A DNA stretch of 62,759 nucleotides, the filler included, from Basidiobolus ranarum (Eukaryota), in the NCBI GenBank assembly GCA_040143965.1. It is 44 parts of 44 records of this genome, joined end to end, with 100 filler letters (N's around TTAATTAATTAA, not from the genome) between each part and the next. Parts side by side here need not be neighbours in the genome. Positions count along the whole stretch, not along the records: positions 14,328 to 15,658 come from JASJQH010012389.1; 43 more parts are not named here. One strand, given 5' to 3'. The position numbers were made by a program, and so were the translations under genes. Positions 1 to 62,759 of the stretch are shown one piece after another. The number at the start of each line of letters is the position of its first letter. Position 1 is the first letter of the stretch. The notes beneath the pieces were generated by a model. It had not been told where the DNA came from. It did not search any database and saw nothing but the letters and a program-made list of their open reading frames with translations.

Positions 1-349
1 TGAAATTAGGTAAATAGCAACTCATTATTTTGTAGTTTGTTTGTTCATATTTTGATTATTTAGCACTCAATTTGGGTATTCAAAAATGTGTGCTTATTGC
101 TCTAATTCATAGAAATATCAATTAGATCACCTTTACCAATTTTCACTATTTTCTTAAAACTTCTCCAAATCACGTCAAATTTTCACCTATGCTTAGCAAG
201 CATGTTTGTTATGATCTAAGCACATCCAATAGTCCTATTTCATAGTAAACTATAATTAGGACATATTCAATTCAATAAAACTTAGGTGTCTAATTCACAA
301 ATCCAAATCTTGTCCAAAACACTCCCAAATCCCCTAAACACTTTTATCA
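1..349 (+). mobile_element. Ty1/copia LTR family A, followed by PBS GGTTATGAGCCC (350-361)
   Basis: Homologous to 427-778 and to 43296-43646, which precedes a gag ORF; ends ...TTATCA directly before the PBS. Confidence 0.85.
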
Positions 350-426
350 GGTTATGAGCCCTGAGCTAGCTGTTAAAGGAATGTCTATTTATCTGATCAT
401 TCTTAAAGGACACTTAACCCAATAGA

Positions 427-778
427 TATTAAAATTAGGAAAATAGCAACTCATTATTTAGTAGTTAGTTTATTCCTATTCTGATAACTTAGCACTCAAT
501 TCTATCATTGAAAAATGTGTGTTTATTGCTCAAATTGATATAAATATTAATTGGATTGCTTTTACCAATTTTTACTATTTTCTCAAAATGTCTCAATATC
601 ACCTCAAATTTTCAACCATGGCTAGCAGGCATGTTTGTTATGATCTAAGCATATCCAATAGTTATATTTCTTAGTAAACTACAAATAGGATTTATTCAAT
701 TCAATATAACTTAAGTGCTTGAATCACAATTCCAAATCTTGTTGAAAACACTTCCAAATACCCTAAACACTTTTATCA
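427..778 (+). mobile_element. Second, more decayed LTR family A copy
   Basis: Colinear with 1-349, with many transitions. Confidence 0.85.
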
Positions 779-1223
779 GTATATTCTTTTGTCAGGGGCC
801 AGCATATTATTGAACAGAGAGCTGGACATTGCATTGTGGTTTATCAGTCCTTAGATATTCCTAGAGGCTAATTTCCCTTTTCACAAAGAACCAAGAGGCA
901 AGCAACAAAACCATGTTCCCCAAGACAGAATGGCTGGGGAATTACCACCTATTATGCAGACAATTTTATGCTAGCACTTGAAGACAACTCTGCCATACAA
1001 GAAGACTGGACCCTTATGAAAGCACACTTGCTAGAAAATATGGAGAACCTAGCCATACATGTCTAATACATAATTTGGAGGGCCTTATCAAGACCAGGTT
1101 TGGAAAGTTGCCTAACCAGCAATTTATCAAAGAATAACCTATCATTGGAGCACCTTAGATTCAACAAGGTGTTATCATGAAGTTACCCTTACTATCTACC
1201 TAATGAATGCCCCATTGCAGAAT

Positions 1224-1334
1224 CCCTAACAGAAATTTGAGGATTGTTATTGTAGGAAAACCATCACAATTTTAATCCATTTGGGATTGACCATTTACTT
1301 ACTGTCATAAAATTGTCAAGTTAGATTTGATTTT
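1224..1334. mobile_element. CMC/EnSpm transposon terminus B (CCCTAACAGAAATTTGAGG...)
   Basis: Same sharp start recurs near 18344, 32212, 35918, 49822 and reversed ending at 45499 and 58997. Confidence 0.8.
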
Positions 1335-1434
1335 NNNNNNNNNNNNNNNNNNNNNNNNNNNNNNNNNNNNNNNNNNNNTTAATTAATTAANNNNNNNNNN
1401 NNNNNNNNNNNNNNNNNNNNNNNNNNNNNNNNNN
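1335..1434. other. Artificial contig-joining linker N44-TTAATTAATTAA-N44 (first of 43; recurs about every 1.43 kb to 61337-61436)
   Basis: Identical 100-nt spacer with stops in all six frames; the intervening contigs shrink monotonically from 1334 to 1323 bp. Confidence 0.99.
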
Positions 1435-2612
1435 AGAGAGTCCCAACACAAAGTTTTGAAGTGCTGCAATGGCAGAGGAGTATCAGTCACTCATAGATAA
1501 CCAAACTTGGACTTTGGTTAAGTGACCTGATGGCCAAATATCATTTGGATTCAAATGGGTGTTTAAAGTTAAACAGCAAGCTGATGGATCTGAAGAGAGA
1601 TATAAAGCCAGACTTGTGGCTAAAGGATACTCTCAAATGGAAGGAGTGGACTACAATCAAACTTTTGCTCCTGTAGCTAGTTTTAATTCCATCAGAACTG
1701 TACTAGCAATAGCAGCAAAACACAGCTGAAAAATCCATCAAATGGATGTTAAAACTGCTTTTTTGAATGGGGACTTGGAAGCAGATATATTCAACAATCA
1801 ACCAGATGGCTTTGTAGATCCTGAGCGCCCTGAGGACATGTTTAAGCTACAAAAATCACTGTATGGACTTAAACAATCACCCAATGCCTGGTACACTAAG
1901 ATAGATACATACTTGGAATCACTTGATTTCCAAAAGAGTATGGTGGATTTTGGGATCTACTTTAAGACAGTTATGGAGAGTAATGTGATACTTGCCTTTT
2001 ATGTAGATGATCTGATTATAGCTACCAATAATGATCAAGATGTCAGAAACACCAAAAGAGATCTATCAGTCTAATTCAAGACAACTGATTTAGGTGAACT
2101 TATGTATCTTAGGTCTGCAGATCCATACAGATATATTGAGTAAATCTATCACTCTGAATCAATCTAAATACATCTCAGACATTCTCAGATAATACAGAAT
2201 GAAGAATTGTAAGCCAGTAGCAACTCCCATGGATCCAGGTGTGAAACTAGTCAAAAATCCCATCAAAAATGTTGAAAATCAGCCATATATGGCTCAAAAT
2301 ATGTCATTTGAAAGCCCTGAGTTCCCTTATCAGTATATGGTAGGTAGTGTGATCTGTGCTATGACTGGAACCCAACCAGATATCTCTTTTGCAGTGGGAG
2401 TAGTCAGCCAACATGTGCAAAACCCAGGATCTGAGCATTATGCAGCAGTTAAGCGGATTTTCAGATATTTGAAGGGGACAATTGATCTGGGATTAAGATA
2501 CATATATTCTTATGAGAATAAGGATCTAATTGGGTTTAGTGATGCAGATTGAGGATGTGATATTGAGGACAGAAGATCTATCACCGGATATACCCTTCTC
2601 TATAGTGAAGCA
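1435..2612 (+). pseudogene. Ty1/copia pol fragment (RT and start of RNase H), interrupted by reversed LTR family B at 2613-2768
   Basis: [32 protein letters not shown] and FSDAD motifs with stops and frameshifts. Confidence 0.95.
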
Positions 2613-2868
2613 TATTGGGAAAATATGGGCTGTTTGGAGGAACTTTAGAAAAGTGGGGTTGTGAATAGCTTTGTGAGATAATTGTTTATTGTCCAGAAAT
2701 AAAGCATTTATACTTTTTGGTGGAAATACAGAAAACTAACACTGGGGTTGTGTTAAGAACATCTGTGGNNNNNNNNNNNNNNNNNNNNNNNNNNNNNNNN
2801 NNNNNNNNNNNNTTAATTAATTAANNNNNNNNNNNNNNNNNNNNNNNNNNNNNNNNNNNNNNNNNNNN

Positions 2869-4201
2869 AATGGAAGGAGTGGACTACAATGAAACTTTTG
2901 CTCCTGTAGCAAAGTTTAATTCCATCAGAACCGTACTAGCAGTAGCAGCAAAACACAGCTTAAAAATCCATCAAATGGATGTTAAAACTGCTTTTTTGAA
3001 TGGGGACTTGGAAGAGGATATATTCATGGATCAACCAGATGGTTTTGTGGATCCTGAGCACCCTGAGGACATGTGTAAGCTACCAAGATCACTTAGGGAC
3101 TTAAACAATCACCCAGGGCCTGGTACACTAAGATAGACTCATACTAGCAGTCACTTGATTTCCAAAAGAGTACAGTGGATTTTGGGATCTACTTTAAGAC
3201 AGATAAGGACAGTAAGGTGATACTTGCCTTATATGTAGATGATCTGTTTATAGCTACCAATAATGATGAAGCTCTCAGGAACACCAAAAGAGATCTATCT
3301 GTTCAATTTAAGATGACCAATTTTGGTAAACTTATGTATTTTTTAGGTCTGCAGATCCATACAGAAATATTGAGCAAATCTATTAATCCGAGTCAGTCTA
3401 AATACATCTCAGACATTCTCAGGCATTACAGGATGAAGAATTTCAAGCCAGCAGCAACTCCCATAGATCCAGGTGTGAAACCGGTCAAAAATCCCATCAA
3501 AAATAATGTAAATAGGCCAAAATGGCTCAAAACATGTCATTTGAAAGCCCTGAGTTCCCTTATCAATCTATGGTAGGTAAGTTGATCTATGCCAAGACTG
3601 GAACCCAACCAGATAGCTCTTTTACAGTGGGAGTAGTCAGCCAACATGTGCAAAATCCAGGATCTGAACATTATGCAGCAGTTGAGTGGATTTCCAGATA
3701 TTTGAAGGGGACAATTGATCTGGGATTAAGATACATATATTCCTATGAAAATCAGGATCTAGTTAGGTTTAGTGATGCAGATTGGGGATGTGATATTAAG
3801 GACAGAAGATCTATCACTGGATATATCTTTCTCTATAGTAAAGCAGCCATATCTTGGAATAGCAAGAATCAACTCACCATAGCACTTTTAACAACTGAAG
3901 CAGAATACATGGCAGCATCACATACAGCAAAGGAGGCTATTGGGTTAACAAAACTGTTCAAAGACTTGGGCATTATTCAAAGTTCACCCACCATAATTTT
4001 CAAGCATAATCAAAGTTGTATTTATTTAGCTAAGAATCCCAAATTTCATGCTAGAAGTAAGCACATTGACATTCAACATCACTTTGTTATGGAAGCTATT
4101 GAGAATAAGCATGTCCAACTACAGTACTGTCCAACTGAGGACATGATTGCTGACATCCTTACCAAACCATTACCCAAGCCAAAATTTGAAGAATTAAGAT
4201 T
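2869..4201 (+). pseudogene. Ty1/copia pol fragment (RT-RNase H)
   Basis: ETFAPVAK, QMDVKTAFLNG, LYVDDL, SDADWG, TEAEYMA, SKHIDI, ADILTKPL; frameshifted. Confidence 0.96.
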
Positions 4202-5440
4202 NNNNNNNNNNNNNNNNNNNNNNNNNNNNNNNNNNNNNNNNNNNNTTAATTAATTAANNNNNNNNNNNNNNNNNNNNNNNNNNNNNNNNNNNNNNNNNNN
4301 NAGCTATACAAGCAACTGATTGGCCTTAGACTTTGTGCTCAGATGCAGTCACCATACTCCATATTTTCCTCTTTGGGAATTACTGCTTGTACCACAAGTC
4401 ACCAGACTTTCAACATGCTCTTCATCAAAAATGGGAGAAACATCATGGACTCTTCCAAGTTGGCATTGCTGTCAATGTGTACTACTAGCTAATGAACCAA
4501 CTTGTTGGGCTCTTGCCCTTGTTGGAGGTGTTACCACAATTCTAGTGGTGATTTGTGTAGATTCTTCTTGTGAAATAGATACCTCGTCAGGAGTCTCTTC
4601 AATTTGGAGTGATATAGTACCTCTCTGCAATGGTCTAGACTACTCCAATTTGCCTTTGGGAATATCTTCTGATTCAATAAATTGTCTTGCTTTTCTCTTT
4701 ACATCTCTGTTGATTACTCTTGCCATAGTGTCCTGTAATGTTGTTTTGAACTCTGCAACCTCCATCAACAGTTGCAGCAAAGCCTCATTGAGCAGTGGTA
4801 GATATCTATTTAGAACACCTTTTGTCTCTAAAGTTGAGGCCGCAGCAGTCACTTCCATTCAATACAGGCAAAAACATGATGGGAATTGTGTCTTTGCTGA
4901 CTCAAAATCAAAAGTCCTATATCTCAATTGATGCTATCTATCCTCATGAGTCTTAGTGTATATTTTCTTGCAGACTTCTGAAGGCACAAAGATATAGTAT
5001 TCTCTCCAAAGCAGAGTCAAAAGTTGCTTCCACTTTTGTCTAATGCCCCCTTCCCCAGCTTCTGTCAAGTTTATCAATAACTCCCATATATCCAAGCAAG
5101 AATTCATAGTGGATACCTGGGCATCTGTAAAATCATTAGGCGCATGCTGCTTTGCACCACCCACACCTTCATTTGACTGCATGCACAAAATTTTGGAAGT
5201 GGTGGTTTCCTGTACCAAAGTAGGTTGTGAATCAGGAAGAATCTGTTTTGACATGATATGTAACTACCATATATATCTATGATGTTAGACTTTATTGGTT
5301 TCAATCAGAATTAGGGATCTTTTTATATTATTGGTTAAAATGTCAAAGTTAATTTCCTATAGTGTGATCAAGCATAATGCATTCCACTTTGAGCCATTTC
5401 GATATATGTGCTAAATAAATTGATTTGGATCAAACTATGA

Positions 5441-5634
5441 TTAACTTTGCTGATGCAGTTTATTATATAATTTCCATGCAATCTTCAAATCTTCGGTCAT
5501 GGCATTCTTTGGAATTCGGATCAATTTGATAGTAAATATACTGTGGCTACGACTGGATACTGACAAATAGTCTTTACTAAATGTAGCTTTATAAAACCTG
5601 ACAGACAACCCTCTTAATATCATTCCATATACAG
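5441..5634 (-). pseudogene. Kinesin motor-domain fragment (switch I region)
   Basis: SSRSHSIFTIKL is the kinesin switch I motif; flanking sequence is degenerate. Confidence 0.65.
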
Positions 5635-6179
5635 NNNNNNNNNNNNNNNNNNNNNNNNNNNNNNNNNNNNNNNNNNNNTTAATTAATTAANNNNNNNNNN
5701 NNNNNNNNNNNNNNNNNNNNNNNNNNNNNNNNNNTGCAGGAAAAAGGAGTCTCCAACAATAAGGCAATGCGATCAGTAAGTGATGTTGTTGATAATGTTA
5801 TGGGCTGGCACGGAGAAAAAAAGGAAAACAGTGGCACTCGAGGACGCATACATGGCGTATCATGCACATATGGCTGTTGGCAAAATTTTGGTGAAAAATT
5901 CAGAAGGCGGCCTGGCTGAAATGAAACGGCCGCAACAGCAATTTTCCAAAGCGGGGATTTCGCCACCTGGATCACCCAGGCAATGAAAATTTCTAATAAT
6001 ACGACTAGATCATATGCAAGTGTGCATCTATTTCACTCATTTCCAAACGAGTTTGAGGTTAAAATGTCAGTTAAAGCAACATTTAAACTAACCAAAACGA
6101 AGGATCAACTAAGTTGTCATCAATATAGCATGAGATATAAACTCAATAAACCTTCTGCTCTATTCACGGTTTACTATTA

Positions 6180-6311
6180 AGAAACAACTGATACATAGAA
6201 ATACTCGATATTCAGAAACAACTGATACATAGAAATACTCGATATTCAGAAACAACTGATACATAGAAATACTCGATATTCAGAAACAACTGATACATAG
6301 AAATACTCGAT
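6180..6311. repeat. Perfect 34-bp tandem repeat, about 3.9 copies (GAAACAACTGATACATAGAAATACTCGATATTCA)
   Basis: Units start at 6181, 6215, 6249 and 6283; no spacers. Confidence 0.97.
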
Positions 6312-7167
6312 GAATTTTCTCCCTTATAAATCCCATCAATACTTCTATCTGATTCAGCTCTTGGTTTGTTTATTTATATAATTCATAGAGTTGAAGAATT
6401 AAACCAAGATATTACATGCATGACTTATTATATGAACTACTTGCTATCACAAAACAGTAATGAAAATAGATAGCAGTCGAACTTTATTTTAGCAGCTACT
6501 GATAATCATTCACTCAGATTTGCGAACTTCCGACTGCTTCAGTGCTTGATTTTCGCTACTCTTTTGCCAGTCTCACGCGTTTCTCAAGTCTTTAATAACC
6601 TTGACATGGCAACACTAGGCTCCAGAGGACAGTATCCTTGACAAGAATCGAAATCATCCAGCTTTCACCCAACAAATCCCTTAGAAACTTAGGGTACAGC
6701 CACTCTTTTGCAGATATGGCGAACTTGTATTTTTCAGCATGGCTCAGTAATCCAAGCTCTAATTTAAAACCTGTGCCATTAGCTACATACACTAAATTCA
6801 ACTTAGCCACAGCGAATGCTACCTCGCTAAGTTAAAACCAACATCTGCCTATGCATTCAAGATTTCTATATATTTCATGATTTATGCATAAAGACTCATC
6901 CTACGTGTTTTCAAGCAGTTGCTTGTCATATGCGCACAGGAATGGCATTTTGAAACGTAGATATTTATTTCATAGTCAATAGTACCGATTGCAGTAAACA
7001 TTATATATAAGCATTAATTCTTTTGCTAGCACTATTGTGGGAAAGTACGATATTAATTAGCTCATAANNNNNNNNNNNNNNNNNNNNNNNNNNNNNNNNN
7101 NNNNNNNNNNNTTAATTAATTAANNNNNNNNNNNNNNNNNNNNNNNNNNNNNNNNNNNNNNNNNNNN

Positions 7168-8499
7168 TCTGGTTGATCCATGAATATATCCTCTTCCAAG
7201 TCCCCATTCAAAAAAGCTGTTTTAACATCCATTTGATGGATTTTTAAGCTGTGTTTTGCTGCTACTGCTAGTACAGTTTTGAGGAAATTAAACTTTGCTA
7301 CAGGAGCAAATGGTTCATTGTAGTCCATTCCTTCCATTTGAGAGTATCCCTAAGCCACAAGTCTGGCTTTATATTTTTCTACACATCCATCAGCTTGCTA
7401 TTTAACATTAAACACCAATAGCATCCAATTGATATTTGGTCATCAGGTAACTTAACCAAAGTCCAAGTTTGGTTATCTGTGAGTGACTGACACTCCTCTG
7501 CCTTTGCAGCACTCCAAAGCTTTGAGTTGGGACTCTCCATAGCCTCCTGTACTGACTTGGGCTCATCAGAAAAGGCTAAATTAGCACTAGGCTCCTTTAG
7601 GCTAGTGTGAGAGTGGTAATCAGGTGGAGATCCCATCTGATTGGATCTCCTAAGATGGGAAATTGGCACCACAACTTCTGGTACCAATTTAGGCAATGAA
7701 ACCACCTCCGGCTTGGTTGAGGAGACTGCAGGTGAAGAATTTTCAATGTTTTTCTCACTGATCAGGATCTGGTGAGGGAAAGAGAATTTTCATCAATTTT
7801 TGGTTGTTTTTCTTGATCCTGGATTGTTTTGATTGAAAATTTTTATTCTTCAGCAAGTTCCACATCCCTTGACTTGATTAGCCTTGTATTTTCAGTGTCA
7901 TACAGTCTGTATGCTTTTGTTCCATCACAATATCCCAAAAAAAGACATTTCTGGCTTTTTTGTTCTAACTTTGATCTCTTCTGGTCTAGTATCATTGCTT
8001 ATGTGGTACTTCCAAAAACTCTGGGATTAGCCACATCAGGTTTACTTCCAAACCAAGCTTGATAAGGTGTCATAGCCAATAGAAACCTAGAAGGACATCT
8101 ATTTCTGATATATACTGCACTTGCAACCAATTCAAGCTAGAACTATTTTGGTAAATCTTGATCATGAAGCATTGATCTTGCCTTTTCCATTATTGATCTG
8201 TTTGCATGTTCTGCTACTCCATGCTGCTGTGGGGAATATGGCACTGTGGTCTGCTGTTTTATCCCATGTGCTGAGCAAAAGTTAGAGAAGAGTTTTGAGG
8301 TATATTCCACACCATTATCAGTACAGATAATCTTAATCTTTAGACCTGTTTCAGCCTCCACCATCACTTTGAATTTATTGAAGGTATCAAAGGCTTCATC
8401 CTTACTGGCCAGAAAGTACACCCAAATATACTTTGTCTTATCATCAATAAAGGTCATAAAATACCTTTTTCTACCTAAGGATTTTGTCTGCATTGGGCC
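7168..8499 (-). pseudogene. Ty1/copia integrase to RT fragment
   Basis: RYFMTFIDD, TDNGVEY, PQQHGVAEHANR, then EPKSVQEAM and QMDVKTAF: copia IN-RT order. Confidence 0.95.
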
Positions 8500-8600
8500 N
8501 NNNNNNNNNNNNNNNNNNNNNNNNNNNNNNNNNNNNNNNNNNNTTAATTAATTAANNNNNNNNNNNNNNNNNNNNNNNNNNNNNNNNNNNNNNNNNNNNG

Positions 8601-8819
8601 GATGACAAGAAGAAACTTGAAGAAGCTATCAACAGTACTATCAGCTGGTTGGACGCAAGTCAAGAAGCTTCTAAGGATGAGTACGAAGAGAAGCAAAAAG
8701 AATTGGAAGGTGTTGCCAATCCTATTATGACAAGGATACACCAGGCTACTGAAGGAGTTGCTTCAGGAGGATTCCCAGGCAGTGACAACAGTGAACCAAC
8801 TGTTGAAGAGTTGGATTAG
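8601..8819 (+). CDS. HSP70: C-terminus of cytosolic Hsp70 (SSA-type), 5'-truncated
   Basis: Manual translation DDKKKLEEAINSTISWLDASQEASKDEYEEKQKELEGVANPIM...GGFPG...PTVEELD*. Confidence 0.93.
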   Translation, partial: DDKKKLEEAINSTISWLDASQEASKDEYEEKQKELEGVANPIMTRIHQATEGVASGGFPGSDNSEPTVEELD

Positions 8820-10615
8820 GCCAAAGTTAAATTTCAAGCTTCATTCCATATGTATTTAACCATGTACAATATTTACAAAAGAGCACCTGATTCTAAATAA
8901 TACTAAGCATATCTTAGACATCAATAATAAACATTTCGTTTTAACACCACCAGGAAACTTCTATTAAAATGATGGCCTATCCTATATTTCATACAGTAAA
9001 AATGATTGCTACTTTGACTTTCCATGGACCCAACAAGGGAATCTTGTAATCAGAGCGTTCAGACAAGACTGATACCATCCAGTTTCCAAGCATCAGTCAC
9101 TCACTTCACAATACTGAAACAAGTATTCACCACTTTTCCTCATAAGCATGATAACCCCAATGATGCCCAAGTTAGCAACAGTTAAGGTATTCGTGCCAAA
9201 TGTCAATGGCCCCAGAGTTAAAACTGAAGGAGTGCTAAAGACAATTAATCAATACGAGCTCATATCCTCATGCTTATTATAGCAAAGCATCAATATTTCA
9301 GCAAAGTGAAAGAATATTTTTCAACTGATTTAAGTAGTAAGATTTTTAATGAATCATTGACGGTTTTGAACACCTAATTGGTTTGTACTCTTACACTGGA
9401 AGCTAGTCAACTCTAATACAACTTTAGTACCCAACATTGGAAGCTCCATACTCCCGAAATTGCTCCGTAAGCAGACAAATATCCCGTTCACATCAGTAGT
9501 GTAAACTTAATTCTTCACCTCCAACACCGATCCTTGCTTCTTGGCATTGTTTTATAATAAATATTAGAAATCATACCATTCTCCTATAATTAAAAGACTA
9601 AAAATATACCCTAGATGAGGAGTGACATCAATGTTTCATATGTACCCACCATTTTTAGAACTTATTTATAAACTCTAAAGCAATTAATTCAATAAAACTT
9701 GTTTGAAAATATTTTACTTTACTTTATCAACTAAAGAAATTTCATGGTGAAGAAATATTTTTGCAACTTCACAAGCACCTAACACATGAATTTAAATTTT
9801 AAGCTGTTTGTCAACATTGCCATTGTTGGATAATTAATCTTTATTCAACATCATAGTTAACTTTAGTTATGATACATATATCAGAAACAGAAAGCAACGT
9901 ATCTATAGCCCCTATATTCTAAATAGGAATANNNNNNNNNNNNNNNNNNNNNNNNNNNNNNNNNNNNNNNNNNNNTTAATTAATTAANNNNNNNNNNNNN
10001 NNNNNNNNNNNNNNNNNNNNNNNNNNNNNNNTTTGAGATATTCAGGAGTTTGTGTAATAAGATATAATAGATAAGTGGGGGTAATAAGACATACTTGTTA
10101 TATAGATATAGAGATATTCCTATTTAGAATATAGGGGCTATAAATATGTTGCTTTCTGTTTCTGATATATGTATCATAACTAAAGTTAACTATGATGTTG
10201 AATAAAGATTAATTATCCAACAATTTTCCAGCTCATGATTAAAGATGAGCTTCAAAAAGGAAAATGTATATGACATAAGGGTATGAATGTTAGCTACAAG
10301 TGACATGAGTTGTGGAACATATTGTTGCTTCTACCCAATACCAGCAATTGAGCTTTTGACTGATATAATATTTAGAAGTGATTCCATAAAGAGAAGAGAA
10401 AAAGTGAATTGACTTCAGAATATGGGGCTTCTAGCACTGGTTTGAAAAATCTGTATATCTGAGAACTTTTAAGTTGGTAAAAATATTCTAAGTAAATTCC
10501 AATTGAGAATAATGGATAATATCTTAGTTCAATATAAGATAACTAAGTACTAAGCTATATATGACTATATAGGTGCTTAGGCAATGCCAATCTCAGCAAT
10601 ATCATGGTTGGAACA

Positions 10616-11363
10616 TTGCCAGATATTGCATATTCTGTGGGAGTTAAGTGCCAGTATTTTCAAAATTATGAATCTGATCAAATCATAGCAGTTAAGTGAC
10701 TTCTCAGATAGTTGAAACATACTGTGGATCTGTGCTTAAAATACACATATTCTGGATCAAACTTTGATTTGATGGGATATTCAGATGCACATTGAAGAAG
10801 AGATATTGAAGACAGGAGATCTACAACAGGATACTTATTTCTTTGCTGTAAAGGAGCTATTTCTAGGAATTCAAAGAGGCAATCTACCATAGCACTTTCA
10901 ACAACAGAAACAGAGTATATGGCTGCCTGTGAAGCAATAAAAGAAGCAATATGGTTTAGAAAACTCTTAGCAAATTTAGGCTATTCACAAAATTCACCAA
11001 CTACAACATGTCAAGATAATCAAAGTTGTATCAAATTAGCTAAAAATCCCATGTTTTGCAGTAGAAGCAAACATATGGATATTAGACATCACTTCATTAG
11101 AGAGACCATACAGAATAAGTATATTGACTTAACTTATTGTTCTACCAAAGATATGATTGTTGATATATCAACCAGGCCATTGGCTAGACAGAAATTTGAG
11201 AAATTTAGTCCTCTCTTAGGATTAGTTTATATGGCCATTTAGTTGAGGGAGAGTGTTGAAATTAGCATTGCCTAAACACCTATATAGTCATATATAGCTT
11301 AGTACTTAGTTATCTTATATTGAACTAAGATATTATCCTTTATTCTCAATTGGAATATACTTG
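10616..11363 (+). mobile_element. Copia 3' end: RNase H remnant, PPT (11245-11253), LTR family C starting TGTTGAAATTAGC at 11254
   Basis: EYMAACEAIKEAIW, SKHMDIRHHFIRE; purine tract abutting TG. Confidence 0.92.
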
Positions 11364-11463
11364 NNNNNNNNNNNNNNNNNNNNNNNNNNNNNNNNNNNNN
11401 NNNNNNNTTAATTAATTAANNNNNNNNNNNNNNNNNNNNNNNNNNNNNNNNNNNNNNNNNNNN

Positions 11464-12795
11464 GTATTTTTGCAAAAATTGCTGGATATCAAATAAAGCT
11501 TGCCAAATTTGAGGATCAATATTTTAATTTGTATGAATACCATTAAGATACCATCAAGAAACCACTGTCATACCATCAAAATCCCTGGCACAATGCAAGC
11601 CAATAATATTTTGACGGTTCTCTGATAGTTTTGCTATTTTGGAGGGTGGAACTGATCTGGATCAAATTGATTTTGTTTTTGTTAGGGGCAATATGCTTTA
11701 CCAGCAAACAAACAGGCAAAAAATTGTCAAACATCTGAAATTTTGAATATCACTGATACTTGGCAAATGGCTGACTCTTGTTACCATCCACAATGAGAAT
11801 ATGATATTTTATTATGGCAAAGTTCCATAAAGAATTTAGCCAACATATACTTGACTTGCAGTCAACAAATGTCCTGCCACAAGTAGATGTGTATTGCTTG
11901 AATTGATTACGCCATGGCTAAACAATAATATTATGTATCCCAATCCATCTCACCAAGAAGTCTGTCTGGCAGCATTCCTGGAAATACTCTCAGATAATTG
12001 CATCAACAAATTAGTCCAAATTTTAAAGGTACTTACTCTGTATCCATATATTGAGCTTTGATGCTGTTATTGTGCTCAAATAATGTGAAAAGCTGTGAGC
12101 ACACTGAAAAGAGCCCCTTGTTGGAAAATTAATATACTCTGGAGTTTCCGTAACCCATTGCAATACATCTATCATTGATTTTGTTGAAACATTGTTAATC
12201 AGATTAGCATAAGGTATACTGACAATTTCACATGGAGCATCATTTCACTGCATGTGTGCTCCATTTGGAACTGCCAGAATGTATAGCAAGGGCCTATATT
12301 CCCAAATTATTGAGAAAGATGCAACCAGGAATGTATTGAATACTGGCATAGATTCAGTCTGTCTTTCTTAAACCTGCAACAAAGTCTATCATATCCAATT
12401 ACAAATCTTTGCACAGTTACCCTGACAAAAATAAAATTGATTTGATTGGGATTGGATCCACTGTACAAAAGAGCAAAACCATCAGAGAACCATAACAATT
12501 TTGGTGGCTTGCATTCTGCCAGGAATTTTGATGGTGTGATGGCAGTTCTTGATGGTATTTTTATGGTATTCATGCATGTTACAATATTGATACTCAAATT
12601 TGGCATGTGTTATTCAATATCCAGCAATTTTTGCAAAATATAATTTTCAAATAGCAAATTACTGGGTTTACTGCTGTAGGAATTTGAATTAATATGTATG
12701 CCTTTATTTAGATATTTTAGGCTTTGTATTCCAGCCATAATGAGAATCAAAAAATACAAGAATCTCATTGTGTTTAGTCTCTACATATGCACATA
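11464..12795. mobile_element. Nested CMC/EnSpm fragments: two terminus-A copies plus transposase 3' region
   Basis: ...TTTTTGTTAGGG near 11687, CCCTGACAAAAAT at 12420; decayed GPCYTFWQF.ME on the minus strand. Confidence 0.8.
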
Positions 12796-12895
12796 NNNNN
12801 NNNNNNNNNNNNNNNNNNNNNNNNNNNNNNNNNNNNNNNTTAATTAATTAANNNNNNNNNNNNNNNNNNNNNNNNNNNNNNNNNNNNNNNNNNNN

Positions 12896-13225
12896 TAGCA
12901 GATTACAAGCCCTAAACTTGATCTCTCTGCAGTGTCTACTTCTTAAATTTATGGAACTTTTCCCTGTTCTGAAAAGTTGGATGGTACCAATTATCAAGTC
13001 TGGAAAATTAAAATGAAAATGCTGCTGCAAGAAAAAGGACTTTGGGACACTGTTGTAGGAGAAGAATACAATGTAAATCTATCTGAAACCAAAGTTTTAT
13101 TCCAGGTTGAAAAAGAACAAAGTGCCTTTGACACAATTTGTTTAAATGATAATGACAAATTGCTAATTCAATATCTGAGAGCTAAAACTGCCCAGAAGGT
13201 ATGGAGAGCCTTGGAAGACACATAC
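12896..13225 (+). pseudogene. Copia gag 5' fragment
   Basis: DGTNYQVWKIKMKMLLQEKGLW; homologous to the ORF at 41489. Confidence 0.9.
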
Positions 13226-14056
13226 TACCACTATTTCTGTTATTTGCTAGCCCTTCTTGATGTCATCAACATAAATAAAGCTGGCTTAATATGTATCATT
13301 CAATACTATCATCTCATCTCCTATTCAACTTATCATCTTGAACATCACTTCATCACATTAAAGTACTTTGAAAGTAATTTGGAGAACTAAAAGAATTACT
13401 GATTCCAATTTATTGACTTATTAACTGAGAAGTGTTATGATATTTTAAAAGCCTGTTGGAAGTGGATTGAAGGACTAGAAGAATTGGTGGTTTTCACTTA
13501 TTGATATATGGAGTATTCAGGTGACATTTATAGTTTTGTCAAGATGTAAACAAGCTAACATGTAGAATGTAATAAGAAAGATCCCAGGAACATGTATGCA
13601 TGTTTTAAGGCTTCTAGCACAAGTTCTCAAAATCTCTATACCTTTGAGCTTTGAAGTATATTCCTCCCAAAAATAATGAGTGATGTTTTGGTGAAATATA
13701 GAATAACCAAGTACAAAGCAGTATATTATTATATAGATGTTTATACTATAATAATTTCAACAGCCACAATGATAAACAGATCTTTTATGACTCAGAATAC
13801 TGAGTCAAATTATTAGTAATAATATACATATGTATATAACTGAATTACAAAATTGGAAATTATCATTTTCATGCCTATTTGACTCTTTCTTAGATACTTT
13901 CCAATGATTTTCAGCTGGTGTTCTAGTGTCCATGTTGGATTATATGCTGCATCTCACTAATAATATATGTGTCACATATAGATAAAGGAGTTTGAGAGTT
14001 AAACCTAATGCAGTAAAATATATAGAGTCCCATCCTATGTCAAAGGACTATAGAGT

Positions 14057-14227
14057 GGACTTGTTCACTGTGATAGCGCCAGATTGTGCTGTATATATCA
14101 TATTGGATAAAGTATTCTAAAATTTATGCAGCAAAATTTGGCACTATCCAGCACCCTCTGGCATGATCAATTTCAATCACATTTACTCTAATATATTGAT
14201 CCAAGGTCCAATAAATCCTGGCACAAT
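14057..14227. mobile_element. 182-bp MITE family copy, cut by the contig end
   Basis: Starts GGACTTGTTC; colinear with 27903-28084. Confidence 0.85.
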
Positions 14228-14327
14228 NNNNNNNNNNNNNNNNNNNNNNNNNNNNNNNNNNNNNNNNNNNNTTAATTAATTAANNNNNNNNNNNNNNNNN
14301 NNNNNNNNNNNNNNNNNNNNNNNNNNN

Positions 14328-14438
14328 ACACAGCCAGATATTGCATATTCTGTGGGAGTTATGTGCCAATATCTTCAAAATTATGGATCTGATCAAATCA
14401 TAGCAGTTAAGTGGATTTTCAGATATTTGAAAGGTACT
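14328..14438 (+). pseudogene. Copia RT C-terminal fragment abutting the viral D5 gene
   Basis: QPDIAYSVGV...AVKWIFRYLKGT; same family as 10616-10725. Confidence 0.9.
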
Positions 14439-14439
14439 C

Positions 14440-15063
14440 GTATTATTCTTACAGGAACCCAATCCAGAAGAAAAAATAAAAGGAGGTATAGTAAAAGAAT
14501 TAACAGGGAACGATAGAATTTATGTCAGGAATTTGTTTAAGAGTCCTAGATCTATACAAGTTAAGGGTAAAATTGTCCTGGTTTGTAATAATATTTTATC
14601 GATTCCGGATATGGATTCAGCACTAAGGCAAAGAACAATAGTTATCCCATTTATTAGTACATTTGTTCGAGATAAACTTTGTTTACAAGATAATGTATAT
14701 CAAATGAACTCTAATGTTGAAACTATACTTGAAGAAAGTCAAGAAGCTTTTTTATATATACTAACCCAAGAATATGCAACATTTAAACAAAAAGGACTAG
14801 AAATACCTGAATTTATGAACAAAGTAACACAAGAGTATCTAGATGCTTACAATTATCTGTTAACATTCAAGAAAAAATATGTAATATATTCTGAAGGATC
14901 TATATATAATATACATGAGGCATACAAAATGCTTAAGGATTGATTTACAACAAATAATCCCTGTAGAAAGATACCAACTATGGAAGAATTTTCCAAGGTT
15001 CTCAATACAAATTCTAATGGACAATTAGTTGAATGCAGAGTAACATACCAGTTTGGAGGATAA
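14440..15063 (+). pseudogene. D5-like SF3 primase-helicase C-terminal half (NCLDV-like), one internal TGA at 14941
   Basis: Walker B LFLQEP, KELTGNDRIYVRNLF (B'), KIVLVCN (motif C), ALRQRTIVIPF (Arg-finger region); frame reads on through the TGA to TAA at 15061-15063. Confidence 0.88.
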
Positions 15064-15066
15064 TTT

Positions 15067-15354
15067 TTAAAAATTATATGTTTTTTTACATGATATACAA
15101 TAACACATCCATGTTGATCCCTTGTTGGCTGATCAAAGTTGAAATTCTCTAATTATAATAGTTGTTTTATCACAATATTTGCATGGTGTATTACTTTTTA
15201 TTTTATTTACATCTTTATCATCTGCGTATCTACCAAAAATGCTATTTATCATTGAATCGAGATTAAATTGGTCCCCAATCAATAGCTTGTCTAGTATTTG
15301 TACATTTCTATTGGAAATTATTTTTTTTAGGTAGGCTAACATATATTCATCCAT
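15067..15354 (-). pseudogene. Short TFIIS-like zinc-ribbon transcription elongation factor (about 95 aa, virus-like)
   Basis: Read through the TGA at 15133: PCKYC...REFQL*SANKGSTWMCYCISCKK, matching CxxC...QxRSADE(G/P)xT...CxxC. Confidence 0.85.
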
Positions 15355-15542
15355 GAATTGGAAAGATGATTAGCAAGAATTTTACAATGATAATTCTGAT
15401 CTAATAAAGACAGACTCAAAATTCTTTCCTTATCTGATGATATTTTTGTCCCTAGTCCATCAAAAGTGTTTAAAATATTTTGAATGGTATCTTTAACAGA
15501 AATCCAAGTAGTTGATGTTGGTCAATCTCCATATTCATCTAG
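15353..15542 (+). pseudogene. Uracil-DNA glycosylase N-terminal part, cut by a copia LTR
   Basis: Manual translation MNWKDD*QEFY.../...FVPSPSKVFKIF*MVSLTEIQVVDVGQSPYSS resembles family-1 UDG VF..F....VKVVIxGQDPY. Confidence 0.75.
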
Positions 15543-15658
15543 TGTCAAAATTAGCATTGCCTAAACACCTATATAGTCATATATAGCTTAGTACTTAGTT
15601 ATCTTATAATTCACTAAGATATTATCAATTATTCTGAATTGGAATTTACTTAGAATAT
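15543..15658 (+). mobile_element. Copia LTR family C inserted into the UDG gene
   Basis: TGTCAAAATTAGCATTGCCTAAACACC matches the LTR starts at 11254 and 47454. Confidence 0.92.
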
Positions 15659-15758
15659 NNNNNNNNNNNNNNNNNNNNNNNNNNNNNNNNNNNNNNNNNN
15701 NNTTAATTAATTAANNNNNNNNNNNNNNNNNNNNNNNNNNNNNNNNNNNNNNNNNNNN

Positions 15759-17089
15759 TAGCACCTCTTAGATCAAACTTTGTAAACACCTTGGCTGAAG
15801 CAATCTGATCCAAGAGTGAGTTGATTAATGGCAAGGGGTACCAATTTTTGACTGTAATGCTATTTAAACCTTGATAATCAACACAGAAATGGAGGGATCC
15901 ATCTTTTTTCTTAACAAATAAGATTGGAGAACCTGCTGGGGACTTTGAATGTTGGATGAATTCTTTCTCGAGAATTTCTGCAATGTACTCCTTCAGAATG
16001 TTGAGTTCTGGCTGGGTCAGCCCATATATGGGTCCAAATGGTAGTTGTTTTCCTTCCTGTAGATCTATAGGGCAATCATATGGGCAGTGAGCTGGGAGTA
16101 TATCAGATTTCTTCTTGTCAAAGACATCAGCAAAGGCTTGGTATTTGGGTGGGAGCTTGTGAACCATAGGTTTTGTTGGTTTCTGCTCATCAGCAATAAT
16201 GTCAGCAGATATTGGCTTCATAGATGTTTTTAGGAGTTGGGCTGGTGATGAGTTAGATACTTTGCAGGTTGGCAAATATGGACTAGGAGGCAGAGTTTGC
16301 TTGAATGTCATAATCTTCTTCTTCCAATTGATTACTGGATTGTGCTGCATGAGCCACAAGATACCAAGGATGACTGGGTGGTGAGGTGAAGAAATGATAT
16401 TAAAGGCTATTTCTTCTTGATGAGCAGTGGACATGAGTGTCAGAAAGGTTGTCTCATGTGTCACAGCACCTGATGATAGCAGCCTTCCATCAATTACTTC
16501 TACAAGGACTGGACTAGATTTCTTGATTGTTGGGATAGAGTGCAATTTTACAAAGGCAGAGTCAATAAAACAGGAGGAAGCACCTGAATCAAGAAGTGCA
16601 GTTGTTTTTATTGACTTGGAATTTGGAAGCAGGAGTGTAATGGGCAGCTTTAATGATTTGTATGACTGCAGAGATTGTGATGTATGGTGAAGATACATTT
16701 TTGAAGATGGTTTGCCCAACTGCATGCCCATTATTGCAGCTGGGCATTGAAGTTTTCCAAGGGTTGGGAAGAGTTCTCTGGTACTTGCATATTGTTGATC
16801 TTAAATCCATGATTCTTCTTTGGACAGGTTCTTGCTACATGTCCAGGAGCTCCACAATAGAGGCATAAATTCTCTTGTTGGCGTTGATATTTCTCCTCAG
16901 GGCTAAGCTTTCTGAAGCAAGTTCCATCAATTTGCATTGGGTCATCAGCTTGAGCTGTATTTTGTGTTTGATGGAAGGGGGGTCTGAAAGTAGATGATGA
17001 AGGAGAGAAGAAAGGAACCATATTTCTTTGTTGTTGTCTTTCAAACAACCAGTTGTCACATTTAACTGCCTGGTGGATAGCATCAGTCA
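15759..17089 (-). mobile_element. Ty3/gypsy gag end (CCHC knuckle), protease and start of RT
   Basis: CLYCGAPGHVARTC; ALLDSGAS; SPAGSPILFVKKKDGSLHFCVDY; FTKFDLRGA. Confidence 0.96.
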
Positions 17090-17189
17090 NNNNNNNNNNN
17101 NNNNNNNNNNNNNNNNNNNNNNNNNNNNNNNNNTTAATTAATTAANNNNNNNNNNNNNNNNNNNNNNNNNNNNNNNNNNNNNNNNNNNN

Positions 17190-18520
17190 GACGGTTCTCT
17201 GACGGTTTTGCTATTTCGGAGGGTGGATCCAATCCGGATCAAATCGATTTTATTTTTGTTAGGGTGTGCTTTGCAGTGTTTGGGTAGCTGTTTACTTGCC
17301 TTTAAGTATGGGGCTAATTTCAACACTTTTAAAAGTACTGGTTGAGGTTTGAGAGCCATGAGCTTTATTTGCTGGTGTTTTAGTTTGCTGAGAGATGCTA
17401 GGTGTTGGATAAACTTCCAACTGGTATTTTTGGTTGCATGGTAAAATGAAGCTTTTCAACAGTATATCTGCTGTAATTGCCAACTGAGGAAATACTAATA
17501 TATGTAATAGTGTGAAGAAATTGGTAAGTGGGACACCAGATCCAACATCCATGGGTTCCTTTGCTTTTCTCTAGGTTTACTAACTTCGTGGAACTTGATT
17601 ACAGCTTGAGCTGCTTTTCTTTCTTTTACCTTGCAAAAATAAGATTGATTTGATCCAGATTAGATCCACCCTTCTGGAGCACAAACCATCAGAGGACCAT
17701 CACAATATTGGTGGCTTGTATTCAGCCAGATATCTTGACAATGAGATGGCAGCTTCCTAACAGTATAAGGATGGTAACTGTACATGGTAAAATATTGATT
17801 GTCATATTTGGCAGGTATTATTTAATGTCCAACAATTTTTGGAAAACCAATTTTCAAATGGTAAATTAGTGGGCTTACCGCTATAGAAATTTGAATCAAT
17901 TTGCATGCCTTTATTTAGATATTTTAGGCTTTGTATTCCAGCCATAATGATAATCAAAAAATAAAAGAAGCTTGTGATGTTTAGTCTTTACATATGCACA
18001 TACATGACTGATAACACATAACTCCACAACATCAATCTGCTCTACCAGCAAACTAATGGTGGAAAAGTTCCTAAACATCTATAATTTAGAGTAGTACTGA
18101 CACTTGGTATATAGCTGACTCTTATTACAATTGACAATGCAAATAAGCTCTTGGCTTTTGGCAAATTTTCATAAAGAATTCAGCTAAAATATCCCCAACT
18201 TGCATTCAACAAATGTCCTGCCATAAGTAGATATCTCATTGCTTGAATAGATTACTTCATGGCTAAAACAATATTACTTTGTAACTCAATCTATCTCACC
18301 AAGAAGTCTGTCTTGCAGCTTTCCTGGAAATACCATCAGATTACCCTAACAGAAATTTGAGAATTGTTATTGTAGGAAAACCGTCACAATTTTAATCCAT
18401 TTGGGATTAACCGTTTACTTACCATCATAAAATTGTCAAGTTAGATTTGATTTTAATCAATTTTTTCAGTTTCAGGAGTGAAATTTCAAGATCTTGCAAA
18501 ATAGTTGCAAATGATTGGCT
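17190..18520. mobile_element. Mosaic of CMC termini A and B with ORF2 and transposase fragments
   Basis: Terminus A ends near 17263, a second starts near 17630; terminus B at about 18344. Confidence 0.8.
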
Positions 18521-18620
18521 NNNNNNNNNNNNNNNNNNNNNNNNNNNNNNNNNNNNNNNNNNNNTTAATTAATTAANNNNNNNNNNNNNNNNNNNNNNNN
18601 NNNNNNNNNNNNNNNNNNNN

Positions 18621-19502
18621 ACTCTGGAGTCTCCTTAACACATCACATTACATCCATCACTGATTTTGCTGATGCATTGTTAATCAGATTAGCATACAGT
18701 AATACTGACAATTTCACACTAGCCATCATTTCACCACAGGTGCTCTCCATTGGGAACTCCCAGAATGTATAGGAAGGGCCTATGATCTCTAAGCATTATC
18801 AAAGATGCAGCAGGGAATGTATTGAATACCAGCATGGATTCAGTCTATCTTCTTTAAACCTGTAATAAATTTCTCATATCCAATTACAAAATCTTTGCAT
18901 AGTTGCTGTGCCTGCCTGAGATCTGCCAATCTGAGTTGATGATGCAAGAATATATTAACAATATCCACAAACAACTCCCACTGTTGCCAATACTTATTAG
19001 CTGAAATCTTTTCAAGATTCCAGTTGAATATATACAAATCAAAAACTTCTAGTCTTTGTATTTGAATAAGTGCCTAGATGAGGGGATATTGATGGGAGTC
19101 CTGGTAAAATATGATGATATCTTGATGTTTTCAAGTATTTTCCCAATGTATTTAAACTGTGATCCTTTCTCAAATGGCTCATTCATATTGTACTTTCCAC
19201 TATATTGCTGAGTAAGTAGGATTGGAATGTTGTTGTAAAGTAAGTGCATAGTGCCTAATGAGAAGCTCTGGCTCCAGCTGATCCTCTTTAGCAATATATT
19301 CTCAGACTGACCATTTGGTGAATTGATGTCAGTGAGCATGTTAAAATTGGACTGGGCTCTTGTTTGTAAAATTATGGAGTTTGTGTTGTAGTTGGATAGT
19401 AGTAATGCATATAAATAATAGATTCAACTCCATTAGTTTGACAAAATCAACAGCAAGATAGAGCATTGTGGCTGGAGAAACCTCCAAGTTTAATGATGGC
19501 AG
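18621..19502 (-). pseudogene. CMC/EnSpm (Tnp2/Transposase_21-like) transposase fragment, interrupted by LTR B
   Basis: LGTMHLLYNN, WEFPME; homologous to 61437-62759. Confidence 0.85.
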
Positions 19503-19892
19503 TGTTGAAGTTTATTGTCTTTATCAATTTTGTTATCTCTATCTTTTTACAACTAACTATTTCATATATCACATATAAGTTAGTTAACATTAATTAGTCA
19601 AATATAACTTAGCTAAAAATTGGAACATATATTATATATATATGTGAATAATGTGCACATTAGTAATTCCATATTGGAAATTTCAAACCCATCCAAATTG
19701 CCCCAAAGATAGCTCATTTTACTCCCACAGATGTTCTGAACATAACCCCAGTGTTAATTTTCTGTATTTCCATCAAAATGTATAAATGCTATATTTCTGG
19801 ACAATAAATAATTATCTCACAAAGCTATTCACAACTCCACTTTTCTAAAGTTACTCCAAACAGCCAATATTTTCCCAATAGGTTATGAGCCC
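19503..19892 (+). mobile_element. Complete LTR family B (19503-19880) plus PBS GGTTATGAGCCC
   Basis: TGTTGAAGTTT...CCCAATA; the same LTR follows the PPT at 26891. Confidence 0.88.
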
Positions 19893-20050
19893 CATATTCT
19901 AACCTTTACAGCATAACAGAAACCACTACTACCACTTTTATTAACTCAAGNNNNNNNNNNNNNNNNNNNNNNNNNNNNNNNNNNNNNNNNNNNNTTAATT
20001 AATTAANNNNNNNNNNNNNNNNNNNNNNNNNNNNNNNNNNNNNNNNNNNN

Positions 20051-20612
20051 CCAATCAACTGTGATAAATGTGTAAGAAAACCATTAAAACCTGGTTCCTA
20101 AGATTGGATTGAACTCTCCACTCCTCAATAATCAAAGCTGCTGCCTTTACTGTAAGTGTTATGAGTGGACTAATCTTTGCCAATAACCAAGAGTCTGTAA
20201 CAAAACCATTGTCTTCTTCTTCAACTTCTGATATACAACCATTGGTACTGGAATAACCAAGGTCAATATCTAGCAGCAAGTCCTCAAAGTTGTCTGGACC
20301 TACTGGTTTGACCAAAGTTGCATTTTGACCTACATCATTCTGGTCATATAACTGTGGTAACTCCACAGTATCTTGACTTTTGGCAGTGTTACCAAAACTT
20401 TGAGGCAAACTACAGTCAGTGGACTCAATAGGCAAAACTAAAGTCAATTTAGTGCACTTATTACTGTTGTTATACACCAGGCTTTGTGCAGCTGGTGGCT
20501 TTGTACAGTGACCGTGCTTGTGATTATTTTTTCTATGAAGCCTCCGGCTTTCATAGCACAAGAATTTGCGACAATAATAGCAGGGCTTCTTTAAACGTTT
20601 GTGTTGCGGCAT
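20051..20612 (-). CDS. N-terminus of the CMC transposase (MPQHKRLKKPCYYC...)
   Basis: Its 3' end (RVQSNL..Q) overlaps the start of the Tnp2 fragment on contig 58589-59912. Confidence 0.75.
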
Positions 20613-20824
20613 GAGAAGGATATTGTAGAAAAAAGAACACCTCCCACGTAAGGGTGGTATTTTAGGTATAGCCCATCAATATCATCAGCTGATTCTGAGA
20701 CAGTGTCACAGATGAGTCATCAGGGGATTTACAAGATATTTCCGGTAATGGATGGCAATTTTGGTTTATTATAAGCTGTTTCTAAGCAATTTCATTACAC
20801 CAAGTTTACCATCTGAAAATTTCA

Positions 20825-21380
20825 ATGCCATTCAAAAAGCGTTCAAAATCTAAGTCAAAATCGGCTTCCAAGCCAAAGCCTGCTGGCCCAAAAGGAAAAA
20901 AACCAGCAAGAACAGCGGACTTAATTGATGAACAGTCTAGCGATCCACTATCCACTTTGGAAGGCATTAACATGCCGGAAACTAACTCAAGTAATGATGA
21001 AGCATTAATCAATTTACCAGATGTGTTCCTTTCCAGCAATAGTGCAAGTGAAGAGATTGTAATCCCTCAATTACGTAGTAAATCAATAGTTGAGCAAAGT
21101 TCAACCAAAACGCCGTCAAGACCATCTACTTTCAAAATGGCTACTTTGCCCACTATTGAACAACCCTCCGTAGAAAACTTGGACAGAATTACTACAATAA
21201 GGGAATTGCAGGCAGAACACCATAATGATTTGTATGCATTCATAAGTAAAAGATATGAAGTTGCTATACAGGCCATGACAAGCAATAATGCCGCAATATT
21301 GCAATTAATGCAGTGTTTGGAAGCAACTAGTCAACAGTTACAGAGTCACTCAACAATGATACAAGACCTTCAGAATGTGG
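20825..21380 (+). CDS. CMC element ORF2 N-terminus (basic, Ser-rich, coiled-coil-like), divergent from the transposase
   Basis: MPFKKRSKSKSK...; decayed copies at 23666-24118 (-) and 44595 (+). Confidence 0.75.
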
Positions 21381-21655
21381 NNNNNNNNNNNNNNNNNNNN
21401 NNNNNNNNNNNNNNNNNNNNNNNNTTAATTAATTAANNNNNNNNNNNNNNNNNNNNNNNNNNNNNNNNNNNNNNNNNNNNCTGTTGAAACGTATGAGTCA
21501 ATCGTATATTACCAATAAATATATACCAAGGATTGAATATTTCTCTATGAGTCAATGGCGCGTGATGAAACTCCGAACCATGATGATAAAGAAAATATTA
21601 CCCAGTCAGCTGAAAGCACCGGAAGAGTGTGTTCTGATATGTATATGCATATGCA

Positions 21656-21742
21656 AATACTAGAAAAGTTAATTGATGACCTCATACTAGAAAAGTTAAT
21701 TGATGACCTCATACTAGAAAAGTTAATTGATGAGCTCATACT
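21656..21742. repeat. 27-bp tandem repeat x3 (ATACTAGAAAAGTTAATTGATGACCTC)
   Basis: Direct inspection; gives ILEKLIDDL x3 in one frame. Confidence 0.9.
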
Positions 21743-22533
21743 ATCTGTATCCAGTCTCATATTTACCACGTTCCTATGCATAAAATTATAAATATTATGA
21801 GCCCTGATGAATTAATCTTTGAAGATCAGTGCAAGTTAGCTACAAGGAAATTGATCCAGTATTTGAAGACTAACTTAGAAGCCTCATTATTTACAAGCCA
21901 AATAGGTGAATATAGTTATGTAACACTATTGCTTTTATACATCAAGCATGATACTCAATTGGAATTCACTGACCACACAACACTTGGAAGCCAAATTAGG
22001 AGATAAAAGCCAATGGCAATCCGAACCAGAAGTTCATTGTGCTTGAAAGTCTTGAAAATCCTTTGTTCTATTTCCCCCCCCCCCACCATACCTTTGTAAG
22101 CTTCTGATGGAAAAATGTATGGCATAGTACTGTTTATCATCGGTACAATGGTGGATTTCATGGTAGTTCATTTGTATGGTTGAACTTTCCTTCTGGTAAG
22201 TATCCATATTGCATGCCTCCACTAACTATCAATCTCTGTCTAATTTTGAATATCATGATCCGCTAGTCCATTTCATTACTGTCTAGGTTATGCTTTACAA
22301 CAATTAGTAACAATACATATCCAGGAGATTACTATGACCATAGGCATTTGTTTGCTTGGCATTACTCTTAGTTTGGGAGTTATTGGTGAATACTGTATAT
22401 ATGCATTTTTTTCTATGCTAAAAATATCATTCTTGTAGAGAAGCTGTGTGGTTAGAAATAGCGTACATAATCTTGTACTGCTAATCATCATTTATCAATG
22501 TTAATGACACCCAAGAAAAGTTCTATAAAGAAA

Positions 22534-22606
22534 CAACCCTACCGGGGGTCGAACCCGGGACTTTCCGCTTAGGAGGCGGACGCTCTATCCACTGAGCTAC
22601 AGGGCC
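22534..22606 (-). tRNA. tRNA-Arg(CCT), intronless
   Basis: GGCCCTG TA GCTC AGTGGATA GAGC G TCCGC CTCCTAA GCGGA AAGTC CCGGG TTCGACC CCCGG TAGGGTT G, followed by a T-rich tract. Confidence 0.93.
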
Positions 22607-22910
22607 TTGATTGATAAAGATTAAGAAATTGTTATTCACCCTTAAGATAGCAGTCAGGATTCCAACGTGTGCAGAGGGAGTGAGGAATAAGGATGTTGGA
22701 AGCGAAAGATAAATCGTAAATAAATAGCTTAAGAACTTCAATTTATTCATATGTTAATACGTTGATATATATATAGGATATTTAAGTTCTGAGAATGTGT
22801 GTTCTCAGAANNNNNNNNNNNNNNNNNNNNNNNNNNNNNNNNNNNNNNNNNNNNTTAATTAATTAANNNNNNNNNNNNNNNNNNNNNNNNNNNNNNNNNN
22901 NNNNNNNNNN

Positions 22911-24240
22911 TTCCAACCAGTGTATCTGGTTCCATGGTGAAATTAAGCATTCTTGCCACTATAGCTCACTCAGGAAATGCCAATCTTCAGAATGGTGCAA
23001 AGAATTTGATAGGTGGGATGGTAGAGGCTATACTTACTGGCTCCTTTTCTTTTCCCTTGGGCTTACTAACTTCCTGCTCCCTGAGTACTTCTTTAGCTGC
23101 TTTTCTTTTGTTTCCATGTTGATAATTGCATACGTTTTTGAGATGTTGCATGAATAGGCCTATGTTAGCCCAGTTGCCATTTGCTTGCAAAAACTCAGGG
23201 TAATCCACATGAAATAAGTCAAGAACCTTAATGTAATGCCTGGTTCTTGGTTTTTCCACAATTGGCTCAAATCCAGGTAATTTTGGGCAGGATTCTGCAA
23301 AGCTTCCAAAATGTTGAGCCACTCATCAGCAGAGCAAGTGACAGCAGCTCTGACACTCAGTGTCTTTAGGTTTGCTGGTTTTCCTTCCAGAATTCTACTT
23401 TCATATGCCTGAGCAATTTTGGGTTGTTGTGTAGGCTTAATGGTCCAACATATATTCAGTTCTGCTAGATTGTCATGGTCATGTTCATATGTATGATGTG
23501 GGATTGATTGAAATCCCATATGAGAATTGACAGAGGGAGCAGCATGTTACTGTAACTCAAGTACGGCATTCTGAAGGTCTTGTATCATGGTTGAGTGACT
23601 ATCTACCTATTGACTAGTTGCTTCCAAATGCTGCATTAATTGCAATGTTGCAGCATAATTGCTTGTCATGACCTGTGTAGCAACTTTGTAGTGTTACTCA
23701 TGAATACATTCAAAACATTATGGTGTTCTGACTGTGATTCCCTTATTTTAATAATTTCATCCAAATTTTCTGTGGAGGGTTCTTCAATAGTGGGCAAAGT
23801 AGCCATTTTGGAAGTTGATGGTCTTGACAATGTTTTGGTTGAACTTTGCTCAACTATTGATTTACTACATAATTGGGGGATTACAAACTCTTCACTTGCA
23901 CTATTGCTGGAAAGCAACACATCAGGTAAATTGATTAATGATTCATCATTACTTGAGTTAGTTTCCAGCATGTTAATAACTTTGAAAGTGAATAGTGGAT
24001 TGCTAGACTGATCATCAATTAAGTCCTCTTTTCTTGCTGGTTTTTTTCCTTTTGTGGCAGCAGGGTTTGGCTTGGAAGCTAATTTTGATTTAGATTTTGA
24101 ATGCTTTAAGAGTGGCATTGAAATTTTCAGATGGTAAACTTGGTGTAATGAAATTGCTTAGAAACAGCTTAAAATAAGCCACAATTGCCATCCATTAGCA
24201 GAAATATCTTGTAAATCCCCTGATGACCCATCTGTGACAC
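22911..24240 (-). pseudogene. CMC ORF2, decayed copy, plus part of the intergenic promoter
   Basis: Reverse-complement homolog of about 20700-21380 that extends further 3'. Confidence 0.85.
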
Positions 24241-24340
24241 NNNNNNNNNNNNNNNNNNNNNNNNNNNNNNNNNNNNNNNNNNNNTTAATTAATTAANNNN
24301 NNNNNNNNNNNNNNNNNNNNNNNNNNNNNNNNNNNNNNNN

Positions 24341-24770
24341 ATCAATGCTAACTAGTCACCGGACCTTATCCAGTGACCCAATCATATGACTTATCACTTG
24401 ACTTACTATCTATTTTCTTATCCCTTCCATCAGATCATACGACCAATTACCTGATCATTATCCAATCAATATTAACCTCTGAGACATTTGCCTAGACACA
24501 AGTCAATATCAGTCACAATATTCGTAACCAATGATCATTCCCTGACAAGACCTCAGCTGATGCATGACTCGCTTATCTTTCTATCTATCCAATCACATTT
24601 TCTTTTATCAGAATTTGACATCTAATTTCTAGGTGCTGACTAATTCACTTTGCTATCAATAAATATAAATAAAGCAAACTGAACCATTTGATTTAGTATG
24701 AGTCTCAACAAATAAAGGGTCTCAACACCTCTCAGTGTTTCTCAACAAATTCAATATTCCCCTCTCATTT
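24341..24770. repeat. Interspersed repeat, probable LTR family E (reversed copy at 30058-30500)
   Basis: Two colinear copies, both on contigs that carry copia fragments. Confidence 0.6.
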
Positions 24771-24999
24771 CTATCCAAGCCTAGTAGCTACTAGCACCTA
24801 CAGACCACCAAGCCTAGCTGCCTGGCAAACTTACTCTCTACCATAACATAGTAACCTACTGCTATTCCCAAGACATATATTAGTTAGATCTGCTCTGCTT
24901 ATATATCCTGCTTAGACAGTTCTAAGATTCTGCACTTAACTGTTTCTTGGGTTCAGTAGAGTTCAAGACTTTTTATCCATTTTTCTCTTGGACACAACA

Positions 25000-25564
25000 T
25001 TCCTCACACAGAATTTGGGATATCTGCAATGGCTGATGTGTACCAGGCTTTGCTTGATAATCAAACTTGGATTTTAACCAACTTTCCTGATGATTGAAAA
25101 TCAATTGTCTGCCAATGGGTGTTTAAAGTTAAATACAACTCTGATGGCAATGTAGAAAGATATTTAGGCTAGATTAGTAGCCAAAGGCTATTCTCAAACA
25201 CCAGAAATATATTATACAAAAACTTTTGCTCCTGTAGTAAAGTTTGATTCAATTAGAGTGACTTTGGCAATTTCAGCTAAATATCCATTTATTAGACATC
25301 AAATGGATGCTAAAACTTCTTTTTTGAATGGTGAGCTTGCTGAGAAAGTCTATATAGACCAGCCAGATGGATTTGTGGACCCAGAAAATCATAAAAAAGT
25401 TTGCAGACCCTGGAAAAAACTCTAAGACTTTAAACAATCTCCAGGAGCTTGGAATAGCAAGATAGACACTCTTTTGGAAACACTCAAATACCAAAAGAGT
25501 AATGTTGACTATAGTACCTACTTCAGGCCAGATGAGACAAACCCAGTTTTATTAGCCTTTTATG
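25000..25564 (+). pseudogene. Copia RT fragment
   Basis: [34 protein letters not shown]. Confidence 0.9.
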
Positions 25565-25770
25565 TGTTAAAGTATTTGGGAGCCTGTTGGAAGTGGTTTG
25601 GAGAATTAGAGGAATTGGTGGTTTTCACTTATTGATTTATTGAGTAGAAAGTTGACATTTATAGGTTTGTNNNNNNNNNNNNNNNNNNNNNNNNNNNNNN
25701 NNNNNNNNNNNNNNTTAATTAATTAANNNNNNNNNNNNNNNNNNNNNNNNNNNNNNNNNNNNNNNNNNNN

Positions 25771-27099
25771 TTTGCTCCTGTAGCAAAGTTTAATTTCATC
25801 AGAACCATACTAGCAGTAGCAGCAAAACACAGCTTTAAAATCCATCAAATGGATGTTAAAGCTGCTTTTTTGAATGGGGACTTGGAAGAGGATGTATTCA
25901 TGGATCAAATAGATGGTTTTGTGGATCCTGAGCACCCTGACAATGTGTGTAAGCTACAAAAAGCACTTTATGGATGAACTTAAATATTTCTTGGGCCTGC
26001 AGATCCATACAGATATATAGAGCAAATCTATTACTCTGAATCAACCTAAATTCATCTCAGACATTCTCAGACATTACAGGATGGAGAATTATAAGCCAGT
26101 ACCAACCCTTGTGGATCCAAGTGTGAAACTAGTCCAAAAATCCCATCAAAAATGATGAAAATTGGCCAAACATGGCTTAAAATATGTCATTGGAAAGCTT
26201 GGAGTTCCCTCATTAATCTATGGCAGGTAGTTTGAGCTATGCTATGACTGGAACCTGCCAGATATCTCTTTAGCAGTGAGAGTAATTAGGCAACATGTGC
26301 TAAACCCAGGATCTGAGCATTATGCAGTAGTTAAGTGGATTTTCAGATATTTGAAGGGAAAAATTGATCTGGGATTAAGATACACACAATCTTGTGAGAA
26401 TAAGGATCTAATTGGATTCAGTGATGCAGATTGGGGATGTAATATTGAGGACAGAAGATCTATTACTGGATATACCTTTCTCTCTAGTGAAGCAGTCATA
26501 TCTTGGAATAGCAAGAAACAACCCACCATAGCACTTTCAACAACTGAAGCATGGTACATGGCTGCATCACATACAACAAAGGAGGCTATGTGGTTAAGGA
26601 AACTGCTCAAAGACTTGGGCATTTTCAAAGTTTACCCACCATAATTTTCAAGGATAATCAAAGTGGTATTTCTTTAGCTAAAAATCTCAAATTTCATGCC
26701 AGAAGTAAGCACATTGACATTCAACATCACTCTGTCAGGGAAGCTATTGAGAATAAGCTCATCCAACTAGAGTACTGTCCAGCTGAGGACATGATTGCTG
26801 ACATCATTACTAAACCATTACCCAAGCCAAATTTGAAGAAATAAGATTTAAGTTAGGATTAAGATGTATGAATATTTAGTTGAGTGGGAGTGTTGAAGTT
26901 TATTGTCTTTAACAGTTGTTATCTCTATCTTTATATACCTAACTATTTCATACATCACATATAAGTTAGTTAACATTACTTAGTCAAATAGCGCTTAATT
27001 GCAAATCAGAAGATATATCATATATATATATGAATAATGTCAGAGTTAGCAATTCCATATGGGAAGTTTCAAACTTGTCCAAATTGCCCCCAAGATAGC
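25771..27099 (+). mobile_element. Copia RT-RNase H remnant, PPT and 3' LTR B (from 26891)
   Basis: FSDADWG, SKHIDIQHH, ADIITKPLPK; GAGTGGGAG-TGTTG junction. Confidence 0.94.
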
Positions 27100-27199
27100 N
27101 NNNNNNNNNNNNNNNNNNNNNNNNNNNNNNNNNNNNNNNNNNNTTAATTAATTAANNNNNNNNNNNNNNNNNNNNNNNNNNNNNNNNNNNNNNNNNNNN

Positions 27200-27850
27200 C
27201 ACATCATTATTTTTTACCTTTGACTTTATAGGAGTTACAAAGACCGCTCATCCCTTGACGCGCACTACAAATGTGAGCCTCTTTTTAAAAACATATTTAC
27301 TTTTGGCATGCGTATAACTGATACCACATCATTATTTTTTACCTTTGACTTTATAGGAGTTACAAAGACCACTCATCCCTCAATGTGCACTACAAACATG
27401 AGTCTCTTTTTAAAAACATATTTACTTTTTGTGTGTGTATAACTTAGACCATGTTATGATATTTTTTACTTTTGAATTTAAAGGAGTTACAAAGACTTCT
27501 CATCCCTTGATGTGCACTACAAACATGAGTCTCTTTTTAAAAACATACTAACTTTTGGCATGCATATAACACATACCCTGTAATGATATTTCACTTTTGA
27601 CTTTATTGGTGTTACAAGATTATACATCTCTCAACATGCACTACAAATGTAAGCAGCTTTTTTATAAAAACCCGTTTACTTTTAGCACTTTTATAACAGA
27701 TACTATGTCTTTGTATTTTATTTCTGATTATGTAGGAGTTAAGAAGATCATAAATCATTAAATGTGCACTACAAATCTGATCAACTATATAAAACTTTAT
27801 TTTTTTGGCAAGCACAATACAATGACCATGTCATAATTTTGCTCTTCATG
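27200..27850. repeat. About 125-bp tandem repeat, about 5 diverging copies
   Basis: CACATCATT at 27200 and 27325; GCACTACAAA and GGAGTTACAAAG recur in each unit. Confidence 0.88.
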
Positions 27851-27902
27851 TGATGTTCTCAAACCTGAAAATATCTGAAGTTACTGAATTTCCATATTCA
27901 CT

Positions 27903-28084
27903 GGACTTATTCTTGTTGATAGTGCCAGATTGTGCTGTATATATCATATTGGATAAAGTATTCTAAAATTTATGCGGCACAATTTGGCACTCTCCATCAC
28001 CCTCTAGCATGATCAATTTCAATCACATTTACTCTAATATTTTGATTCAAGGTCCAATAAATCCTGGCACAATGGAACAAGTCC
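27903..28084. mobile_element. 182-bp MITE with GGACTT(G/A)TTC...GAACAAGTCC TIRs and ACT target-site duplication
   Basis: ACT at 27900-27902 and 28085-28087. Confidence 0.9.
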
Positions 28085-28628
28085 ACTATAATATGGTGAT
28101 GCAAGTAATTACTAATGATTAACATGGTGATTACACACAAGCCACTGCACATTACAATTACTTCAGAGAAATACAATGGCTATACTTTATGATAGCAGCT
28201 GACATGTCAACATTTACAAAGTAAACTACTGATGAAAGATGAGAGTAAAGATCATGGCTAGGTATGAGTGTTGATATGATGAAGTGTGAATCATTTCTGC
28301 CTTTGCTATATAACTATGGACATATCTTCTCAAAGATGATTTATTTAAAGGTTCAAGCAATATCATGCCACAAAAAAATCAAGATTGCTTCCCACATCTA
28401 CCTACTAGAAGAGGCAGAGGTAGTGTTCAAAGTGGGACAATAGCAAACCAACAGTCCCAAAACCCAGTGGTGCCTAATAAGAACCAAACTACCCATGCAT
28501 TGGGCACTGTAGAACAACTGGCTGCAAANNNNNNNNNNNNNNNNNNNNNNNNNNNNNNNNNNNNNNNNNNNNTTAATTAATTAANNNNNNNNNNNNNNNN
28601 NNNNNNNNNNNNNNNNNNNNNNNNNNNN

Positions 28629-29470
28629 TTTAAATCTAAATTAAAACTTAATTAAAAACCAAATTCGAATCTAAATTTAAAACTTTTAAAAATAATTTCG
28701 TAAAATATTATTTAGAACTTGATTTAAATCTAAATTAGAACTTAATTAGAAACCAAATTCGAATCTAAATTTAAAACTTTTTAAAATTATTTCGCAAAAT
28801 ATTTTTTTTAAACCCTAATTATGATCTAACTTAGAACTCTCTCACAGACTTGATTTAAAACTTTTTAAATTTATTTCGCAAAATATCTTTTTTAAACCCT
28901 AATTATAATCTAACTTAGAACTCTCTCACAAACCCAATTTAAAACTTTCTAAATTTATTTCGCAACAAGTTTATTTTAGAACCCAATTAGAATCTAACTT
29001 AGAACTTAATTTAAAACTCTCTCACAGACTAGATTTAAAACTTTTTTAAAATTATTTCGCAAAATATCTCTTTTAAACCCTAACTATGATCTAAATTAAA
29101 ACTTAATTAGAAACCAAATTCGGATCTTAATTTAAAACTTTTTTAAAACTCTCTCACAGACCAGATTTAAAACTTTTTAAAATTATTTCGCAAAATATCT
29201 CTTTTAAACCCTAACTATGATCTAAATTAAAACTTAATTAGAAACCAAATTCGGATCTTAATTTAAAACTTTTTAAAATTATTTCGCAACAAACTTTAAT
29301 TAGAACCTAATTAGGAGCTTAAATGTAAATCTAATTCGAGACCAAATTCGAATCTTAATTTAAATCTTCTTCGCAAAATATCTCCTTTAAACCCTGATTA
29401 AATTCCAACTTAAAACTTAATTTAAAACTCTCTCACAAACCCGATTTAAAACTTTCTAAATTTATTTTAT
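28629..29470. repeat. Complex AT-rich modular repeat array
   Basis: Shuffled modules TTTCGCAAAATA, AAACCCTAA, CTCTCTCACA, CCAAATTCG(A/G)ATCT, ATTTAAAACTTT. Confidence 0.9.
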
Positions 29471-29685
29471 ACAAAACTAAATATTTCAGATTAAATACAT
29501 TATTCACATAATTGTATCCCACCATTTTAAATATAAACATGGTATTACTACAAAAATACTTCAGATTAACTATTATTACGACGAATACATCTACTTACAA
29601 AAATCGTCGAGGCTAAAAAAATTATTAATTACATTAAACTATATACAAATTTATAAAACATCCAAATGTCTTAACAACGTTAATC

Positions 29686-29957
29686 TTATATCCCAATAGA
29701 CCTTTTTACTTTCCCCACTAAACTATAATATGTATAAGGTATTAGATAATCTTTAACCAATGGAACAACACCTTCTGAATTCGCAACTAATGTATAAATC
29801 TCATTGGATATTATATCCAAATGGTCAACAGGTAACATATTACGAGTAGCAACGTAAATATTCTCTTTTGAAATTTTTGTGTTAGAAACAGATTCTCCCA
29901 CTTTAGATGTCGGTTTGTCTTCATGAACATACTTTCCCGAAAAAGCAAAAACTTGTT
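29686..29957 (-). CDS. C-terminus of an unknown AT-rich ORF, open to the contig edge
   Basis: QVFAFSGKYVHEDKPTSKVGESVSN...LVGKVKRSIGI*; no stop up to the linker. Confidence 0.45.
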
Positions 29958-30529
29958 NNNNNNNNNNNNNNNNNNNNNNNNNNNNNNNNNNNNNNNNNNN
30001 NTTAATTAATTAANNNNNNNNNNNNNNNNNNNNNNNNNNNNNNNNNNNNNNNNNNNNGGGAACATTGAATTTGTTGAGGAACACTGAGAAGTGTTGAGAT
30101 CCTATATTTGTTGAGACACACACTAAACCAAAAGGTTCAGTTAGCTTTATTTATACTTTTTGATAGTAAAGTGAATTAGTCAGCGCCAAGATATTAGATG
30201 ACTAGTTCTGATAGAAGAAAATGTGATTCGATAGATAGATAGATAGATAAGTGAGTCATGCATCAGCTGAAGTCTTGGCAGTGAAAGATCATTGGTTATG
30301 AATCTTGTGACTCAAATTGACTTTTATCTAGGCAGATAACTCAGAGGTTAATACTGATTGGATAATGATCATGTGATAGGTCATATTATCTGATAGAAGG
30401 GATAAGCAAATAGATAGTTAGTCAGGTGATAGGTCACATGATAAAGTCACTGGATAAGGTCAGGTGACTAGTTAGCAATGTTGATAAACTAACCAGATAT
30501 TCATGCAAGTTGTTTAGATATGGCGTAAG

Positions 30530-31386
30530 TTAAACAACGTTGTATGTTGGTGCTAAACAACTCCCACAGCTGAAGAGATAGACAGGAAAATCTGGCATAG
30601 GAGATTGGGTCATCTAGGAGCTGAAAAATGACAAATTGAATCAAAAACAAGATGGTTTTGGGACTAAATTTTGTAATTCCACCATATCTGGAGCTATGTG
30701 AAGGTTTCATATATGGTAGGCAACACAGACAGCCATTTGTGGGCTCTGGAATGAGCAAACTTGATTAAAAAGATCTGTGTAGCCCAATGCAGACAAAATC
30801 CTTAGGTGGAAAAAGGTTTTTTTTGACCTTTATTGATTGTTAGATAAAGTATACTTGGGTGTACTTTCTGGCCTGTAAGGATGAAGCGTTTGATATCTTC
30901 AAGAAATTCAAAGTAATGGTGGAGACTGAAACAGGTCCAAAGATTAAGATCATTCATACTGATAATTGAGGGGAATATACCTCAAGACTCTTCTCTAACT
31001 TCTGCACATGGGATAAAACAGCAGACTATAGTGCCCTGTTCTCCACAGCAGGATGGAGTAGCAGAAAATGCAAACAGATCAATAATGGAAATGTCAGGAT
31101 CAATGCTTCATGATCCAGATTTGCCAAAACAGTTCTGTGCTGAATTGGTTGCAACTGCAGTCTATATAAGGAATAGATGTTCTTCTAGGTCTCTATTAGC
31201 TATGATACCTTGTCAAGCTTGGTTTGGAAGTAAACCTGATGTGGCTAATCTCAGAGTTTTTGGAAATACTGTATTTGCAATGATTCCAGACCAGAAGAGA
31301 TCAAAATTAGACCAAAAAGCCAGAAATGTCTTTTTTTGGGACATTAGAATGAAACAAAAGGGTACAGACTATATGACACTGAAAAT
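30530..31386 (+). pseudogene. Copia GAG-pre-integrase and integrase fragment
   Basis: DLCSPMQTKSLGGK, PQQDGVAENANR, LRVFG. Confidence 0.92.
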
Positions 31387-32211
31387 NNNNNNNNNNNNNN
31401 NNNNNNNNNNNNNNNNNNNNNNNNNNNNNNTTAATTAATTAANNNNNNNNNNNNNNNNNNNNNNNNNNNNNNNNNNNNNNNNNNNNTTTTCCTTAATCAG
31501 ATCTCAGTCTGATCAATGCCCATCATCAATAAAGATTCTTGCCAAAGTATCTTCCCTGTCCAGTCTTGTCTTGTCTTGTGGTGTACACCCTAGTATTCTC
31601 CTGCCTTCTAGCCTCATGTTGTTGCTTCCAGTCCTTGTCCAGATCCTTATTGCAACATTTAGTATAGTTTAGATTTGTTCACATTTAGGTAGATATTATA
31701 AAATATTCTTCCATTTTAAACTTCTTTAGTATATCTAAGATATATAGACCAGTTCAAAGTTACTATTCTGGTAGTTTTATTTTTCACAACATGGATTCTC
31801 AAATAAGAAGTCTGTTAACCAAGATCAGTCATATGGAATTTGCCAGAAAAGCTGGACTTGATTGTCTCCAAAGTCTTTAAATCATTAGTAGCTCTCTTGA
31901 GGTCATCTACATACAATGATGATAAAATCAGGCTTTTTATCTGGCCTGAAGTAGATACTAAAGTAACATTATTCTTTTGGAATACTGGAGTTTCCTGCAA
32001 AGTGCATGTCCTACTGTTGGAAGATATTACATATCTTTTGAACCCTTAAGCCTGTTACACAGTCTGAAAGCTTTTTTAGGGTTATCTTGGTCTCTAAATT
32101 CATCTCTCTAATCAAAATAGACCTCACCAGGATGATCACCATTTAAATAATCCATTTTAACATCTATTTGATGTATAATAAGTGGGGATTTCCTACACTT
32201 GATAAATACAG

Positions 32212-32706
32212 CCCTAACAGATATTTGAACATTGTTATTGTAGGAAAACCATCACAATTTTAATCCATTTTGGGTTGACTATTTACTTGCCATCATAAAA
32301 TTGTAAAGCTGGATTTGATTTTAATCAACTTTTTTAGTTTCAGGAGTGAAATTTCAAGATCTTGCCAAATAGTTGTACATGATTGGCTGCAATCTCAGAG
32401 AACTATGGAGCAACACATGTGCAAAAATGTAACTCAAATTTTACACATGTACCACTTGATGCTAATTAGTCACCTTTGAAATGCCTAGTTTCTTTGCTAT
32501 ATTATCCTGAATATTTTTGTACAGTTCTTCATACCCAAGGTTTAGCACATATCCAACACAAGTTTGTATCAATATCTCCATCAAGCCTCACCATTGTATT
32601 AATGTTGCTAAATCAACATTCTTCTAGCCATCAGGTGGATACCCTGTAATATTGTGCCACTGTGTATTAGGTTTTTCCCAGATGTCTGCATGGTCAACAC
32701 CACACT
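32212..32706. mobile_element. CMC terminus B and ORF2 3' end, interrupted by LTR B near 32707
   Basis: CCCTAACAGATATTTG start; TGTTGAAGTTTATTG junction. Confidence 0.8.
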
Positions 32707-33363
32707 TGTTGAAGTTTATTGTCTTTATCATATATGTTATCCCTATCTTTATACACCTAACTATTTCATATATCACATATTAGTTAGTCAACATTATTTA
32801 GTCAAATATCACTTNNNNNNNNNNNNNNNNNNNNNNNNNNNNNNNNNNNNNNNNNNNNTTAATTAATTAANNNNNNNNNNNNNNNNNNNNNNNNNNNNNN
32901 NNNNNNNNNNNNNNACCTATAATCAAGATTTACAATAATTCAACCTATAATCAAGATATTGATATCACCTTCAGTTCTTACATGTCAAGATTTGCACATC
33001 AAAAGTTTTCACCTGAACCCAATGCTGATCATTTGAATATATACTAGATGCCATGCTAAAATACAAAGAGATATCAAGAAGCAAGGGAAAGGGTCATCTA
33101 TTCTACATCGTATACTGAACTTTACCTAGCCTCACTAGTCATTTCCTGTGGATATTGAACATATGCGCACATTAAATGGCAAGAATCAAAGGAAATTTAC
33201 TTGATCCAATTTATTCATCTAATAGTATGTTGGGTGAGTGTATATCAATAGAGTCGAACATGGGACCGAAAAGAAGGAATTAAAGGAAGGCCAGGGAAAA
33301 CAAGAGAAGGGAACGGGAACGGGAAAAGAATTTCTCAATAGATATCTCAAGGTAGTAAATGAT

Positions 33364-34242
33364 CTAATTGGATTCATGTAATTCATTCTCACTTTCCACT
33401 CTTTGTTGTTTCATGAATTCAGTAACGGCACCTTGATATAATTCATCGTTTAAATTTCTAACTCTCTGGTAATGTTCATGAATACGAACAAGTTCCCCTT
33501 GTAACTGAGTGATTTGATCACGTAGATGGTCTTGAGTACCTTGACGCTAGTTTGGTTTAGTATGCTGTGAAGAGAAGGTACATGTGGATGTGGATGAGGA
33601 TGAGGATGAATTACCTGTTGATCACGTAAAGTTTCTCGGGCATGGCTCAGGTCAACCGAGTATGGGATATTCCATTCTTCATAAGTGACTTGTCTCTCAA
33701 GAAGTTCCTTATCCTAATGTAGATTCCTGATGAGTGATGAACATTCGAGTGCGTTTAAATCAATCAATCTATTACCTCCTTGGTTCCAGGTAGGTAACGG
33801 TGGATACCATCCTCTAGCTTGAATTCTTGAGAAGCTTTTTGAATTCTTTTGAATGGTTGAATTGGTGTTGGGAATACTGTAGTGTTGGTTGAACTCATGA
33901 GATCCATAGGCTTGAGGATAACCGACACGTTGGTGATGGGTCCTATGTATGGGAGGATTTGCTTAGTATCGGTGGCAAAGAGAGGAGATTGAAATTCACA
34001 AACCTTTATGCTGTGTGAAAGATCTAATCATTTGACGACTAGTAACGTCCCAAACCATGGCTGAACCATCTTCCGATCCAGAGATTAACAGAGTCCCATC
34101 AAAGGACAGTGCAAGAGATTGAGCCGGTTCACTAGAAAATCATATTTAGAGATGGGAATCGGATTTTCCATCTTTAGGGTTTCTTTACTTACGTGTGTCC
34201 TTTGAATATCAAGCTTGGCTCACCACTGATTCCGGTGCTAAC
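33364..34242 (-). CDS. 3' part of a multi-exon WD40 gene, Ipi3/WDR18-like (pre-rRNA processing)
   Basis: Exons SLALSFDGTLLISGSEDGSAMVWDVTSRQMIRSF..KG / PITNVSV..P..PFKR / C-terminal coiled coil, with GT-AG introns. Confidence 0.8.
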
Positions 34243-34342
34243 NNNNNNNNNNNNNNNNNNNNNNNNNNNNNNNNNNNNNNNNNNNNTTAATTAATTAANN
34301 NNNNNNNNNNNNNNNNNNNNNNNNNNNNNNNNNNNNNNNNNN

Positions 34343-34498
34343 GGTCTCCACACCACACTTAGTCTTAACCCAGTCGTCATTAACACAACGAACGATGGTA
34401 CGGTCATCCTCAGAGGAGCACTTGCTCTCCATATGTGTACATGCCATCACTGTCCGACTAATGAGAGCGAGAGTTATAAGAGTAGCGTAAAATTTCAT
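34343..34498 (-). CDS. Secreted Cys-rich protein, CBM19-like (chitin-binding), copy 1, truncated
   Basis: Signal-like MKFYATLITLALISRTVMA then C-x6-C-x10-C-x4-W-x4-C. Confidence 0.7.
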
Positions 34499-35498
34499 AG
34501 TTGCCAATGAATGCTAATGATATATGAGTATTACCGTTTAGATGATTGATGAGTGTATAGTTGATGAATTGAGTGTTATGTTCATTAGTAATTATCCTCT
34601 TATATATATCATCGAGATGAAGATTCCCGCATTTTGTGATTCTAACAGTCAGAGAACGATGCAATGTGGATATGTATACAGTAAGTGCATATACATTGAG
34701 GCACCAATAAATATCAGTGAAATTCATGTATGGGATACAAAATGCACGGTAAAGAATGTAGGGAGGTACAACACGACATGCTACCCTCAAAATGTTTGTC
34801 ACTCAAGAGTAAATTTGAAAGACTGAAGTCAATCGACAACATAACTTCGTAATATCGCATCAATGATACTTGTATTCAAATACACTATATTGTATTATAG
34901 TTCCTGAAGACTGGTACGATACCCGCATCAAAATTGTTAGAAGTAATGGATAGTATATTAAAGATCGCCAAGAAGGAGTTAGTAAGCATGTAAAACTGTT
35001 TACCCTTTACAAGAATATCGTACACGGATATGATTTGAGCTTATTTTTGGTACTTCAACTGGGTTATATATAATATTGCTCATCATCTTGAAGAAAATTT
35101 TATTTCAACATATGCCTATGTCTAAGTCACATGTTTAATGATGGTGACTCTCTTAATGATGTTCTTCTCAGTCTATTAAACCATACAAATGTTACTATTT
35201 GTTAATCCATCATATATTGAAGATTTTAATTGGGTCAAGCAATGGTGTAGATCCATGTCTTGACAGTTGGGTGCGGTTATCATTAATTTTGTGTTCTTTT
35301 ATGCATTGATACCCCTTGAACTTTAATTCAGGGCAATATAACGTGTTATGGCATCAGTGCAGCAAGCAAAAATAAGCAACAGACATGAACACTGTGCGTA
35401 CTCCTGTCACGTATGCCAACTTGTTCGAAAGAGAAGTAAAAAAGGTATAAATATCCTGTCAATGAGTACTAATAGATAACTATCCCAAGTCGATACAA

Positions 35499-35670
35499 AT
35501 GAAGTTCTACGCTACTCTAATTGTCCTCGCATTTTTCAGTCAGGCCGTAATGGCATGTACGCATATGGAGAGCAAGTGCTCCTCTGAGGATGACCGTACC
35601 ATTGTTCGTTGTGTCAATGACGACTGGGTTAAGACCATGTGCGGTGAAGAGACTGTTTGTCGTGAGAAGG
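35499..35670 (+). CDS. Secreted Cys-rich protein, CBM19-like, copy 2, divergently oriented; TATAAATA about 50 nt upstream
   Basis: Near-identical mature region ACTHMESKCSSEDDRTIVRCVNDDWVKT. Confidence 0.72.
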
Positions 35671-35917
35671 NNNNNNNNNNNNNNNNNNNNNNNNNNNNNN
35701 NNNNNNNNNNNNNNTTAATTAATTAANNNNNNNNNNNNNNNNNNNNNNNNNNNNNNNNNNNNNNNNNNNNCAAAATGTATAAATGCTTAATTTCTGGTCA
35801 ATAAATAATTATCTCACAAAGCTATTCACAACTCCACTTTTCTAAAGTTCCTCCAAACAGCCCATATTTTCCCAATAATTTCAGCCTGGATAGACTTCAC
35901 TACAGTTCCAACACTTA

Positions 35918-36910
35918 CTCTAACAGAAATTTGAGGATTATTGCTGTGAGGAAATCATTAAAATATAACCCTTTTGAATTTACTATTTACTGACCATCAT
36001 AAAATTGTGAAGATAGATTTGACTTTAAATAATTTTTTCAGTTTCAGGAGTGAAATTTTAAAATCTTGCAAATAGTTGCACATAATTGGCTACAATCTCA
36101 GAAAGCTATAGATCAACATGTGTGCCAAAAAGATAACTCAATTTTTACGCATTTACTACTTGAATGCTAATTTGTGACCTTTGAAATCCCTAGTTTCTTT
36201 GATATATTCCCCTAAATATTTTTATAGAATTCTTCATACCAAACATTTAGCTCACATCCAACACAAGTTTGTATCAATATCTCCATCAGAGCTCACCATA
36301 GTATTAAAGTTGTTGAATCAACATTCTTCCAGTTATCTGGTAGATACCCTGCAATATTGTGCCACTTTATATTAAGTTCTTCCCAGATATCTACATGGCC
36401 AACACCAGATTGAATGTCAAATTGAATGTTCTTCTTAAGCAACTTTCTGCATACTTGCACTGCATTTTTCCCTGCATAATTTTGAAAATACTCTTCAAAC
36501 ACTATTACCATTTTTATCAATACTTGTAGTGTGACACTACTCAGTATGCATTATTGTGTTTGGGTGGTTTTTTGCTTGACTTCATGGTTGGGGCTGATTG
36601 CAACACTTTGAAATGCATCAGTTGTGGTGGAGAGCCATGAGCTTTATTTGCTGGTGTTTTGGCATGTTGAGAGGTACCAGGTGTTGTATAAACTTCCCAA
36701 TTTAACACTCTTCCAATTGTTGTACTTGGTTGCTGATAAAAATAAAATCAATCTGTTCTAGGAGCAACAGCAGGACTGACATTCAGAGTCTTTTGGTTTA
36801 CTGGTTTTCCTATGAGATTTATACTTTCATGTGCCTAAGCAATTTTGGGTCATTGTATAGGCTTAATAGTCCAGCACATATTCTACTCTGCTAGATTGTC
36901 ATGGTGACAT
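35918..36910 (-). mobile_element. CMC terminus B and internally deleted ORF2
   Basis: FEEYFQNYAGKNAVQVCRK homologous to about 44727. Confidence 0.8.
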
Positions 36911-37198
36911 GCATGTCCATTAGAACTCAATAATACTCTGTACTGTAAGATACTCAATGATAAGGGATATGTTTCAAAGGTCTCCTTGAAGAAAACCCTT
37001 CCTATCAGATGCTAACAATTCAGCTACCGTAATCTATGTGTTATTCCAGTTTAAGTGCTTCTTATATTTTGATCAATTGCATAGTGGGAGTGTCTATTNN
37101 NNNNNNNNNNNNNNNNNNNNNNNNNNNNNNNNNNNNNNNNNNTTAATTAATTAANNNNNNNNNNNNNNNNNNNNNNNNNNNNNNNNNNNNNNNNNNNN

Positions 37199-38139
37199 AG
37201 CTACCCATTAGGCAGTAAGCACTTACTATTCAACAACATTCCAATACTACTACTCAGCTATATAGTGGAAATTTCAATATGAATGAGCCATTTGAGATAG
37301 GAACAAAGTTTGAATCAGTTGGGAAAATGCTTGATTACATCAAGATACCATCATATTTCCGAGGACTCCCATCAGTATCCACTCATCTAGGCTTTTGCTC
37401 AAGTGCAATGACTGGAAGTATTGGATTTGTATATATTCAAGTGAAATTTTGGAAAGATTTCTGCCTGATAAATATTGGCAACATTGGGAGTTGTTAGTTG
37501 ATGTTGTTAAGACATTCTTATGGCATCAACTTATATTGGCAGATCTCAGGCGGATACAGCAACTGTGCAAAGATTCTGTAATTGGACATGTAAGACTTTC
37601 TTACAGGTTTAATATGCCTAAATGATGCTCCATGTGAAATTGTCAATATTGCTGTATGCTAAGAGCTGGTGCTATTCAAAATTTCAGATGTTTAGCACTT
37701 TTTCCACAATTAGTTTGCTGGTAAAGTGTATTGATGGTGTAGAGTTATGTCTGGTCAGTCAAGTATGTGCATATGTAGAGACTAAATCCAACAAGAATTT
37801 GGTATTTTTTTATTCTCATTATCACTTGAATACAAAGCCTAAAATATCCAAATAAGGGCATGCAAATTAATTCAAATTCCTACAGCATTAAACCTAGTTA
37901 TTTGCTATTTGAAAATTAGATTTTTGAAAAATTGTCAGAAATTAAATAAAGCATCCCAAGTTTGAGGATCAATATTTTAACATGTTTGAATACCCTCAAA
38001 ACACCATCAAGAAACCACCATCACACCATTAGAATCCCAGGCAGATTGCAAGCCACTGGTAATGTCACAGCTCTCTGATGGTATTGCAATCCAGAAGGGC
38101 AGATTCAATCTGGATCAAATCAATTTTATTTTTGTTAGT
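37199..38139 (+). mobile_element. CMC transposase 3' part running into terminus A
   Basis: HLLFNNI...DWKYWICIYS...YWQHWELLVD; ends ATTTTTGTTAGTG. Confidence 0.82.
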
Positions 38140-39603
38140 GTATCCTTTCCAAGTCAATAATTGTATACATGTTTCATGAATAAGCTTATAGTAGCCCAAT
38201 TGCTATTTGCTTGCAAACACCCACAATCAGATATATGAAATAAGTTGAGAACCTTCAGAGTAAGGCCAGGATTTTGGTTTTTCCACAATTGGCTCAAAAC
38301 AAGATGATTTTGAGTAAGAATCCACACAGTTTCCAAAATGTCAAATCACTGATCATCAGAGCAAATGATGGCAGCTCTGATGTTTAGAGTCTCATGGTTT
38401 GCTGGTTTTCCTCTGAGATTTTTACTTTCATGTGCCAAGAAATACGGGTTGTTGTGTAGGCTTGATGGTCCACCACATATTCTGCTCTGCTAGATTATCA
38501 TGGTGATGTTTATATGTATGGTGTGGNNNNNNNNNNNNNNNNNNNNNNNNNNNNNNNNNNNNNNNNNNNNTTAATTAATTAANNNNNNNNNNNNNNNNNN
38601 NNNNNNNNNNNNNNNNNNNNNNNNNNTACTTCATGGGCCGTAATCCAGTGTTTGATAGACTATTTCTTACTCTGGATGAGCAACAACTGGAGGGTTGTCG
38701 TAGAGCACTCATTGATGAAGTGTACGGTAAGTCAAGTACCAGAGATAAGGAGTGTGTAATGAATGGTGTTGCATACATGATTATTGCGGAAAAGCCTGAT
38801 TCATCATAGGTGGAAGAATGCTAATTATCAGTTTGTGGTGAATGAGTCTTTCTGGGGCCAATACGTTTTGCTTGAACACTATGCTACTGGAGAGTTGTTA
38901 ACATTGAAATAAATGCATTGAAGTCTCAGTCCATGGTATCTAAATCAAAGTCATAATCTCTAAATGGAATATGTCATAATAGTGATTGAAATATCCATAA
39001 ACTTTGTACATATGCTCTTGGGATCTCCCGGAGCATATTCTATATGGCCATTCTGCTACTTCCTGACAAATTCATGTCTTAATTTACAAGCAATAAATTG
39101 TTAGAAGCATAACCTCCAATTCTTCAAGTTTTCCAAATCAATCGGAACTACTTCCAAATATTTCAGCATGTTATGAGCCCCAAGCTTTCACTCTCTGTAA
39201 TTTCTTCTTCTCAAAATTCTAGAACTTTACCCTTCTCTGAGATATTGTATGGATCAAATCATCCAGTTTGGAAAATTAAAATTAGAATATTGCTACATGT
39301 GAAAGAACTTTGCAATACTGTAGTAGGAGATGAAAACAATGTAAAGCTGCATCAGCAAAAGCTACACCTTAGGTTCAAAGGAGCCAAGTGCCTATAAATA
39401 ATTGTATTGATGTTACAGACAAATCTCTAATACTATATTGTACAGCCACAACTGCCAATAAGGTCTAAAAGATTTTGGAAGACAGCTACCAAGCATATTC
39501 TGCTGCCAACTTCTACAAGAACAGGATAGTCTAACTTAAGAATAAAGCCAGGAGAAGACACAACACTGCAAATCAATGGAGTACCTACTTCAGTGGATGA
39601 AAT

Positions 39604-39920
39604 TGTTGGAAGATTTTGACATAATGGGGGTAGACTTTGGGTATTAGAAGCAACTTGTGATAGTGTGTTTTAGTTACTTGATTCTTAAGAGCATATGGTG
39701 ACTTATATGGTAGAAAAGTAAATCAATTGTTTGAGATATTTGGGAGTTTGTGTAATAAGATATAATAGATAAGTAGGGGTAATAAGACATACTTGCTATA
39801 TAAATATAGAGATATTCCTATTTAGAATATAGGGGCTATAGATATGTTGCTTTCTGCTTCTGATATATGTATCATAACTAAAGTTAACTATGATGTTGAA
39901 TAAAGATTAATTATCCCACA
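39604..39920 (+). mobile_element. LTR family D (also 60102-60418, 10032-10222, and reversed near 9823-9931), inserted in a decayed copia gag (39173-39603)
   Basis: TGTTGG...CA boundaries; multiple colinear copies. Confidence 0.82.
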
Positions 39921-41484
39921 ATTGTTTTAAGTTATAGAGTGTTTTCTGGAGTTNNNNNNNNNNNNNNNNNNNNNNNNNNNNNNNNNNNNNNNNNNNNTTA
40001 ATTAATTAANNNNNNNNNNNNNNNNNNNNNNNNNNNNNNNNNNNNNNNNNNNNATACAAAGATATTTAGTCAGTATATGTGACTAATTGATTGAAAAGGT
40101 ACATGTAAGCACAATTACTAATATAAGTCATTGACTAGGGAAAGTGTAAGAAGCCAAGGGAAGCACCAATGCTTGAGGAACACAGATCTGACTAACAACC
40201 ACAGTGTAGGGGCTGGAGGACACCATCTTGCATAGCACATTGAACTAATACACATACAAGAACAATTTTACCTTACTATTGATAGTTCATGGAGCATATT
40301 AGGTAAATAATTTTGGAACAATAGAGAGTAAATAAAGCTATAGAAAAGAATATTGTGAGAAAAGTCAATAAAAATAACAGTTCAGCATGGTTCCAAGCTT
40401 GGGCAAGTGTTACTCGATTCAAGTGGGGTGCTTTGATAAAGTGAGAAGAAAATGGGTTTCGTTGTACAGAAAAATCGTTGTGGTACGTAACGAACATTAA
40501 CACGAGACAACAGCGAGTATACAAATCACTCCTTGATTGATCTTATTGTTAGTGTATCATGGTTGGATTCAGAATATAGGCTTTTCTCCATTCATCGAAT
40601 ACAAGGGTGCTTAGGCTAGGTAGCACCGTAAATCATAGCTTGAGAGAGCTTTCAAGAATAAAGACATGGTTTATTACACAATTGCCTTCTACACGTCAAT
40701 GCAAGGTTTGGATTGAAATTAATTTAGATTTAATGGAGCGCTTTTTGATGGACGAATAATTCACACTGAATTCATGAGCCAGAAGAAATACAACAGACAC
40801 CTTGTACATGTTCTCCAAGATGAAGCGTACTGGGTTCATGTGTTCTTCTTCAACATTTGTAGTGGTGGGTACCTTCATGATGTCAAATATTCATGTGGAG
40901 TGTTTGATGCTGACTACAATCGTGCTTTTAAATCATGAATCAAGTGATAATTGATGTTGTATTACCCATGGTTGTACCTGCAATTGTACGCTTATGGTTT
41001 ATTGTCATCAGCTTCGTTCACACCAATTCTGATCCAAGCAATCCGAAGCAATCTCATATTCTTTGATTTTCAGGAGAAATGGGACAGGCCTGGCCGGGTC
41101 TGGGATGAGATGAGATTAAACTCGGCCGCGTGCTTGGTGGTATAGGACAAGCAGCTTATGTTAGTTAAGTTAGTACAAATGACCATCTCTGGTAAAGCTC
41201 CTCTAGCTCACAAAGAAACTGAGGCTTTTAGAGATAATTTCACAACTAAAGATGTCATACATTTAGGCATCTCTTTAAATTTCTTTTCGATTGACAGAAT
41301 AGACCCGTTAAATACACGAAAATCCATAGCACCAGGGCATATGTTACATAAATAGGGTCAAGGTCAGCTGAGAGATGGAGNNNNNNNNNNNNNNNNNNNN
41401 NNNNNNNNNNNNNNNNNNNNNNNNTTAATTAATTAANNNNNNNNNNNNNNNNNNNNNNNNNNNNNNNNNNNNNNNNNNNNAACA

Positions 41485-42395
41485 GGTTATGAGCCCCAAG
41501 CTTGCACTCTCTGTAATGTCTACTTCTCAAATTTATGGAACTTTTCCCTCTTCTGAAAAATTGGATGGAACCAATTATCAAGTTTGGAAAACTAAAATGA
41601 AAATGCTGCTGCAAGAAAAAGAACTTTGGGACACTGTTGTAGGAGAAGAAAACAATGCAAAACTATCTGAAATCAAAGTTTTACTCCAGGTTAAAGAAGA
41701 ACAAAGTGCCTTTAACACAATTTGTCTTAATGTTAAAGACAAATTGCCAATTCAATGTTCAAGAGCTAAAACTGCCACAAAGGTATGGAAATCCTTCAAA
41801 GACACCTACAAAACAAGTTCTGCTGCCTACAAGATGTTTCTAACAAGACAATTCTTCAACTTAAAGAAGAAGCCAGGAGATGACATTAAATCACTAATTA
41901 ATAGAGTCACTATTTTAGTGGATGAAATGGAGTGCATCGGAGTATCTACTACTGATCAAGATATCATAGTTACAGTCCTGAATAGCCTGCCACACAAGCT
42001 TCAGAGCCTAGTAATGGCTCTAGAATTAAGAACTGAAAATTTGATCTTAAATTATGTATTTGGCAGACTTCTGGATGAAGATTTACACAAATCAGGATCC
42101 AACCACAAGAATGAAGAAAATGGTATAATAGGCTATGGGAAACCTTCCTACAAAGATCTAAAGCACTTTAAGAAGAAAATTAACGCATTCTGTGATTACT
42201 GTAAAAGAACTGGCCATTTAAGCAAAGATTGCTTTAAAGAATTGCAAAAGAAGAAAAACACACTGAATCTGGAAATGTGGTTGCAACAGAAGATCACTTG
42301 TTCATATCAGCTCTATCAATGACTACCAACAAGGATTCTCAGATGTGTTATATTAATTCTGGAGCTTCCCAAAATTTCATAAATGAAAAACATTG
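41485..42395 (+). mobile_element. Copia PBS plus gag (UBN2-like, CCHC knuckle) and decayed protease start
   Basis: AACA-GGTTATGAGCCC; CDYCKRTGHLSKDC; YINSGAS. Confidence 0.93.
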
Positions 42396-43295
42396 TGTCA
42401 TTATTCTGATCTTGGCATACCAATCCACTACAAATAGAACTACTCTATTATTAGATTTTGACATCATATCTGCTGTGCCATCCCTTCTTGGCAATCTGGT
42501 GTCAGTTCATCCAGATTACCTTGTATGGAAATGATGTTCTTTGGAACATTCCATGAAATCAAACCAATCAAGTCATCCCACACATAGTGTATTTCCACCA
42601 AGACCTTCCATGGAAGGTCACCTGATCAACCTTACATCATCCCTCTTTGTATTGGTCCTTGTAGTCCCCAACACCCCAACTCTTGAACTTGCCATGGTAT
42701 ATTCCCTATTCAGTATATTATGTTTCACCTTGCAATATCTATATAAGCCCCATGTATTCCTTGATCAGACCTCAGTCTGATCAATGCCAGTTATCAATAA
42801 AGATTCTNNNNNNNNNNNNNNNNNNNNNNNNNNNNNNNNNNNNNNNNNNNNTTAATTAATTAANNNNNNNNNNNNNNNNNNNNNNNNNNNNNNNNNNNNN
42901 NNNNNNNTAGAAGGTTAATAAAGGTTGGAGGCTAGTTGATCCATCTCAATATATCCATCACCAATTTTGCAGATACACTTTTAATCAGATTAGCATACAG
43001 TACTACTGACAATTTCATATGAAGCATTGTTTCAACAGGTGCACTCCATTGGGAACTCCCAGAATGTATAGCAAGGGCCTATAAACTCAAAGCATAGTGG
43101 AAGATGCAGTGGGGAAAGTATTGAATACTGGCATATATTCAATCTATTTTCTTTAAACCTGTAATAAAGTTTTTCATGTCTAATTACAAAATCTTTGCAC
43201 AGTTGCTGTATCTGCCTGAAATCTGCAAAAGTGAGTGTATTTGATAAGAATACATTTGCAATATCCACAAACTGCTCCCAGTGTTGCCAATACTT

Positions 43296-44234
43296 TGTTG
43301 AAATTAGGTAAATAGCAACTCATTATTTAGTAGTTAGTTCATTCATATTCTGATTATTTAGCACTCAATTCTGTCATTCAAAAATGTGTGTTTATTGCTC
43401 TAATTAATAGAAATATCAATTCAATCACTTTTACCAATTTTCACTATTTTCTCAAAACCTCTCCAAATCATCTCAAATTTGCACCCATGCTCAACAGGCA
43501 TGTTTGTTATGATCTAGCATGTCCAATAGTCCTAGTTCATAGTAAACTATAAATAGGACACATTCAATACAATAAAACTTAAGTGTCTAACTCACAAATC
43601 CAAATTGTGTCCAAAACACCTTGGAATCCTCTTAGCACAATTATCACATTATGACCCCCAAGCTAGCTGTTGAAGGAATGTCTACCAGTAGTATCACCAA
43701 TATTTTTGCATCCACAGAGAAGTTTGATGGTGAAGTCTTTCACATTTGGAAGTTCAAGATGCAAATGGTACTAGAAGACAAGGACCTGTGGGGATATGTT
43801 ACAGGAGAAAAAATAGAGCCAGAGGGACCACCAGAAGCTTTCCTTGCCTCTCACAAGAAGCAGAGGAAAGCACTCTCTACACTTTGCCTGCATCTCAGAA
43901 ATTCTCAATTGAGGCACATACAATCAGCCAAAAGCATCCAAAATGCTTGGGAAACACTTGAGGAACTATATGAGACTAAAAGTCTGGGTAATAGGCTTTA
44001 TTTTAGGCAAAAATTATCCTCAATTCAGATAAATACTGATGATTCTATGCTTAATCATATAAATTTGATAGAAACTATGGCAGATCAGCTCTCTTCCATT
44101 GGAGCACCTCTAAAAGATGATCACTTAGTCATGACACTACTTGGGAGCCTGCAAGACAATTTTTGGCACTTCAAATTTGCCCTAGAATCAAGATCAGAGC
44201 CATTAATAATGGAATATGTTGGTGCTAGGCTTTT
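43296..44234 (+). mobile_element. LTR A (43296-43646) plus gag of a second copia family, inserted into a CMC transposase fragment
   Basis: EKFDGEVFHIWKFKMQMVLEDKDLW; the flank at 42950-43295 encodes WEFPME. Confidence 0.92.
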
Positions 44235-44334
44235 NNNNNNNNNNNNNNNNNNNNNNNNNNNNNNNNNNNNNNNNNNNNTTAATTAATTAANNNNNNNNNN
44301 NNNNNNNNNNNNNNNNNNNNNNNNNNNNNNNNNN

Positions 44335-45499
44335 ATTTGTGTCAACAATAGCAGGGCTTCCATGATGTTTGTGTTGTGGCATGACAAGGATATTGCGGAA
44401 AAAAGAACACCTCCTAAATAAGGGTGGTATTTTAGGTATAGCCAATCAATATCATCAGCTGATTCTGAGATAGTGTCACAGATGAGTCATCAGGGGATTT
44501 ACAAGATGTTTTTGGTAATGGCTTGCAATTATGGTTTAATATAAGCTGTTTCTAAGTAATTTCATTACACCAAGTTTATCATATAAAAATTTCAGTGCCT
44601 TTCAAAAAGCATTCAAAATCTAAATCAAAATTGGCTTCTAAGCCAAAGCCTGCTGGCACAAAAAGAAAAGAACCATCAGAGCAGAGGACTCAACTGATGA
44701 GCAGTCTAGTGATCCACCAAAAAAAGGTGCTTGAGGAGTATTTTCAAAAGTATGATGGGAAAAACTCAGTGCAAGTATGCAGAAAGTAGCTTCACAAGAA
44801 GAACATTCCACTTGACATTCAGTCTGGTGTTGACCATGCAGATGTCTGGGAAGAACTTAATACAGTGTGGCACAATATTGCAGGGTATCTGCCAGATAGC
44901 TGGAAGAATATTGATTCAGCAATGTTAATACAATGATGGCTTTGATGGAGATATTAATAAAAACTTGTGTTGGATATGAGCTAAACCTTGGGTATGAAGG
45001 ACTTGTTCCATTGTGCCAGGATTTATCGGACCTTGGATCAATATATTAGAGTACATGTGATTGAAATTGATCATGCCAGAGGGTGATGGATAGTGCCAAA
45101 TCATGCCGCATAAATTTTAGAATACTTTATCCAATATGATATATACAGCACAATCTGGCACTATCACAGAGAACAAGTCCGAAGAACTCTAAAAATATTC
45201 AGGTGAATATATCAAAGAAACTAGGAATTTCAATGGTGACAAACTAGCATTAAAGTGATAAATATATAAAATTTGAGTTACATTTTTTGCACATGTGTTG
45301 ATCCATAGTTCTCTGCAATTGTAGCCAATCATGTGCAACTATTTAGCAAGATCTTGAAATTTCACTCCTGAAACTAAAAAAATTGATTAAAATCAAATCT
45401 AACTTCATGGTTTTATGATGGTAAGTAAATGGTCAATCCCAAATGGATTAAGATTGTGATGATTTTCCTACAATAACAATCCTCAAATTTCTGTTAGGG
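44335..45499 (+). mobile_element. Internally deleted CMC element: promoter, ORF2 start fused to ORF2 end, terminus B
   Basis: PFKKHSK... joined to VLEEYFQK...; ends TTTCTGTTAGGG. Confidence 0.85.
44999..45180. mobile_element. 182-bp MITE nested in the CMC element, GAA target-site duplication
   Basis: GAA-[GGACTTGTTC...GAACAAGTCC]-GAA; empty site GTATGAAGAACTCT near 58674. Confidence 0.93.
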
Positions 45500-45761
45500 T
45501 CCATCCATTCTCATACAGGATTTCAATCAATCCCACACCAAACATATGAGCATCACCATGACAATCTAGCAGAACAAAATATGTTGTAGTGGGGCAGCAT
45601 TGCTACCCACTGGCAGGTTGACTTATTTCCACTTCAAGCTCATATCATTACTATTGCTCAANNNNNNNNNNNNNNNNNNNNNNNNNNNNNNNNNNNNNNN
45701 NNNNNTTAATTAATTAANNNNNNNNNNNNNNNNNNNNNNNNNNNNNNNNNNNNNNNNNNNN

Positions 45762-46605
45762 ATTTGCCTTTGAAAAATTATATTTTTGCAAAAATTGCTG
45801 GATATTGAATAACGTGTGCTAAATTTGAGGATCAATATTTTAACATGTATGAATACCACTAAGATACCATCAAGAAACCGCCATCACATCATCAAAATCC
45901 CTGGCAGAATGCAAACAACAATATTGTGACGGTTCTCTGACGGTTTTGCTATTTGGGAGGGTGGATCCGATCCGGATCAAATCATTTTTATTTTTGTAAG
46001 GGCTTACTGTAAGTGTTATAAGTGGACTAATGCTTGCCAATAACAAAGAGTCTGTAACAAAACCATTGTCTTCATCTTCAACTACTGATATACTACCATC
46101 AGTACTGGAATAACCAAGGTCAACATCTGGCAGCATGATCTGCTGAGTTGTCTGGACTTACTGGTTTGACCAAAGTTGCTTTTCTATCTACATCATTCTG
46201 GTCATGTAACTATGGTAATTCCATGGTATCTTGACTTTTGGCAGTGTTACCAAAACGTTGAGGCAAAGTACAGTAAGTGGATTCAGTGGGCAAAACTGAA
46301 GGCAATTTTGTGCACTTATTACTGTTGATACTCACCAGGCTTTGTGCAGCTGGTGGCATTGTACAGTGACCTTGCTTGTGATTATTTTTTCTATGAAGCC
46401 TCTGGCTTTTATAGCACAAGAATTTGTGACAATAATAGCAGGGCTTCTTTAAATGTTTGTGTTGCAGGATGAGAAGGATGTTGAAGAAAAAAGAAAACCT
46501 CCTATGTAAGGGTGGTATTTTAGGTATAGCACATCAATATCATCAGCTGACTCTGAGACAGTGTCACAGATGAGTCTTGAGGGGATCTACAAGATATTTC
46601 CGGTG
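45762..46605. mobile_element. CMC terminus A joined to or inserted in the transposase N-terminal region and promoter
   Basis: ...TTTTTGTAAGGG near 46002, then homology to 20146-20745. Confidence 0.82.
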
Positions 46606-47187
46606 TAGTTGTTTTAGGGTGTAAGCAGCAACTATAACTGCAATATCTTAAGGGTTTTGTGAGGTGTCCAAGGGTGCAATAACCACGGTTGAATAACTCT
46701 GGGATGTACTGTAATATGGGTCTGTCTCTTGCCTCTTGGGTCTTTGTGAAAGGGAAACAGGCCTTTAGAAATGTCTAAGGACTGATAAACCACAATGCAA
46801 TGTCAAGCATTCTGTTGAATAATACGCTGGCACCTGACAAAAGAATATACTGGCTTCAGCATCCTTTGAGAATGATAGATAAAAAGGGTATATTCAATCA
46901 AAAACAACTGTAAACCTGGCCAGCAGGGTCTTGAAAAAGGATGCACTAGTAGTGATTTATCAAAGGATATGAAAAAGTTCCTTGCCTATGCAGACAAAGC
47001 TAGGTAGAAAATATAAAGTATCAGAAATATAACACCTACCTGTCAGTACGTCCTTTGAGCTGGTCATGTCCTTTCTAGTCACACAGTNNNNNNNNNNNNN
47101 NNNNNNNNNNNNNNNNNNNNNNNNNNNNNNNTTAATTAATTAANNNNNNNNNNNNNNNNNNNNNNNNNNNNNNNNNNNNNNNNNNNN

Positions 47188-47801
47188 CAAAATTCACCAA
47201 CTACAATATTTCAAGATAATCAAAGTTATATCAAATTAGCTAAAAATCCCATGTTTCATAATAGAAGCAAACACATAGATATTAAGCATCACTTCATTGG
47301 AGAGACTATAGGGATTAAGTTTATTGACTTAACTTATTATTCTACAGAAGACATGATTGCTGATATATTAACCAAACCTTTAGCTAGACAGAAATTTGAG
47401 AAACTCAGACCTTAATTAGGATTAGTTTATATGACTATTTAGTCAAGGGAGAGTATTGAAATTAGCATTGCCTAAACACCTATATAGTCATATATAACTT
47501 AGTACTTAGTTATCTTATAACTCACCAAGATATTATCAATTATTCTCAATTGGAATTTACTTGGAATATTTTTACCAACTTTAGAAGTTCTCAGATATAT
47601 GGATTTTTCAAACTTGTGCTAGAAGCCCCAAACTTTGCACACATGTTTGTGGGACCTTCCTTAACATATTCTACATGCTAGTTTGTTTGCATCTTGACAA
47701 AATTATAAATGTCAACTTTCTACTCAATGAATCAATAAGTAAAACTACCAATTCCTCTAATTCTCCAAACCACTTCCAACAGGCTCCCAAATACTTTAAC
47801 A
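47188..47801 (+). mobile_element. Copia RNase H end, PPT and complete LTR C (47454-47801)
   Basis: SKHIDIKHHF, ADILTKPL; LTR ends TTTAACA. Confidence 0.92.
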
Positions 47802-47849
47802 GGTAATTCTCAAAATCTGGCAGCTATAATATTTAAAAATAATGAAAGT

Positions 47850-48513
47850 TATTTCGAAATCTCTTATGCCATACTTGAATAGTTTCTTGATTGGAATAAC
47901 TTGTATTTACACATAAATCTCTTGGATTATATGTAAGTTTGTATAAGTTTTATTCCTTTTCTCCCAAAGCTAAATAATTCCCATTTTGATCAGTGATGGT
48001 GCATCCTGACTTATCAAAATTGAATTTTAGCCCTTCTGAGACAGCCTTGCATACAGATATTAAATTCTTGGCAATATCTCGAACATGTAGTACATCCTTG
48101 AAAGTATATACTTTCTCTTCAGAAGCTCCAGTTAAATTGACTTGAATTGTTCCCATTCCAACAGCATCCAATGTGTGGTCATCTCCCATGAAAACATTTC
48201 TAATCGGGATTTCTTCATAATCTACAAACCAATGTTTTTCATTTGTGAAATGTTGGGAAGCTCTAGAATCAATATATCACCTATGAGAATCCTTGTTGGT
48301 AGTCATAGATAGAGCAGTAATGAACAAGTGATCTTCTGTTGTAACCACATTTCCAGATTCAGTATGTTTTTCTTCTTTTGCAATTCTTTTAAAGCAATCT
48401 TTGCTTAAATGGCCAGTTCTTTTACAGTAATCACAGAATGTGTTACTTTTCTTCTTAAAGTGCTTTTGACCTTTATAGGAAGGTTTCCCATAGCCTATTA
48501 AAGCATTTTCTTC
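47850..48513 (-). pseudogene. Copia gag knuckle and protease fragment
   Basis: CDYCKRTGHLSKDC, IDSRAS, DVLHVRDIAKNLISV. Confidence 0.9.
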
Positions 48514-48613
48514 NNNNNNNNNNNNNNNNNNNNNNNNNNNNNNNNNNNNNNNNNNNNTTAATTAATTAANNNNNNNNNNNNNNNNNNNNNNNNNNNNNNN
48601 NNNNNNNNNNNNN

Positions 48614-48955
48614 TCTCCACTGCCTTCCACCCCAAATCTGATGGCCAAACAGAAAGAGTCAATCAAGTTTTGGAACCATATTTGTGATGCACTATCAACT
48701 ATAATCAGGATAATTGGACACAACTCTTGCCTCTTGCTGAATTTGCTCACAACAACTCTTAAGATTATTAAGCAAATCAATTCAGTAGCCTTCTGCCTTG
48801 AACTCCCAGCCCATTTCAAAGTCCACAATGTATTCCATGTGTCTCTCTCAGAGACACATGCCAGAAACACTTTCCAGGGCCAATTAATTGACCCACCCCC
48901 AGCAATCCAAGTTGAAGAACACCCTGAATATGAAGTTAGCAAAATTCTGGATTAG
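48614..48955 (+). pseudogene. Ty3/gypsy integrase C-terminus and chromodomain start
   Basis: HPKSDGQTERVNQ, LELPAHFKVHNVFHVS, EYEVSKILD. Confidence 0.88.
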
Positions 48956-50190
48956 GGGTTAGGTTTGGGAGCCTGTTCAAAATGGCTTCATGAATTAGAG
49001 AAACTGATGATTTTCACCAATTGATTTATTGAGCTGAAAGTTGCCATTTATAGTTTTATCAAGAGGTAACTAAAGTAATGTGCAAAATTTGTTTAGGAAG
49101 GTCTGAGACCTTCCAAGCTGGTAAACATATTCTACTTAAATTCTGATTGCAAATAACTAGTAATATCTTGGTGAAGTACATGATGTCTAAATACTAAGCT
49201 ATATATGTCTATATTGGTGTTTAGGCAATGCTAATTTCAATAATGTTTAGCTCATATTGCTAAACTCAATCTAATAGAATTATACCTAGATACAGGAGTA
49301 AAAATTTCTGTATCATCTATTTCTGGTTTTTGGGAATAACCTTAGGCTACCAGTCTAGCCTTGTACCTTTCTATATGGCCATCAAATTTGTATTTAACTT
49401 CACACATGCATTGGCAGCCAATTGATTTTGTATTATCTGGCAATGGCAAGTTATCTAAAGTACAAGCTTGATAATTAATCAAAGCCTAGAACTTGTCAGC
49501 AATTGCAAATCTTCAGATTTCTTTGTGATGCCCATTCAGGCCCTCTTTTACATTCTAGGGTTCATGTATTTGATCTGTGCAGGCATAGGCCCTGTCTTGG
49601 GAGTTATTAATTAGTAAGCTAGGCTGTTTCTGATCCAATTTGATCTCCCCTTTTAGGATAGAGATTGTACAGCTTCTGACATTGTGTTGGACACTACAGT
49701 AGGCTAAGTTCTGGTTGAAGAGTCCACAGGAATGCTACTTTCTTCATTGTTTTAGCTTGAAGCAAGTTGAATGATTGAGTGAGACAAAATTAATTTTTTT
49801 CCTATGCTGGGATCATTTTTACCCTAATAGAAATTTGAGGATTGTTATTGTAAGAAAACTGTCACAATTTTAATCCATTTGGGTTCAACCAATTACTTAC
49901 CGTCATAAAATCATCATGTTATATTTGATTTTAATCAATNNNNNNNNNNNNNNNNNNNNNNNNNNNNNNNNNNNNNNNNNNNNTTAATTAATTAANNNNN
50001 NNNNNNNNNNNNNNNNNNNNNNNNNNNNNNNNNNNNNNNACATAATTCACATATATATATAATATATGTTCCGATTTTCAGCTAAGTGATATTTGACTAA
50101 ATAATGTTGACTAACTAATATGTGATATATGAAATAGTTAGGTGTATAAAAGTAGGGATAACATATATGATAAAGACAATAAACTTCAAC

Positions 50191-50653
50191 AGCCATTACC
50201 CCCATTAGTGTAAATGCTAGCTCTCCAACTTTATCAAGAGGTATAGAAAATTCATCAATAGAAAAAATTTTGTTGTATATACAAAAATTTTCAGAAGATT
50301 CTGACAAAAGAAACCAAAAAACTTTAGAGGTTCTCAATCAGACCCTACTTGAACTCTTGAATTCTATATCTAATCAAGACAAATTGTTCACCAAGTCTAT
50401 TGATGAAATGGTTTCTGTGATGAAAGACGCCAACATTTCTGAACGTACCAAGAACCAATTGACAGAACAAATTATCAAACTTCTAGATGAAAAAATTTAC
50501 AAAAAAGGCTTAGTATTAATAATAACTCCAAAAGGAGGTAAAATGCAACCAGTAGATAATTTAGATGATTTAGAACAGTATACTAAAGATAAAAATGTGT
50601 ACGTTACTGGCAGTATTTCAGATATAACTAAGGGACTTTTCCTAGTTGACTGA
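50191..50653 (+). CDS. Orphan intronless AT-rich ORF (putatively viral), 5'-truncated by reversed LTR B (50040-50190)
   Basis: Frame open from the LTR junction (AITPISVNAS...LLYIQKF...GLFLVD*); convergent with UDG, 10 nt between the stops. Confidence 0.6.
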
Positions 50654-50663
50654 TTTTTAAAAA

Positions 50664-51140
50664 TTATTTATGCCAAGATATAGGAAGTTTGTTTATTTTA
50701 GTTAGCATCTGGTTGATTTTAACAAATATATTACTATGAGAGAATGTTTTGTTTAAAAATCTAGATACAAGATGATGAACATTTATTATATGAGTAACCG
50801 GCAATATATCTGCTAATGCCCAACTATCTCTTCCCATTAAACTGTATACAACATTAGGTTGATTACATTCTATATATTTAATTACATTTCTAGTAAACAT
50901 TTCCCAAAAAATTTTATGATTGTTAGAAAACTTGCAGTTAGATATTCCATGAGTCCATGATACATTTATCAAAAAAACTCCTTGTCTCATCCAACTATAA
51001 AAAGTGTCATATGGATTAGGAGGAGGTAAATCAAACTTGTATGCAATTTTGTCAACAATCACTTGAGCAGTTTTAGGAATAGATTGACATTTGTGTGATG
51101 GCATTATCAGAATTCCACTAGCAAAAAAATTATTTGTAAA
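50664..51140 (-). CDS. Uracil-DNA glycosylase central and C-terminal part (virus-like), 5'-fused to copia gag
   Basis: FASGI, SWMRQGVFLINVSWT, HKIFWEMFTRNVIKYI, VVYSLMG, HHLVSR, FSHSNIFVKINQML match family-1 UDG motifs. Confidence 0.85.
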   Translation of the reverse strand, partial: FTNNFFASGILIMPSHKCQSIPKTAQVIVDKIAYKFDLPPPNPYDTFYSWMRQGVFLINVSWTHGISNCKFSNNHKIFWEMFTRNVIKYIECNQPNVVYSLMGRDSWALADILPVTHIINVHHLVSRFLNKTFSHSNIFVKINQMLTKINKLPISWHK

Positions 51141-51364
51141 ACTTGTGTGGCAGGCTATTCAGGACTGTAACTATGATATCTTATTCAGTGGTAGGTTCTC
51201 CAATGCATTCCATTTCATCCACTAAAATAATGACTCTATTAATTAGTGATTTGATGTCTTCTCCTGGCTTCATCTTTAAGTTAAAGAATTGTCTTCTTAG
51301 AAACATCTTGTTGGCAGCAGAACTTGTTTGGTAGGTGTCTTACAAGGCTTTCCATACCTTCTTG
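51141..51364 (-). pseudogene. Copia gag fragment
   Basis: Homologous to about 41780-41999. Confidence 0.88.
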
Positions 51365-51464
51365 NNNNNNNNNNNNNNNNNNNNNNNNNNNNNNNNNNNN
51401 NNNNNNNNTTAATTAATTAANNNNNNNNNNNNNNNNNNNNNNNNNNNNNNNNNNNNNNNNNNNN

Positions 51465-51988
51465 CCAGTATTGTCACAATATCTGAAAAGATTGATATCT
51501 TGATTTTCACTTTGTTTAGATTAGTATTTAAGCTAAATAAAGTCCATACCATCTGGTGCTTTTCATCCCCCCTAACCCTTTCATATTGTTGCAAAACTCT
51601 CCCCATTGAACTTATTACACCTGCCAGAATTGATGACCTCCATCATCCCGGACTTGGCCTCAAAGCTACTCAATTGATTACTCAAACATTGGTGAATAAA
51701 TACAACGCTCGTCCACATTGAGACAAGAATGGACCATATTATTTCTCACGCAAAGTTCGTTTTGCTACACATTTTGAACTTGATGAATTAGTTCACTCCT
51801 ACGATCCGCATGGTGTTTTCAGAAACGACTTGACCGATCATATTTTCAAAAACATTTCATCTAAACTGAACTCGGCTGTTGAGCACTGTACTTTAGAGGA
51901 TTTTTGTCTTTGTTCCAGTAATAACAATTGTGCTACTGGCCAAGTATACGTTAAAGAAGATAACCACAGATACTGTACTTTTTCTTAG
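51465..51988 (+). pseudogene. C-terminus of an FAD-linked aldonolactone (L-gulonolactone/arabinonolactone) oxidase-like gene
   Basis: ARPH*DKN (RPHWGK motif), YDPHGVFRN, Cys-rich tail CTLEDFCLCSSNNNCA. Confidence 0.7.
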
Positions 51989-52311
51989 TCAATTACAAAA
52001 ATGCTGATGGAAACCCCCAACTCATTGTACTTTGACTCTAATATATATATATACTGTGTTGTTTTTGACCCTGCTGCACTCAAAGATAAGCATGTCGTTG
52101 CGGTATTTTTCCAGTTTATGTTTCTACAAGCATAAAGCTAACGTGTCGCTCGAGACATTTGGCGATCAACTGAAATTATTAGCAGCAATCTCGATTCCGC
52201 GTTACTAAATGACCATAAACCAAAAAATAGATCTATATCTCAAATGGCATCTTTATTTAAAGTACTAAGGAAAACACTGGTGTGTAAAATTCTTCCTCAT
52301 CAATAGAATGT

Positions 52312-52724
52312 TTAAATAAAAACACCCAATGGTACAAAGGACTCCTTGGAAAATGCGGTAGCACTCAAATTTTCATTTTGTAAAAATTTGGATGGGAAAG
52401 CAACCAAATGGCCCCGAACTTTGCTAAGAATTTCTTTGATTTCCTCATTTGATTTGGTCTTTAGAGCACTATGACCGGTCATCACTAAGTTGGAGTTGGG
52501 TACGAATCCAGTGTACTCCGTCCAATTAGTTACTGTGTCATCCGGCACACACCGGAATACAACTCTATAGATCTCAGTGTTTGTAGTAGCAGTTTTACTC
52601 CATACATCGTTGAAAAATCTGTCTGATAGTGGATCCATAACTGGGTTTTCTTGAGGTTGTGGAGGTTGTGCAGGTTGTTGGGTTTCATTGCCGCCACGAT
52701 GGAAGTGTCGATGGATTCGATCAC
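52312..52724 (-). CDS. Last exon of phospholipase D1 (Spo14-like)
   Basis: DPLSDRFF..VW...A..NTEIYR.VFRCVPDD, VRGHLV.FP..FL. Confidence 0.9.
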
Positions 52725-53019
52725 CTATTGCGTGGGCACTAAATAAATTATGTGAACTATCGCTACCTTGATAATTATACTGGTTATCANNNNNNNNNNN
52801 NNNNNNNNNNNNNNNNNNNNNNNNNNNNNNNNNTTAATTAATTAANNNNNNNNNNNNNNNNNNNNNNNNNNNNNNNNNNNNNNNNNNNNGAAAGTTACTC
52901 CATCTCCATTTGTAGTAGAGGGCCAGAGACATATACAAGACATTGCCAATTTACCCAAGCTAAGAGTGTAGTAATACTATATATATACCCTGACTATTTT
53001 TTACCGATTTTTCGATATG

Positions 53020-53461
53020 TGGACCTCCTGGTGGAATAGTCACTTGGTCCTAAGCTCATGGTGGCTAATCTTCCTACCATTCCTAAGATGGATATTGAGT
53101 AAAGTGATGGTTACAAGTTACTTGAGAAGAGAGACCAATCAATACAGTAGGGGCTACTAATGACGGCGGTCATTCTGATCCAAAGCCCACTTCTACATCG
53201 ATGCCTTATTCAACAACTACCGCAAAACCAACTTCAATAACCACTGACAAACCCCCTTCAACAACTGCTACTTTAACTAAACCAACTGTTACCAATCCAG
53301 GTACTGGTGCCTGTGCAGGCATTACAAATTGGGAAGCTAACAAGGCATATAATGGTTCTCAAACGGATGCTTTTGATGGACATCTCTGGCAAGCCAAGTG
53401 GTGGACACCAAATGAATCTCCTAGTAAACAAGGAGTATGGACAGATTTGAGATCTTGTTAG
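53020..53461 (+). pseudogene. Chitin-active protein 3' part: disrupted upstream domain (possibly AA11 LPMO-like), P/T linker, CBM5/12 chitin-binding module
   Basis: WEANKAYNG...FDGHLWQAKWWT...PS..GVW; upstream GPKLMVANLP with frameshift and stops. Confidence 0.7.
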
Positions 53462-53940
53462 AAACAGTCGTATGTGTCGTTTGAGCTCCTTGATACTCTA
53501 CCCTAGTGTAGTTCTCAATAAACAATCCATTTATCTCATTGATTGGCTATGAAATTCACTCTTTACCATTCTAACTCTAGGTAAGCTGATGTATTCGATA
53601 TCCATTATTTCTATAGATTTTTTCTATATTTATGTTTATACGCATTGAAGGAATTGCGTAGTTAAATATATATAGTATATATCCCATTAACAAAGTGGTT
53701 GAGTTGTACTAATATTTATTGATTAGAGAATCCGCTATACTATCACGATATTTGAAATACTGTTGTAACTTTTATAGATACATACCGCTTCAATAACTAA
53801 TATCTTATGGATTATTATAATCTGAAGCTGCTCAAGAAACACACATTAAATACGCTTGTATATTTATTGAACTTATTCATCTAAATCTCACAGTATACAT
53901 ATATTGGCCATAAATATAATTATTAACATTTACTACTTTT

Positions 53941-54213
53941 CTATTTATCACAGTCCTGATCTCCACTACTTTTACCCCCTTTTCCAGCATCATAAGGACC
54001 AGCTCCATTATCACCATTACTATTACCGTTATCACCGCCATTTCCATTTCCGTTGCCGTTTCCACCCTTTCCAGCATCATAAGCACCAGCTCCATTACCG
54101 CCATTACCATTTCCACCCTTTCCAGCATCATAAGCACCAGCTCCATTACCACCGTTACCGTTGTCATTATCACCACCGTTTCCAGCACCGCCATTACCAT
54201 CTCCGTTACCATT
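53941..54213 (-). CDS. C-terminus of a Gly/Asn-rich repetitive protein with GAG(A/P)YDAGKGG x3
   Basis: Frame absent from the ORF track: NGNGDGNGGAGNGG...GAGAYDAGKGG...SSGDQDCDK*. Confidence 0.75.
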   Translation of the reverse strand, partial: NGNGDGNGGAGNGGDNDNGNGGNGAGAYDAGKGGNGNGGNGAGAYDAGKGGNGNGNGNGGDNGNSNGDNGAGPYDAGKGGKSSGDQDCDK

Positions 54214-54314
54214 TNNNNNNNNNNNNNNNNNNNNNNNNNNNNNNNNNNNNNNNNNNNNTTAATTAATTAANNNNNNNNNNNNNNNNNNNNNNNNNNNNNN
54301 NNNNNNNNNNNNNN

Positions 54315-55639
54315 ATTAGCACATTCTGCAACTCCATTTTGCTGTGGAGTATAAGGTACTGTAGTTTGTTGCTTAGTTCCATGTATATAGCAAAAAGTAG
54401 CACAGCCTTTAGAGCAGTATTCTCCACCATTATCACTCCTTAGTACCCTTATTTTTTGTGCTGATTCTTTCTCCACCATTGCTTTGAATTGCTTGAACAC
54501 AGCTAAGGCTTCAGAGTTTGAATTGAACAAGAATACCAAATTATATCTTGTTTCTTCATTAATAAAGGTAACAAAGTACCTTTTCCCACCTAGTGAGATG
54601 TTTTTCACAGGCCCACATAGGTCAGAATGAATCAGGGCAAAATTCTGAGTGGATTTGATATCTCCAGAGCTTGAAAAGGTTGTCTGTGTTTTCCATACAT
54701 GCAACCTTCACACAGATCCAATTTAGTAATATTTCTAATTTCCAAGCTTATTTTGGATTATTTTGATTGGTTTTTGTTCCCGAATGTGGCCTAATCTTCT
54801 ATGCAACGTTTGACAGCTTATTGCACCAGTTTAGGCCAAGTTTGCATGCTCAGAATACAGTTTGTTGATTTCTTGCTTGTATAAGTCTTGAGTTTTGATC
54901 TCAGTAGCTAATTTAGTATTATTCTGATCTGTGATAATGTATTCAGCCTGACTGAACATGAAATTTAGTCCTTGAGTTGTTGATTGACCTACTGAGAGTA
55001 GATTGTTGGCTACATTTGGTGTGTAGAGTACGTCATCTAATTTTGCAGATGGTGTAGCTGAAAATTGGTCCCAATGGAGTATAACTCTGCCTTTACCAAC
55101 TGCATCTAGTGCATAGTCATCACCTCAGTAGACTTTCCTTGTTTGGATTGCTTTTAAACTGGAAAACCAATTTTTCCTGTTTGACATATTCTGAGAAGCT
55201 CCTGAATCAATGTGCCTCATTTCTGATTTTTCTTTAGTGGTTACTGATAGGGCAGACACAAATAGATGAGCCCTATCAGTGCTTACTTGAATTGCTTGTT
55301 CTGATTTTAGCTTTTTGGCAAAAATACTTTTTCTGCAATCTTTGATTAAATGGCCTGGTTTCTTGCAATACTTGCAAAAGATTAATTTCCTATTGGAGGC
55401 ACCATTATTGAAGCCTGTTGGATGTTATACAGCTCCAAAAAATGCCTGTTCTGCATTAATTTGCTGGGAATTAGATCTCCTATTTCTTCATTCAAAAGCC
55501 TAGCCCCAATATATTCCGTTGTTAATGGCTCTGATCTTGATTCTAGGGCAATTATGAGGTTTTCAAACTTGTCTGGCAGGCTCCCAAGTAGTGTCATAAC
55601 TAAGTCAACTTCATTTGCAGGTGCTCCAATGGATGAGAG
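54315..55639 (-). pseudogene. Copia gag-protease-integrase fragment
   Basis: LLGSLPDKFE, CKYCKKPGH, IDSGAS, IHSDLCGP, LRSDNGGEY, TPQQNGVAE. Confidence 0.95.
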
Positions 55640-55920
55640 NNNNNNNNNNNNNNNNNNNNNNNNNNNNNNNNNNNNNNNNNNNNTTAATTAATTAANNNNN
55701 NNNNNNNNNNNNNNNNNNNNNNNNNNNNNNNNNNNNNNNGCCCCAAAGATAGCTCATTTTACTCCCACAGATGTTCTGAACACAACCCCAGTGTTAGTTT
55801 TCTGTATTTCCACCAAAAAGTATAAATGCTTTATTTCTGGACAATAAACATTTATCTCACAAAGCTATTCACAACTCCACTTTTCTAAAGTTCCTCCAAA
55901 CAGCCCATATTTTCCCAATA

Positions 55921-57064
55921 GCCTTTAACTTTGGGGCTAATTCAACACTTTGGAAAGCACCAGTTGAGGTTGGAGAGCTGTGAGTTTTATTTGCTAGTGT
56001 TTTGGCTTGTTGAGAGGTGCCAGGTTATGGATAAAGTTCCAAATTTAGCTTACGTTCAGCTGGTGTACCTGGATCCTTGGTGAAATTAGGCTTTTTTGCC
56101 AATAAATCTGACTCTGGAAATGCAGCTCTTTGTAATGGTGGGAAGAAGTTAGTAAGTGGGACAGTAGAGGCTAAACTCACTGGCTCCTTTACTTTTCCCT
56201 TGGGTTTACCAACTTCCTGCTCCTTGAGTACTTCTTTACCTGCTTTTCTTTCTTTTCCAAGTCTATAATTGTGTATATTTTTGATATGTTTCACGAATAG
56301 GCCTATACTAGCCCAATTGCCATTTGTTTGTAAAAACCCAGGATAAGTGACATTAATTTAGTCAAGAACCTTCAGAGTAATGCCTGGTTCTTGGTTTTTC
56401 CACAATTGGCACTAATCCAGGTGATTTTGGGCGAGAATCCGCACAGTTTCCAAAATGTTAAACCACTAATCATCAGAGCAAGTGATGGCAGCTCTGACAT
56501 TCAAAGTGTTTTGGTTTGCCAGTTTTCCTATGAGATTTCTACTTTCATGTGCCTAAGCAATTTCAGGTCGTTGTATTAGCTTAATGGTTCAACATATATT
56601 CTGCTCTGCTAGATTGTCATGGTGGTATTCATATGTATGGTATGGGATTGATGGAAATCCTGCTGGAGAATGGACAGGGGGAGCAGCATGTTGCTGTAGA
56701 TCAAGTACAGCATTCTGAGGGTCTTGTTTCATTGTTGAGTGACTCTCTAACTGTTGACTAGTTGCGTCCAAACACTGCATTAATTGCAATATTGTGGCAT
56801 AAATACTTGTCATGGCCTGTATCACAACTCTGTTGTTTTTACTTATGATTGAATCCAAATCATTTCAGTGTTCTACCTGCAATTCCCTTGTTAAAATAAT
56901 TCCATCCAAATATTCTGCAAAAGGGTGTTCAATAGTGGGCAAAGTAGCCATTTTGAAAATTGATGATCTTGAAGGTGTATTGGTTGAACTTTGCTTAACT
57001 ATTGATTTACTACCTAATTGAGGGAGCACAATCTCTTTACTTGCACTATTGCTAGAAAGGAACA
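55921..57064 (-). pseudogene. CMC ORF2 decayed copy, adjacent to an LTR B end at 55740-55920
   Basis: Homologous to 22911-23920. Confidence 0.82.
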
Positions 57065-58349
57065 NNNNNNNNNNNNNNNNNNNNNNNNNNNNNNNNNNNN
57101 NNNNNNNNTTAATTAATTAANNNNNNNNNNNNNNNNNNNNNNNNNNNNNNNNNNNNNNNNNNNNTGTCCATTGTTTGGTGCGTGGAGGCCTTAGCTAGTA
57201 GAGTCCAACATGATGAAAAGATTTACTTAACAACAAAAAAGCTGGTAGTCTCGGTATGCCATTGGGAAGAGGATGACTGGTGGCATTTGTAGTTCTATGG
57301 AATTTTACAGAGTTATCTCTGACATCATTGGAAGCTGGTTGAATTCTTTGGATATGATGACAATGAACCAAGCAAGATGGAGTGGATGTCTTGAGTAGCA
57401 TATGAGATATTCAGTGGGTAAAGAAGCATCACTATTGCCATCAAAAAGGAGCCACAGGCTGTATCTGCTAGATGCTTTCTAACATTCGCAATTATCAAAC
57501 CAAGGCTTCCATTAGCATCAAATATATCCATGTTCAAACAGTGTATATTAATTTCGGTAATGTTTGATTTTTTGATCTCCATATACACGATACGAAATTG
57601 GCATCAGTGATATCAATGTCTATTAATAGCATTAGTGATATCATTCGATCAAGGGATTAAGAAATTGAGTTCGGAAGAACGTTCACAGCATCTAGATCTA
57701 GGGTATCACATGGAACTATTAATCCAAATCTAAGTAAAATATCCATCAGGAGTGACTAAATATAATACTCAAGTTAAAGTTATGCAATATAAGTTATTGT
57801 GATTTGAATGTTGATTATCTCCACGCTTATCCTCTATACATCCTGATTTAAATATTGGCTATCTTTATGCTTGGTATGGTCGGTATATAAGTGGAAGTTG
57901 ATGACACCATCTCATTCATTAGCAACAAACTCATCAACAAACAAGCAGAGCACAGTGTATTATAGCAATGTACCTTGATACAAATGAAATATCCAGATTT
58001 AAGGTACTTGAATGGATTAGGGTTTGGCCATAGAGTGGGATGAATTTTGCAGGTGCGCCATTCAAAGTTCAAGGAAAATCTCATGCCTACTTTCCGGAAA
58101 TACTGATCACCTTCCTCTCCCGGGGAAATTTTAATTCTTCCTTCAACCCAGTGATCTGATTAGTCGAACGTTAAAGTTAGTTTGCTTTGGAAGGGTTCCG
58201 ATTTTGCGTATGATGCCGGAAATTCTTGAAGCGCTCAATGAATTTCGGGAATTCGCCCACCATCGATGTTTTTCCGGTTGGATGTGACTTCAGTATATAT
58301 TGAGCTCATTTACCATCACTCAATAATATATCTAATATTTTGTATTATC

Positions 58350-58488
58350 ATGACTACTAATGAGCGAAAAGAATCCTCTAAAGACGGGGAGTCCACTTTG
58401 AATGAAAAGATTCCCTTGGATACCAAGACCGATGTGAAGGAAACCAAAGTTTCCATGAGAGAGTTATTCAACTTCGCCACATCTTTCG
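58350..58488 (+). CDS. N-terminus of an ABCB/MDR-type ABC transporter
   Basis: MTTNERKES...KVSMRELFNFATSF resembles the ABCB VS...LFRFAT..D elbow motif. Confidence 0.65.
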
Positions 58489-58659
58489 NNNNNNNNNNNN
58501 NNNNNNNNNNNNNNNNNNNNNNNNNNNNNNNNTTAATTAATTAANNNNNNNNNNNNNNNNNNNNNNNNNNNNNNNNNNNNNNNNNNNNCCATAATCCAAT
58601 ATGCTAAACTTATTGGTGATAGTAGATCAGCAATATTAACCGGTACTACTTTGACACCA

Positions 58660-59912
58660 TTGGGATACCTTGTGTATGAAGAACTCTATAAAAATATTAA
58701 GGAGAATACATCACAGAGACTAGGGATTTCAAAGGTGACAAATTAGCTTTCAAGTGGTAATTGTGTAAAATTTGAGTTACATTTTTTGCATATGTGTTGA
58801 TCCATAGTTCTCTGAGACTGTAGCAATTCATGCACAACTACTTTGCCAGATCTTGGAATTTCACTCCTGAAACTGAAAAAATTGATTAAAATCAAATCTA
58901 ACTTGACAATTCTATGATGGTAAGTAAATGGGCAATCGCATATGGATTAGATTGTGAAGGTTTTCCTATAATAACAATCCTCAAATTTCTGTTAGGGGAT
59001 TATTTGGTGAATTGATATCAGTGATCATGTTGAAATCTGACTTGGCTCTTGATGGTAAAATCATGGAGTTTAGTGTTGTATTTGGATAGTAGTAATGTGT
59101 ATGCTTGATAGAGTAAACTCCATTGATTTGACAGATTTTACAGCAAGATAGTGCATTGAGCCCATGAAAACCTCCAAGTTTACTGATGGCAGGAGTGTCA
59201 CTATTACATACAATGATATTAGCTTCAATAAAATAGTCACCAATCTGAACCTCATTAGATAACCATTCAAATTCTGCAATCAAAGGTTACAAGAAGCTAT
59301 ATATAAGAACTGGTGATTTAGGTCCAGATATTATCGATAGTATCATAATATTATGACTCTTTTACCACTCAGAACGAGGAAGATTTAAGTTGATTAAAAT
59401 TATTAGCCAGCAAGCCTTTCCAACAGTATATTTGTTTAGTGAGAAACCATCCAGAGCCAATGCAAATGCACAATCATATGTGTTCTCAAAGAAACCTGGA
59501 CTTTTCAGATTCTGGTAGTGATATCCATCAAGTATATTGATAAAACCATCCGCTTTATGGTGAATACTTTGGTATTGGATCAATGATCTATATTTGGGTG
59601 ATTTTATCAAAACTTTAAGAGGGGCAATCAATGGTATGTAAGCCAAATATCAACAATATTTACCTGATTTGGTGATTGCCAATTTTGTGCAAACAGTACA
59701 TGACTTTAGGTTTTTCAGATCACTGGTGAAAGCCAAACAACTATTTGGACATGAAGGTAGTTTAACTACTGAAGGATTATAAGTCATACAATTGAGAAGT
59801 GTTTTCCCACTTGTACCAGGTCTGTGGTGGGCAATAGTTGCAAATCTACTGTGGTAAAAGTGTAAGAAAACCAATAATCACCTGGTTGCTAAGATTGGAT
59901 TGAACTCTCCTC
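58660..59912 (-). mobile_element. CMC terminus B (to 58997) abutting a Tnp2-like transposase fragment
   Basis: SCPNSCLAF, AYIPL, ILDG, ALDGF, WLIILINLNLP, DTPAISKLGGFHG..A..CC..C. Confidence 0.9.
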
Positions 59913-60424
59913 NNNNNNNNNNNNNNNNNNNNNNNNNNNNNNNNNNNNNNNNNNNNTTAATTAATTAANNNNNNNNNNNNNNNNNNNNNNNNNNNNNNNN
60001 NNNNNNNNNNNNTTTCCTAACATGGAAATCTTCCACATTGAATGCCGTAATGTTGGTAATCTCCTTTTGGGAAGAAGACTCTAATTTACTTGCATCTACC
60101 ATGTTGGAGGATCTTGACATAATGGGGGTAGATTTTGGGTATTAGAAGCAACTGATGATAGTGTGTTTTAGTTACTATATTCTTATGAGTATATGGTGAC
60201 TTATAGAATAGAAGAATAAATCAATTGTTTGAGATATCCAGGAGTTTGTGTAATAAGATGTAATAGATAAGTAGGGTTAATAAGACATACTTGTTATATA
60301 GATGTAAAGATATTCCTACTTAGAATATAGGGGCTATAGATATGTTGCTTTCTGTTTCTGATATTTGTATTATAACTAAAGTCAACTATGATGTCAAATA
60401 AAGATTAATTATGCAACAATATAT

Positions 60425-61336
60425 AATCACAAAATCAAAACTGGCAAGAAATAATGGTCATCTTGCCTGATGGTGGTTGAGAACTTTGGTTGTACTAAAA
60501 TACTGAAGAACCCTATGATCACAATAAGCTGTTATTTTGTGATTTGCTCCATCCAAGTATTGTCACTGTTGTTTAAACACAGCAATAATTGCTAATAGTT
60601 CCTTGTCATGGATGTCATAGTTGATTTCTGCTGCAGAGAACTTTCTTGATTAAAAGGCAGCTGGGTGCAATAAGTTGTCATCATTATAATGTGATAGTAC
60701 TGCTCCTAGAGCAAAGTTGGATGCATCAGTTTCTACAATGTATGGCTTGTCTAGCTTGGGGTGTGCCAGGATTGGTGCTGAGATAAAAGCATTCTTTAAA
60801 GTTACAAATGCTTGTTGGCAGGATAGGTTCCAGTCAAAAGGGAGTTCTTTCTCTGTAAGGTTTGTTAATGGAGCAGAAATTTTGGAGTAGTTCCTGACAA
60901 ACCATTGTTAAAAGTTTGCAAATTCAAGGAAAGATTTGACAACCTTCACATTCTTGGGGATGTCCCAAGACAGAACAGATGGAACCTTCTTAGGGTCCAT
61001 GGAGATGCCTGATGGGCTGATGTCATATACAAGGAATTCTACTTGAGCTTGATCAAATTGAAATTTCTCAAGCTTAGCATAGAGACCAGAGGTTCTCAAC
61101 TTTCTAGGTCTTAGGAAACATGAATATTGTGTTCTTCTTGAGAGCTTCAGAAAATTAAGATATTGTCAAGGTAGATTACCACAAATTGGTCAAGATACTC
61201 TCTGAAGATCTTGTTCATCATGTGTTGAAAGACTGCAGGGGCATTGGTAAGTCGAAATGGCATGATATTGTATTCAAAGTGTCCATAGCAAGTTCAGAAT
61301 ACTTTTTCCATTGGTCTCCTGGTTTGATTCTTACAA
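60425..61336 (-). pseudogene. Ty3/gypsy RT-RNase H fragment
   Basis: [47 protein letters not shown]. Confidence 0.93.
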
Positions 61337-61436
61337 NNNNNNNNNNNNNNNNNNNNNNNNNNNNNNNNNNNNNNNNNNNNTTAATTAATTAANNNNNNNN
61401 NNNNNNNNNNNNNNNNNNNNNNNNNNNNNNNNNNNN

Positions 61437-62759
61437 AAAATCTTTGCACAGTCACTGTATCTGCCTGAAATCTGCCAATGTGAGTTAATGCCATAAGAAT
61501 ATATTAACAAACAACTCCCAATTTTGTCAATACTTATCAGGTAGAAATCTTTTCAAAATTCCACTTGAATATATACAAATCCAATACTTCCAATCTTTGT
61601 GTTTGAATAAACACCTAGATGAGTGAATATTGATGGGAGTCCTGGTAAATGTGATGGTATCTTGACGTTTTCAAGCATTTTCCCAATTGATCCAAACTTA
61701 GATCCTATCCCAAATGGCCCATTCATATTGAATTTTCCACTATATAGCTGAGTAAGTAGTATTAGAATGTTGTTGAATAGTAAGTGCATAGTGCCTAATG
61801 GGAAGCTCTGGCTCCAGCTGATCCCCTCTAGCAATGTATTCTTAGGCTTACAACTAATACCAAGTTTGATGTTAGACTGACTATTTGGTGAATTGATATC
61901 AGTGATCTTGTTGAAATCTGACCAGGCTCTTGATGGTAAAATCATGAAGTTCAGTGTTGTATTTGGATCGCAGTAGTGCATATGCCAGTTAGAGTAAACT
62001 CCATTGATTTTACAAAATCTACAGCAAGATAGTGCATTGTGCCTGCAAAAACCTCCAACTTTACTGATGGCAGGAATGTCACCAATACATACAATGATAT
62101 TAGCTTTAATAAATTATTCACCCAACTGAACCCCATTAGATAAGCATTGAAATTCCGCAATCAAAGGCTCCAAGAAGCTATCTATAAGCACTGGTGATTT
62201 AGGTCCAGATTTGATGGATTGTATCAAAATATTATGGCTCTGATACCATTCAGAAGGAGGAAGATTTAAGTGGATAAAAATTATTGGCCAGCAAGCCTTT
62301 CCACAGAGTATATTTGTTTAGTGAGAAACCATCCAGAGCAAATGCAAATGCTTGATCATATGTGTTCTCAAAGAAATCTTGACTTTTTGGATTCTGGTAG
62401 TGATATCCATCAAGTATATTGGTAAAACCAGCAGCTTTACGGTAAGTACCTAGGTATTGGATCAATGATATATATTTGGGTGATTTCATCAAAACTTTAA
62501 GATGGGGAATCTATGGTATGTAAGCCAAATATGAACAACATTTACTTGTTCAGTGATTGCCAATTGTGTGCAAACAGTACATGACTTCAGGTTTTTAAGA
62601 TCACCAGTGAAAGCCAAACAACCCTTTGGACATGAAGGCAGTTTAATTACTGAAGGATTATAAGACATACAATTGACAAGTGTTTTCCACTTGTACCAGG
62701 TCTGTGGCAAGCAACAGTTGCCAATCAACTGCGGTAAAAGTGTAAGAAAACCAATAAAC
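61437..62759 (-). pseudogene. CMC/EnSpm Tnp2-like transposase fragment
   Basis: SCPKGCLAF, ALDGFSL, GDIPAISKVGGF, LGTMHLLFNN. Confidence 0.9.

Follow-up and report, generated by a model that had tools for sequence, protein, structure and literature searches.

Gene content of the focal contig

The 1.1-kb stretch at positions 14440–15542 of our window raises the question of where a cluster of virus-like genes, enclosed by retrotransposon sequence in an assembly of the fungus Basidiobolus ranarum (GCA_040143965.1), comes from, and whether any part of it could still work. In our view, a piece of a Nucleocytoviricota-like large DNA virus of the fundsalphavirus group probably entered nuclear DNA, was hit by copia-type elements, lost part of these and then decayed into the non-functional fossil seen here.

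The window, i.e., the whole stretch of 62,759 nt that was analysed, is a chain of 44 unplaced, unrelated contigs of ~1.33 kb each, which are separated by N44-TTAATTAATTAA-N44 spacers. The focal relic is confined to a single 1331-bp contig (14328–15658), and sequence beyond those bounds is not its neighbour. A second contig (50040–51364) carries a further piece of the same kind. The features of both are as follows.

14328–14437, + strand: internal fragment of an LTR-retrotransposon pol, presumably copia-type (90.6% identity over 106 nt to 10618–10723)
14437–15063, + strand: D5-type SF3 primase-helicase, C-terminal 209 codons, from the Walker B stretch to the natural stop
15067–15354, − strand: TFIIS-type zinc-ribbon pseudogene, 95 codons (Pfam score near the cut-off, orthologue alignment, hhalign)
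15353–15542, + strand: UDG, N-terminal ~60 codons, ending in GQSPYSS (PDB and clade-UDG matches)
15543–15658, + strand: 5′ terminus (TG...) of the LTR of a copia-type element, abutting the broken UDG and reaching the contig end
50040–50191, − strand (second contig): 5′ terminus of a second LTR family (TGTTGAAG...), abutting viral DNA
50192–50653, + strand (second contig): 5′-truncated orphan ORF of ~154–156 codons, convergent with UDG
50664–51138, − strand (second contig): UDG of the same kind, C-terminal ~157 codons, open to its natural stop
51139–51364, − strand (second contig): internal fragment of a copia gag (Pfam PF14223, 1.6e-10, profile positions 72–121 of 172)

The three close-packed, AT-rich genes that a preliminary description had reported are indeed present in the order D5 end (+), TFIIS (−) and UDG start (+). 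The stop codons of D5 and TFIIS are 3 nt apart, the start codons of TFIIS and UDG overlap by 2 nt, and the GC content is 28.5% (range over the 44 contigs, 24–41%). The copia sequence described at both ends is likewise found within the contig, where LTR-retrotransposon pol occupies the leftmost 110 nt and an LTR start the rightmost 116 nt. When nine further long ORFs from the window were scanned, one proved to be a copia gag and Pfam gave no family otherwise. A search with a gypsy pol fragment produced a mixture of named matches, from frogs, a chytrid, a mucoralean fungus and a fern.

The D5 remnant belongs to a clade of environmental virus-like contigs

The D5 fragment aligns over 99% of its length with residues ~495–703 of P0001, an intact 703-aa D5 encoded on a 5.4-kb contig of a public read assembly (E 2.3e-109, 82% identity), and matches the PHROG family 'DNA primase' at 1.8e-15, in agreement with its earlier identification as the C-terminal half of a D5-type primase-helicase. 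The N-terminal ~494 codons, i.e., the first 70% of the gene including Walker A, are missing. Protein Atlas returned the D5_N/DUF5906 family only, and a database search gave 31 proteins at E≤1e-3 from 734 candidates, with the B. ranarum protein P0002 as the nearest named relative (48% identity). The JGI annotation of D5 relatives reads 'P4 family phage/plasmid primase'.

Phylogeny had been proposed as a check on viral descent, and for D5 it places the window sequence among IMG/VR contigs; by our own count, 'GVMAG' appears in the names of 54 of these 80. In the D5 trees the window sequence groups with P0001 (support 100), P0002 joins this pair (support 99–100), and the resulting group is nested in a clade that itself lies among the IMG/VR contigs, with a phage sequence as outgroup. 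D5_N/SF3 primase-helicases are frequent in phages, and together with the JGI label this would speak for a phage, plasmid or bacterial source, or for a small element such as a polinton-like virus or virophage. Phage matches, however, reach only 22–24% identity (the best, 23.6% and 56 bits), and relatives were found at just 2 loci across 185,579 prokaryotic species genomes. On the grounds of these distant matches, the two loci and the tree position, a phage or prokaryotic origin was rejected.

A zinc-ribbon pseudogene and a divided UDG

The ~95-aa TFIIS zinc-ribbon gene of the preliminary description was recovered with 95 codons. Against the Pfam profile PF01096 the ORF alone scores 20.7 bits, slightly below the cut-off of 21, while its orthologues in the clade reach 36–61 bits; it aligns over its full length with 11 orthologous ORFs of 88–103 aa, and hhalign against their profile gives a probability of 98% (E 1.5e-13). 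The four cysteines are retained with their spacing intact (CxxC-x24-CxxC), but the acidic RSADE loop of PF01096 is not: R, D and E are invariant in 11/11 relatives, and the window has an in-frame TGA (15133–15135) inside the zinc ribbon at the invariant R and reads N-K where the relatives have D-E. The ORF is thus a dead copy of a true PF01096 family member. A word-based search with it yielded one candidate and none that scored, and phmmer against PDB gave only two unrelated phage proteins (E 0.5–0.8). When the scraps of TFIIS and UDG were first compared by tblastn with 80 IMG/VR loci, no match emerged; the neighbours surfaced later in a metagenome scan.

For the UDG N-terminus, identified earlier by its VGQSPY motif, there is no match in Pfam; a PDB search with a limit of E=10 gave 19 matches, every one a family-1 UDG aligned at the GQDPY loop with an E-value of 0.5–1.5. 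Matches to relatives are clearer, with a tblastn E-value of 1.1e-7 to the UDG of L089 and a pairwise value of 5e-7 to that of L001 (42% identity over 33 aa), so that this assignment was upheld. The loop reads GQSPY in place of the canonical family-1 GQDPY, with serine at the position of the catalytic aspartate, and QSPY is kept in 12/14 clade UDGs. The reading frame is interrupted by a TAG (15371–15373), a frame change at ~15400–15430 and a TGA (15481–15483).

The UDG part on the second contig begins within a few residues of the point where the focal scrap ends (alignment A9). It matches the UDG of L081 by tblastn at E 1.4e-23 (31% identity), with 13 matches from clade ORFs, and its C-terminal His loop, of the HPSP type in family-1 UDGs, reads ..VHHLVSR.. 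where the relatives, which retain the His, have ..VPHPVAR... Searched alone against Pfam it gave no UDG match; intact relatives pass PF03167 at 31.7–35.8 bits, and both window pieces fall below.

The adjacent orphan ORF (50192–50653) has as its sole match a 100%-identical 77-aa piece among 1.84 billion representatives. It shows no Pfam family above noise, is unlike the ORFs beside UDG in L089 and L090, and is possibly a fourth viral gene.

Gene neighbourhood in the related clade

The closest set of related loci comprises 22 environmental virus-like contigs (L001, L002 and L081–L100). A TFIIS ORF of 88–111 aa lies directly upstream of D5 in 14/22 of these and UDG stands head to head with TFIIS in 8/22; in L098 the start codons of the two overlap by 2 nt, as in the window. 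In this clade UDG, TFIIS and D5 make up a conserved block. The exact order of the window is found in 0/22 loci, its D5 being inverted relative to the TFIIS–UDG pair.

The clade contigs encode PolB, split Rpb1, Rpb2, Rpb5, a capping enzyme and a methyltransferase, in addition to SNF2/D6–D11-type helicases, FEN1/XPG, RNR, ligase and MutS. TFIIS is present in the window itself, and PolB, RNA polymerase and capping enzyme come from the relatives' contigs only. The reading of the three genes as a co-linear piece of a large DNA virus is supported by the adjacency of relatives in 14/22 contigs of a clade that also has PolB, multisubunit RNA polymerase, capping enzyme and SNF2 helicases; the presence of Rpb1, Rpb2, Rpb5, TFIIS, capping enzyme and PolB also argues against a phage or a small element.

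In Pfam scans of ten related loci, no major capsid protein, A32 ATPase or VLTF3 was among the matches listed (in one scan, 25 of 40 families), and none of the three was detected by Pfam when the nearest IMG/VR relative was scanned along its whole 51.7-kb contig (ORFs of at least 90 aa). The label 'virus' therefore stands on replication and transcription genes only. Several ORFs of 300–570 aa in the scanned clade loci have no family by Pfam, and contig L097 carries two HET-domain ORFs.

The same gene content connects the clade with fundsalphaviruses, endogenous NCLDV-like elements that have been described in early-diverging fungal genomes (Gong, Zhang and Han 2020, Virus Evolution 6:veaa008, PMC7017919). 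These share D5, an SNF2 helicase, a SAM methyltransferase, RPB2, RPB5 and an RPB1 split around PolB; the group is marked by a PolB that clusters with the published fungal sequences near Pithovirus, Basidiobolus is listed among their hosts, and retrotransposons were reported nearby (PMC7017919). Across the clade contigs this gene set is complete (L001/L165/L166/L181/L182, L081, L090 and others), and the window itself holds D5 only of that set. The relic thus matches the fundsalphaviruses as judged from gene content and one Basidiobolus relative rather than from a joint tree with the published sequences. For this reason the suggestion of an undescribed lineage in the preliminary description was not sustained: the gene set points to a lineage already described by Gong et al. 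2020.

Retrotransposon junctions

The left pol fragment, which has no family match in Pfam, breaks off at ~14437 with an overlap of ≤3 nt with D5, and its identity to the copy at 10618–10723 is lost after ..GAAAGGTAC. We take it to be copia-type from its motifs; the call also leans on the copia-type gag in sister contigs. On the contig of the 10618–10723 copy, the pol ORF is followed by a stop, a polypurine tract and the LTR. At the right end of the relic, five window copies of the LTR that starts at 15543 share identical first bases. Two of these follow a pol stop and polypurine tract, and the other three, including the focal one, have unrelated upstream flanks. In the second LTR family the alignment of four copies starts at a shared TG, and each copy has an upstream flank of its own, in one case a stop and polypurine tract. 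On the second contig the gag stops abruptly at 51139, with 91.4% identity over 222 nt to the gag at 41780–42001.

Read from these 1.3-kb contigs, exact LTR termini thus abut viral DNA at 15543 and 50191. No transposon end lies at the junctions between internal copia and viral sequence (~14437 and 51139), which could reflect deletions, capture of cDNA or chimeras. At 90–95% identity, the flanks of both relic contigs recur on other contigs of the assembly.

Both relic contigs run from internal copia coding sequence through viral DNA to an LTR start, in the order and orientation of one element, and in an intact copia copy the corresponding pol point and the LTR start are ~530 nt apart. This arrangement would be expected if the viral fragment were cargo in a copia element, gained by template switching or recombination between pol (or gag) and the 3′ LTR. 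The viral piece might then have been copied round the genome by retrotransposition, with no copia insertion into a resident viral element, and retrotransposons have been suggested as a possible aid to the proliferation of such elements (Gong et al. 2020, PMC7017919). We regard this explanation as unlikely: the polypurine tract of intact copies is missing before both LTR starts, so that such a chimera would be incapable of further replication, and the break of the N- and C-terminal UDG parts at the same point would be a coincidence, while it is expected if one copia element interrupts one UDG.

Decay of the viral genes

The three focal genes together carry three in-frame TGA codons, one TAG, one frameshift and two truncations. 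These four stops and the frameshift, with the LTR terminus at 15543 and pol up to 14437, bear out the earlier picture of a decayed piece joined to a retrotransposon. With D5 lacking its first 70%, TFIIS stopped inside its zinc ribbon and UDG in pieces, all three genes are dead, and no function is left to any of them.

In-frame TGA occurs in all three genes, and in D5 (14941–14943) the alignment column it occupies holds W in at least 90% of 26 sequences, as would be expected of intact genes from an organism that reads TGA as tryptophan. However, D5 accounts for the only one of the three TGAs at a W: that of TFIIS stands at the invariant R, the UDG column holds R, K, T, I or Y, and the TAG and frameshift persist under any code. 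A TGA=W code was therefore rejected. Taken with phage, plasmid, bacterial, polinton-like and virophage origins, it makes up a set of explanations that is largely refuted and that we rate as extremely improbable.

The observed/expected ratio of CpG is 0.31 for one viral piece and 0.20 for the other; the rest of the window has 0.22 and the 22 related loci have 0.39–1.15. The viral pieces thus show host-like CpG depletion, with ratios lower than in all 22 related loci. These values bear on the possibility that a free virus or contaminant in the sample was joined to copia through misassembly or chimeric reads. Such an origin would fit the small size of the contigs, 1.3 kb each in a pile of unplaced sequence, the two junctions at arbitrary internal copia positions with ≤3 nt overlap, and the public read assembly in which an 82%-identical D5 is still intact. 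It is very unlikely in view of the four stop codons and frameshift within 1.1 kb, the host-like CpG values, the coincidence of two junctions with exact LTR termini, the complementary UDG halves on two independent contigs, and flanks that recur elsewhere in the assembly at 90–95% identity.

At the level of the contigs, integration is supported by the exact LTR terminus that cuts UDG, by the missing UDG half behind a copia gag on the second contig, and by the CpG depletion. For the preferred reading as an integrated viral fossil we propose four steps. A viral piece with the native order D5 (+), TFIIS (−) and UDG (+) would first have entered the nuclear DNA of an LTR-retrotransposon-rich eukaryote. 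Copia-type elements then landed in the viral piece, one of them splitting UDG just after GQSPY, as the contigs show. Deletions or incomplete insertions would have left only 5′ parts of these elements. Finally, the piece decayed under the host mutation regime, with loss of CpG and gain of stops, the frameshift and the substitutions in the catalytic loop of TFIIS.

Discussion

Poxvirus D4 (UDG) and D5 (primase-helicase) are gene neighbours in a large DNA virus of the cytoplasmic type. Unlike there, the window has a small TFIIS gene between UDG and D5, and its UDG loop is GQSPY, not GQDPY. By analogy, the serine at the position of the catalytic aspartate in the clade UDGs could conceivably point to a structural role in the replisome like that of D4, instead of base excision.

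Like the window relic, fundsalphaviruses are relics with stop codons, frameshifts, nearby retrotransposon sequence and indistinct capsid and A32 signals, and their gene set is that of the window's relatives (PMC7017919). In contrast, the published survey was probed with PolB only and its main text contains neither TFIIS nor UDG, both of which are present in the window, whereas the window piece comprises 1.1 kb, or 2 kb if the second contig is counted, and has no PolB. The 1.5-Mb endogenous viral region of Rhizophagus irregularis 4401 (Zhao et al. 2023, PMC10640383) is also a case of Nucleocytoviricota-like DNA inserted into a fungal chromosome, and no major capsid protein is reported to be recognisable in it. 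That region is described there as Asfarviridae-like, recent, transposon-poor, of a GC content above that of the host and without D5, while the relic in the window is tiny, cut by transposons, of a GC content below its surroundings and largely a D5 gene. Mycodnaviridae of zoosporic fungi are a further case of giant-virus genes or genomes in fungal genomes, but were defined by major capsid protein homologues, which were almost confined to zoosporic fungi (PMC13533422); among the matches listed for the scanned loci of the window's clade, Pfam showed no major capsid protein.

The retrotransposon pieces of both relic contigs combine an exact LTR 5′ start with an arbitrary internal stop and no lost target sequence. 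Capture of incomplete plus-strand cDNA at DNA breaks, instead of integration, would be expected to leave such a footprint. An intact, 82%-identical D5 in public reads and a gene order seen in 0/22 relatives could in turn indicate a distinct sub-lineage. A joint reading would then be a distinct, perhaps still circulating, fungus-associated giant-virus-like sub-lineage with a structural UDG and an unrecognised or absent capsid, whose relic bears the footprint of cDNA capture; taken as a whole, this is doubtful.

The relic is a small further example of a known phenomenon, left by a virus group of which fossils had previously been described in fungal genomes. To the record of giant-virus-like fossils it adds one host genome and two genes, the 95-aa TFIIS and the QSPY-type UDG. 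Since the fragment is dead and small, its value is that of a marker: such a virus was once encountered by the source organism or by its ancestors. The fragment also supplies probes with which to look for the remainder of the element and for the intact relative found in public reads.

A decayed giant-virus-like gene cluster on a single contig

The 62,759 bases of the window consist of 44 pieces of 1323–1334 bp each, sorted from longest to shortest, and are not one locus. Because the pieces are artificially chained by 43 identical spacers (44 N, TTAATTAATTAA, 44 N), sequence across a spacer is no neighbour of the focal genes. The focal relic is confined to a single 1331-bp piece, with the following layout.

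Features of the focal contig (14328–15658)
14328 to about 14437: fragment from inside the pol of an LTR retrotransposon
14437–15063, + strand: 3′ end of a D5-type helicase gene, 209 codons
15067–15354, − strand: TFIIS-type gene of 95 codons
15353–15542, + strand: first ~60 codons of a uracil-DNA glycosylase (UDG) gene; its start codon shares 2 nt with that of TFIIS
15543–15658: LTR, initial 116 nt

The D5 fragment, which begins at Walker B (LVLFLQEP) and is without Walker A, matched P0001, which is intact, 703 aa long and encoded in a public read assembly, with 82% identity at 99% coverage (E 2.3e-109). In this search of 734 candidates of 369–2000 aa, 31 proteins reached E≤1e-3. The fragment also matched the PHROG 'DNA primase' (1.8e-15), and in Pfam it found DUF5906 alone, below threshold (17.6 bits vs 27.6). 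By itself the TFIIS copy scored 20.7 bits against a Pfam cut-off of 21, with no match in a word-based search and none in PDB. Nevertheless, it aligned end to end, from first to last residue, with 11 ORFs of 88–103 aa from related contigs, which themselves score well above the Pfam cut-off (36–61 bits), and matched the profile of these orthologues with an hhalign probability of 98% (E 1.5e-13). The UDG scrap had no Pfam match; all 19 of its PDB matches up to E=10 were family-1 UDGs at the GQDPY loop (E 0.5–1.5 each), and it matched the UDG ORFs of two related loci, L089 (47% identity over 38 aa, tblastn 1.1e-7) and L001 (42% over 33 aa, pairwise 5e-7). The preliminary description had placed D5, TFIIS and UDG genes here, and these matches confirm all three.

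The VGQSPY motif in that description proved to be the lineage's own loop form: QSPY, at 15523–15534 in the window, occurs in 12 of 14 UDGs of the window's clade (L001, L081, L083, L084, L086, L087, L089, L090 and L097–L100). These UDGs carry a serine where GQDPY has the catalytic aspartate and retain the His loop, a substitution by which glycosylase chemistry may be altered or lost.

The relic is nested in a clade of giant-virus-like contigs

A scan of IMG/VR with 190 candidate stretches yielded 81 D5 relatives. Of the 80 retained, 54 lie on contigs with 'GVMAG' (giant virus metagenome-assembled genome) in their names. A metagenome scan gave at least 262 relatives, and the best 20 of those listed make up the window's clade (22 loci) together with L001 and L002. 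Trees were built with FastTree (124 rows, after 70 of 194 were left out as ≥90% identical to a retained row or shorter than 200 aa) and with IQ-TREE in quick mode (60 selected rows, of which 36 belong to the clade and 24 do not), both with a mycobacteriophage as outgroup. The window groups with P0001 with support of 100 in both trees, and the two group with P0002, a protein of Basidiobolus ranarum, with support of 99–100. This group is in turn nested in the clade; its branch there has support of 100 in IQ-TREE.

Phage or bacterial homologs are not the nearest relatives among the sequences compared, and a phage or small-element origin is rejected. The phage comparison matched 59 records, the best at 23.6% identity (56 bits), and a scan of 185,579 prokaryotic species genomes returned two loci. 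One of the two is L161, a contig of 8.4 kb in an Opitutia MAG, and is probably a mis-binned viral contig: its D5 is ≥90% identical to that of metagenome contig L121, which groups with GVMAG-named contigs.

Gene order and gene content of the clade

D5 is immediately preceded by a small TFIIS ORF in the same orientation in 14 of the 22 loci of the clade. Eight loci have UDG and TFIIS head to head, among them L098 with the window's 2-nt overlap of start codons, and in four UDG stands in tandem slightly further upstream. None of the 22 has D5 convergent with an adjacent TFIIS, so that the window's order, D5> <TFIIS|UDG>, represents an inversion of D5 relative to the clade. Since the D5 and TFIIS stop codons are just 3 nt apart, we infer that this is the native order of the window's sub-lineage, which argues against scrambling after integration.

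Clade contigs encode PolB, Rpb1 in pieces, Rpb2, Rpb5, an mRNA capping enzyme, a methyltransferase, SNF2/ResIII helicases, XPG/FEN1, the RNR small subunit, an ATP-dependent ligase, MutS with HNH, GNAT and DUF5757. The nearest IMG/VR relative, the 51.7-kb L001 contig (also L165, L166, L181 and L182), combines MutS with HNH, the ligase, two SNF2-type helicases, PolB, a split Rpb1, Rpb2 and Rpb5, and also encodes a lysozyme that carries a peptidoglycan-binding domain. Pfam families for capsid, A32 and VLTF3 were absent from the scanned clade ORFs, including those of ≥90 aa across the whole L001 contig. Of the underlying scans of the clade, one lists 25 of 40 families and another covers 64 of 100 ORFs. 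The other 36 ORFs comprise the D5 and UDG ORFs, one TFIIS ORF, nine L001 ORFs and all 15 of L100, and eight of the nine L001 ORFs were scanned separately under near-identical coordinates. The L001 contig carries several unassigned ORFs of 300–570 aa.

HET (heterokaryon incompatibility) domains are mostly fungal. On the 20-kb metagenome contig L097, two HET-domain ORFs (2204–3298 and 11142–12647) are interleaved with UDG, TFIIS and D5, a hint of an association between the clade and fungi or, alternatively, of L097 being itself a piece of a fungal genome.

Decay and host-like composition

All three focal genes carry in-frame stops: TGA at 14941 in D5, TGA at 15133–15135 in TFIIS, and TAG at 15371 and TGA at 15481 in UDG, which also changes frame near 15400–15430. 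Where D5 has its TGA, ≥90% of 26 aligned sequences have W. A code with TGA read as W was considered and is rejected; it cannot rescue the genes because the other TGAs sit at non-W columns. That of TFIIS replaces the R of RSADE, a motif whose D-E is shared by 11 of 11 relatives but is N-K here, and that of UDG stands where relatives have R, K, T, I or Y.

Across all contigs CpG observed/expected is 0.22 and TpG/CpA is in excess (1.30), suggesting CpG methylation in the source organism. Taken separately, the focal viral part has a ratio of 0.31, that of a second relic contig (50040–51364) 0.20 and the remaining sequence of the window 0.22, compared to 0.39–1.15 in the 22 related loci. The relic has the dinucleotide signature of the host. 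GC content ranges from 23.9 to 40.9% across the 44 pieces and is 28.5% in the focal viral part; the piece with the lowest value (28629–29957) has no match to the viral clade's ORFs. The sole Rfam match in the window is a tRNA gene at 22534–22606 (− strand, 61.9 bits).

Retrotransposon junctions and a second relic contig

At the right junction the LTR starts exactly at 15543 (TG). The window has five LTR copies whose alignment begins at these bases; a pol stop and polypurine tract precede two of them, and the other three, including the focal one, have unrelated upstream flanks. The right junction thus bears the hallmark of a transposon terminus set against target DNA. On the left, 90.6% identity to another pol copy over 106 nt ends near 14437; D5 homology begins there, and the two overlap by at most 3 nt. 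As this breakpoint is an arbitrary internal position of pol, the left junction reflects a deletion, the capture of a fragment or chimera formation. Nested retrotransposons are seen elsewhere, at 10032–11363, where an LTR copy in inverted orientation abuts, exactly at its end, the pol of another copia, and the same contig shows a pol stop, a polypurine tract and then the start of a 3′ LTR. Among gypsy matches, the named ones were to frogs, Batrachochytrium, Cunninghamella and a fern (39–64% identity), below better matches to unnamed sequences.

Searching the window with 673 ORFs of the 22 related loci (tblastn) gave matches in four places only, three being the focal genes. The fourth lies in the second relic contig, whose viral part is of the same virus type.

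Features of the second relic contig
down to 51139, − strand: copia gag (Pfam PF14223, 1.6e-10; 91% identical to another gag)
50673–51125 (matched), − strand: C-terminal ~157 codons of UDG, open to the stop (E 1.4e-23 vs the UDG of L081)
convergent with UDG: orphan ORF
from 50191, − strand: LTR of a second family, beginning with its exact 5′ end (TGTTGAAG)

The focal UDG ends in GQSPYSS plus two bases, a single base followed by TNNFFASG opens the second, and relatives have QSPY, then 4–12 residues, then ACG. Judged from these sequences, the halves meet at the same point, in phase within a boundary uncertainty of about 2 nt. The simplest reading is that one UDG was split by a copia piece that extends from its LTR 5′ end into gag, its halves now lying on two separate contigs.

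Were the viral piece cargo carried inside a copia element, the missing polypurine tracts and the match of the UDG break between two contigs would be hard to explain. The stops and low CpG of the viral genes argue against an assembly chimera with a free virus, as do the LTR junctions at exact termini and the two contigs that complement each other. The focal stretch is a real giant-virus-like relic. In the likeliest course of events, a genome fragment of such a virus would first have entered a transposon-rich eukaryotic genome, and copia-type elements would then have landed in it. These elements, seen today as 5′ parts, would subsequently have been reduced, while the viral DNA, now CpG-poor and interrupted by stops, would have decayed last.

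Relation to described viruses of fungi

Endogenous 'fundsalphaviruses' have been described in 14 fungi of six phyla, two Basidiobolus species among them (Gong, Zhang and Han 2020, PMC7017919). They share D5, a D6/D11-like SNF2 helicase, a SAM methyltransferase, RPB2 and RPB5, have RPB1 split in two and flanking PolB, and carry stop codons, frameshifts and nearby retrotransposons; moss NCLDV-like sequences are nested within the group (PMC7017919). This shared gene set is that of the window's clade. Our literature search did not find the name 'fundsalphaviruses' in further papers. PMC10640383 presents the 1.5-Mb element of Rhizophagus as Asfarviridae-like and without D5, and PMC13533422 defines Mycodnaviridae by capsid genes in zoosporic fungi.

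The proposal of a giant-virus-like relic is thus borne out by a D5 nested in a clade with PolB, Rpb1, Rpb2 and Rpb5 and by the stops and CpG depletion of the relic, whereas the suggestion of an undescribed lineage is not supported. The focal relic is a small, dead example of an already described kind.

Follow-up and report, generated by a model that had tools for sequence, protein, structure and literature searches.

Gene content and organization of the locus

Two convergent gene junctions, each occupied by a short A/T palindrome, lie in a small NCLDV-like locus that consists of the 3' part of a D5-type primase-helicase gene, an ORF with a C-terminal TFIIS-type zinc ribbon, a uracil-DNA glycosylase (UDG) gene in two pieces and an orphan frame that we refer to as ORF X (Table 1). 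The window, by which we mean the whole 62,759 nt stretch of DNA that was analysed, is made up of 44 contigs (numbered from 0), ordered by size from 1,334 down to 1,323 nt and separated by spacers of 44 N, TTAATTAATTAA and a further 44 N. Palindrome 1 is in contig 10 (14328-15658, GC 0.286) and palindrome 2 in contig 35 (50040-51364, GC 0.30); the GC content of most other contigs is 0.33-0.39.

Table 1. Features of the two contigs that carry the locus, in window coordinates
Feature	Position	Strand	Remarks
copia pol fragment	14328-14438	+	90.6% identical to contig 7; abrupt join to D5 codon 496
D5-type primase-helicase	14437-15063	+	C-terminal 208 codons and stop; 82% identical to P0002 residues 496-703
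Palindrome 1	15060-15077		ATAATTTTTAAAAATTAT; perfect, 18 bp
Zinc-ribbon ORF	15067-15354	-	95 codons; C-terminal TFIIS-type zinc ribbon
T7 run	15081-15087	+	18 nt 3' of the D5 stop, within the opposite-strand zinc-ribbon ORF
UDG, N-terminal piece	15353-15541	+	Codons 1 to ~63; contig 10
LTR start, TGTCAAAATTAGC...	15543-15658	+	Further copies, at 83-95% identity, in contigs 33, 7 and 34
Second-family LTR start, TGTTGAAGTTTATTG...	50040-50191	-	98% identical to contig 22
ORF X (putative gene)	50197-50653	+	Orphan; 5' end removed by LTR
Palindrome 2	50651-50666		TGATTTTTAAAAATTA
UDG, C-terminal piece	50664-51152	-	Codons ~67-227 and stop; 66% identical to P0041 residues 68-227
copia gag fragment, internal	51139-51360	-	91.4% identical to contig 29 positions 300-521

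Because the D5 piece and its closest relative P0002, a protein of 703 aa, have the same C-terminus (both end in VTYQFGG), the D5 stop codon is taken to be the natural end of the protein; on its 5' side the gene is truncated against the copia pol fragment. The sole named relative is a hypothetical protein of Basidiobolus ranarum (48% identity), and more distant proteins, at 38-47% identity, lie on contigs of up to ~100 kb; PF08706 and PF19263 are found in the relatives. A search of the ESM Atlas for the lineage of D5 returned generic D5/primase clusters only, scans of a genome contig collection with the D5 alignment gave 250 and 29 pattern matches among which no relative was confirmed, and tblastn of P0002 against a phage collection found distant phage primases only, at less than 27% identity. 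The assignment to D5 made in a preliminary description of this DNA holds as to type, but what is present is just the C-terminal 208 codons, with an in-frame TGA among them.

The zinc-ribbon ORF scores 20.6 bits (E 4e-4) against PF01096, for which the cut-off is 21; positions 2-38 of the 39 in the profile align with residues 62-98 of the 100 read (the last 37 residues), and the domain ends two residues ahead of the stop codon. Comparison with the PDB gave no TFIIS match. On this evidence 'TFIIS-type' appears to be a reasonable label for the ORF, and a designation as full TFIIS does not: the gene earlier called TFIIS does have a TFIIS-type ribbon, scoring just under the cut-off, but it is an ORF of 95 codons that is itself interrupted by a TGA. 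The stretch 15339-15540 (-) was considered as a frameshifted TFIIS N-terminus and rejected, as it is the antisense of the UDG N-terminus. The initiation codons of UDG (ATG, 15353-15355) and of the zinc-ribbon ORF (ATG, 15354-15352) are divergent and overlap by 2 nt.

The UDG gene ends in WHK, the C-terminus of its relative P0041, and as P0041 likewise ends in this way the UDG stop codon is also considered natural; in the PDB it matches family-1 UDGs (best E 1.9e-7). ORF X, from which the second LTR (starting TGTTGAAG...) has removed the 5' part, lies in a frame that is open for ~151 codons in the viral core, and a frame of at least 145 codons arose in 3 of 2000 resamples. No homologue was found among longer proteins or in the ESM Atlas, the sole match in a library of 1.84 billion representatives was the window's own 77 aa piece, the best PDB match had an E of 0.29, and Pfam gave nothing below E 0.03. 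The length of the open frame is the one feature by which ORF X may be ranked as a gene. The window contains no gene for a capsid, a polymerase or an RNAP.

The relationship between the two contigs is given by UDG. In local tblastn searches, residues 1-34 of P0041 align with 15353-15430 (+; E 5e-4) and residues 19-68 with 15406-15555 (+; E 1.8e-14) in contig 10, and residues 58-227 align with 51167-50667 (-; E 9e-72) in contig 35. Since one UDG relative maps across both, contigs 10 and 35 are the two halves of one locus. As read from these alignments, D5 and the zinc-ribbon ORF converge on palindrome 1, and UDG, which diverges from the zinc-ribbon ORF, converges with ORF X on palindrome 2, an arrangement that would place the palindromes ~1 kb apart in the ancestral virus. 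Each of P0002 and P0041 is on record from a single 5,407 nt contig, with the same source for both, and this common length and source would fit a D5-UDG neighbourhood in the relative. It had been proposed that the shared motif independently ties the two contigs to the same virus; they belong even to the same locus, but the decisive evidence is the split UDG and not the motif.

Decay of the genes and insertion of retrotransposons

The genes of the locus are interrupted by four in-frame stop codons and one frameshift. The TGA in D5 (14941-14943) occupies a column that is Trp in all eight of the aligned homologues (8/8), and the TGA in the zinc-ribbon ORF (15133-15135) corresponds, by ungapped mapping, to position 19 of the TFIIS ribbon profile, which we take to be Arg. 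The UDG N-terminus has a TAG at 15371-15373 (Trp in the relative) and a TGA at 15481-15483 (Arg in the relative), together with a frameshift near 15400-15430. We rejected the use of TGA as a sense codon, as the stops stand at differing residues, one of them is a TAG and a frameshift is present as well, all of which indicates decay and not a recoded stop codon. A ciliate-type code for the host (TAA/TAG=Q) was also rejected, the longer frames that it yields being an artefact of the TTAATTAATTAA spacers and of AT-richness. The in-frame stops fit transition decay in a CpG-depleted genome; the viral parts have a ratio of observed to expected CpG of 0.19-0.31, and the host contigs one of 0.21.

Each of the four ends of contigs 10 and 35 is matched by repeats elsewhere among the contigs (73-98% identity). 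The LTR start at 15543 is preceded by UDG (codon ~63), whereas the copies in contigs 7 and 33 are preceded by a polypurine tract, and in contig 35 the copia gag fragment (PF14223, E 1.6e-10) is joined to UDG codon ~67. Once the contigs are joined, these boundaries look like places where an LTR begins directly against target DNA, together with internal fragments that have been truncated. The seemingly colinear flanks had suggested that a copia element might have captured viral RNA by switching templates, a possibility that we do not adopt. Across the window, 24 of the 137 stop-to-stop frames of at least 70 aa have a Pfam match with E <= 0.01, and 20 of these 24, distributed over 14 of the 44 contigs, contain LTR-retrotransposon domains (for example copia gag, RVT_2, rve and Pol_BBD) that are mostly fragmented. 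The background genome is that of a transposon-rich eukaryote that is strongly CpG-depleted. An Rfam search of the window found one tRNA only, unrelated to the palindromes.

To judge by its sequence, the locus is an eroded endogenous NCLDV-like element and not a live virus, bearing in mind that the contigs are short, so that misassembly is possible. To speak of viral contigs, as was done previously, is misleading, the DNA being a pseudogenized endogenous element flanked by LTR-retrotransposon sequence.

Palindromes at the convergent gene junctions

Palindrome 1 consists of two arms of 9 nt that are 100% complementary and are separated by a loop of 0 nt. It covers the D5 stop codon (TAA, 15061-15063, in the + frame) together with the stop and the final three codons of the zinc-ribbon ORF (15067-15078), of which the stop is the TAA at 15067-15069 in the - frame. 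Palindrome 2 reads TGA-TTTTTAAAAA-TTA and is perfect only in a 12 bp core, ATTTTTAAAAAT (50653-50664); its stop codons are the TGA of ORF X (50651-50653, +) and the TAA of UDG (50664-50666, -), and the spacer of 10 nt between them is exactly T5A5. A perfect 18 bp palindrome over the stops of D5 and the supposed TFIIS gene, and a nearly identical TGA...TTA site between a second pair of convergent stops, were the central observations of the preliminary description, and both are confirmed in sequence and in position. The longest word common to contigs 10 and 35 is the 15-mer ATTTTTAAAAATTAT, at 15063 and at 50653, and since the coding flanks around it are unrelated, a duplicated segment is excluded as its source.

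When each gene end is read in its own sense, that of D5 is TAA-TTTTTAAAAATTAT, with the T7 run following 18 nt past the stop, that of UDG is TAA-TTTTTAAAAATCAG and that of ORF X is TGA-TTTTTAAAAATTAT; the zinc-ribbon ORF ends in AATTTTTAA-AAATTATCC, in which the T5 run stands before and in the stop codon and not after it. The sequence TTTTTAAAAAT directly follows the stop codon at three of the four gene ends (D5, UDG and ORF X), and T5 is present at all four, three times directly past the stop and once overlapping it. The gaps between the facing stops at the two junctions are 3 and 10 nt.

Interpretation of the shared element

We suggest that both palindromes are remnants of a single short element defined by its sequence, a stop codon followed by TTTTTAAAAAT, which would have occupied two adjacent tail-to-tail junctions in a compact viral locus of NCLDV-like type. 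Since T5A5 reads identically on the two strands, polymerases coming from opposite directions would each meet a U5-coding run at or just after the stop codon, and in the ancestral free virus the element would most likely have been a shared two-way signal for transcription termination or 3'-end formation. Such a signal would be of the hairpin-independent polyT kind and would keep convergent transcription out of the opposite gene. With so little space between the stops, and with divergent ATG codons that overlap, signals must sit at the gene boundaries themselves, and the TFIIS-type gene, marginal as its score is, suggests that the virus may have had transcription machinery of its own. The endogenous copy is dead, as its nonsense codons, frameshift and LTR cuts attest, so that the element is without present function. 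That the element marked gene ends, or terminated transcription, in both directions in the ancestral virus is a reading drawn from two sites; it is put forward tentatively, at a probability that we would set a little below even. Of the bidirectional termination or polyadenylation signal proposed previously, there remain a site that is non-random and abuts the stops, and a role that is plausible from the sequence; the Mimivirus analogy that accompanied it does not survive, and neither palindrome contains T5NT, the poxvirus signal.

Base composition acting together with coding constraints might have produced a shared word that has no function, and several observations speak for such a coincidence. 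Facing stops (TAA or TGA...TTA) make up part of a palindrome by themselves, A+T amounts to 71% of the locus, short A/T runs are common, and the coding pieces contain 8 T and 12 A runs of at least 5 nt. There are 24 perfect palindromes of at least 12 bp across the window, about the number expected by rough arithmetic from base composition, and they include another 18-mer at 42602-42619; when the two contigs were resampled under a Markov-1 model, 9 of 300 pairs had a word of at least 15 nt in common somewhere. T5A5 and its near-variants are present in host satellites too: TTTTTAAAAA occurs five times in the window, with 0.80 expected and none of 100 shuffles reaching five, and a 125 nt satellite in contig 19 contributes three of the five through its copies; variants with at least four T followed by at least four A occur six times in another satellite. 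The junction sites, moreover, number two. Against coincidence, both T5A5 occurrences in the viral core lie exactly on junctions and in identical register to the + stop, a placement with a positional probability of roughly 6e-7 at the order-1 rate, or, for a 15-mer shared at 5 offsets under a null of A and T only drawn 50:50, of ~1.5e-4. The 2044 nt of the viral core would be expected to hold 0.066-0.105 such sites (0.07-0.10 per 2 kb) and contain two, the probability of two or more being 0.002-0.005 over Markov orders 0-3, and a search of the viral cores for T{4,}A{4,} found nothing beyond the two junctions. The T5A5 gene-end element is real and non-random, in a sample of two junctions from one 2 kb locus; a chance origin of the two junction sites is unlikely, and a functionless shared word is a reading to which we give modest weight.

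If the element is a signal, its kind must be considered, and the preliminary description had drawn an analogy with Mimivirus, in which a hairpin in the transcript is cut by a viral RNase III and polyadenylation follows. Palindromes at gene 3' ends are indeed known in Mimiviridae, Pithovirus and Marseilleviridae, as described in three accounts (PMC4402537, PMC5413956, PMC8557863), and the present locus resembles them in being AT-rich and NCLDV-like and in having A/T-rich palindromes just 3' of stops, also between convergent genes. However, the best stem of palindrome 1 has 7 A:U pairs with a 4 nt loop and -0.3 kcal/mol, the 16-mer of palindrome 2 is unfolded (0 kcal/mol), the 60 nt contexts fold no better than shuffles (z of 0.30, 0.06, 1.09 and -0.69), and no longer imperfect inverted repeat was found around either site. 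Stems under the hairpin rule are of at least 13 bp with a loop of at most 5 in Mimivirus, at least 15 bp in Megavirus and at least 10 bp with a loop of at most 10 in Pithovirus, according to PMC8557863, and a stem of 7 bp reaches none of these lengths. Nor would one expect an identical 15-mer at both junctions if, as PMC4402537 has it, Mimivirus signals are not conserved in sequence. The elements described here, with thermodynamically negligible A:U stems of at most 7 bp and a conserved sequence, are unlike those long and non-conserved hairpins; on energetics the hairpin-rule model is close to refuted, and we consider it very improbable. A different kind of 3' end would be the A/T-rich region of host-type (Pol II) processing, used by a virus transcribed in the nucleus, in place of a viral-polymerase terminator. 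Some NCLDVs are nucleus-dependent (Marseilleviridae and Medusavirus), and a U-rich and then A-rich run adjoins the stop, but the 15-mer has no AATAAA, a 3' UTR as short as 0-10 nt is unlike that of a nuclear gene and the TFIIS-type gene, with its marginal score, speaks for transcription machinery of the virus's own, and we regard this explanation as improbable. The perfect dyad symmetry of palindrome 1, and the conservation of 15 nt, more than a T run requires, might alternatively mark a place where a dimeric protein binds DNA symmetrically, the boundary of a cassette or of a recombination event, or a roadblock site. The palindrome copies flank the divergent zinc-ribbon/UDG pair (~1 kb), a possible mobile or invertible cassette, and once the contigs are joined they enclose exactly this one divergent pair; against this, no recombinase or nuclease gene was found in the 2 kb seen and the rest of the window shows no trace of such a cassette, so that the case is purely positional and its probability low.

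Relation to polyT terminators and known viral relics

For a hairpin-independent polyT signal, the reading that we prefer, the nearest working analogue would be the polyT terminator of African swine fever virus (ASFV). In an account of ASFV (PMC10965686), the core RNAP is described as terminating at polyT without hairpins or factors, more efficiently at longer T runs, and one terminator as usable by genes on opposite strands; premature ends are also said there to be frequent and polyT widespread. Likenesses to the T5A5 element are a coding-strand T run at or after the stop, no RNA hairpin, use from opposing strands (polyT/polyA), and convergent genes with the readthrough problem that these pose, with the qualification that the ASFV sites are recognized by the viral core polymerase and the T5A5 element is compared with them from sequence alone. 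It differs from them in that the T run is just 5, is fused to A5 in a perfect dyad and has no 3' UTR before it, and in that 14-15 nt are conserved between the two junctions, an extent of identity that hints at a more specific element than a simple T run. Terminators of a plain polyT type (ASFV, Pol III or archaeal) would lead one to expect T runs confined to gene ends, and here they are not, which weakens the case for such a terminator without overturning it, given the widespread polyT of ASFV itself and the decay of the locus: the 8 sense-strand T runs of at least 5 within the coding pieces, 6 of them in UDG, compare with 4.3 +/- 1.9 in shuffles. Since such runs are not depleted in the genes, a bare T5 would not have been a strong terminator here, unless the runs were born of decay; C-to-T decay could be behind some of them.

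The early termination signal of poxviruses is TTTTTNT (T5NT). Poxviruses, in which polyuridylate termination signals are described (PMC4402537), were also invoked in the preliminary description, and the locus is like them in having a T5 run 3' of the stop and the AT-richness of a DNA virus of cytoplasmic type. There is, however, no fit to T5NT, which is absent from both strands of either palindrome; TTTTTAA stands in its place on both strands at both sites, and the T7 run past D5 is the sole match of the T5NT type near the junction.

Eroded giant endogenous viral elements are known in Rhizophagus irregularis (PMC10640383) and in Euglena gracilis (PMC12455990). As described, those relics share with the present locus NCLDV-derived genes in a eukaryote, pseudogenes and invasion by transposons, but differ from it in that only ~2 kb is left here, as two 1 kb islands between LTR-retrotransposon pieces. 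NCLDV genes with palindromes or T runs at their ends are already known, as are transposon-eroded NCLDV relics. For a stop-abutting, sequence-conserved, non-folding T5A5 dyad, we found no printed description in the literature searched: a full-text search for TTTTTAAAAA with virus termination gave no NCLDV terminator among the matches listed, a paper on Mycodnaviridae makes no mention of palindromes, termination, promoters or hairpins, and palindromes, termination and hairpins are not mentioned in the Rhizophagus paper (PMC10640383).

The firmer, and practical, result of this analysis is that contigs 10 and 35 together make up a single eroded viral locus, in which retrotransposon sequence divides the UDG gene. 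Both contigs should therefore be annotated as an endogenous relic, rather than being put down to a co-assembled virus or to an alternative genetic code. It is a wider and rather doubtful proposition that the TAATTTTTAAAAAT dyad might be a general, sequence-specific gene-end element of an undescribed NCLDV-like lineage that endogenizes in transposon-rich, possibly fungal, genomes, and that either the viral polymerase or a dimeric factor might read it symmetrically from both strands. If the interpretation as a gene-end signal is true, a giant-virus lineage known from fragments only would have possessed a compact, sequence-defined two-way signal, distinct from the long, non-conserved hairpins of mimiviruses and from the simple T runs found in ASFV and in poxviruses, and this signal would provide a cheap nucleotide probe or marker for further pieces of the virus in fragmented assemblies.

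Interruption of the uracil-DNA glycosylase gene

The uracil-DNA glycosylase (UDG) gene of the eroded viral locus is broken at about codons 63 to 67 (15541-15543 and 51139-51155), with about 9 nt of its sequence not accounted for at the break. On one side lies the start of an LTR, preceded by target DNA and not by a polypurine tract, and on the other an internal piece of copia gag in the same orientation as the LTR start. Judged from these junctions, the interruption looks like a 3'-truncated LTR-gag fragment lying within the gene, which could have arisen either from a full insertion followed by deletion or from the capture of a partial cDNA.

T5A5-like sequences and palindromes elsewhere

The remaining three TTTTTAAAAA sites of the window are in a tandem satellite of contig 19, numbering from 0 (27208-27741; 125-nt unit, 3.3 copies, 84% match), where they occur in a different context, CTC-T5A5-CATA. 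Contig 20 (28629-29957) is repetitive and very AT-rich (GC 0.239), and its repeat units include AACTTTTTAAAATTATTTCG, a near-match to the TTTTTAAAAATTATTT of contig 35; no similarity was found between contig 20 and the other contigs of the window, and the likeness of the two motifs is probably one of base composition. A second perfect 18-bp palindrome, GACCTTCCATGGAAGGTC, is present at 42602-42619 in a copia contig, just 3' of the gag ORF, which shows that the viral piece is not the sole carrier of such palindromes.

Composition of the window

The window is made up of 44 length-sorted contigs (1334 to 1323 nt), separated by spacers of the form N44 + TTAATTAATTAA + N44 (for example, 1335-1434). 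Apparent long frames obtained by reading TAA as Q span these spacers and were rejected. The tRNA-Arg gene is the sole RNA-family match in the window, and the CBM_5_12 ORF is among the few protein signals of the host contigs without a transposon origin.

Coordinates of start codons in the viral locus and of other features of the window
Feature	Position	Strand	Evidence
Zn-ribbon ORF start codon	15354-52	-	
UDG start codon	15353-55	+	
tRNA-Arg (CCT)	22534-22606	-	Rfam, 61.9 bits
ORF with chitin-binding CBM_5_12 domain	53126-53458	+	27.4 bits (cut-off 26.2)

Organization and decay of the viral genes

The Zn-ribbon ORF and UDG are divergently oriented, with a 2-nt overlap of their start codons (15352-15355) that leaves the two genes without intergenic space for promoters. 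The host contigs have a CpG observed/expected ratio of 0.21, and the two viral cores have ratios of 0.31 (14437-15541) and 0.19 (50197-51152). All four in-frame stops of the viral genes fall where relatives carry Trp or Arg, the Zn-ribbon position being so assigned from the profile consensus, and these positions fit decay by transitions. The motif GQSPYSS is present both in the UDG of the window (15517-15541) and in its closest relative, P0041 (residues 57-63); at the matching position family-1 UDGs have GQDPYH, which includes the catalytic Asp, and by this comparison the viral protein may lack glycosylase activity.

Follow-up and report, generated by a model that had tools for sequence, protein, structure and literature searches.

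The question raised by this locus is whether a piece of giant-virus DNA in an assembly of the fungus Basidiobolus ranarum was inserted into a chromosome and decayed there like a transposon, or whether it comes from a live virus that contaminated the assembly. The window analyzed here is the whole stretch of 62,759 nucleotides, taken from assembly GCA_040143965.1. A preliminary description noticed a TFIIS catalytic motif in it that seemed to have been destroyed by three CpG transitions. The evidence given below suggests that a giant-virus TFIIS gene was integrated in a Basidiobolus-type chromosome and probably decayed by methyl-CpG deamination, like the transposons that surround it.

A giant-virus relic among retrotransposons

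The window consists mostly of LTR retrotransposons, and 20 of its 116 ORFs of at least 75 amino acids carry retrotransposon (copia or gypsy) domains. Masks of 44 N occur in pairs across it, at a spacing of about 1.43 kb. A giant-virus relic of 1.1 kb (14439-15547) lies in this DNA and contains the last third of a D5 gene, a TFIIS-like gene, and the initial part of a UDG-like gene (Table 1). The hallmark genes of an endogenous Nucleocytoviricota element are thus found within 1.1 kb, and the relic is of giant-virus (Nucleocytoviricota) origin. The D5 fragment aligns with residues 496-703 of P0007, an intact D5 protein of 703 residues encoded on a 5.4-kb contig, at 82.2% identity over 208 amino acids (tblastn, E 1.5e-110). 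Since this intact D5 is 82% identical to the relic, a much less decayed relative of the relic's virus, endogenous or free, is already on record. Identity of the fragment is 51% with a B. ranarum protein, 41-49% with 30 further D5 sequences of metagenomic origin, and 44% with the D5 of L001, a viral contig from IMG/VR on which polB, D5, a TFIIS-like gene of 95 amino acids, and a UDG-like gene are found close together. No other pieces of D5 were found in the window. The UDG label is approximate, as the L001 protein scores 20.9 bits against Pfam UDG, below the cut-off of 24.3.

All three viral genes are cut short or have in-frame stops. There are three in-frame TGAs in the relic, and two of the genes are truncated: D5 starts only at residue 496 of its 703, and the UDG-like gene breaks off near residue 101. 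The D5 TGA (14941-14943) is found where every aligned homolog has W, while a CAA codon (Q) at 14629-14631 occupies a position where R is invariant in every aligned homolog. The TGA of the UDG-like gene (15481-15483, plus strand) aligns with R in the sole available homolog, that of L001. The preliminary description had proposed that this stop and the Q in the D5 sequence ALRQR both arose from CGA, and the alignments agree with it at both places, by way of a single homolog in the case of the UDG-like stop.

The relic is joined to transposon repeats at both ends. On the left, 14333-14438 is 90.6% identical to 10618-10723, with weaker matches to other copies bearing RVT_2, and its translation resembles copia reverse transcriptase. 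The right flank is 95.5% identical to 47459-47569, 93.6% to 10591-10483, and 91.9% to 11252-11362. Comparison of the window with itself places the transposon/virus junctions at 14438/14439 and 15547/15548, both in continuous unmasked sequence. The physical junctions that distinguish an endogenous giant-virus element are therefore present on both sides, and inactivating lesions are present as well. The relic is integrated in a chromosome and has become a pseudogene remnant. Chromosomal integration, as first supposed, is thus borne out by the flanking repeats, truncations, and in-frame stops, while the idea of a contaminating live virus is contradicted by these junctions, truncations, and stops. 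A host-type marker is also found in the window: an exon that is 81.7% identical to residues 627-735 of the phospholipase D (PLD) of Basidiobolus ranarum (E 1e-54) and 63% identical to that of B. meristosporus.

Table 1. Positions of the viral, transposon, and host-type features in the window.
Feature	Position	Strand	Basis or remark
Left flank, copia-type reverse transcriptase fragment and transposon repeat	14328-14438	+	Ends where viral homology starts
D5-type primase-helicase, C-terminal third (NCLDV)	14437-15060	+	tblastn to P0007
TFIIS-like small zinc-ribbon pseudogene	15070-15354	-	95 codons, one TGA
Broken acidic hairpin	15118-15135	-	*SANKG; homologs have RSADEG
Hairpin codon TGA	15135-15133	-
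Hairpin codon TCA	15132-15130	-
Hairpin codon GCC	15129-15127	-
Hairpin codon AAC	15126-15124	-
Hairpin codon AAG	15123-15121	-
Hairpin codon GGA	15120-15118	-
UDG-like N-terminal fragment	15448-15546	+	L001 UDG-like residues 69-101, 42% identity, pairwise E 1e-6
Right flank, transposon repeat	15548-15658		Starts where UDG-like homology stops
Open frame of 156 codons	50183-50653	+	34% over 56 amino acids to the C-terminus of the L001 431-residue protein, BLASTP E 0.002
UDG-like C-terminal part	50673-51125	-	L001 residues 108-259, tblastn E 7e-13
Phospholipase D (PLD), last 109 residues, host-type marker	52315-52641	-	B. ranarum PLD match

The TFIIS-like ORF has kept its zinc ribbon and lost its acidic hairpin. 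It begins with ATG, and its sole stop is the TGA of the hairpin. The minus strand from 15135 to 15118 reads TGA TCA GCC AAC AAG GGA, or *SANKG with the stop as the asterisk, exactly as first described, and this motif is located between an upstream CKYC and a downstream CISC. A HMMER scan with the ORF against 1.84 billion representative proteins gave four matches. Two of these are repeat proteins that cover only part of the query, and the other two (P0005 and P0006) match residues 2-93 with E values of 2.5e-5 and 6.3e-5. They are named at NCBI as Basidiobolus ranarum and B. meristosporus proteins, and they align to 15351-15076 of the window DNA with E values of 2e-10 and 7e-9. The three full-length homologs that were found, namely these two and the 95-residue TFIIS-like protein of L001, all have RSADEG at the aligned place, within QLRSADEGS in P0005 and P0006 and QNRSADEGS in L001. 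Their two cysteine pairs align with CKYC and CISC, so both CxxC pairs are present in the window copy, while the intact D and E of the hairpin RSADE are replaced in its *SANK. Each altered codon is one transition away from a codon for the homologs' residue, and the changed base is at a would-be CpG. The proposal that RSADEG was the ancestral motif and that three CpG transitions destroyed it is therefore upheld, as none of the three intact homologs natively carries ANK; the motif itself provides a sample of three changes.

Profile searches place the homologs in the TFIIS family. The window ORF scores 19.0 bits against Pfam Zn_ribbon_TFIIS (PF01096; E 1.2e-3, profile positions 2-38 of 39), which is below the gathering cut-off of 21 bits, compared with 43.1-44.9 bits for the intact copies in P0005, P0006, and L001. 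A PDB search with a profile of the three homologs found RPA12 of S. pombe Pol I (7aoc, E 1.6e-7), the archaeal RNA polymerase ribbon 1qyp, and TFIIS 1tfi; with the broken ORF it gave only two matches at chance level (E 0.49 and 0.83). A word-indexed protein search with the ORF found no match. In IMG/VR, an alignment led by the window copy gave 76 pattern matches, none of which was confirmed, and an alignment led by the L001 copy recovered only the contig of L001 itself. In the TFIIS family, transcript cleavage in the active site of the polymerase depends on a metal ion coordinated by the D and E of the hairpin. The window copy, in which R has become a stop, D an N, and E a K, is, to judge from its codons, a dead member of this family by descent.

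A second piece of viral DNA is found at 50183-51125. Its UDG-like part is open for 164 codons, with a copia gag fragment directly upstream. The 156-codon frame beside it matches a 431-residue protein that is the neighbor of the UDG-like gene in L001; this likeness is weak and the assignment tentative, and no Pfam family matched the frame. The two UDG-like fragments are about 35 kb apart in the window, on opposite strands, and their breaks are complementary, one extending up to residue 101 and the other starting from residue 108. They may be halves of one gene split by transposon nesting and inversion, or they may be two copies cut by chance near the same place.

Several other features follow this second piece in the window. 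The plus strand at 51467-51988 has a sub-threshold match to the C-terminal domain of an L-gulonolactone oxidase 2-like protein (19.4 bits, cut-off 27). An in-frame TGA at 51719-51721 breaks this frame, which may be what is left of a decayed host gene. Upstream exons of the PLD gene are missing from the window, where it gives way to transposon and low-complexity DNA; this gene may be truncated or interrupted. An open frame at 53126-53461 (plus strand) combines a region rich in Thr, Ser, and Pro with a chitin-binding module, CBM_5_12 (27.4 bits). It is followed at 53870-54270 by a block of low-complexity repeats with spurious matches to a repeat region of L001.

CpG loss in the relic and its surroundings

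Replacements in the viral genes are biased toward CpG. Ten of the 19 single-step GC-to-AT replacements are at CpG and nine are not. In the orthologous genes of L001, a free relative, 64 of the 470 possible non-synonymous GC-to-AT sites are at CpG (13.6%), and the excess over this baseline is significant (binomial P = 6e-5). The polarized changes show the same bias, with five of ten at CpG (P = 0.0065), or six of 11 when the UDG-like stop is included (P = 0.0016). When the same procedure was applied to the D5 of L001 and homologs at a similar distance, four of 26 and three of 24 changes were at CpG; Fisher's test of the pooled counts against the first of these controls gives p = 0.0096. Changes of R to stop, Q, or C are assigned to CpG by parsimony by construction, a property that the baseline and the controls share. 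Measured against both, the spectrum is enriched at CpG, as the preliminary description led one to expect.

The counts are drawn from all three genes. D5 differs from P0007 at 37 residues. Taking the window as the derived side, 12 of these are single-step GC-to-AT changes, and four or five go from AT to GC. Six of the 12 are in a CpG context. Outgroups polarized four of these 12 changes, two of them at CpG, and the other eight are unpolarized. In the TFIIS-like gene there are 13 positions where the three homologs agree and the window differs; six of these are single-step GC-to-AT changes, and the three at CpG are those of the hairpin motif. The UDG-like stop, added to the changes in D5 and the TFIIS-like gene, brings the total to ten of 19. 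The ratio of GC-to-AT to AT-to-GC changes is 12:4 in D5 and 26:24 in the control, an excess that is not significant (p = 0.09). Of the nine changes outside CpG, three (at 14530, 14943, and 15170), too few for a statistical test, replace the second G of a GG pair with A. The change at 14943 is the W-to-stop change of D5.

The relic is also depleted in CpG. It has 7 CpGs compared with 22.6 expected (O/E 0.30), and the second piece (50183-51125) has 4 compared with 21.0 expected (O/E 0.18); none of 5000 shuffles was as low in either case. The ratio is 1.03 in L001, the only relative with DNA that was compared, which is 44% identical in protein, and the composition is thus compatible with CpG poverty native to the ancestor. 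Six transposon segments have ratios of 0.00-0.12 and two host-like exons 0.71 (PLD) and 0.64, and the relic falls between the flanking transposons and these exons. Across the whole window the values are 0.22 for CpG, 1.28 for TpG, and 1.30 for CpA. TpG and CpA in the relic (1.10 and 1.22) are no higher than in L001 (1.24 and 1.20), and the gain to be expected from about 16 lost CpGs is small. Arginine is encoded by CGN in two of the 18 Arg codons in the viral frames of the window, compared with 12 of 25 in the L001 orthologues. Depletion reaches a similar degree in each of the four NCG contexts (0.19-0.33), and TCG is not favored.

CpG sites are unstable in the transposons. Alignment of 35 pairs of transposon copies gave 15,604 columns; of the 2257 with a conserved C, a single one is a conserved CpG, and 75 CpG sites differ between the copies. 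CpG-type changes make up only 75 of the 1204 transitions in these pairs because CpGs are almost gone. The spectrum of the transposon pairs therefore shows that CpG is unstable, with no dominant share of CpG-type changes.

Long open retrotransposon frames are found at 15760-16800 (minus strand, 347 residues), 41483-42319 (plus strand, 279), and 43636-44232 (plus strand, 199). CpG O/E is only 0.00-0.05 in the transposon segments to which they belong, and these families seem to have become nearly free of CpG while still coding. Near-normal values occur amid the depleted DNA at 28600-29430 (O/E 0.77), which is AT-rich (GC 0.27) and has internal repeats, and at 34001-36000 (O/E 0.71), so the loss of CpG is patchy rather than uniform.

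Alternative explanations and proposed history

One alternative is that the relic is integrated and decaying, yet low CpG is native to the virus lineage and the genes changed by ordinary neutral mutation with a transition bias, in which host methylation played no part. The distant relationship to L001 leaves room for this explanation, and the nine changes outside CpG and the TpG and CpA values that do not exceed those of L001 are also in its favor. Against it, the CpG-type changes fall on conserved residues (R replaced by Q, C, or a stop and, behind codons ending in C, D by N and E by K), which indicates that existing CpGs were lost and not that they were avoided by choice of codons. In addition, the CpG share is about four times that of the baseline and control, and the flanking transposons are depleted likewise but more strongly, while the host-like exons are not. 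Overall this alternative appears unlikely. Another explanation is that the cytosines were hit by a RIP-like hypermutation, triggered by repeats and preferring CpG, and not by slow spontaneous deamination of maintained 5-methylcytosine (5mC); a process of this type has been proposed for certain fungi other than ascomycetes. The host is a fungus, all of the DNA around the relic is repeated, and according to a preprint on Entomophthora, domains of RID-like methyltransferases and possibly RIP itself occur outside Dikarya. Its effect on dinucleotides would be identical to that of methyl-CpG deamination, and sequence alone cannot separate the two. RIP of the Neurospora type is expected to give high TpA/ApT, low (CpA+TpG)/(ApC+GpT), and a composite index above 0. 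This signature is absent, as CpA and TpG are in excess and not depleted, and the composite index is negative in the window (-0.67), the relic (-0.47), and the transposons (-0.84 to -1.32). The dinucleotide and trinucleotide counts rule out both Neurospora-type RIP and a process specific to TCG, since the NCG contexts are depleted without a preference for TCG. There is also no second copy of the relic within the window that could trigger recognition as a repeat, and a RIP-like origin of the changes is improbable.

It is far less credible that there is no pseudogene at all, with TGA read as sense or with the piece being contamination from a live virus or a chimera of the assembly. The TGA in D5 does align with W, as it would under a code in which TGA is W, but the other two TGAs align with R, and since TGA corresponds to W once and R twice, a single reassignment is impossible. 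Reassignment of TGA to a sense codon was rejected on these grounds. Moreover, the catalytic D and E are replaced too, D5 and the UDG-like gene are truncated, and transposon repeats are joined to the viral DNA in continuous unmasked sequence.

Decay by deamination of methylated CpG, the preferred explanation, suggests the following history. A giant virus (Nucleocytoviricota) with a gene for a TFIIS-type transcript-cleavage factor integrated into a chromosome of a Basidiobolus-like fungus. LTR-retrotransposon insertions and rearrangements cut the viral DNA on both sides, leaving the relic of 1.1 kb. The integrated DNA would have been handled like the neighboring transposons, with methylation of its CpG cytosines, and deamination of 5-methylcytosine to thymine would have been quicker than changes at other bases. 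In the TFIIS-like gene the R codon of QxRSADEG would have become TGA, and the two metal-binding acidic residues would have become N and K. Because of this stop and these two residues, the gene cannot give a working factor. It is observed directly that the DNA is viral and integrated, that its genes are truncated and interrupted by stops, that CpG is depleted, and that the replacements favor CpG; 5mC is the presumed cause of the decay, and the region would be transcriptionally silent. The proposal that the viral DNA was methylated and deaminated like host transposons is accordingly supported as far as CpG depletion and CpG-biased changes go, while the methylation itself is deduced from them.

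A wider interpretation can be offered more tentatively, at somewhat less than even confidence. Intense CpG-specific methylation in the Basidiobolus lineage, present or past, may capture giant-virus DNA together with transposons, which would extend to fungi the model from Amoebidium that 5mC enables endogenization. Deamination might then act as an irreversible second lock, hitting first the CpG-rich catalytic motifs of viral transcription and replication genes. The Basidiobolus lineage belongs to the early-diverging fungi, a group better known for 6mA than for 5mC. Plausible machinery for CpG methylation may be found in a congener. The text of a preprint on CDCA7-HELLS states that B. meristosporus has CDCA7F and that nearly all species with CDCA7 have DNMT1, and B. 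meristosporus is not among the DNMT1 exceptions listed there; this text implies that B. meristosporus has DNMT1.

Comparison with known systems

The TFIIS-like gene resembles the C-terminal ribbon of TFIIS, RPA12, RPC10(11), and archaeal TFS (PF01096). The window copy shares the four-cysteine ribbon with the hairpin between the cysteine pairs, and it keeps the Q and the SA-G of QxRSADEG found in this family, which includes small TFIIS-like genes of giant viruses. It differs from the family in the stop at R, N at D, K at E, and a Pfam score below the cut-off. In addition, at 95 residues it is without the N-terminal ribbon of RPA12 and without domains I and II of TFIIS.

The decay of the relic can be compared with RIP in ascomycetes. 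In both, repeated or foreign DNA of a fungus undergoes C-to-T mutation, and stops are created. They differ in that the product, substrate, and composite indices are all outside the range of RIP, and in that the depletion affects CpG and not CpA.

Giant-virus fossils are already known from Basidiobolus. Gong et al. 2020 (PMC7017919) list endogenous NCLDV elements in Basidiobolus meristosporus and B. heterosporus. They name D5 as one of the shared genes and report premature stops, frameshifts, and nearby retrotransposons. The relic in the window likewise has a D5 gene, stops, and nearby retrotransposons, while the screen in that study used DNA polymerase. Neither that paper nor the Rhizophagus study of Zhao et al. 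2023 (PMC10640383) mentions methylation or CpG in its main text.

Silencing of giant-virus insertions by 5mC has been described in other eukaryotes. It is reported in Amoebidium by Sarre et al. 2024 (PMC11244446) and in Acanthamoeba and several other eukaryotes (PMC12344493), and CpG methylation has been found on parts of an integrated virus in Allomyces (PMC13533422). The word deamination is absent from the main text of PMC11244446 and occurs once in that of PMC12344493, in the title of a reference. Basidiobolus giant-virus fossils and the 5mC silencing of such insertions are thus both already known. What the relic adds is incremental, as methylation and decay of endogenous viral DNA are well known from other eukaryotes; it illustrates a known process cleanly and on a small scale, in a lineage for which this had not yet been described explicitly. 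The relic also offers a way to tell, by sequence only, a chromosomal and long-silenced giant-virus fossil from contamination by a live virus. As in Amoebidium and Acanthamoeba, the viral DNA lies in a host whose transposons and foreign DNA presumably carry cytosine methylation; those studies measured the methylation directly, whereas here it has left a probable mutational footprint. The relic is also an indication that in Basidiobolus-type fungi viral insertions receive the same marking as transposons.

Follow-up and report, generated by a model that had tools for sequence, protein, structure and literature searches.

A gene fragment of viral type that ends abruptly in retrotransposon sequence raises the question of what element it came from and what became of the rest of the gene. 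We address this question for a locus at positions 50191-51140 of the window, i.e., the whole stretch of DNA that was analysed (62,759 nt from Basidiobolus ranarum), which is composed of 44 unplaced contigs of 1323-1334 nt each, joined with N44-TTAATTAATTAA-N44 spacers. The locus holds the C-terminal part of a uracil-DNA glycosylase (UDG) and an orphan open reading frame (ORF), and an N-terminal UDG part stands on a different contig. Since the window is made of joined contigs, the relative positions of the two parts carry no evidence of linkage, as the original prediction had cautioned.

Two viral-like islands bordered by copia

Along the contig at 50040-51364 an LTR terminus is followed by the tail of the orphan ORF on the plus strand, a spacer, the UDG on the minus strand and the interior of a copia gag gene. 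UDG codons are numbered after P0001, a 227-aa metagenomic protein that is the only close relative of the window UDG (66% identity over 160 residues). The features of this contig are:

50040-50191, minus strand: terminal 152 nt of copia "LTR B", with its 5' end (TGTTGAAG...) at 50191 and reading leftward (four-copy alignment)
50192-50653, plus strand: orphan ORF, C-terminal 153 codons and TGA stop, with no early ATG (ORF and LTR alignment)
50654-50663, no strand: palindromic T5A5 spacer of 10 nt between the two convergent stop codons (read from the sequence)
50664-51137, minus strand: UDG C-part, codons 68-227 of P0001, 157 open codons and TAA stop (homology and alignment)
51139-51364, minus strand: Ty1/copia gag interior in the sense of the UDG, with an internal stop, broken off at ...LNSLPHK (Retrotran_gag_2)

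The viral-like island measures 947 nt (50192-51138) and is bounded by copia sequence on both ends; the predicted arrangement, a viral-type UDG C-part joined to copia gag and convergent with an LTR-cut ORF, is borne out to the base. The longest ORF of the island has 157 codons; the best of 2000 shuffles reached 153 codons, 1/2000 had at least 150 codons, and this one island holds two ORFs of such length (157 and 153 codons). The ORF that contains the UDG C-part extends from stop to stop over 50664-51158 on the minus strand; its first six codons (IACHTS) belong not to UDG but to out-of-frame gag DNA, because copia homology extends as far as 51139, and homology to UDG begins at T68 of P0001 (TNNFF...).

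The orphan ORF begins exactly where the four copies of LTR B, which align as far as ...TTCAACA at 50191 and diverge beyond, stop aligning; its N-terminus was removed by the insertion of LTR B. What remains is genuine coding sequence of a gene other than the UDG. The suggestion that it could be the missing portion of the split UDG is wrong, as it resembles neither UDG nor anything else searched. Pfam returned sub-threshold noise alone, the PDB (phmmer) nothing under E 0.27 and the ESM Atlas no usable match. A word-indexed protein search gave nothing at E<=0.01 among 55 candidates of near length and 1013 longer ones, a scan of IMG/VR matched 16 pattern stretches with no relative among them, and tblastn against all 90 fetched loci gave nothing at E<=0.1. 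BLASTP against the genes downstream of UDG in three of these loci (L001, L002 and L083) gave E values of 0.87 or worse; a resemblance to L083:5347-5871 in a MAFFT alignment was dropped when BLASTP gave it no backing. The structure prediction proposed for this ORF yielded a single-sequence AF2 model with a pLDDT of 46.7, which is unusable.

The N-terminal UDG part lies on the contig at 14328-15658, whose features are:

14328-14438, plus strand: copia pol interior, in the same sense as and abutting the D5 fragment (90.6% identity to 10618-10723)
14437-14991, plus strand: C-terminal fragment of a D5-type primase-helicase (tblastn)
15088-15369, minus strand: TFIIS zinc-ribbon pseudogene, head-to-head with the UDG start (tblastn, codons read)
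15353-15542, plus strand: UDG N-part pseudogene, codons 1-64, ending in GQSPYSS and two bases (alignment, codons read)
15543-15658, plus strand: 5' start of copia "LTR A" (TGTCAAAATT...), with the junction inside UDG codon 64 (LTR alignment)

The UDG N-part carries three lesions (TAG at W7, a 1-nt loss in an A-run and TGA at R44) and the TFIIS pseudogene has a TGA within its QL(R)SA motif. The TFIIS assignment comes from tblastn with the TFIIS proteins of L081 and L082 (E 6e-4 to 7e-4). The D5 fragment is 40-41% identical to the D5 of L083 over 189 residues (E 7e-40) and 32-36% identical to that of five further loci; its Pfam match to DUF5906 reaches 0.0077 only. The GC contents of the two islands are 28.5% and 29.5%, compared to a contig median of 36%.

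A UDG clade in giant-virus-like DNA

The UDG C-part corresponds to the back two-thirds to 70%, on the 3' side, of a viral-type family-1 UDG gene. A phmmer search of the PDB (E<=10) matched 58 distinct sequences, 57/58 of which are named uracil-DNA glycosylase. The best match is 4skn_E (1.9e-7, aligned to residues 110-221 of the 223-residue chain), a human chain with Arg at the intercalating position (hpsprs). Pfam UDG (PF03167) was not matched at E<=1 by the 164-aa fragment alone; full-length P0001 reaches 25.0 bits (cut-off 24.3) and the UDGs of L001, L002, L081 and L083 reach 32.6-38.1 bits. An AF2 model of P0001, the intact relative and not the window gene itself, has a pLDDT of 94 and a pTM of 0.91 and adopts the UNG alpha/beta fold, with Foldseek TM scores of 0.67-0.84 and identities of 20-27% among the matches listed, which include human, E. 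coli, mimivirus and KSHV UNG.

The uracil-pocket Asn of the LLLN motif is present in the window UDG as FLINVS (N125, invariant in a 25-row alignment), and the catalytic His is retained in the loop HHLVSR, in which an Arg sits where the intercalating Leu would be. The catalytic Asp of the GQDPY loop is absent, as both the window N-part and P0001 read GQSPY when aligned to E. coli UNG. The window gene is not intact, being split across two contigs with 7-10 nt missing at the break, and this copy cannot be functional.

The bit scores of P0001 in pairwise comparisons are 64 with E. coli UNG, 48-51 with human UNG and 58.6 with mimivirus UNG; its metagenomic relatives include at least 150 cluster representatives in the range of 70-127 bits. 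A 231-row FastTree was poorly resolved (88/216 inner branches open). For a 74-row IQ-TREE we took the FastTree clade in full (44 rows), added the 10 metagenome loci and let 20 rows stand for the canonical type, namely the 10 loci and the 10 representatives that came first among those reading GQDPY and HPSP; 157/231 FastTree rows were left out. In this tree the window sequence pairs with P0001 (SH-aLRT 99), and the pair lies inside a 41-row HP[VA]xR clade (support 80), with the canonical HPSP[LFY] rows on the opposite side of the root split (support 81); deep branch supports range from 80 to 91. Within the HP[VA]xR clade, all 10 loci whose context is known fall in a 21-row clade (support 96), and the window UDG lies beside this clade, not nested in it. 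Ser occupies the catalytic-Asp column in 17/150 representatives and in 3/80 IMG/VR loci, the latter count being biased and not usable as a frequency as the IMG/VR search pattern included GQSP. The 25-row alignment was too divergent for search patterns and smaller alignments were used for IMG/VR, in which P0001 alone as query found no match.

Every member of the UDG clade with genomic context sits on a giant-virus-like contig; the closest relatives (P0001, P0002 and P0004) are proteins without known genomic context. L001 and L002 carry Rpb1, Rpb5, DUF5757 and an SNF2-type helicase, and L081-L088 carry PolB, Rpb1, Rpb2, D5_N/DUF5906, the RNR small subunit and DUF5757. The fetched stretches of these ten loci showed no capsid gene. 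TFIIS stands directly upstream of UDG, in divergent orientation, in 10/90 fetched loci, exactly L001, L002 and L081-L088, and D5 lies upstream of UDG in 7/90; this synteny was not seen in the remaining 80, and the gene downstream of UDG varies among loci. The same head-to-head TFIIS-UDG pair is present in the N-part contig, in which D5 is directed towards TFIIS and UDG, whereas it points away from them in the seven metagenomic loci. The gene set of D5, TFIIS and UDG that had been surmised for the window is a conserved module on metagenomic giant-virus-like contigs.

A diverged cellular UNG paralogue disrupted by transposons would also display the family-1 UDG fold and motifs. We consider such a host gene very improbable, as the scores against human and E. 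coli UNG (48-64 bits) fall below those of the metagenomic relatives (70-127 bits), the sequence is placed in an HPVxR/GQSPY clade with NCLDV-type context, its neighbours are TFIIS and D5, and the islands have no introns, intergenic spacers of 0-10 nt and a GC content under the contig median. Judged by its sequence, the window UDG is not a cellular UNG; the grouping with cellular UNG1 that the original prediction had named as the contrary outcome appears neither in the scores against human and E. coli UNG nor in the 74-row tree.

Copia junctions and the break in the UDG gene

The gag piece at 51181-51339 matches Retrotran_gag_2 (1.6e-10; HMM positions 72-121 and on), and copia homology on this side continues up to 51139, with 91.4% identity over 222 nt to 41780-42001. 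The orientation of LTR B follows from the contig at 25771-27099, in which copia pol is followed by LTR B starting at 26891. On the other contig LTR A starts exactly at 15543 (TGTC...), right after the UDG N-part, and the pol copy at 10618-10723 sits 528 nt upstream of LTR A in its own contig. Neither LTR A nor LTR B is connected with the gag family by any contig of the window. The proposal that the locus was split by copia insertions falls short: each island ends in a genuine LTR terminus on one side only and runs into the interior of copia (gag or pol) on the other, so that 2/4 island borders are not LTR ends. A simple insertion is insufficient, since it does not produce copia-interior borders.

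Both island ends are joined to copia within single contigs of one short-contig assembly. Contigs of 1.3 kb, a repeat-rich assembly and an odd copia-interior junction in both islands are what might be expected if viral DNA, free or integrated, had been assembled with a copia copy into chimeras, with gag-UDG and pol-D5 junctions that are unreal. This is improbable: there is no stretch common to both sources at the junction (<=2-5 ambiguous bases), so that no misjoin would be expected in a k-mer graph; the LTR junctions coincide exactly with LTR termini, like those of real integrations; and the breakpoints of the two contigs match, as those of random chimeras would not. We give somewhat less credence still to the viral pieces being passengers inside chimeric copia derivatives that were spread by retrotransposition. 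Both contigs do read sense copia interior, viral DNA and sense LTR start, and LTR B also stands behind a repeated non-copia internal sequence in the contig at 18621-19950; yet this common order and sense would arise by chance about 1 time in 4 (our estimate), the window has a single instance of each chimeric junction, and the N-part contig has no polypurine tract before LTR A, whereas true 3' LTR copies follow AGGGAGAG.

The two UDG parts fit together closely. In P0001 numbering the N-part breaks off within codon 64 and the C-part takes up at codon 67/68, leaving a gap of 7-10 nt; as had been proposed, the C-part complements the N-part at 15353-15542 without overlap, and the parts are 68% (N-part) and 66% (C-part) identical to P0001. 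Their orientations are compatible with the order UDG-N, LTR A 5' start, gag, UDG-C. Since the parts are complementary, lack 7-10 nt between them and are equally diverged, we favour their origin from one interrupted ancestral gene, at the same locus or its duplicates, and hold this to be fairly likely. The parts could instead derive from different copies of the viral element, broken independently and never adjacent in this genome. The lesions are uneven (3 in 63 N-part codons versus 0 in 157 C-part codons; P=0.023 under one rate), a contrast that weakens to about 0.04-0.08 over the whole islands (an arithmetic estimate). The flanks differ (LTR A start versus gag interior) with no family link found among the window contigs, and the D5 orientation, unlike that in the relatives, implies that rearrangement has occurred. 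Such sister copies are nonetheless unlikely in our view, as independent breaks 7-10 nt apart in a 684-nt gene would be a coincidence of roughly 2-3% (estimate), both parts have the same divergence from P0001 and equally low GC, and the window has one N-part and one C-part only.

The gene identities, junction positions, clade and synteny are established, and the 947 bases at 50192-51138 are, we think with good confidence, a dead remnant of giant-virus-like DNA that was later cut by copia. DNA of a Nucleocytoviricota-type element would have entered an AT-rich, retrotransposon-rich eukaryote genome, and what is left of it here would be the 3' 70% of the UDG together with the 3'-terminal portion of a viral gene specific to the lineage. 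The two lie tail to tail across a 10-nt spacer, a compact arrangement typical of giant-virus-like viruses. A copia element with LTR B would later have integrated into the orphan gene, and another copia event would have broken the UDG at codons 64-67, its 5' piece persisting on the contig at 14328-15658, still with its TFIIS neighbour and a D5 fragment. The break may have been a single aberrant or 3'-truncated copia insertion, comprising LTR A and the first 135 or so residues of gag, with the loss of 7-10 nt, or alternatively an ordinary copia insertion followed by a deletion.

Relation to known viral and cellular UDGs

Endogenous giant-virus fragments are already a known kind, and the window locus is a further, ordinary, short dead piece of it. 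In Rhizophagus irregularis an Asfarviridae-like region and scattered polB copies are described as such fragments in the text of PMC10640383. The likeness lies in viral replication and transcription genes that are lodged in host DNA, have a composition unlike that of their surroundings and have decayed in part (PMC10640383). The islands reported here are of about 1 kb only and are cut by retrotransposons on both sides, whereas the Rhizophagus region is TE-poor; no D5 is reported for that region, and the words "uracil" and "glycosylase" are absent, at least in the main text (PMC10640383).

The window UDG shares with canonical cellular and herpesviral UNG the fold, the GQxPY loop, the uracil-pocket Asn and the catalytic His, but differs in the Ser of GQSPY in place of Asp, in HH(P/L)V(A/S)R in place of HPSPLS and in its viral gene context. 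Mimivirus UNG (5x55, 6lyd) is likewise a giant-virus family-1 UDG and is among the best matches (58.6 bits, TM 0.81-0.83); its score is no closer than that of E. coli UNG (64 bits), however, and its loop motifs and the TFIIS/D5 synteny differ.

Poxvirus D4/E4 provides a different kind of likeness, being a family-1 UDG with an HP..R loop in which Arg replaces the intercalating Leu of cellular UNG. The last 68 residues of the UDG matched 8 PDB sequences (best 7.8e-4), all of them aligned to chains that read ...GYHPAARDRQF..., which we take to be poxvirus D4/E4. In the metagenomic relatives the UDG is linked to the gene for the D5 primase-helicase; D4R and D5R are, we presume, adjacent in vaccinia. 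Overall, the two are only weakly alike (P0001 reaches 22-28 bits, over residues 137-225 only), and the window UDG has Ser for the catalytic Asp, which poxvirus D4 keeps. In a living virus, a UDG with this Ser and an Arg loop would probably have been mainly a DNA-binding subunit of the replisome and not a repair enzyme. Poxvirus D4 is described in PMC10253040 as having two roles, that of a glycosylase and that of a processivity subunit of the viral DNA polymerase.

A bolder reading, which we offer tentatively and think rather doubtful as a whole, is that the locus is the fossil of an undescribed giant-virus-like lineage whose Asp-less, D4-like UDG, in a TFIIS-UDG-D5 module, would have served, outside the poxviruses, as a replisome or processivity subunit without enzymatic activity, the break being perhaps a one-ended, 3'-truncated copia integration. 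If a Ser-type UDG were indeed a replication accessory, the use that poxviruses make of UDG in polymerase processivity would be older and more widespread than has been assumed. The locus also points to a UDG clade that often has Ser for Asp, has a D4-like loop, is paired head-to-head with TFIIS in every locus of known context and is mostly adjacent to D5, and it offers a clean, base-resolved example of LTR elements dismantling endogenised giant-virus DNA.

The metagenomic giant-virus-like contigs of the UDG clade also carry many HET-domain genes, and a fungal association of that viral lineage is possible in view of them.

Layout of the contig carrying the UDG C-part

The window is made of 44 contigs of 1323-1334 nt each, set in order of length with N44-TTAATTAATTAA-N44 spacers between them; because the contigs are joined artificially by these spacers, adjacency within the window carries no meaning. 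Contig 50040-51364 contains:

50040-50191, end of LTR B (a copia LTR family), true 5' end at 50191, pointing left
50192-50653, plus strand, orphan ORF tail of 153 codons without a start codon
50654-50663, T5A5 spacer of 10 nt between two convergent stop codons
51137-50664, minus strand, UDG C-part, 157 open codons and a stop
51139 to contig end, copia gag, 91.4% identical to the gag on contig 41481-42807

Four window copies of LTR B align to ...AAACTTCAACA at 50191 and diverge beyond it, and in contig 25771-27099 copia pol is followed by LTR B (LTR start at 26891), an order which places the true 5' end of LTR B (TGTTGAAG...) at 50191. The orphan ORF is shortened by LTR B integration. At the other edge, the gag piece matches Retrotran_gag_2 (1.6e-10); the copy on contig 41481-42807 runs on as ...PHKLQSLVMALE, and contig 50040-51364 turns to UDG after ...PHK. 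IACHTS, the first six residues of the UDG ORF as first read, are gag DNA in another frame. The original prediction's picture of this contig, a UDG fragment fused to copia gag and an ORF cut by LTR B, is exact to the base.

Shuffling the island (the 1-kb viral-like stretch) 2000 times gave longest ORFs of 62 codons (median) and 153 codons (maximum); two ORFs as long as 157 and 153 codons at 29.5% GC are not chance. The length of the orphan ORF thus marks it as a genuine coding remnant. It is rich in lysine and glutamate and mostly helical in a poor structure model. The earlier idea that it may be the rest of the split UDG fails: it is not part of UDG, and no relative was detected by Pfam, two word-indexed searches, the ESM Atlas, the PDB, an IMG/VR scan or tblastn on 90 metagenomic loci with related UDGs. 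Among viral relatives the gene downstream of UDG varies (175-283-aa proteins of no known family, DUF5757, HET or 2OG-Fe oxygenase), hence a lineage-specific gene is expected there. The T5A5 spacer is a perfect palindrome (ATTTTTAAAAAT including flanking bases) that might serve as a hairpin-type terminator or reflect nothing more than AT-rich chance.

A divergent UDG and its closest relatives

The C-part by itself gave no match to Pfam UDG; 57 of the 58 PDB sequences it matched are UDGs (best 1.9e-7). Its sole close relative among 5.8 billion clustered proteins searched is P0001 (66% identity over 160 residues), an intact metagenomic protein of 227 aa encoded on one 5.4 kb contig of a public assembly. 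P0001 clears Pfam UDG by little (25.0 bits, cut-off 24.3), and its structure predicted from a 25-row alignment has the UNG fold (pLDDT 94), with Foldseek TM values of 0.67-0.84 among the matches listed, including the human, E. coli, mimivirus and KSHV enzymes.

Used as the query of an exhaustive HMMER search, P0001 matched 4784 proteins at E<=1e-3. Just 3 of them reached E<=1e-30, and the best after P0001 itself is 43% identical. The best 150 representatives of these proteins score 70-127 bits, against 64 for E. coli UNG, 58.6 for mimivirus UNG and 48-51 for human UNG among solved enzymes. In the same 150 representatives the catalytic Asp column holds Asp in 120, Ser in 17, Glu in 7, Asn in 5 and Tyr in 1. 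Ser is most frequent in the top matches, and the Ser forms group with an HPVxR loop; they look like a whole clade of probably altered or inactive glycosylases. The HPSPLS loop of cellular UNG is HP[VA][AS]R in the group of the window UDG, whose last 68 residues have only 8 PDB matches, all to chains with ...GYHPAARDRQF..., which we take to be poxvirus D4/E4. We found no published account of the GQSPY variant of UDG in the literature searched, judged by titles.

In a 74-row IQ-TREE phylogeny (SH-aLRT supports) the window UDG pairs with P0001 (99), and two further relatives, P0002 and P0004, join next (85). The window UDG lies within a 41-row HP[VA]xR clade (80), adjoining a 21-row clade (96), and canonical HPSP[LFY] sequences fall on the other side of the root split (81); deep branches are weak.

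Gene context shared with giant-virus-like loci

The proposed partner contig, 14328-15658, carries the UDG N-part beside two further remnants:

14437-14991, D5 C-terminal fragment, 40% identical to the D5 of locus L083 (E 7e-40)
15369-15088, minus strand, TFIIS-like pseudogene with TGA within its QL(R)SA motif, head-to-head with the UDG start at 15353

We compared this arrangement with 90 loci, drawn from the IMG/VR scan (best 80 of 237 relatives) and JGI metagenomes (10). The UDGs of 10 of them (L001, L002, L081-L088) fall in the 21-row clade, and these loci encode PolB, Rpb1, Rpb2, Rpb5, D5_N/DUF5906 helicase, RNR small subunit, DUF5757 and SNF2-type helicase; no capsid gene was seen in their fetched stretches. 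Directly upstream of UDG, on the opposite strand, a TFIIS zinc-ribbon gene (98-125 aa; gap of 0-50 nt or slight overlap) stands in 10/10 of these loci and 0/80 others, and the N-part contig keeps this head-to-head pair. Beyond TFIIS, and on its strand, 7/10 (L081-L087) have a D5 gene directed away from UDG, whereas in the window D5 points toward TFIIS/UDG; gene order is therefore not identical, implying an inversion or other arrangement in the window lineage. ORFs of the loci match the window only in the two islands (28.5-29.5% GC; contig median 36%), save for a weak match at 20622-20765 (E 0.001).

The grouping of the C-half with fungal UNG1 that would have counted against a viral origin did not materialise: on score gap, motifs and gene context, rather than a labelled tree (the 74 rows are without named eukaryotic UNGs), we conclude that the window UDG is not a cellular UNG. 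Its Arg loop resembles that of poxvirus D4. Given this loop, the Ser-for-Asp change and the fixed D5 linkage, we infer from sequence that the source-virus UDG more likely served as a DNA-binding part of the replisome than in uracil repair. In vaccinia, D4 fills both roles and, together with A20, makes up the polymerase processivity factor (PMC10253040).

Many HET (heterokaryon incompatibility) domain genes occur on the giant-virus-like contigs carrying related UDGs, interspersed with D5, TFIIS, UDG, Rpb2 and DUF5757 genes:

L081: 3989-8496, 11769-15524, 17032-20614
L082: 2-1783
L086: 14430-19942
L087: 1328-2833, 10677-11771

HET domains typically occur in fungi, so these contigs may have a fungal host or lie in a fungal genome; no publication on HET genes with giant viruses was found in the literature searched. 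Loci L089 and L090, matched by UDG pattern, differ: their GC is 27-29%, the UDG strand carries most listed ORFs of at least 90 aa, no TFIIS or D5 match was found, and their UDGs group with canonical sequences in the 74-row tree.

Endogenous giant-virus DNA in eukaryotes, including fungi, is established (PMC10640383), and the UDG islands are a small, decayed, newly found example. The locus itself is ordinary, and what deserves following up is the UDG clade with its HET-rich viral relatives.

Copia junctions and the breakage of the gene

The UDG N-part corresponds to P0001 residues 1-63, with identities of 18/34 (residues 1-34) and 34/50 (68%; residues 19-68). It ends in GQSPYSS plus AG of codon 64, exactly where LTR A (TGTCAAAATT...) begins, and the C-part begins at codon 67/68 in P0001 numbering. 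The parts do not overlap, 7-10 nt are missing relative to P0001, and P0001 is equally diverged from both. The original inference of one viral locus is partly supported, by the complementary UDG parts and conserved TFIIS-UDG-D5 synteny; the orientation of D5 does not fit it.

The N-part has three lesions (TAG at W7, a 1-base loss in an A-run and TGA at R44) versus 0 in the C-part (P=0.023), an unevenness that leaves room for the two parts coming from separate sister copies. Separately, the three in-frame stops of the N-part island (15133-15135, 15371-15373, 15481-15483) are all TAG or TGA and fall where relatives carry Trp or Arg; C:G to T:A transitions (deamination or RIP-like decay) would fit.

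One edge of each island coincides exactly with an LTR end (LTR A begins at 15543, LTR B at 50191), and the other abuts a same-sense copia interior (pol at 14438, gag at 51139), such that both islands read from sense copia interior through viral DNA to a sense LTR start. LTR A is ~352 bp, and its orientation is fixed by the polypurine tract preceding it in 3'-LTR copies. The pol piece at 14328-14438 is 90.6% identical to a copia with pol 528 nt upstream of LTR A; this interior, not LTR, abuts the D5 fragment at 14439 in the same sense, mirroring the gag/UDG junction. No family link between the gag piece and LTR A was found among window contigs. The gag/UDG junction is possibly an assembly artefact of a chimeric contig, but just 2-5 bases at most are common to both sources there.

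The simplest single history would be copia entry at UDG codons 64-67 in the sense of the gene, with LTR A remaining next to the N-part and, next to the C-part, the element ending inside gag with 7-10 nt of target lost. This may have come about through a truncated cDNA, with integrase joining one end and end-joining the other, or through an ordinary insertion followed by a deletion whose end chanced to lie just beyond the element; the former would require fewer coincidences. With the gene split, its front half stopped and frameshifted and its neighbours truncated, the window copy does nothing functional.

Elsewhere in the window, a repeat at 18621-19502 without Pfam match stops exactly at an LTR B copy start (19503), taking the place of the expected copia pol; it may form the interior of a non-autonomous LTR element. 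Its copies, and two ORFs from the small non-transposon set in the window, both probably host genes, are:

61437-62073, 37199-37612, 42926-43295 and 12136-12418, repeat copies
53126-53458, plus strand, ORF with a CBM_5_12 chitin-binding-type module (3.4e-6)
52315-52788, minus strand, 158-aa ORF without Pfam match
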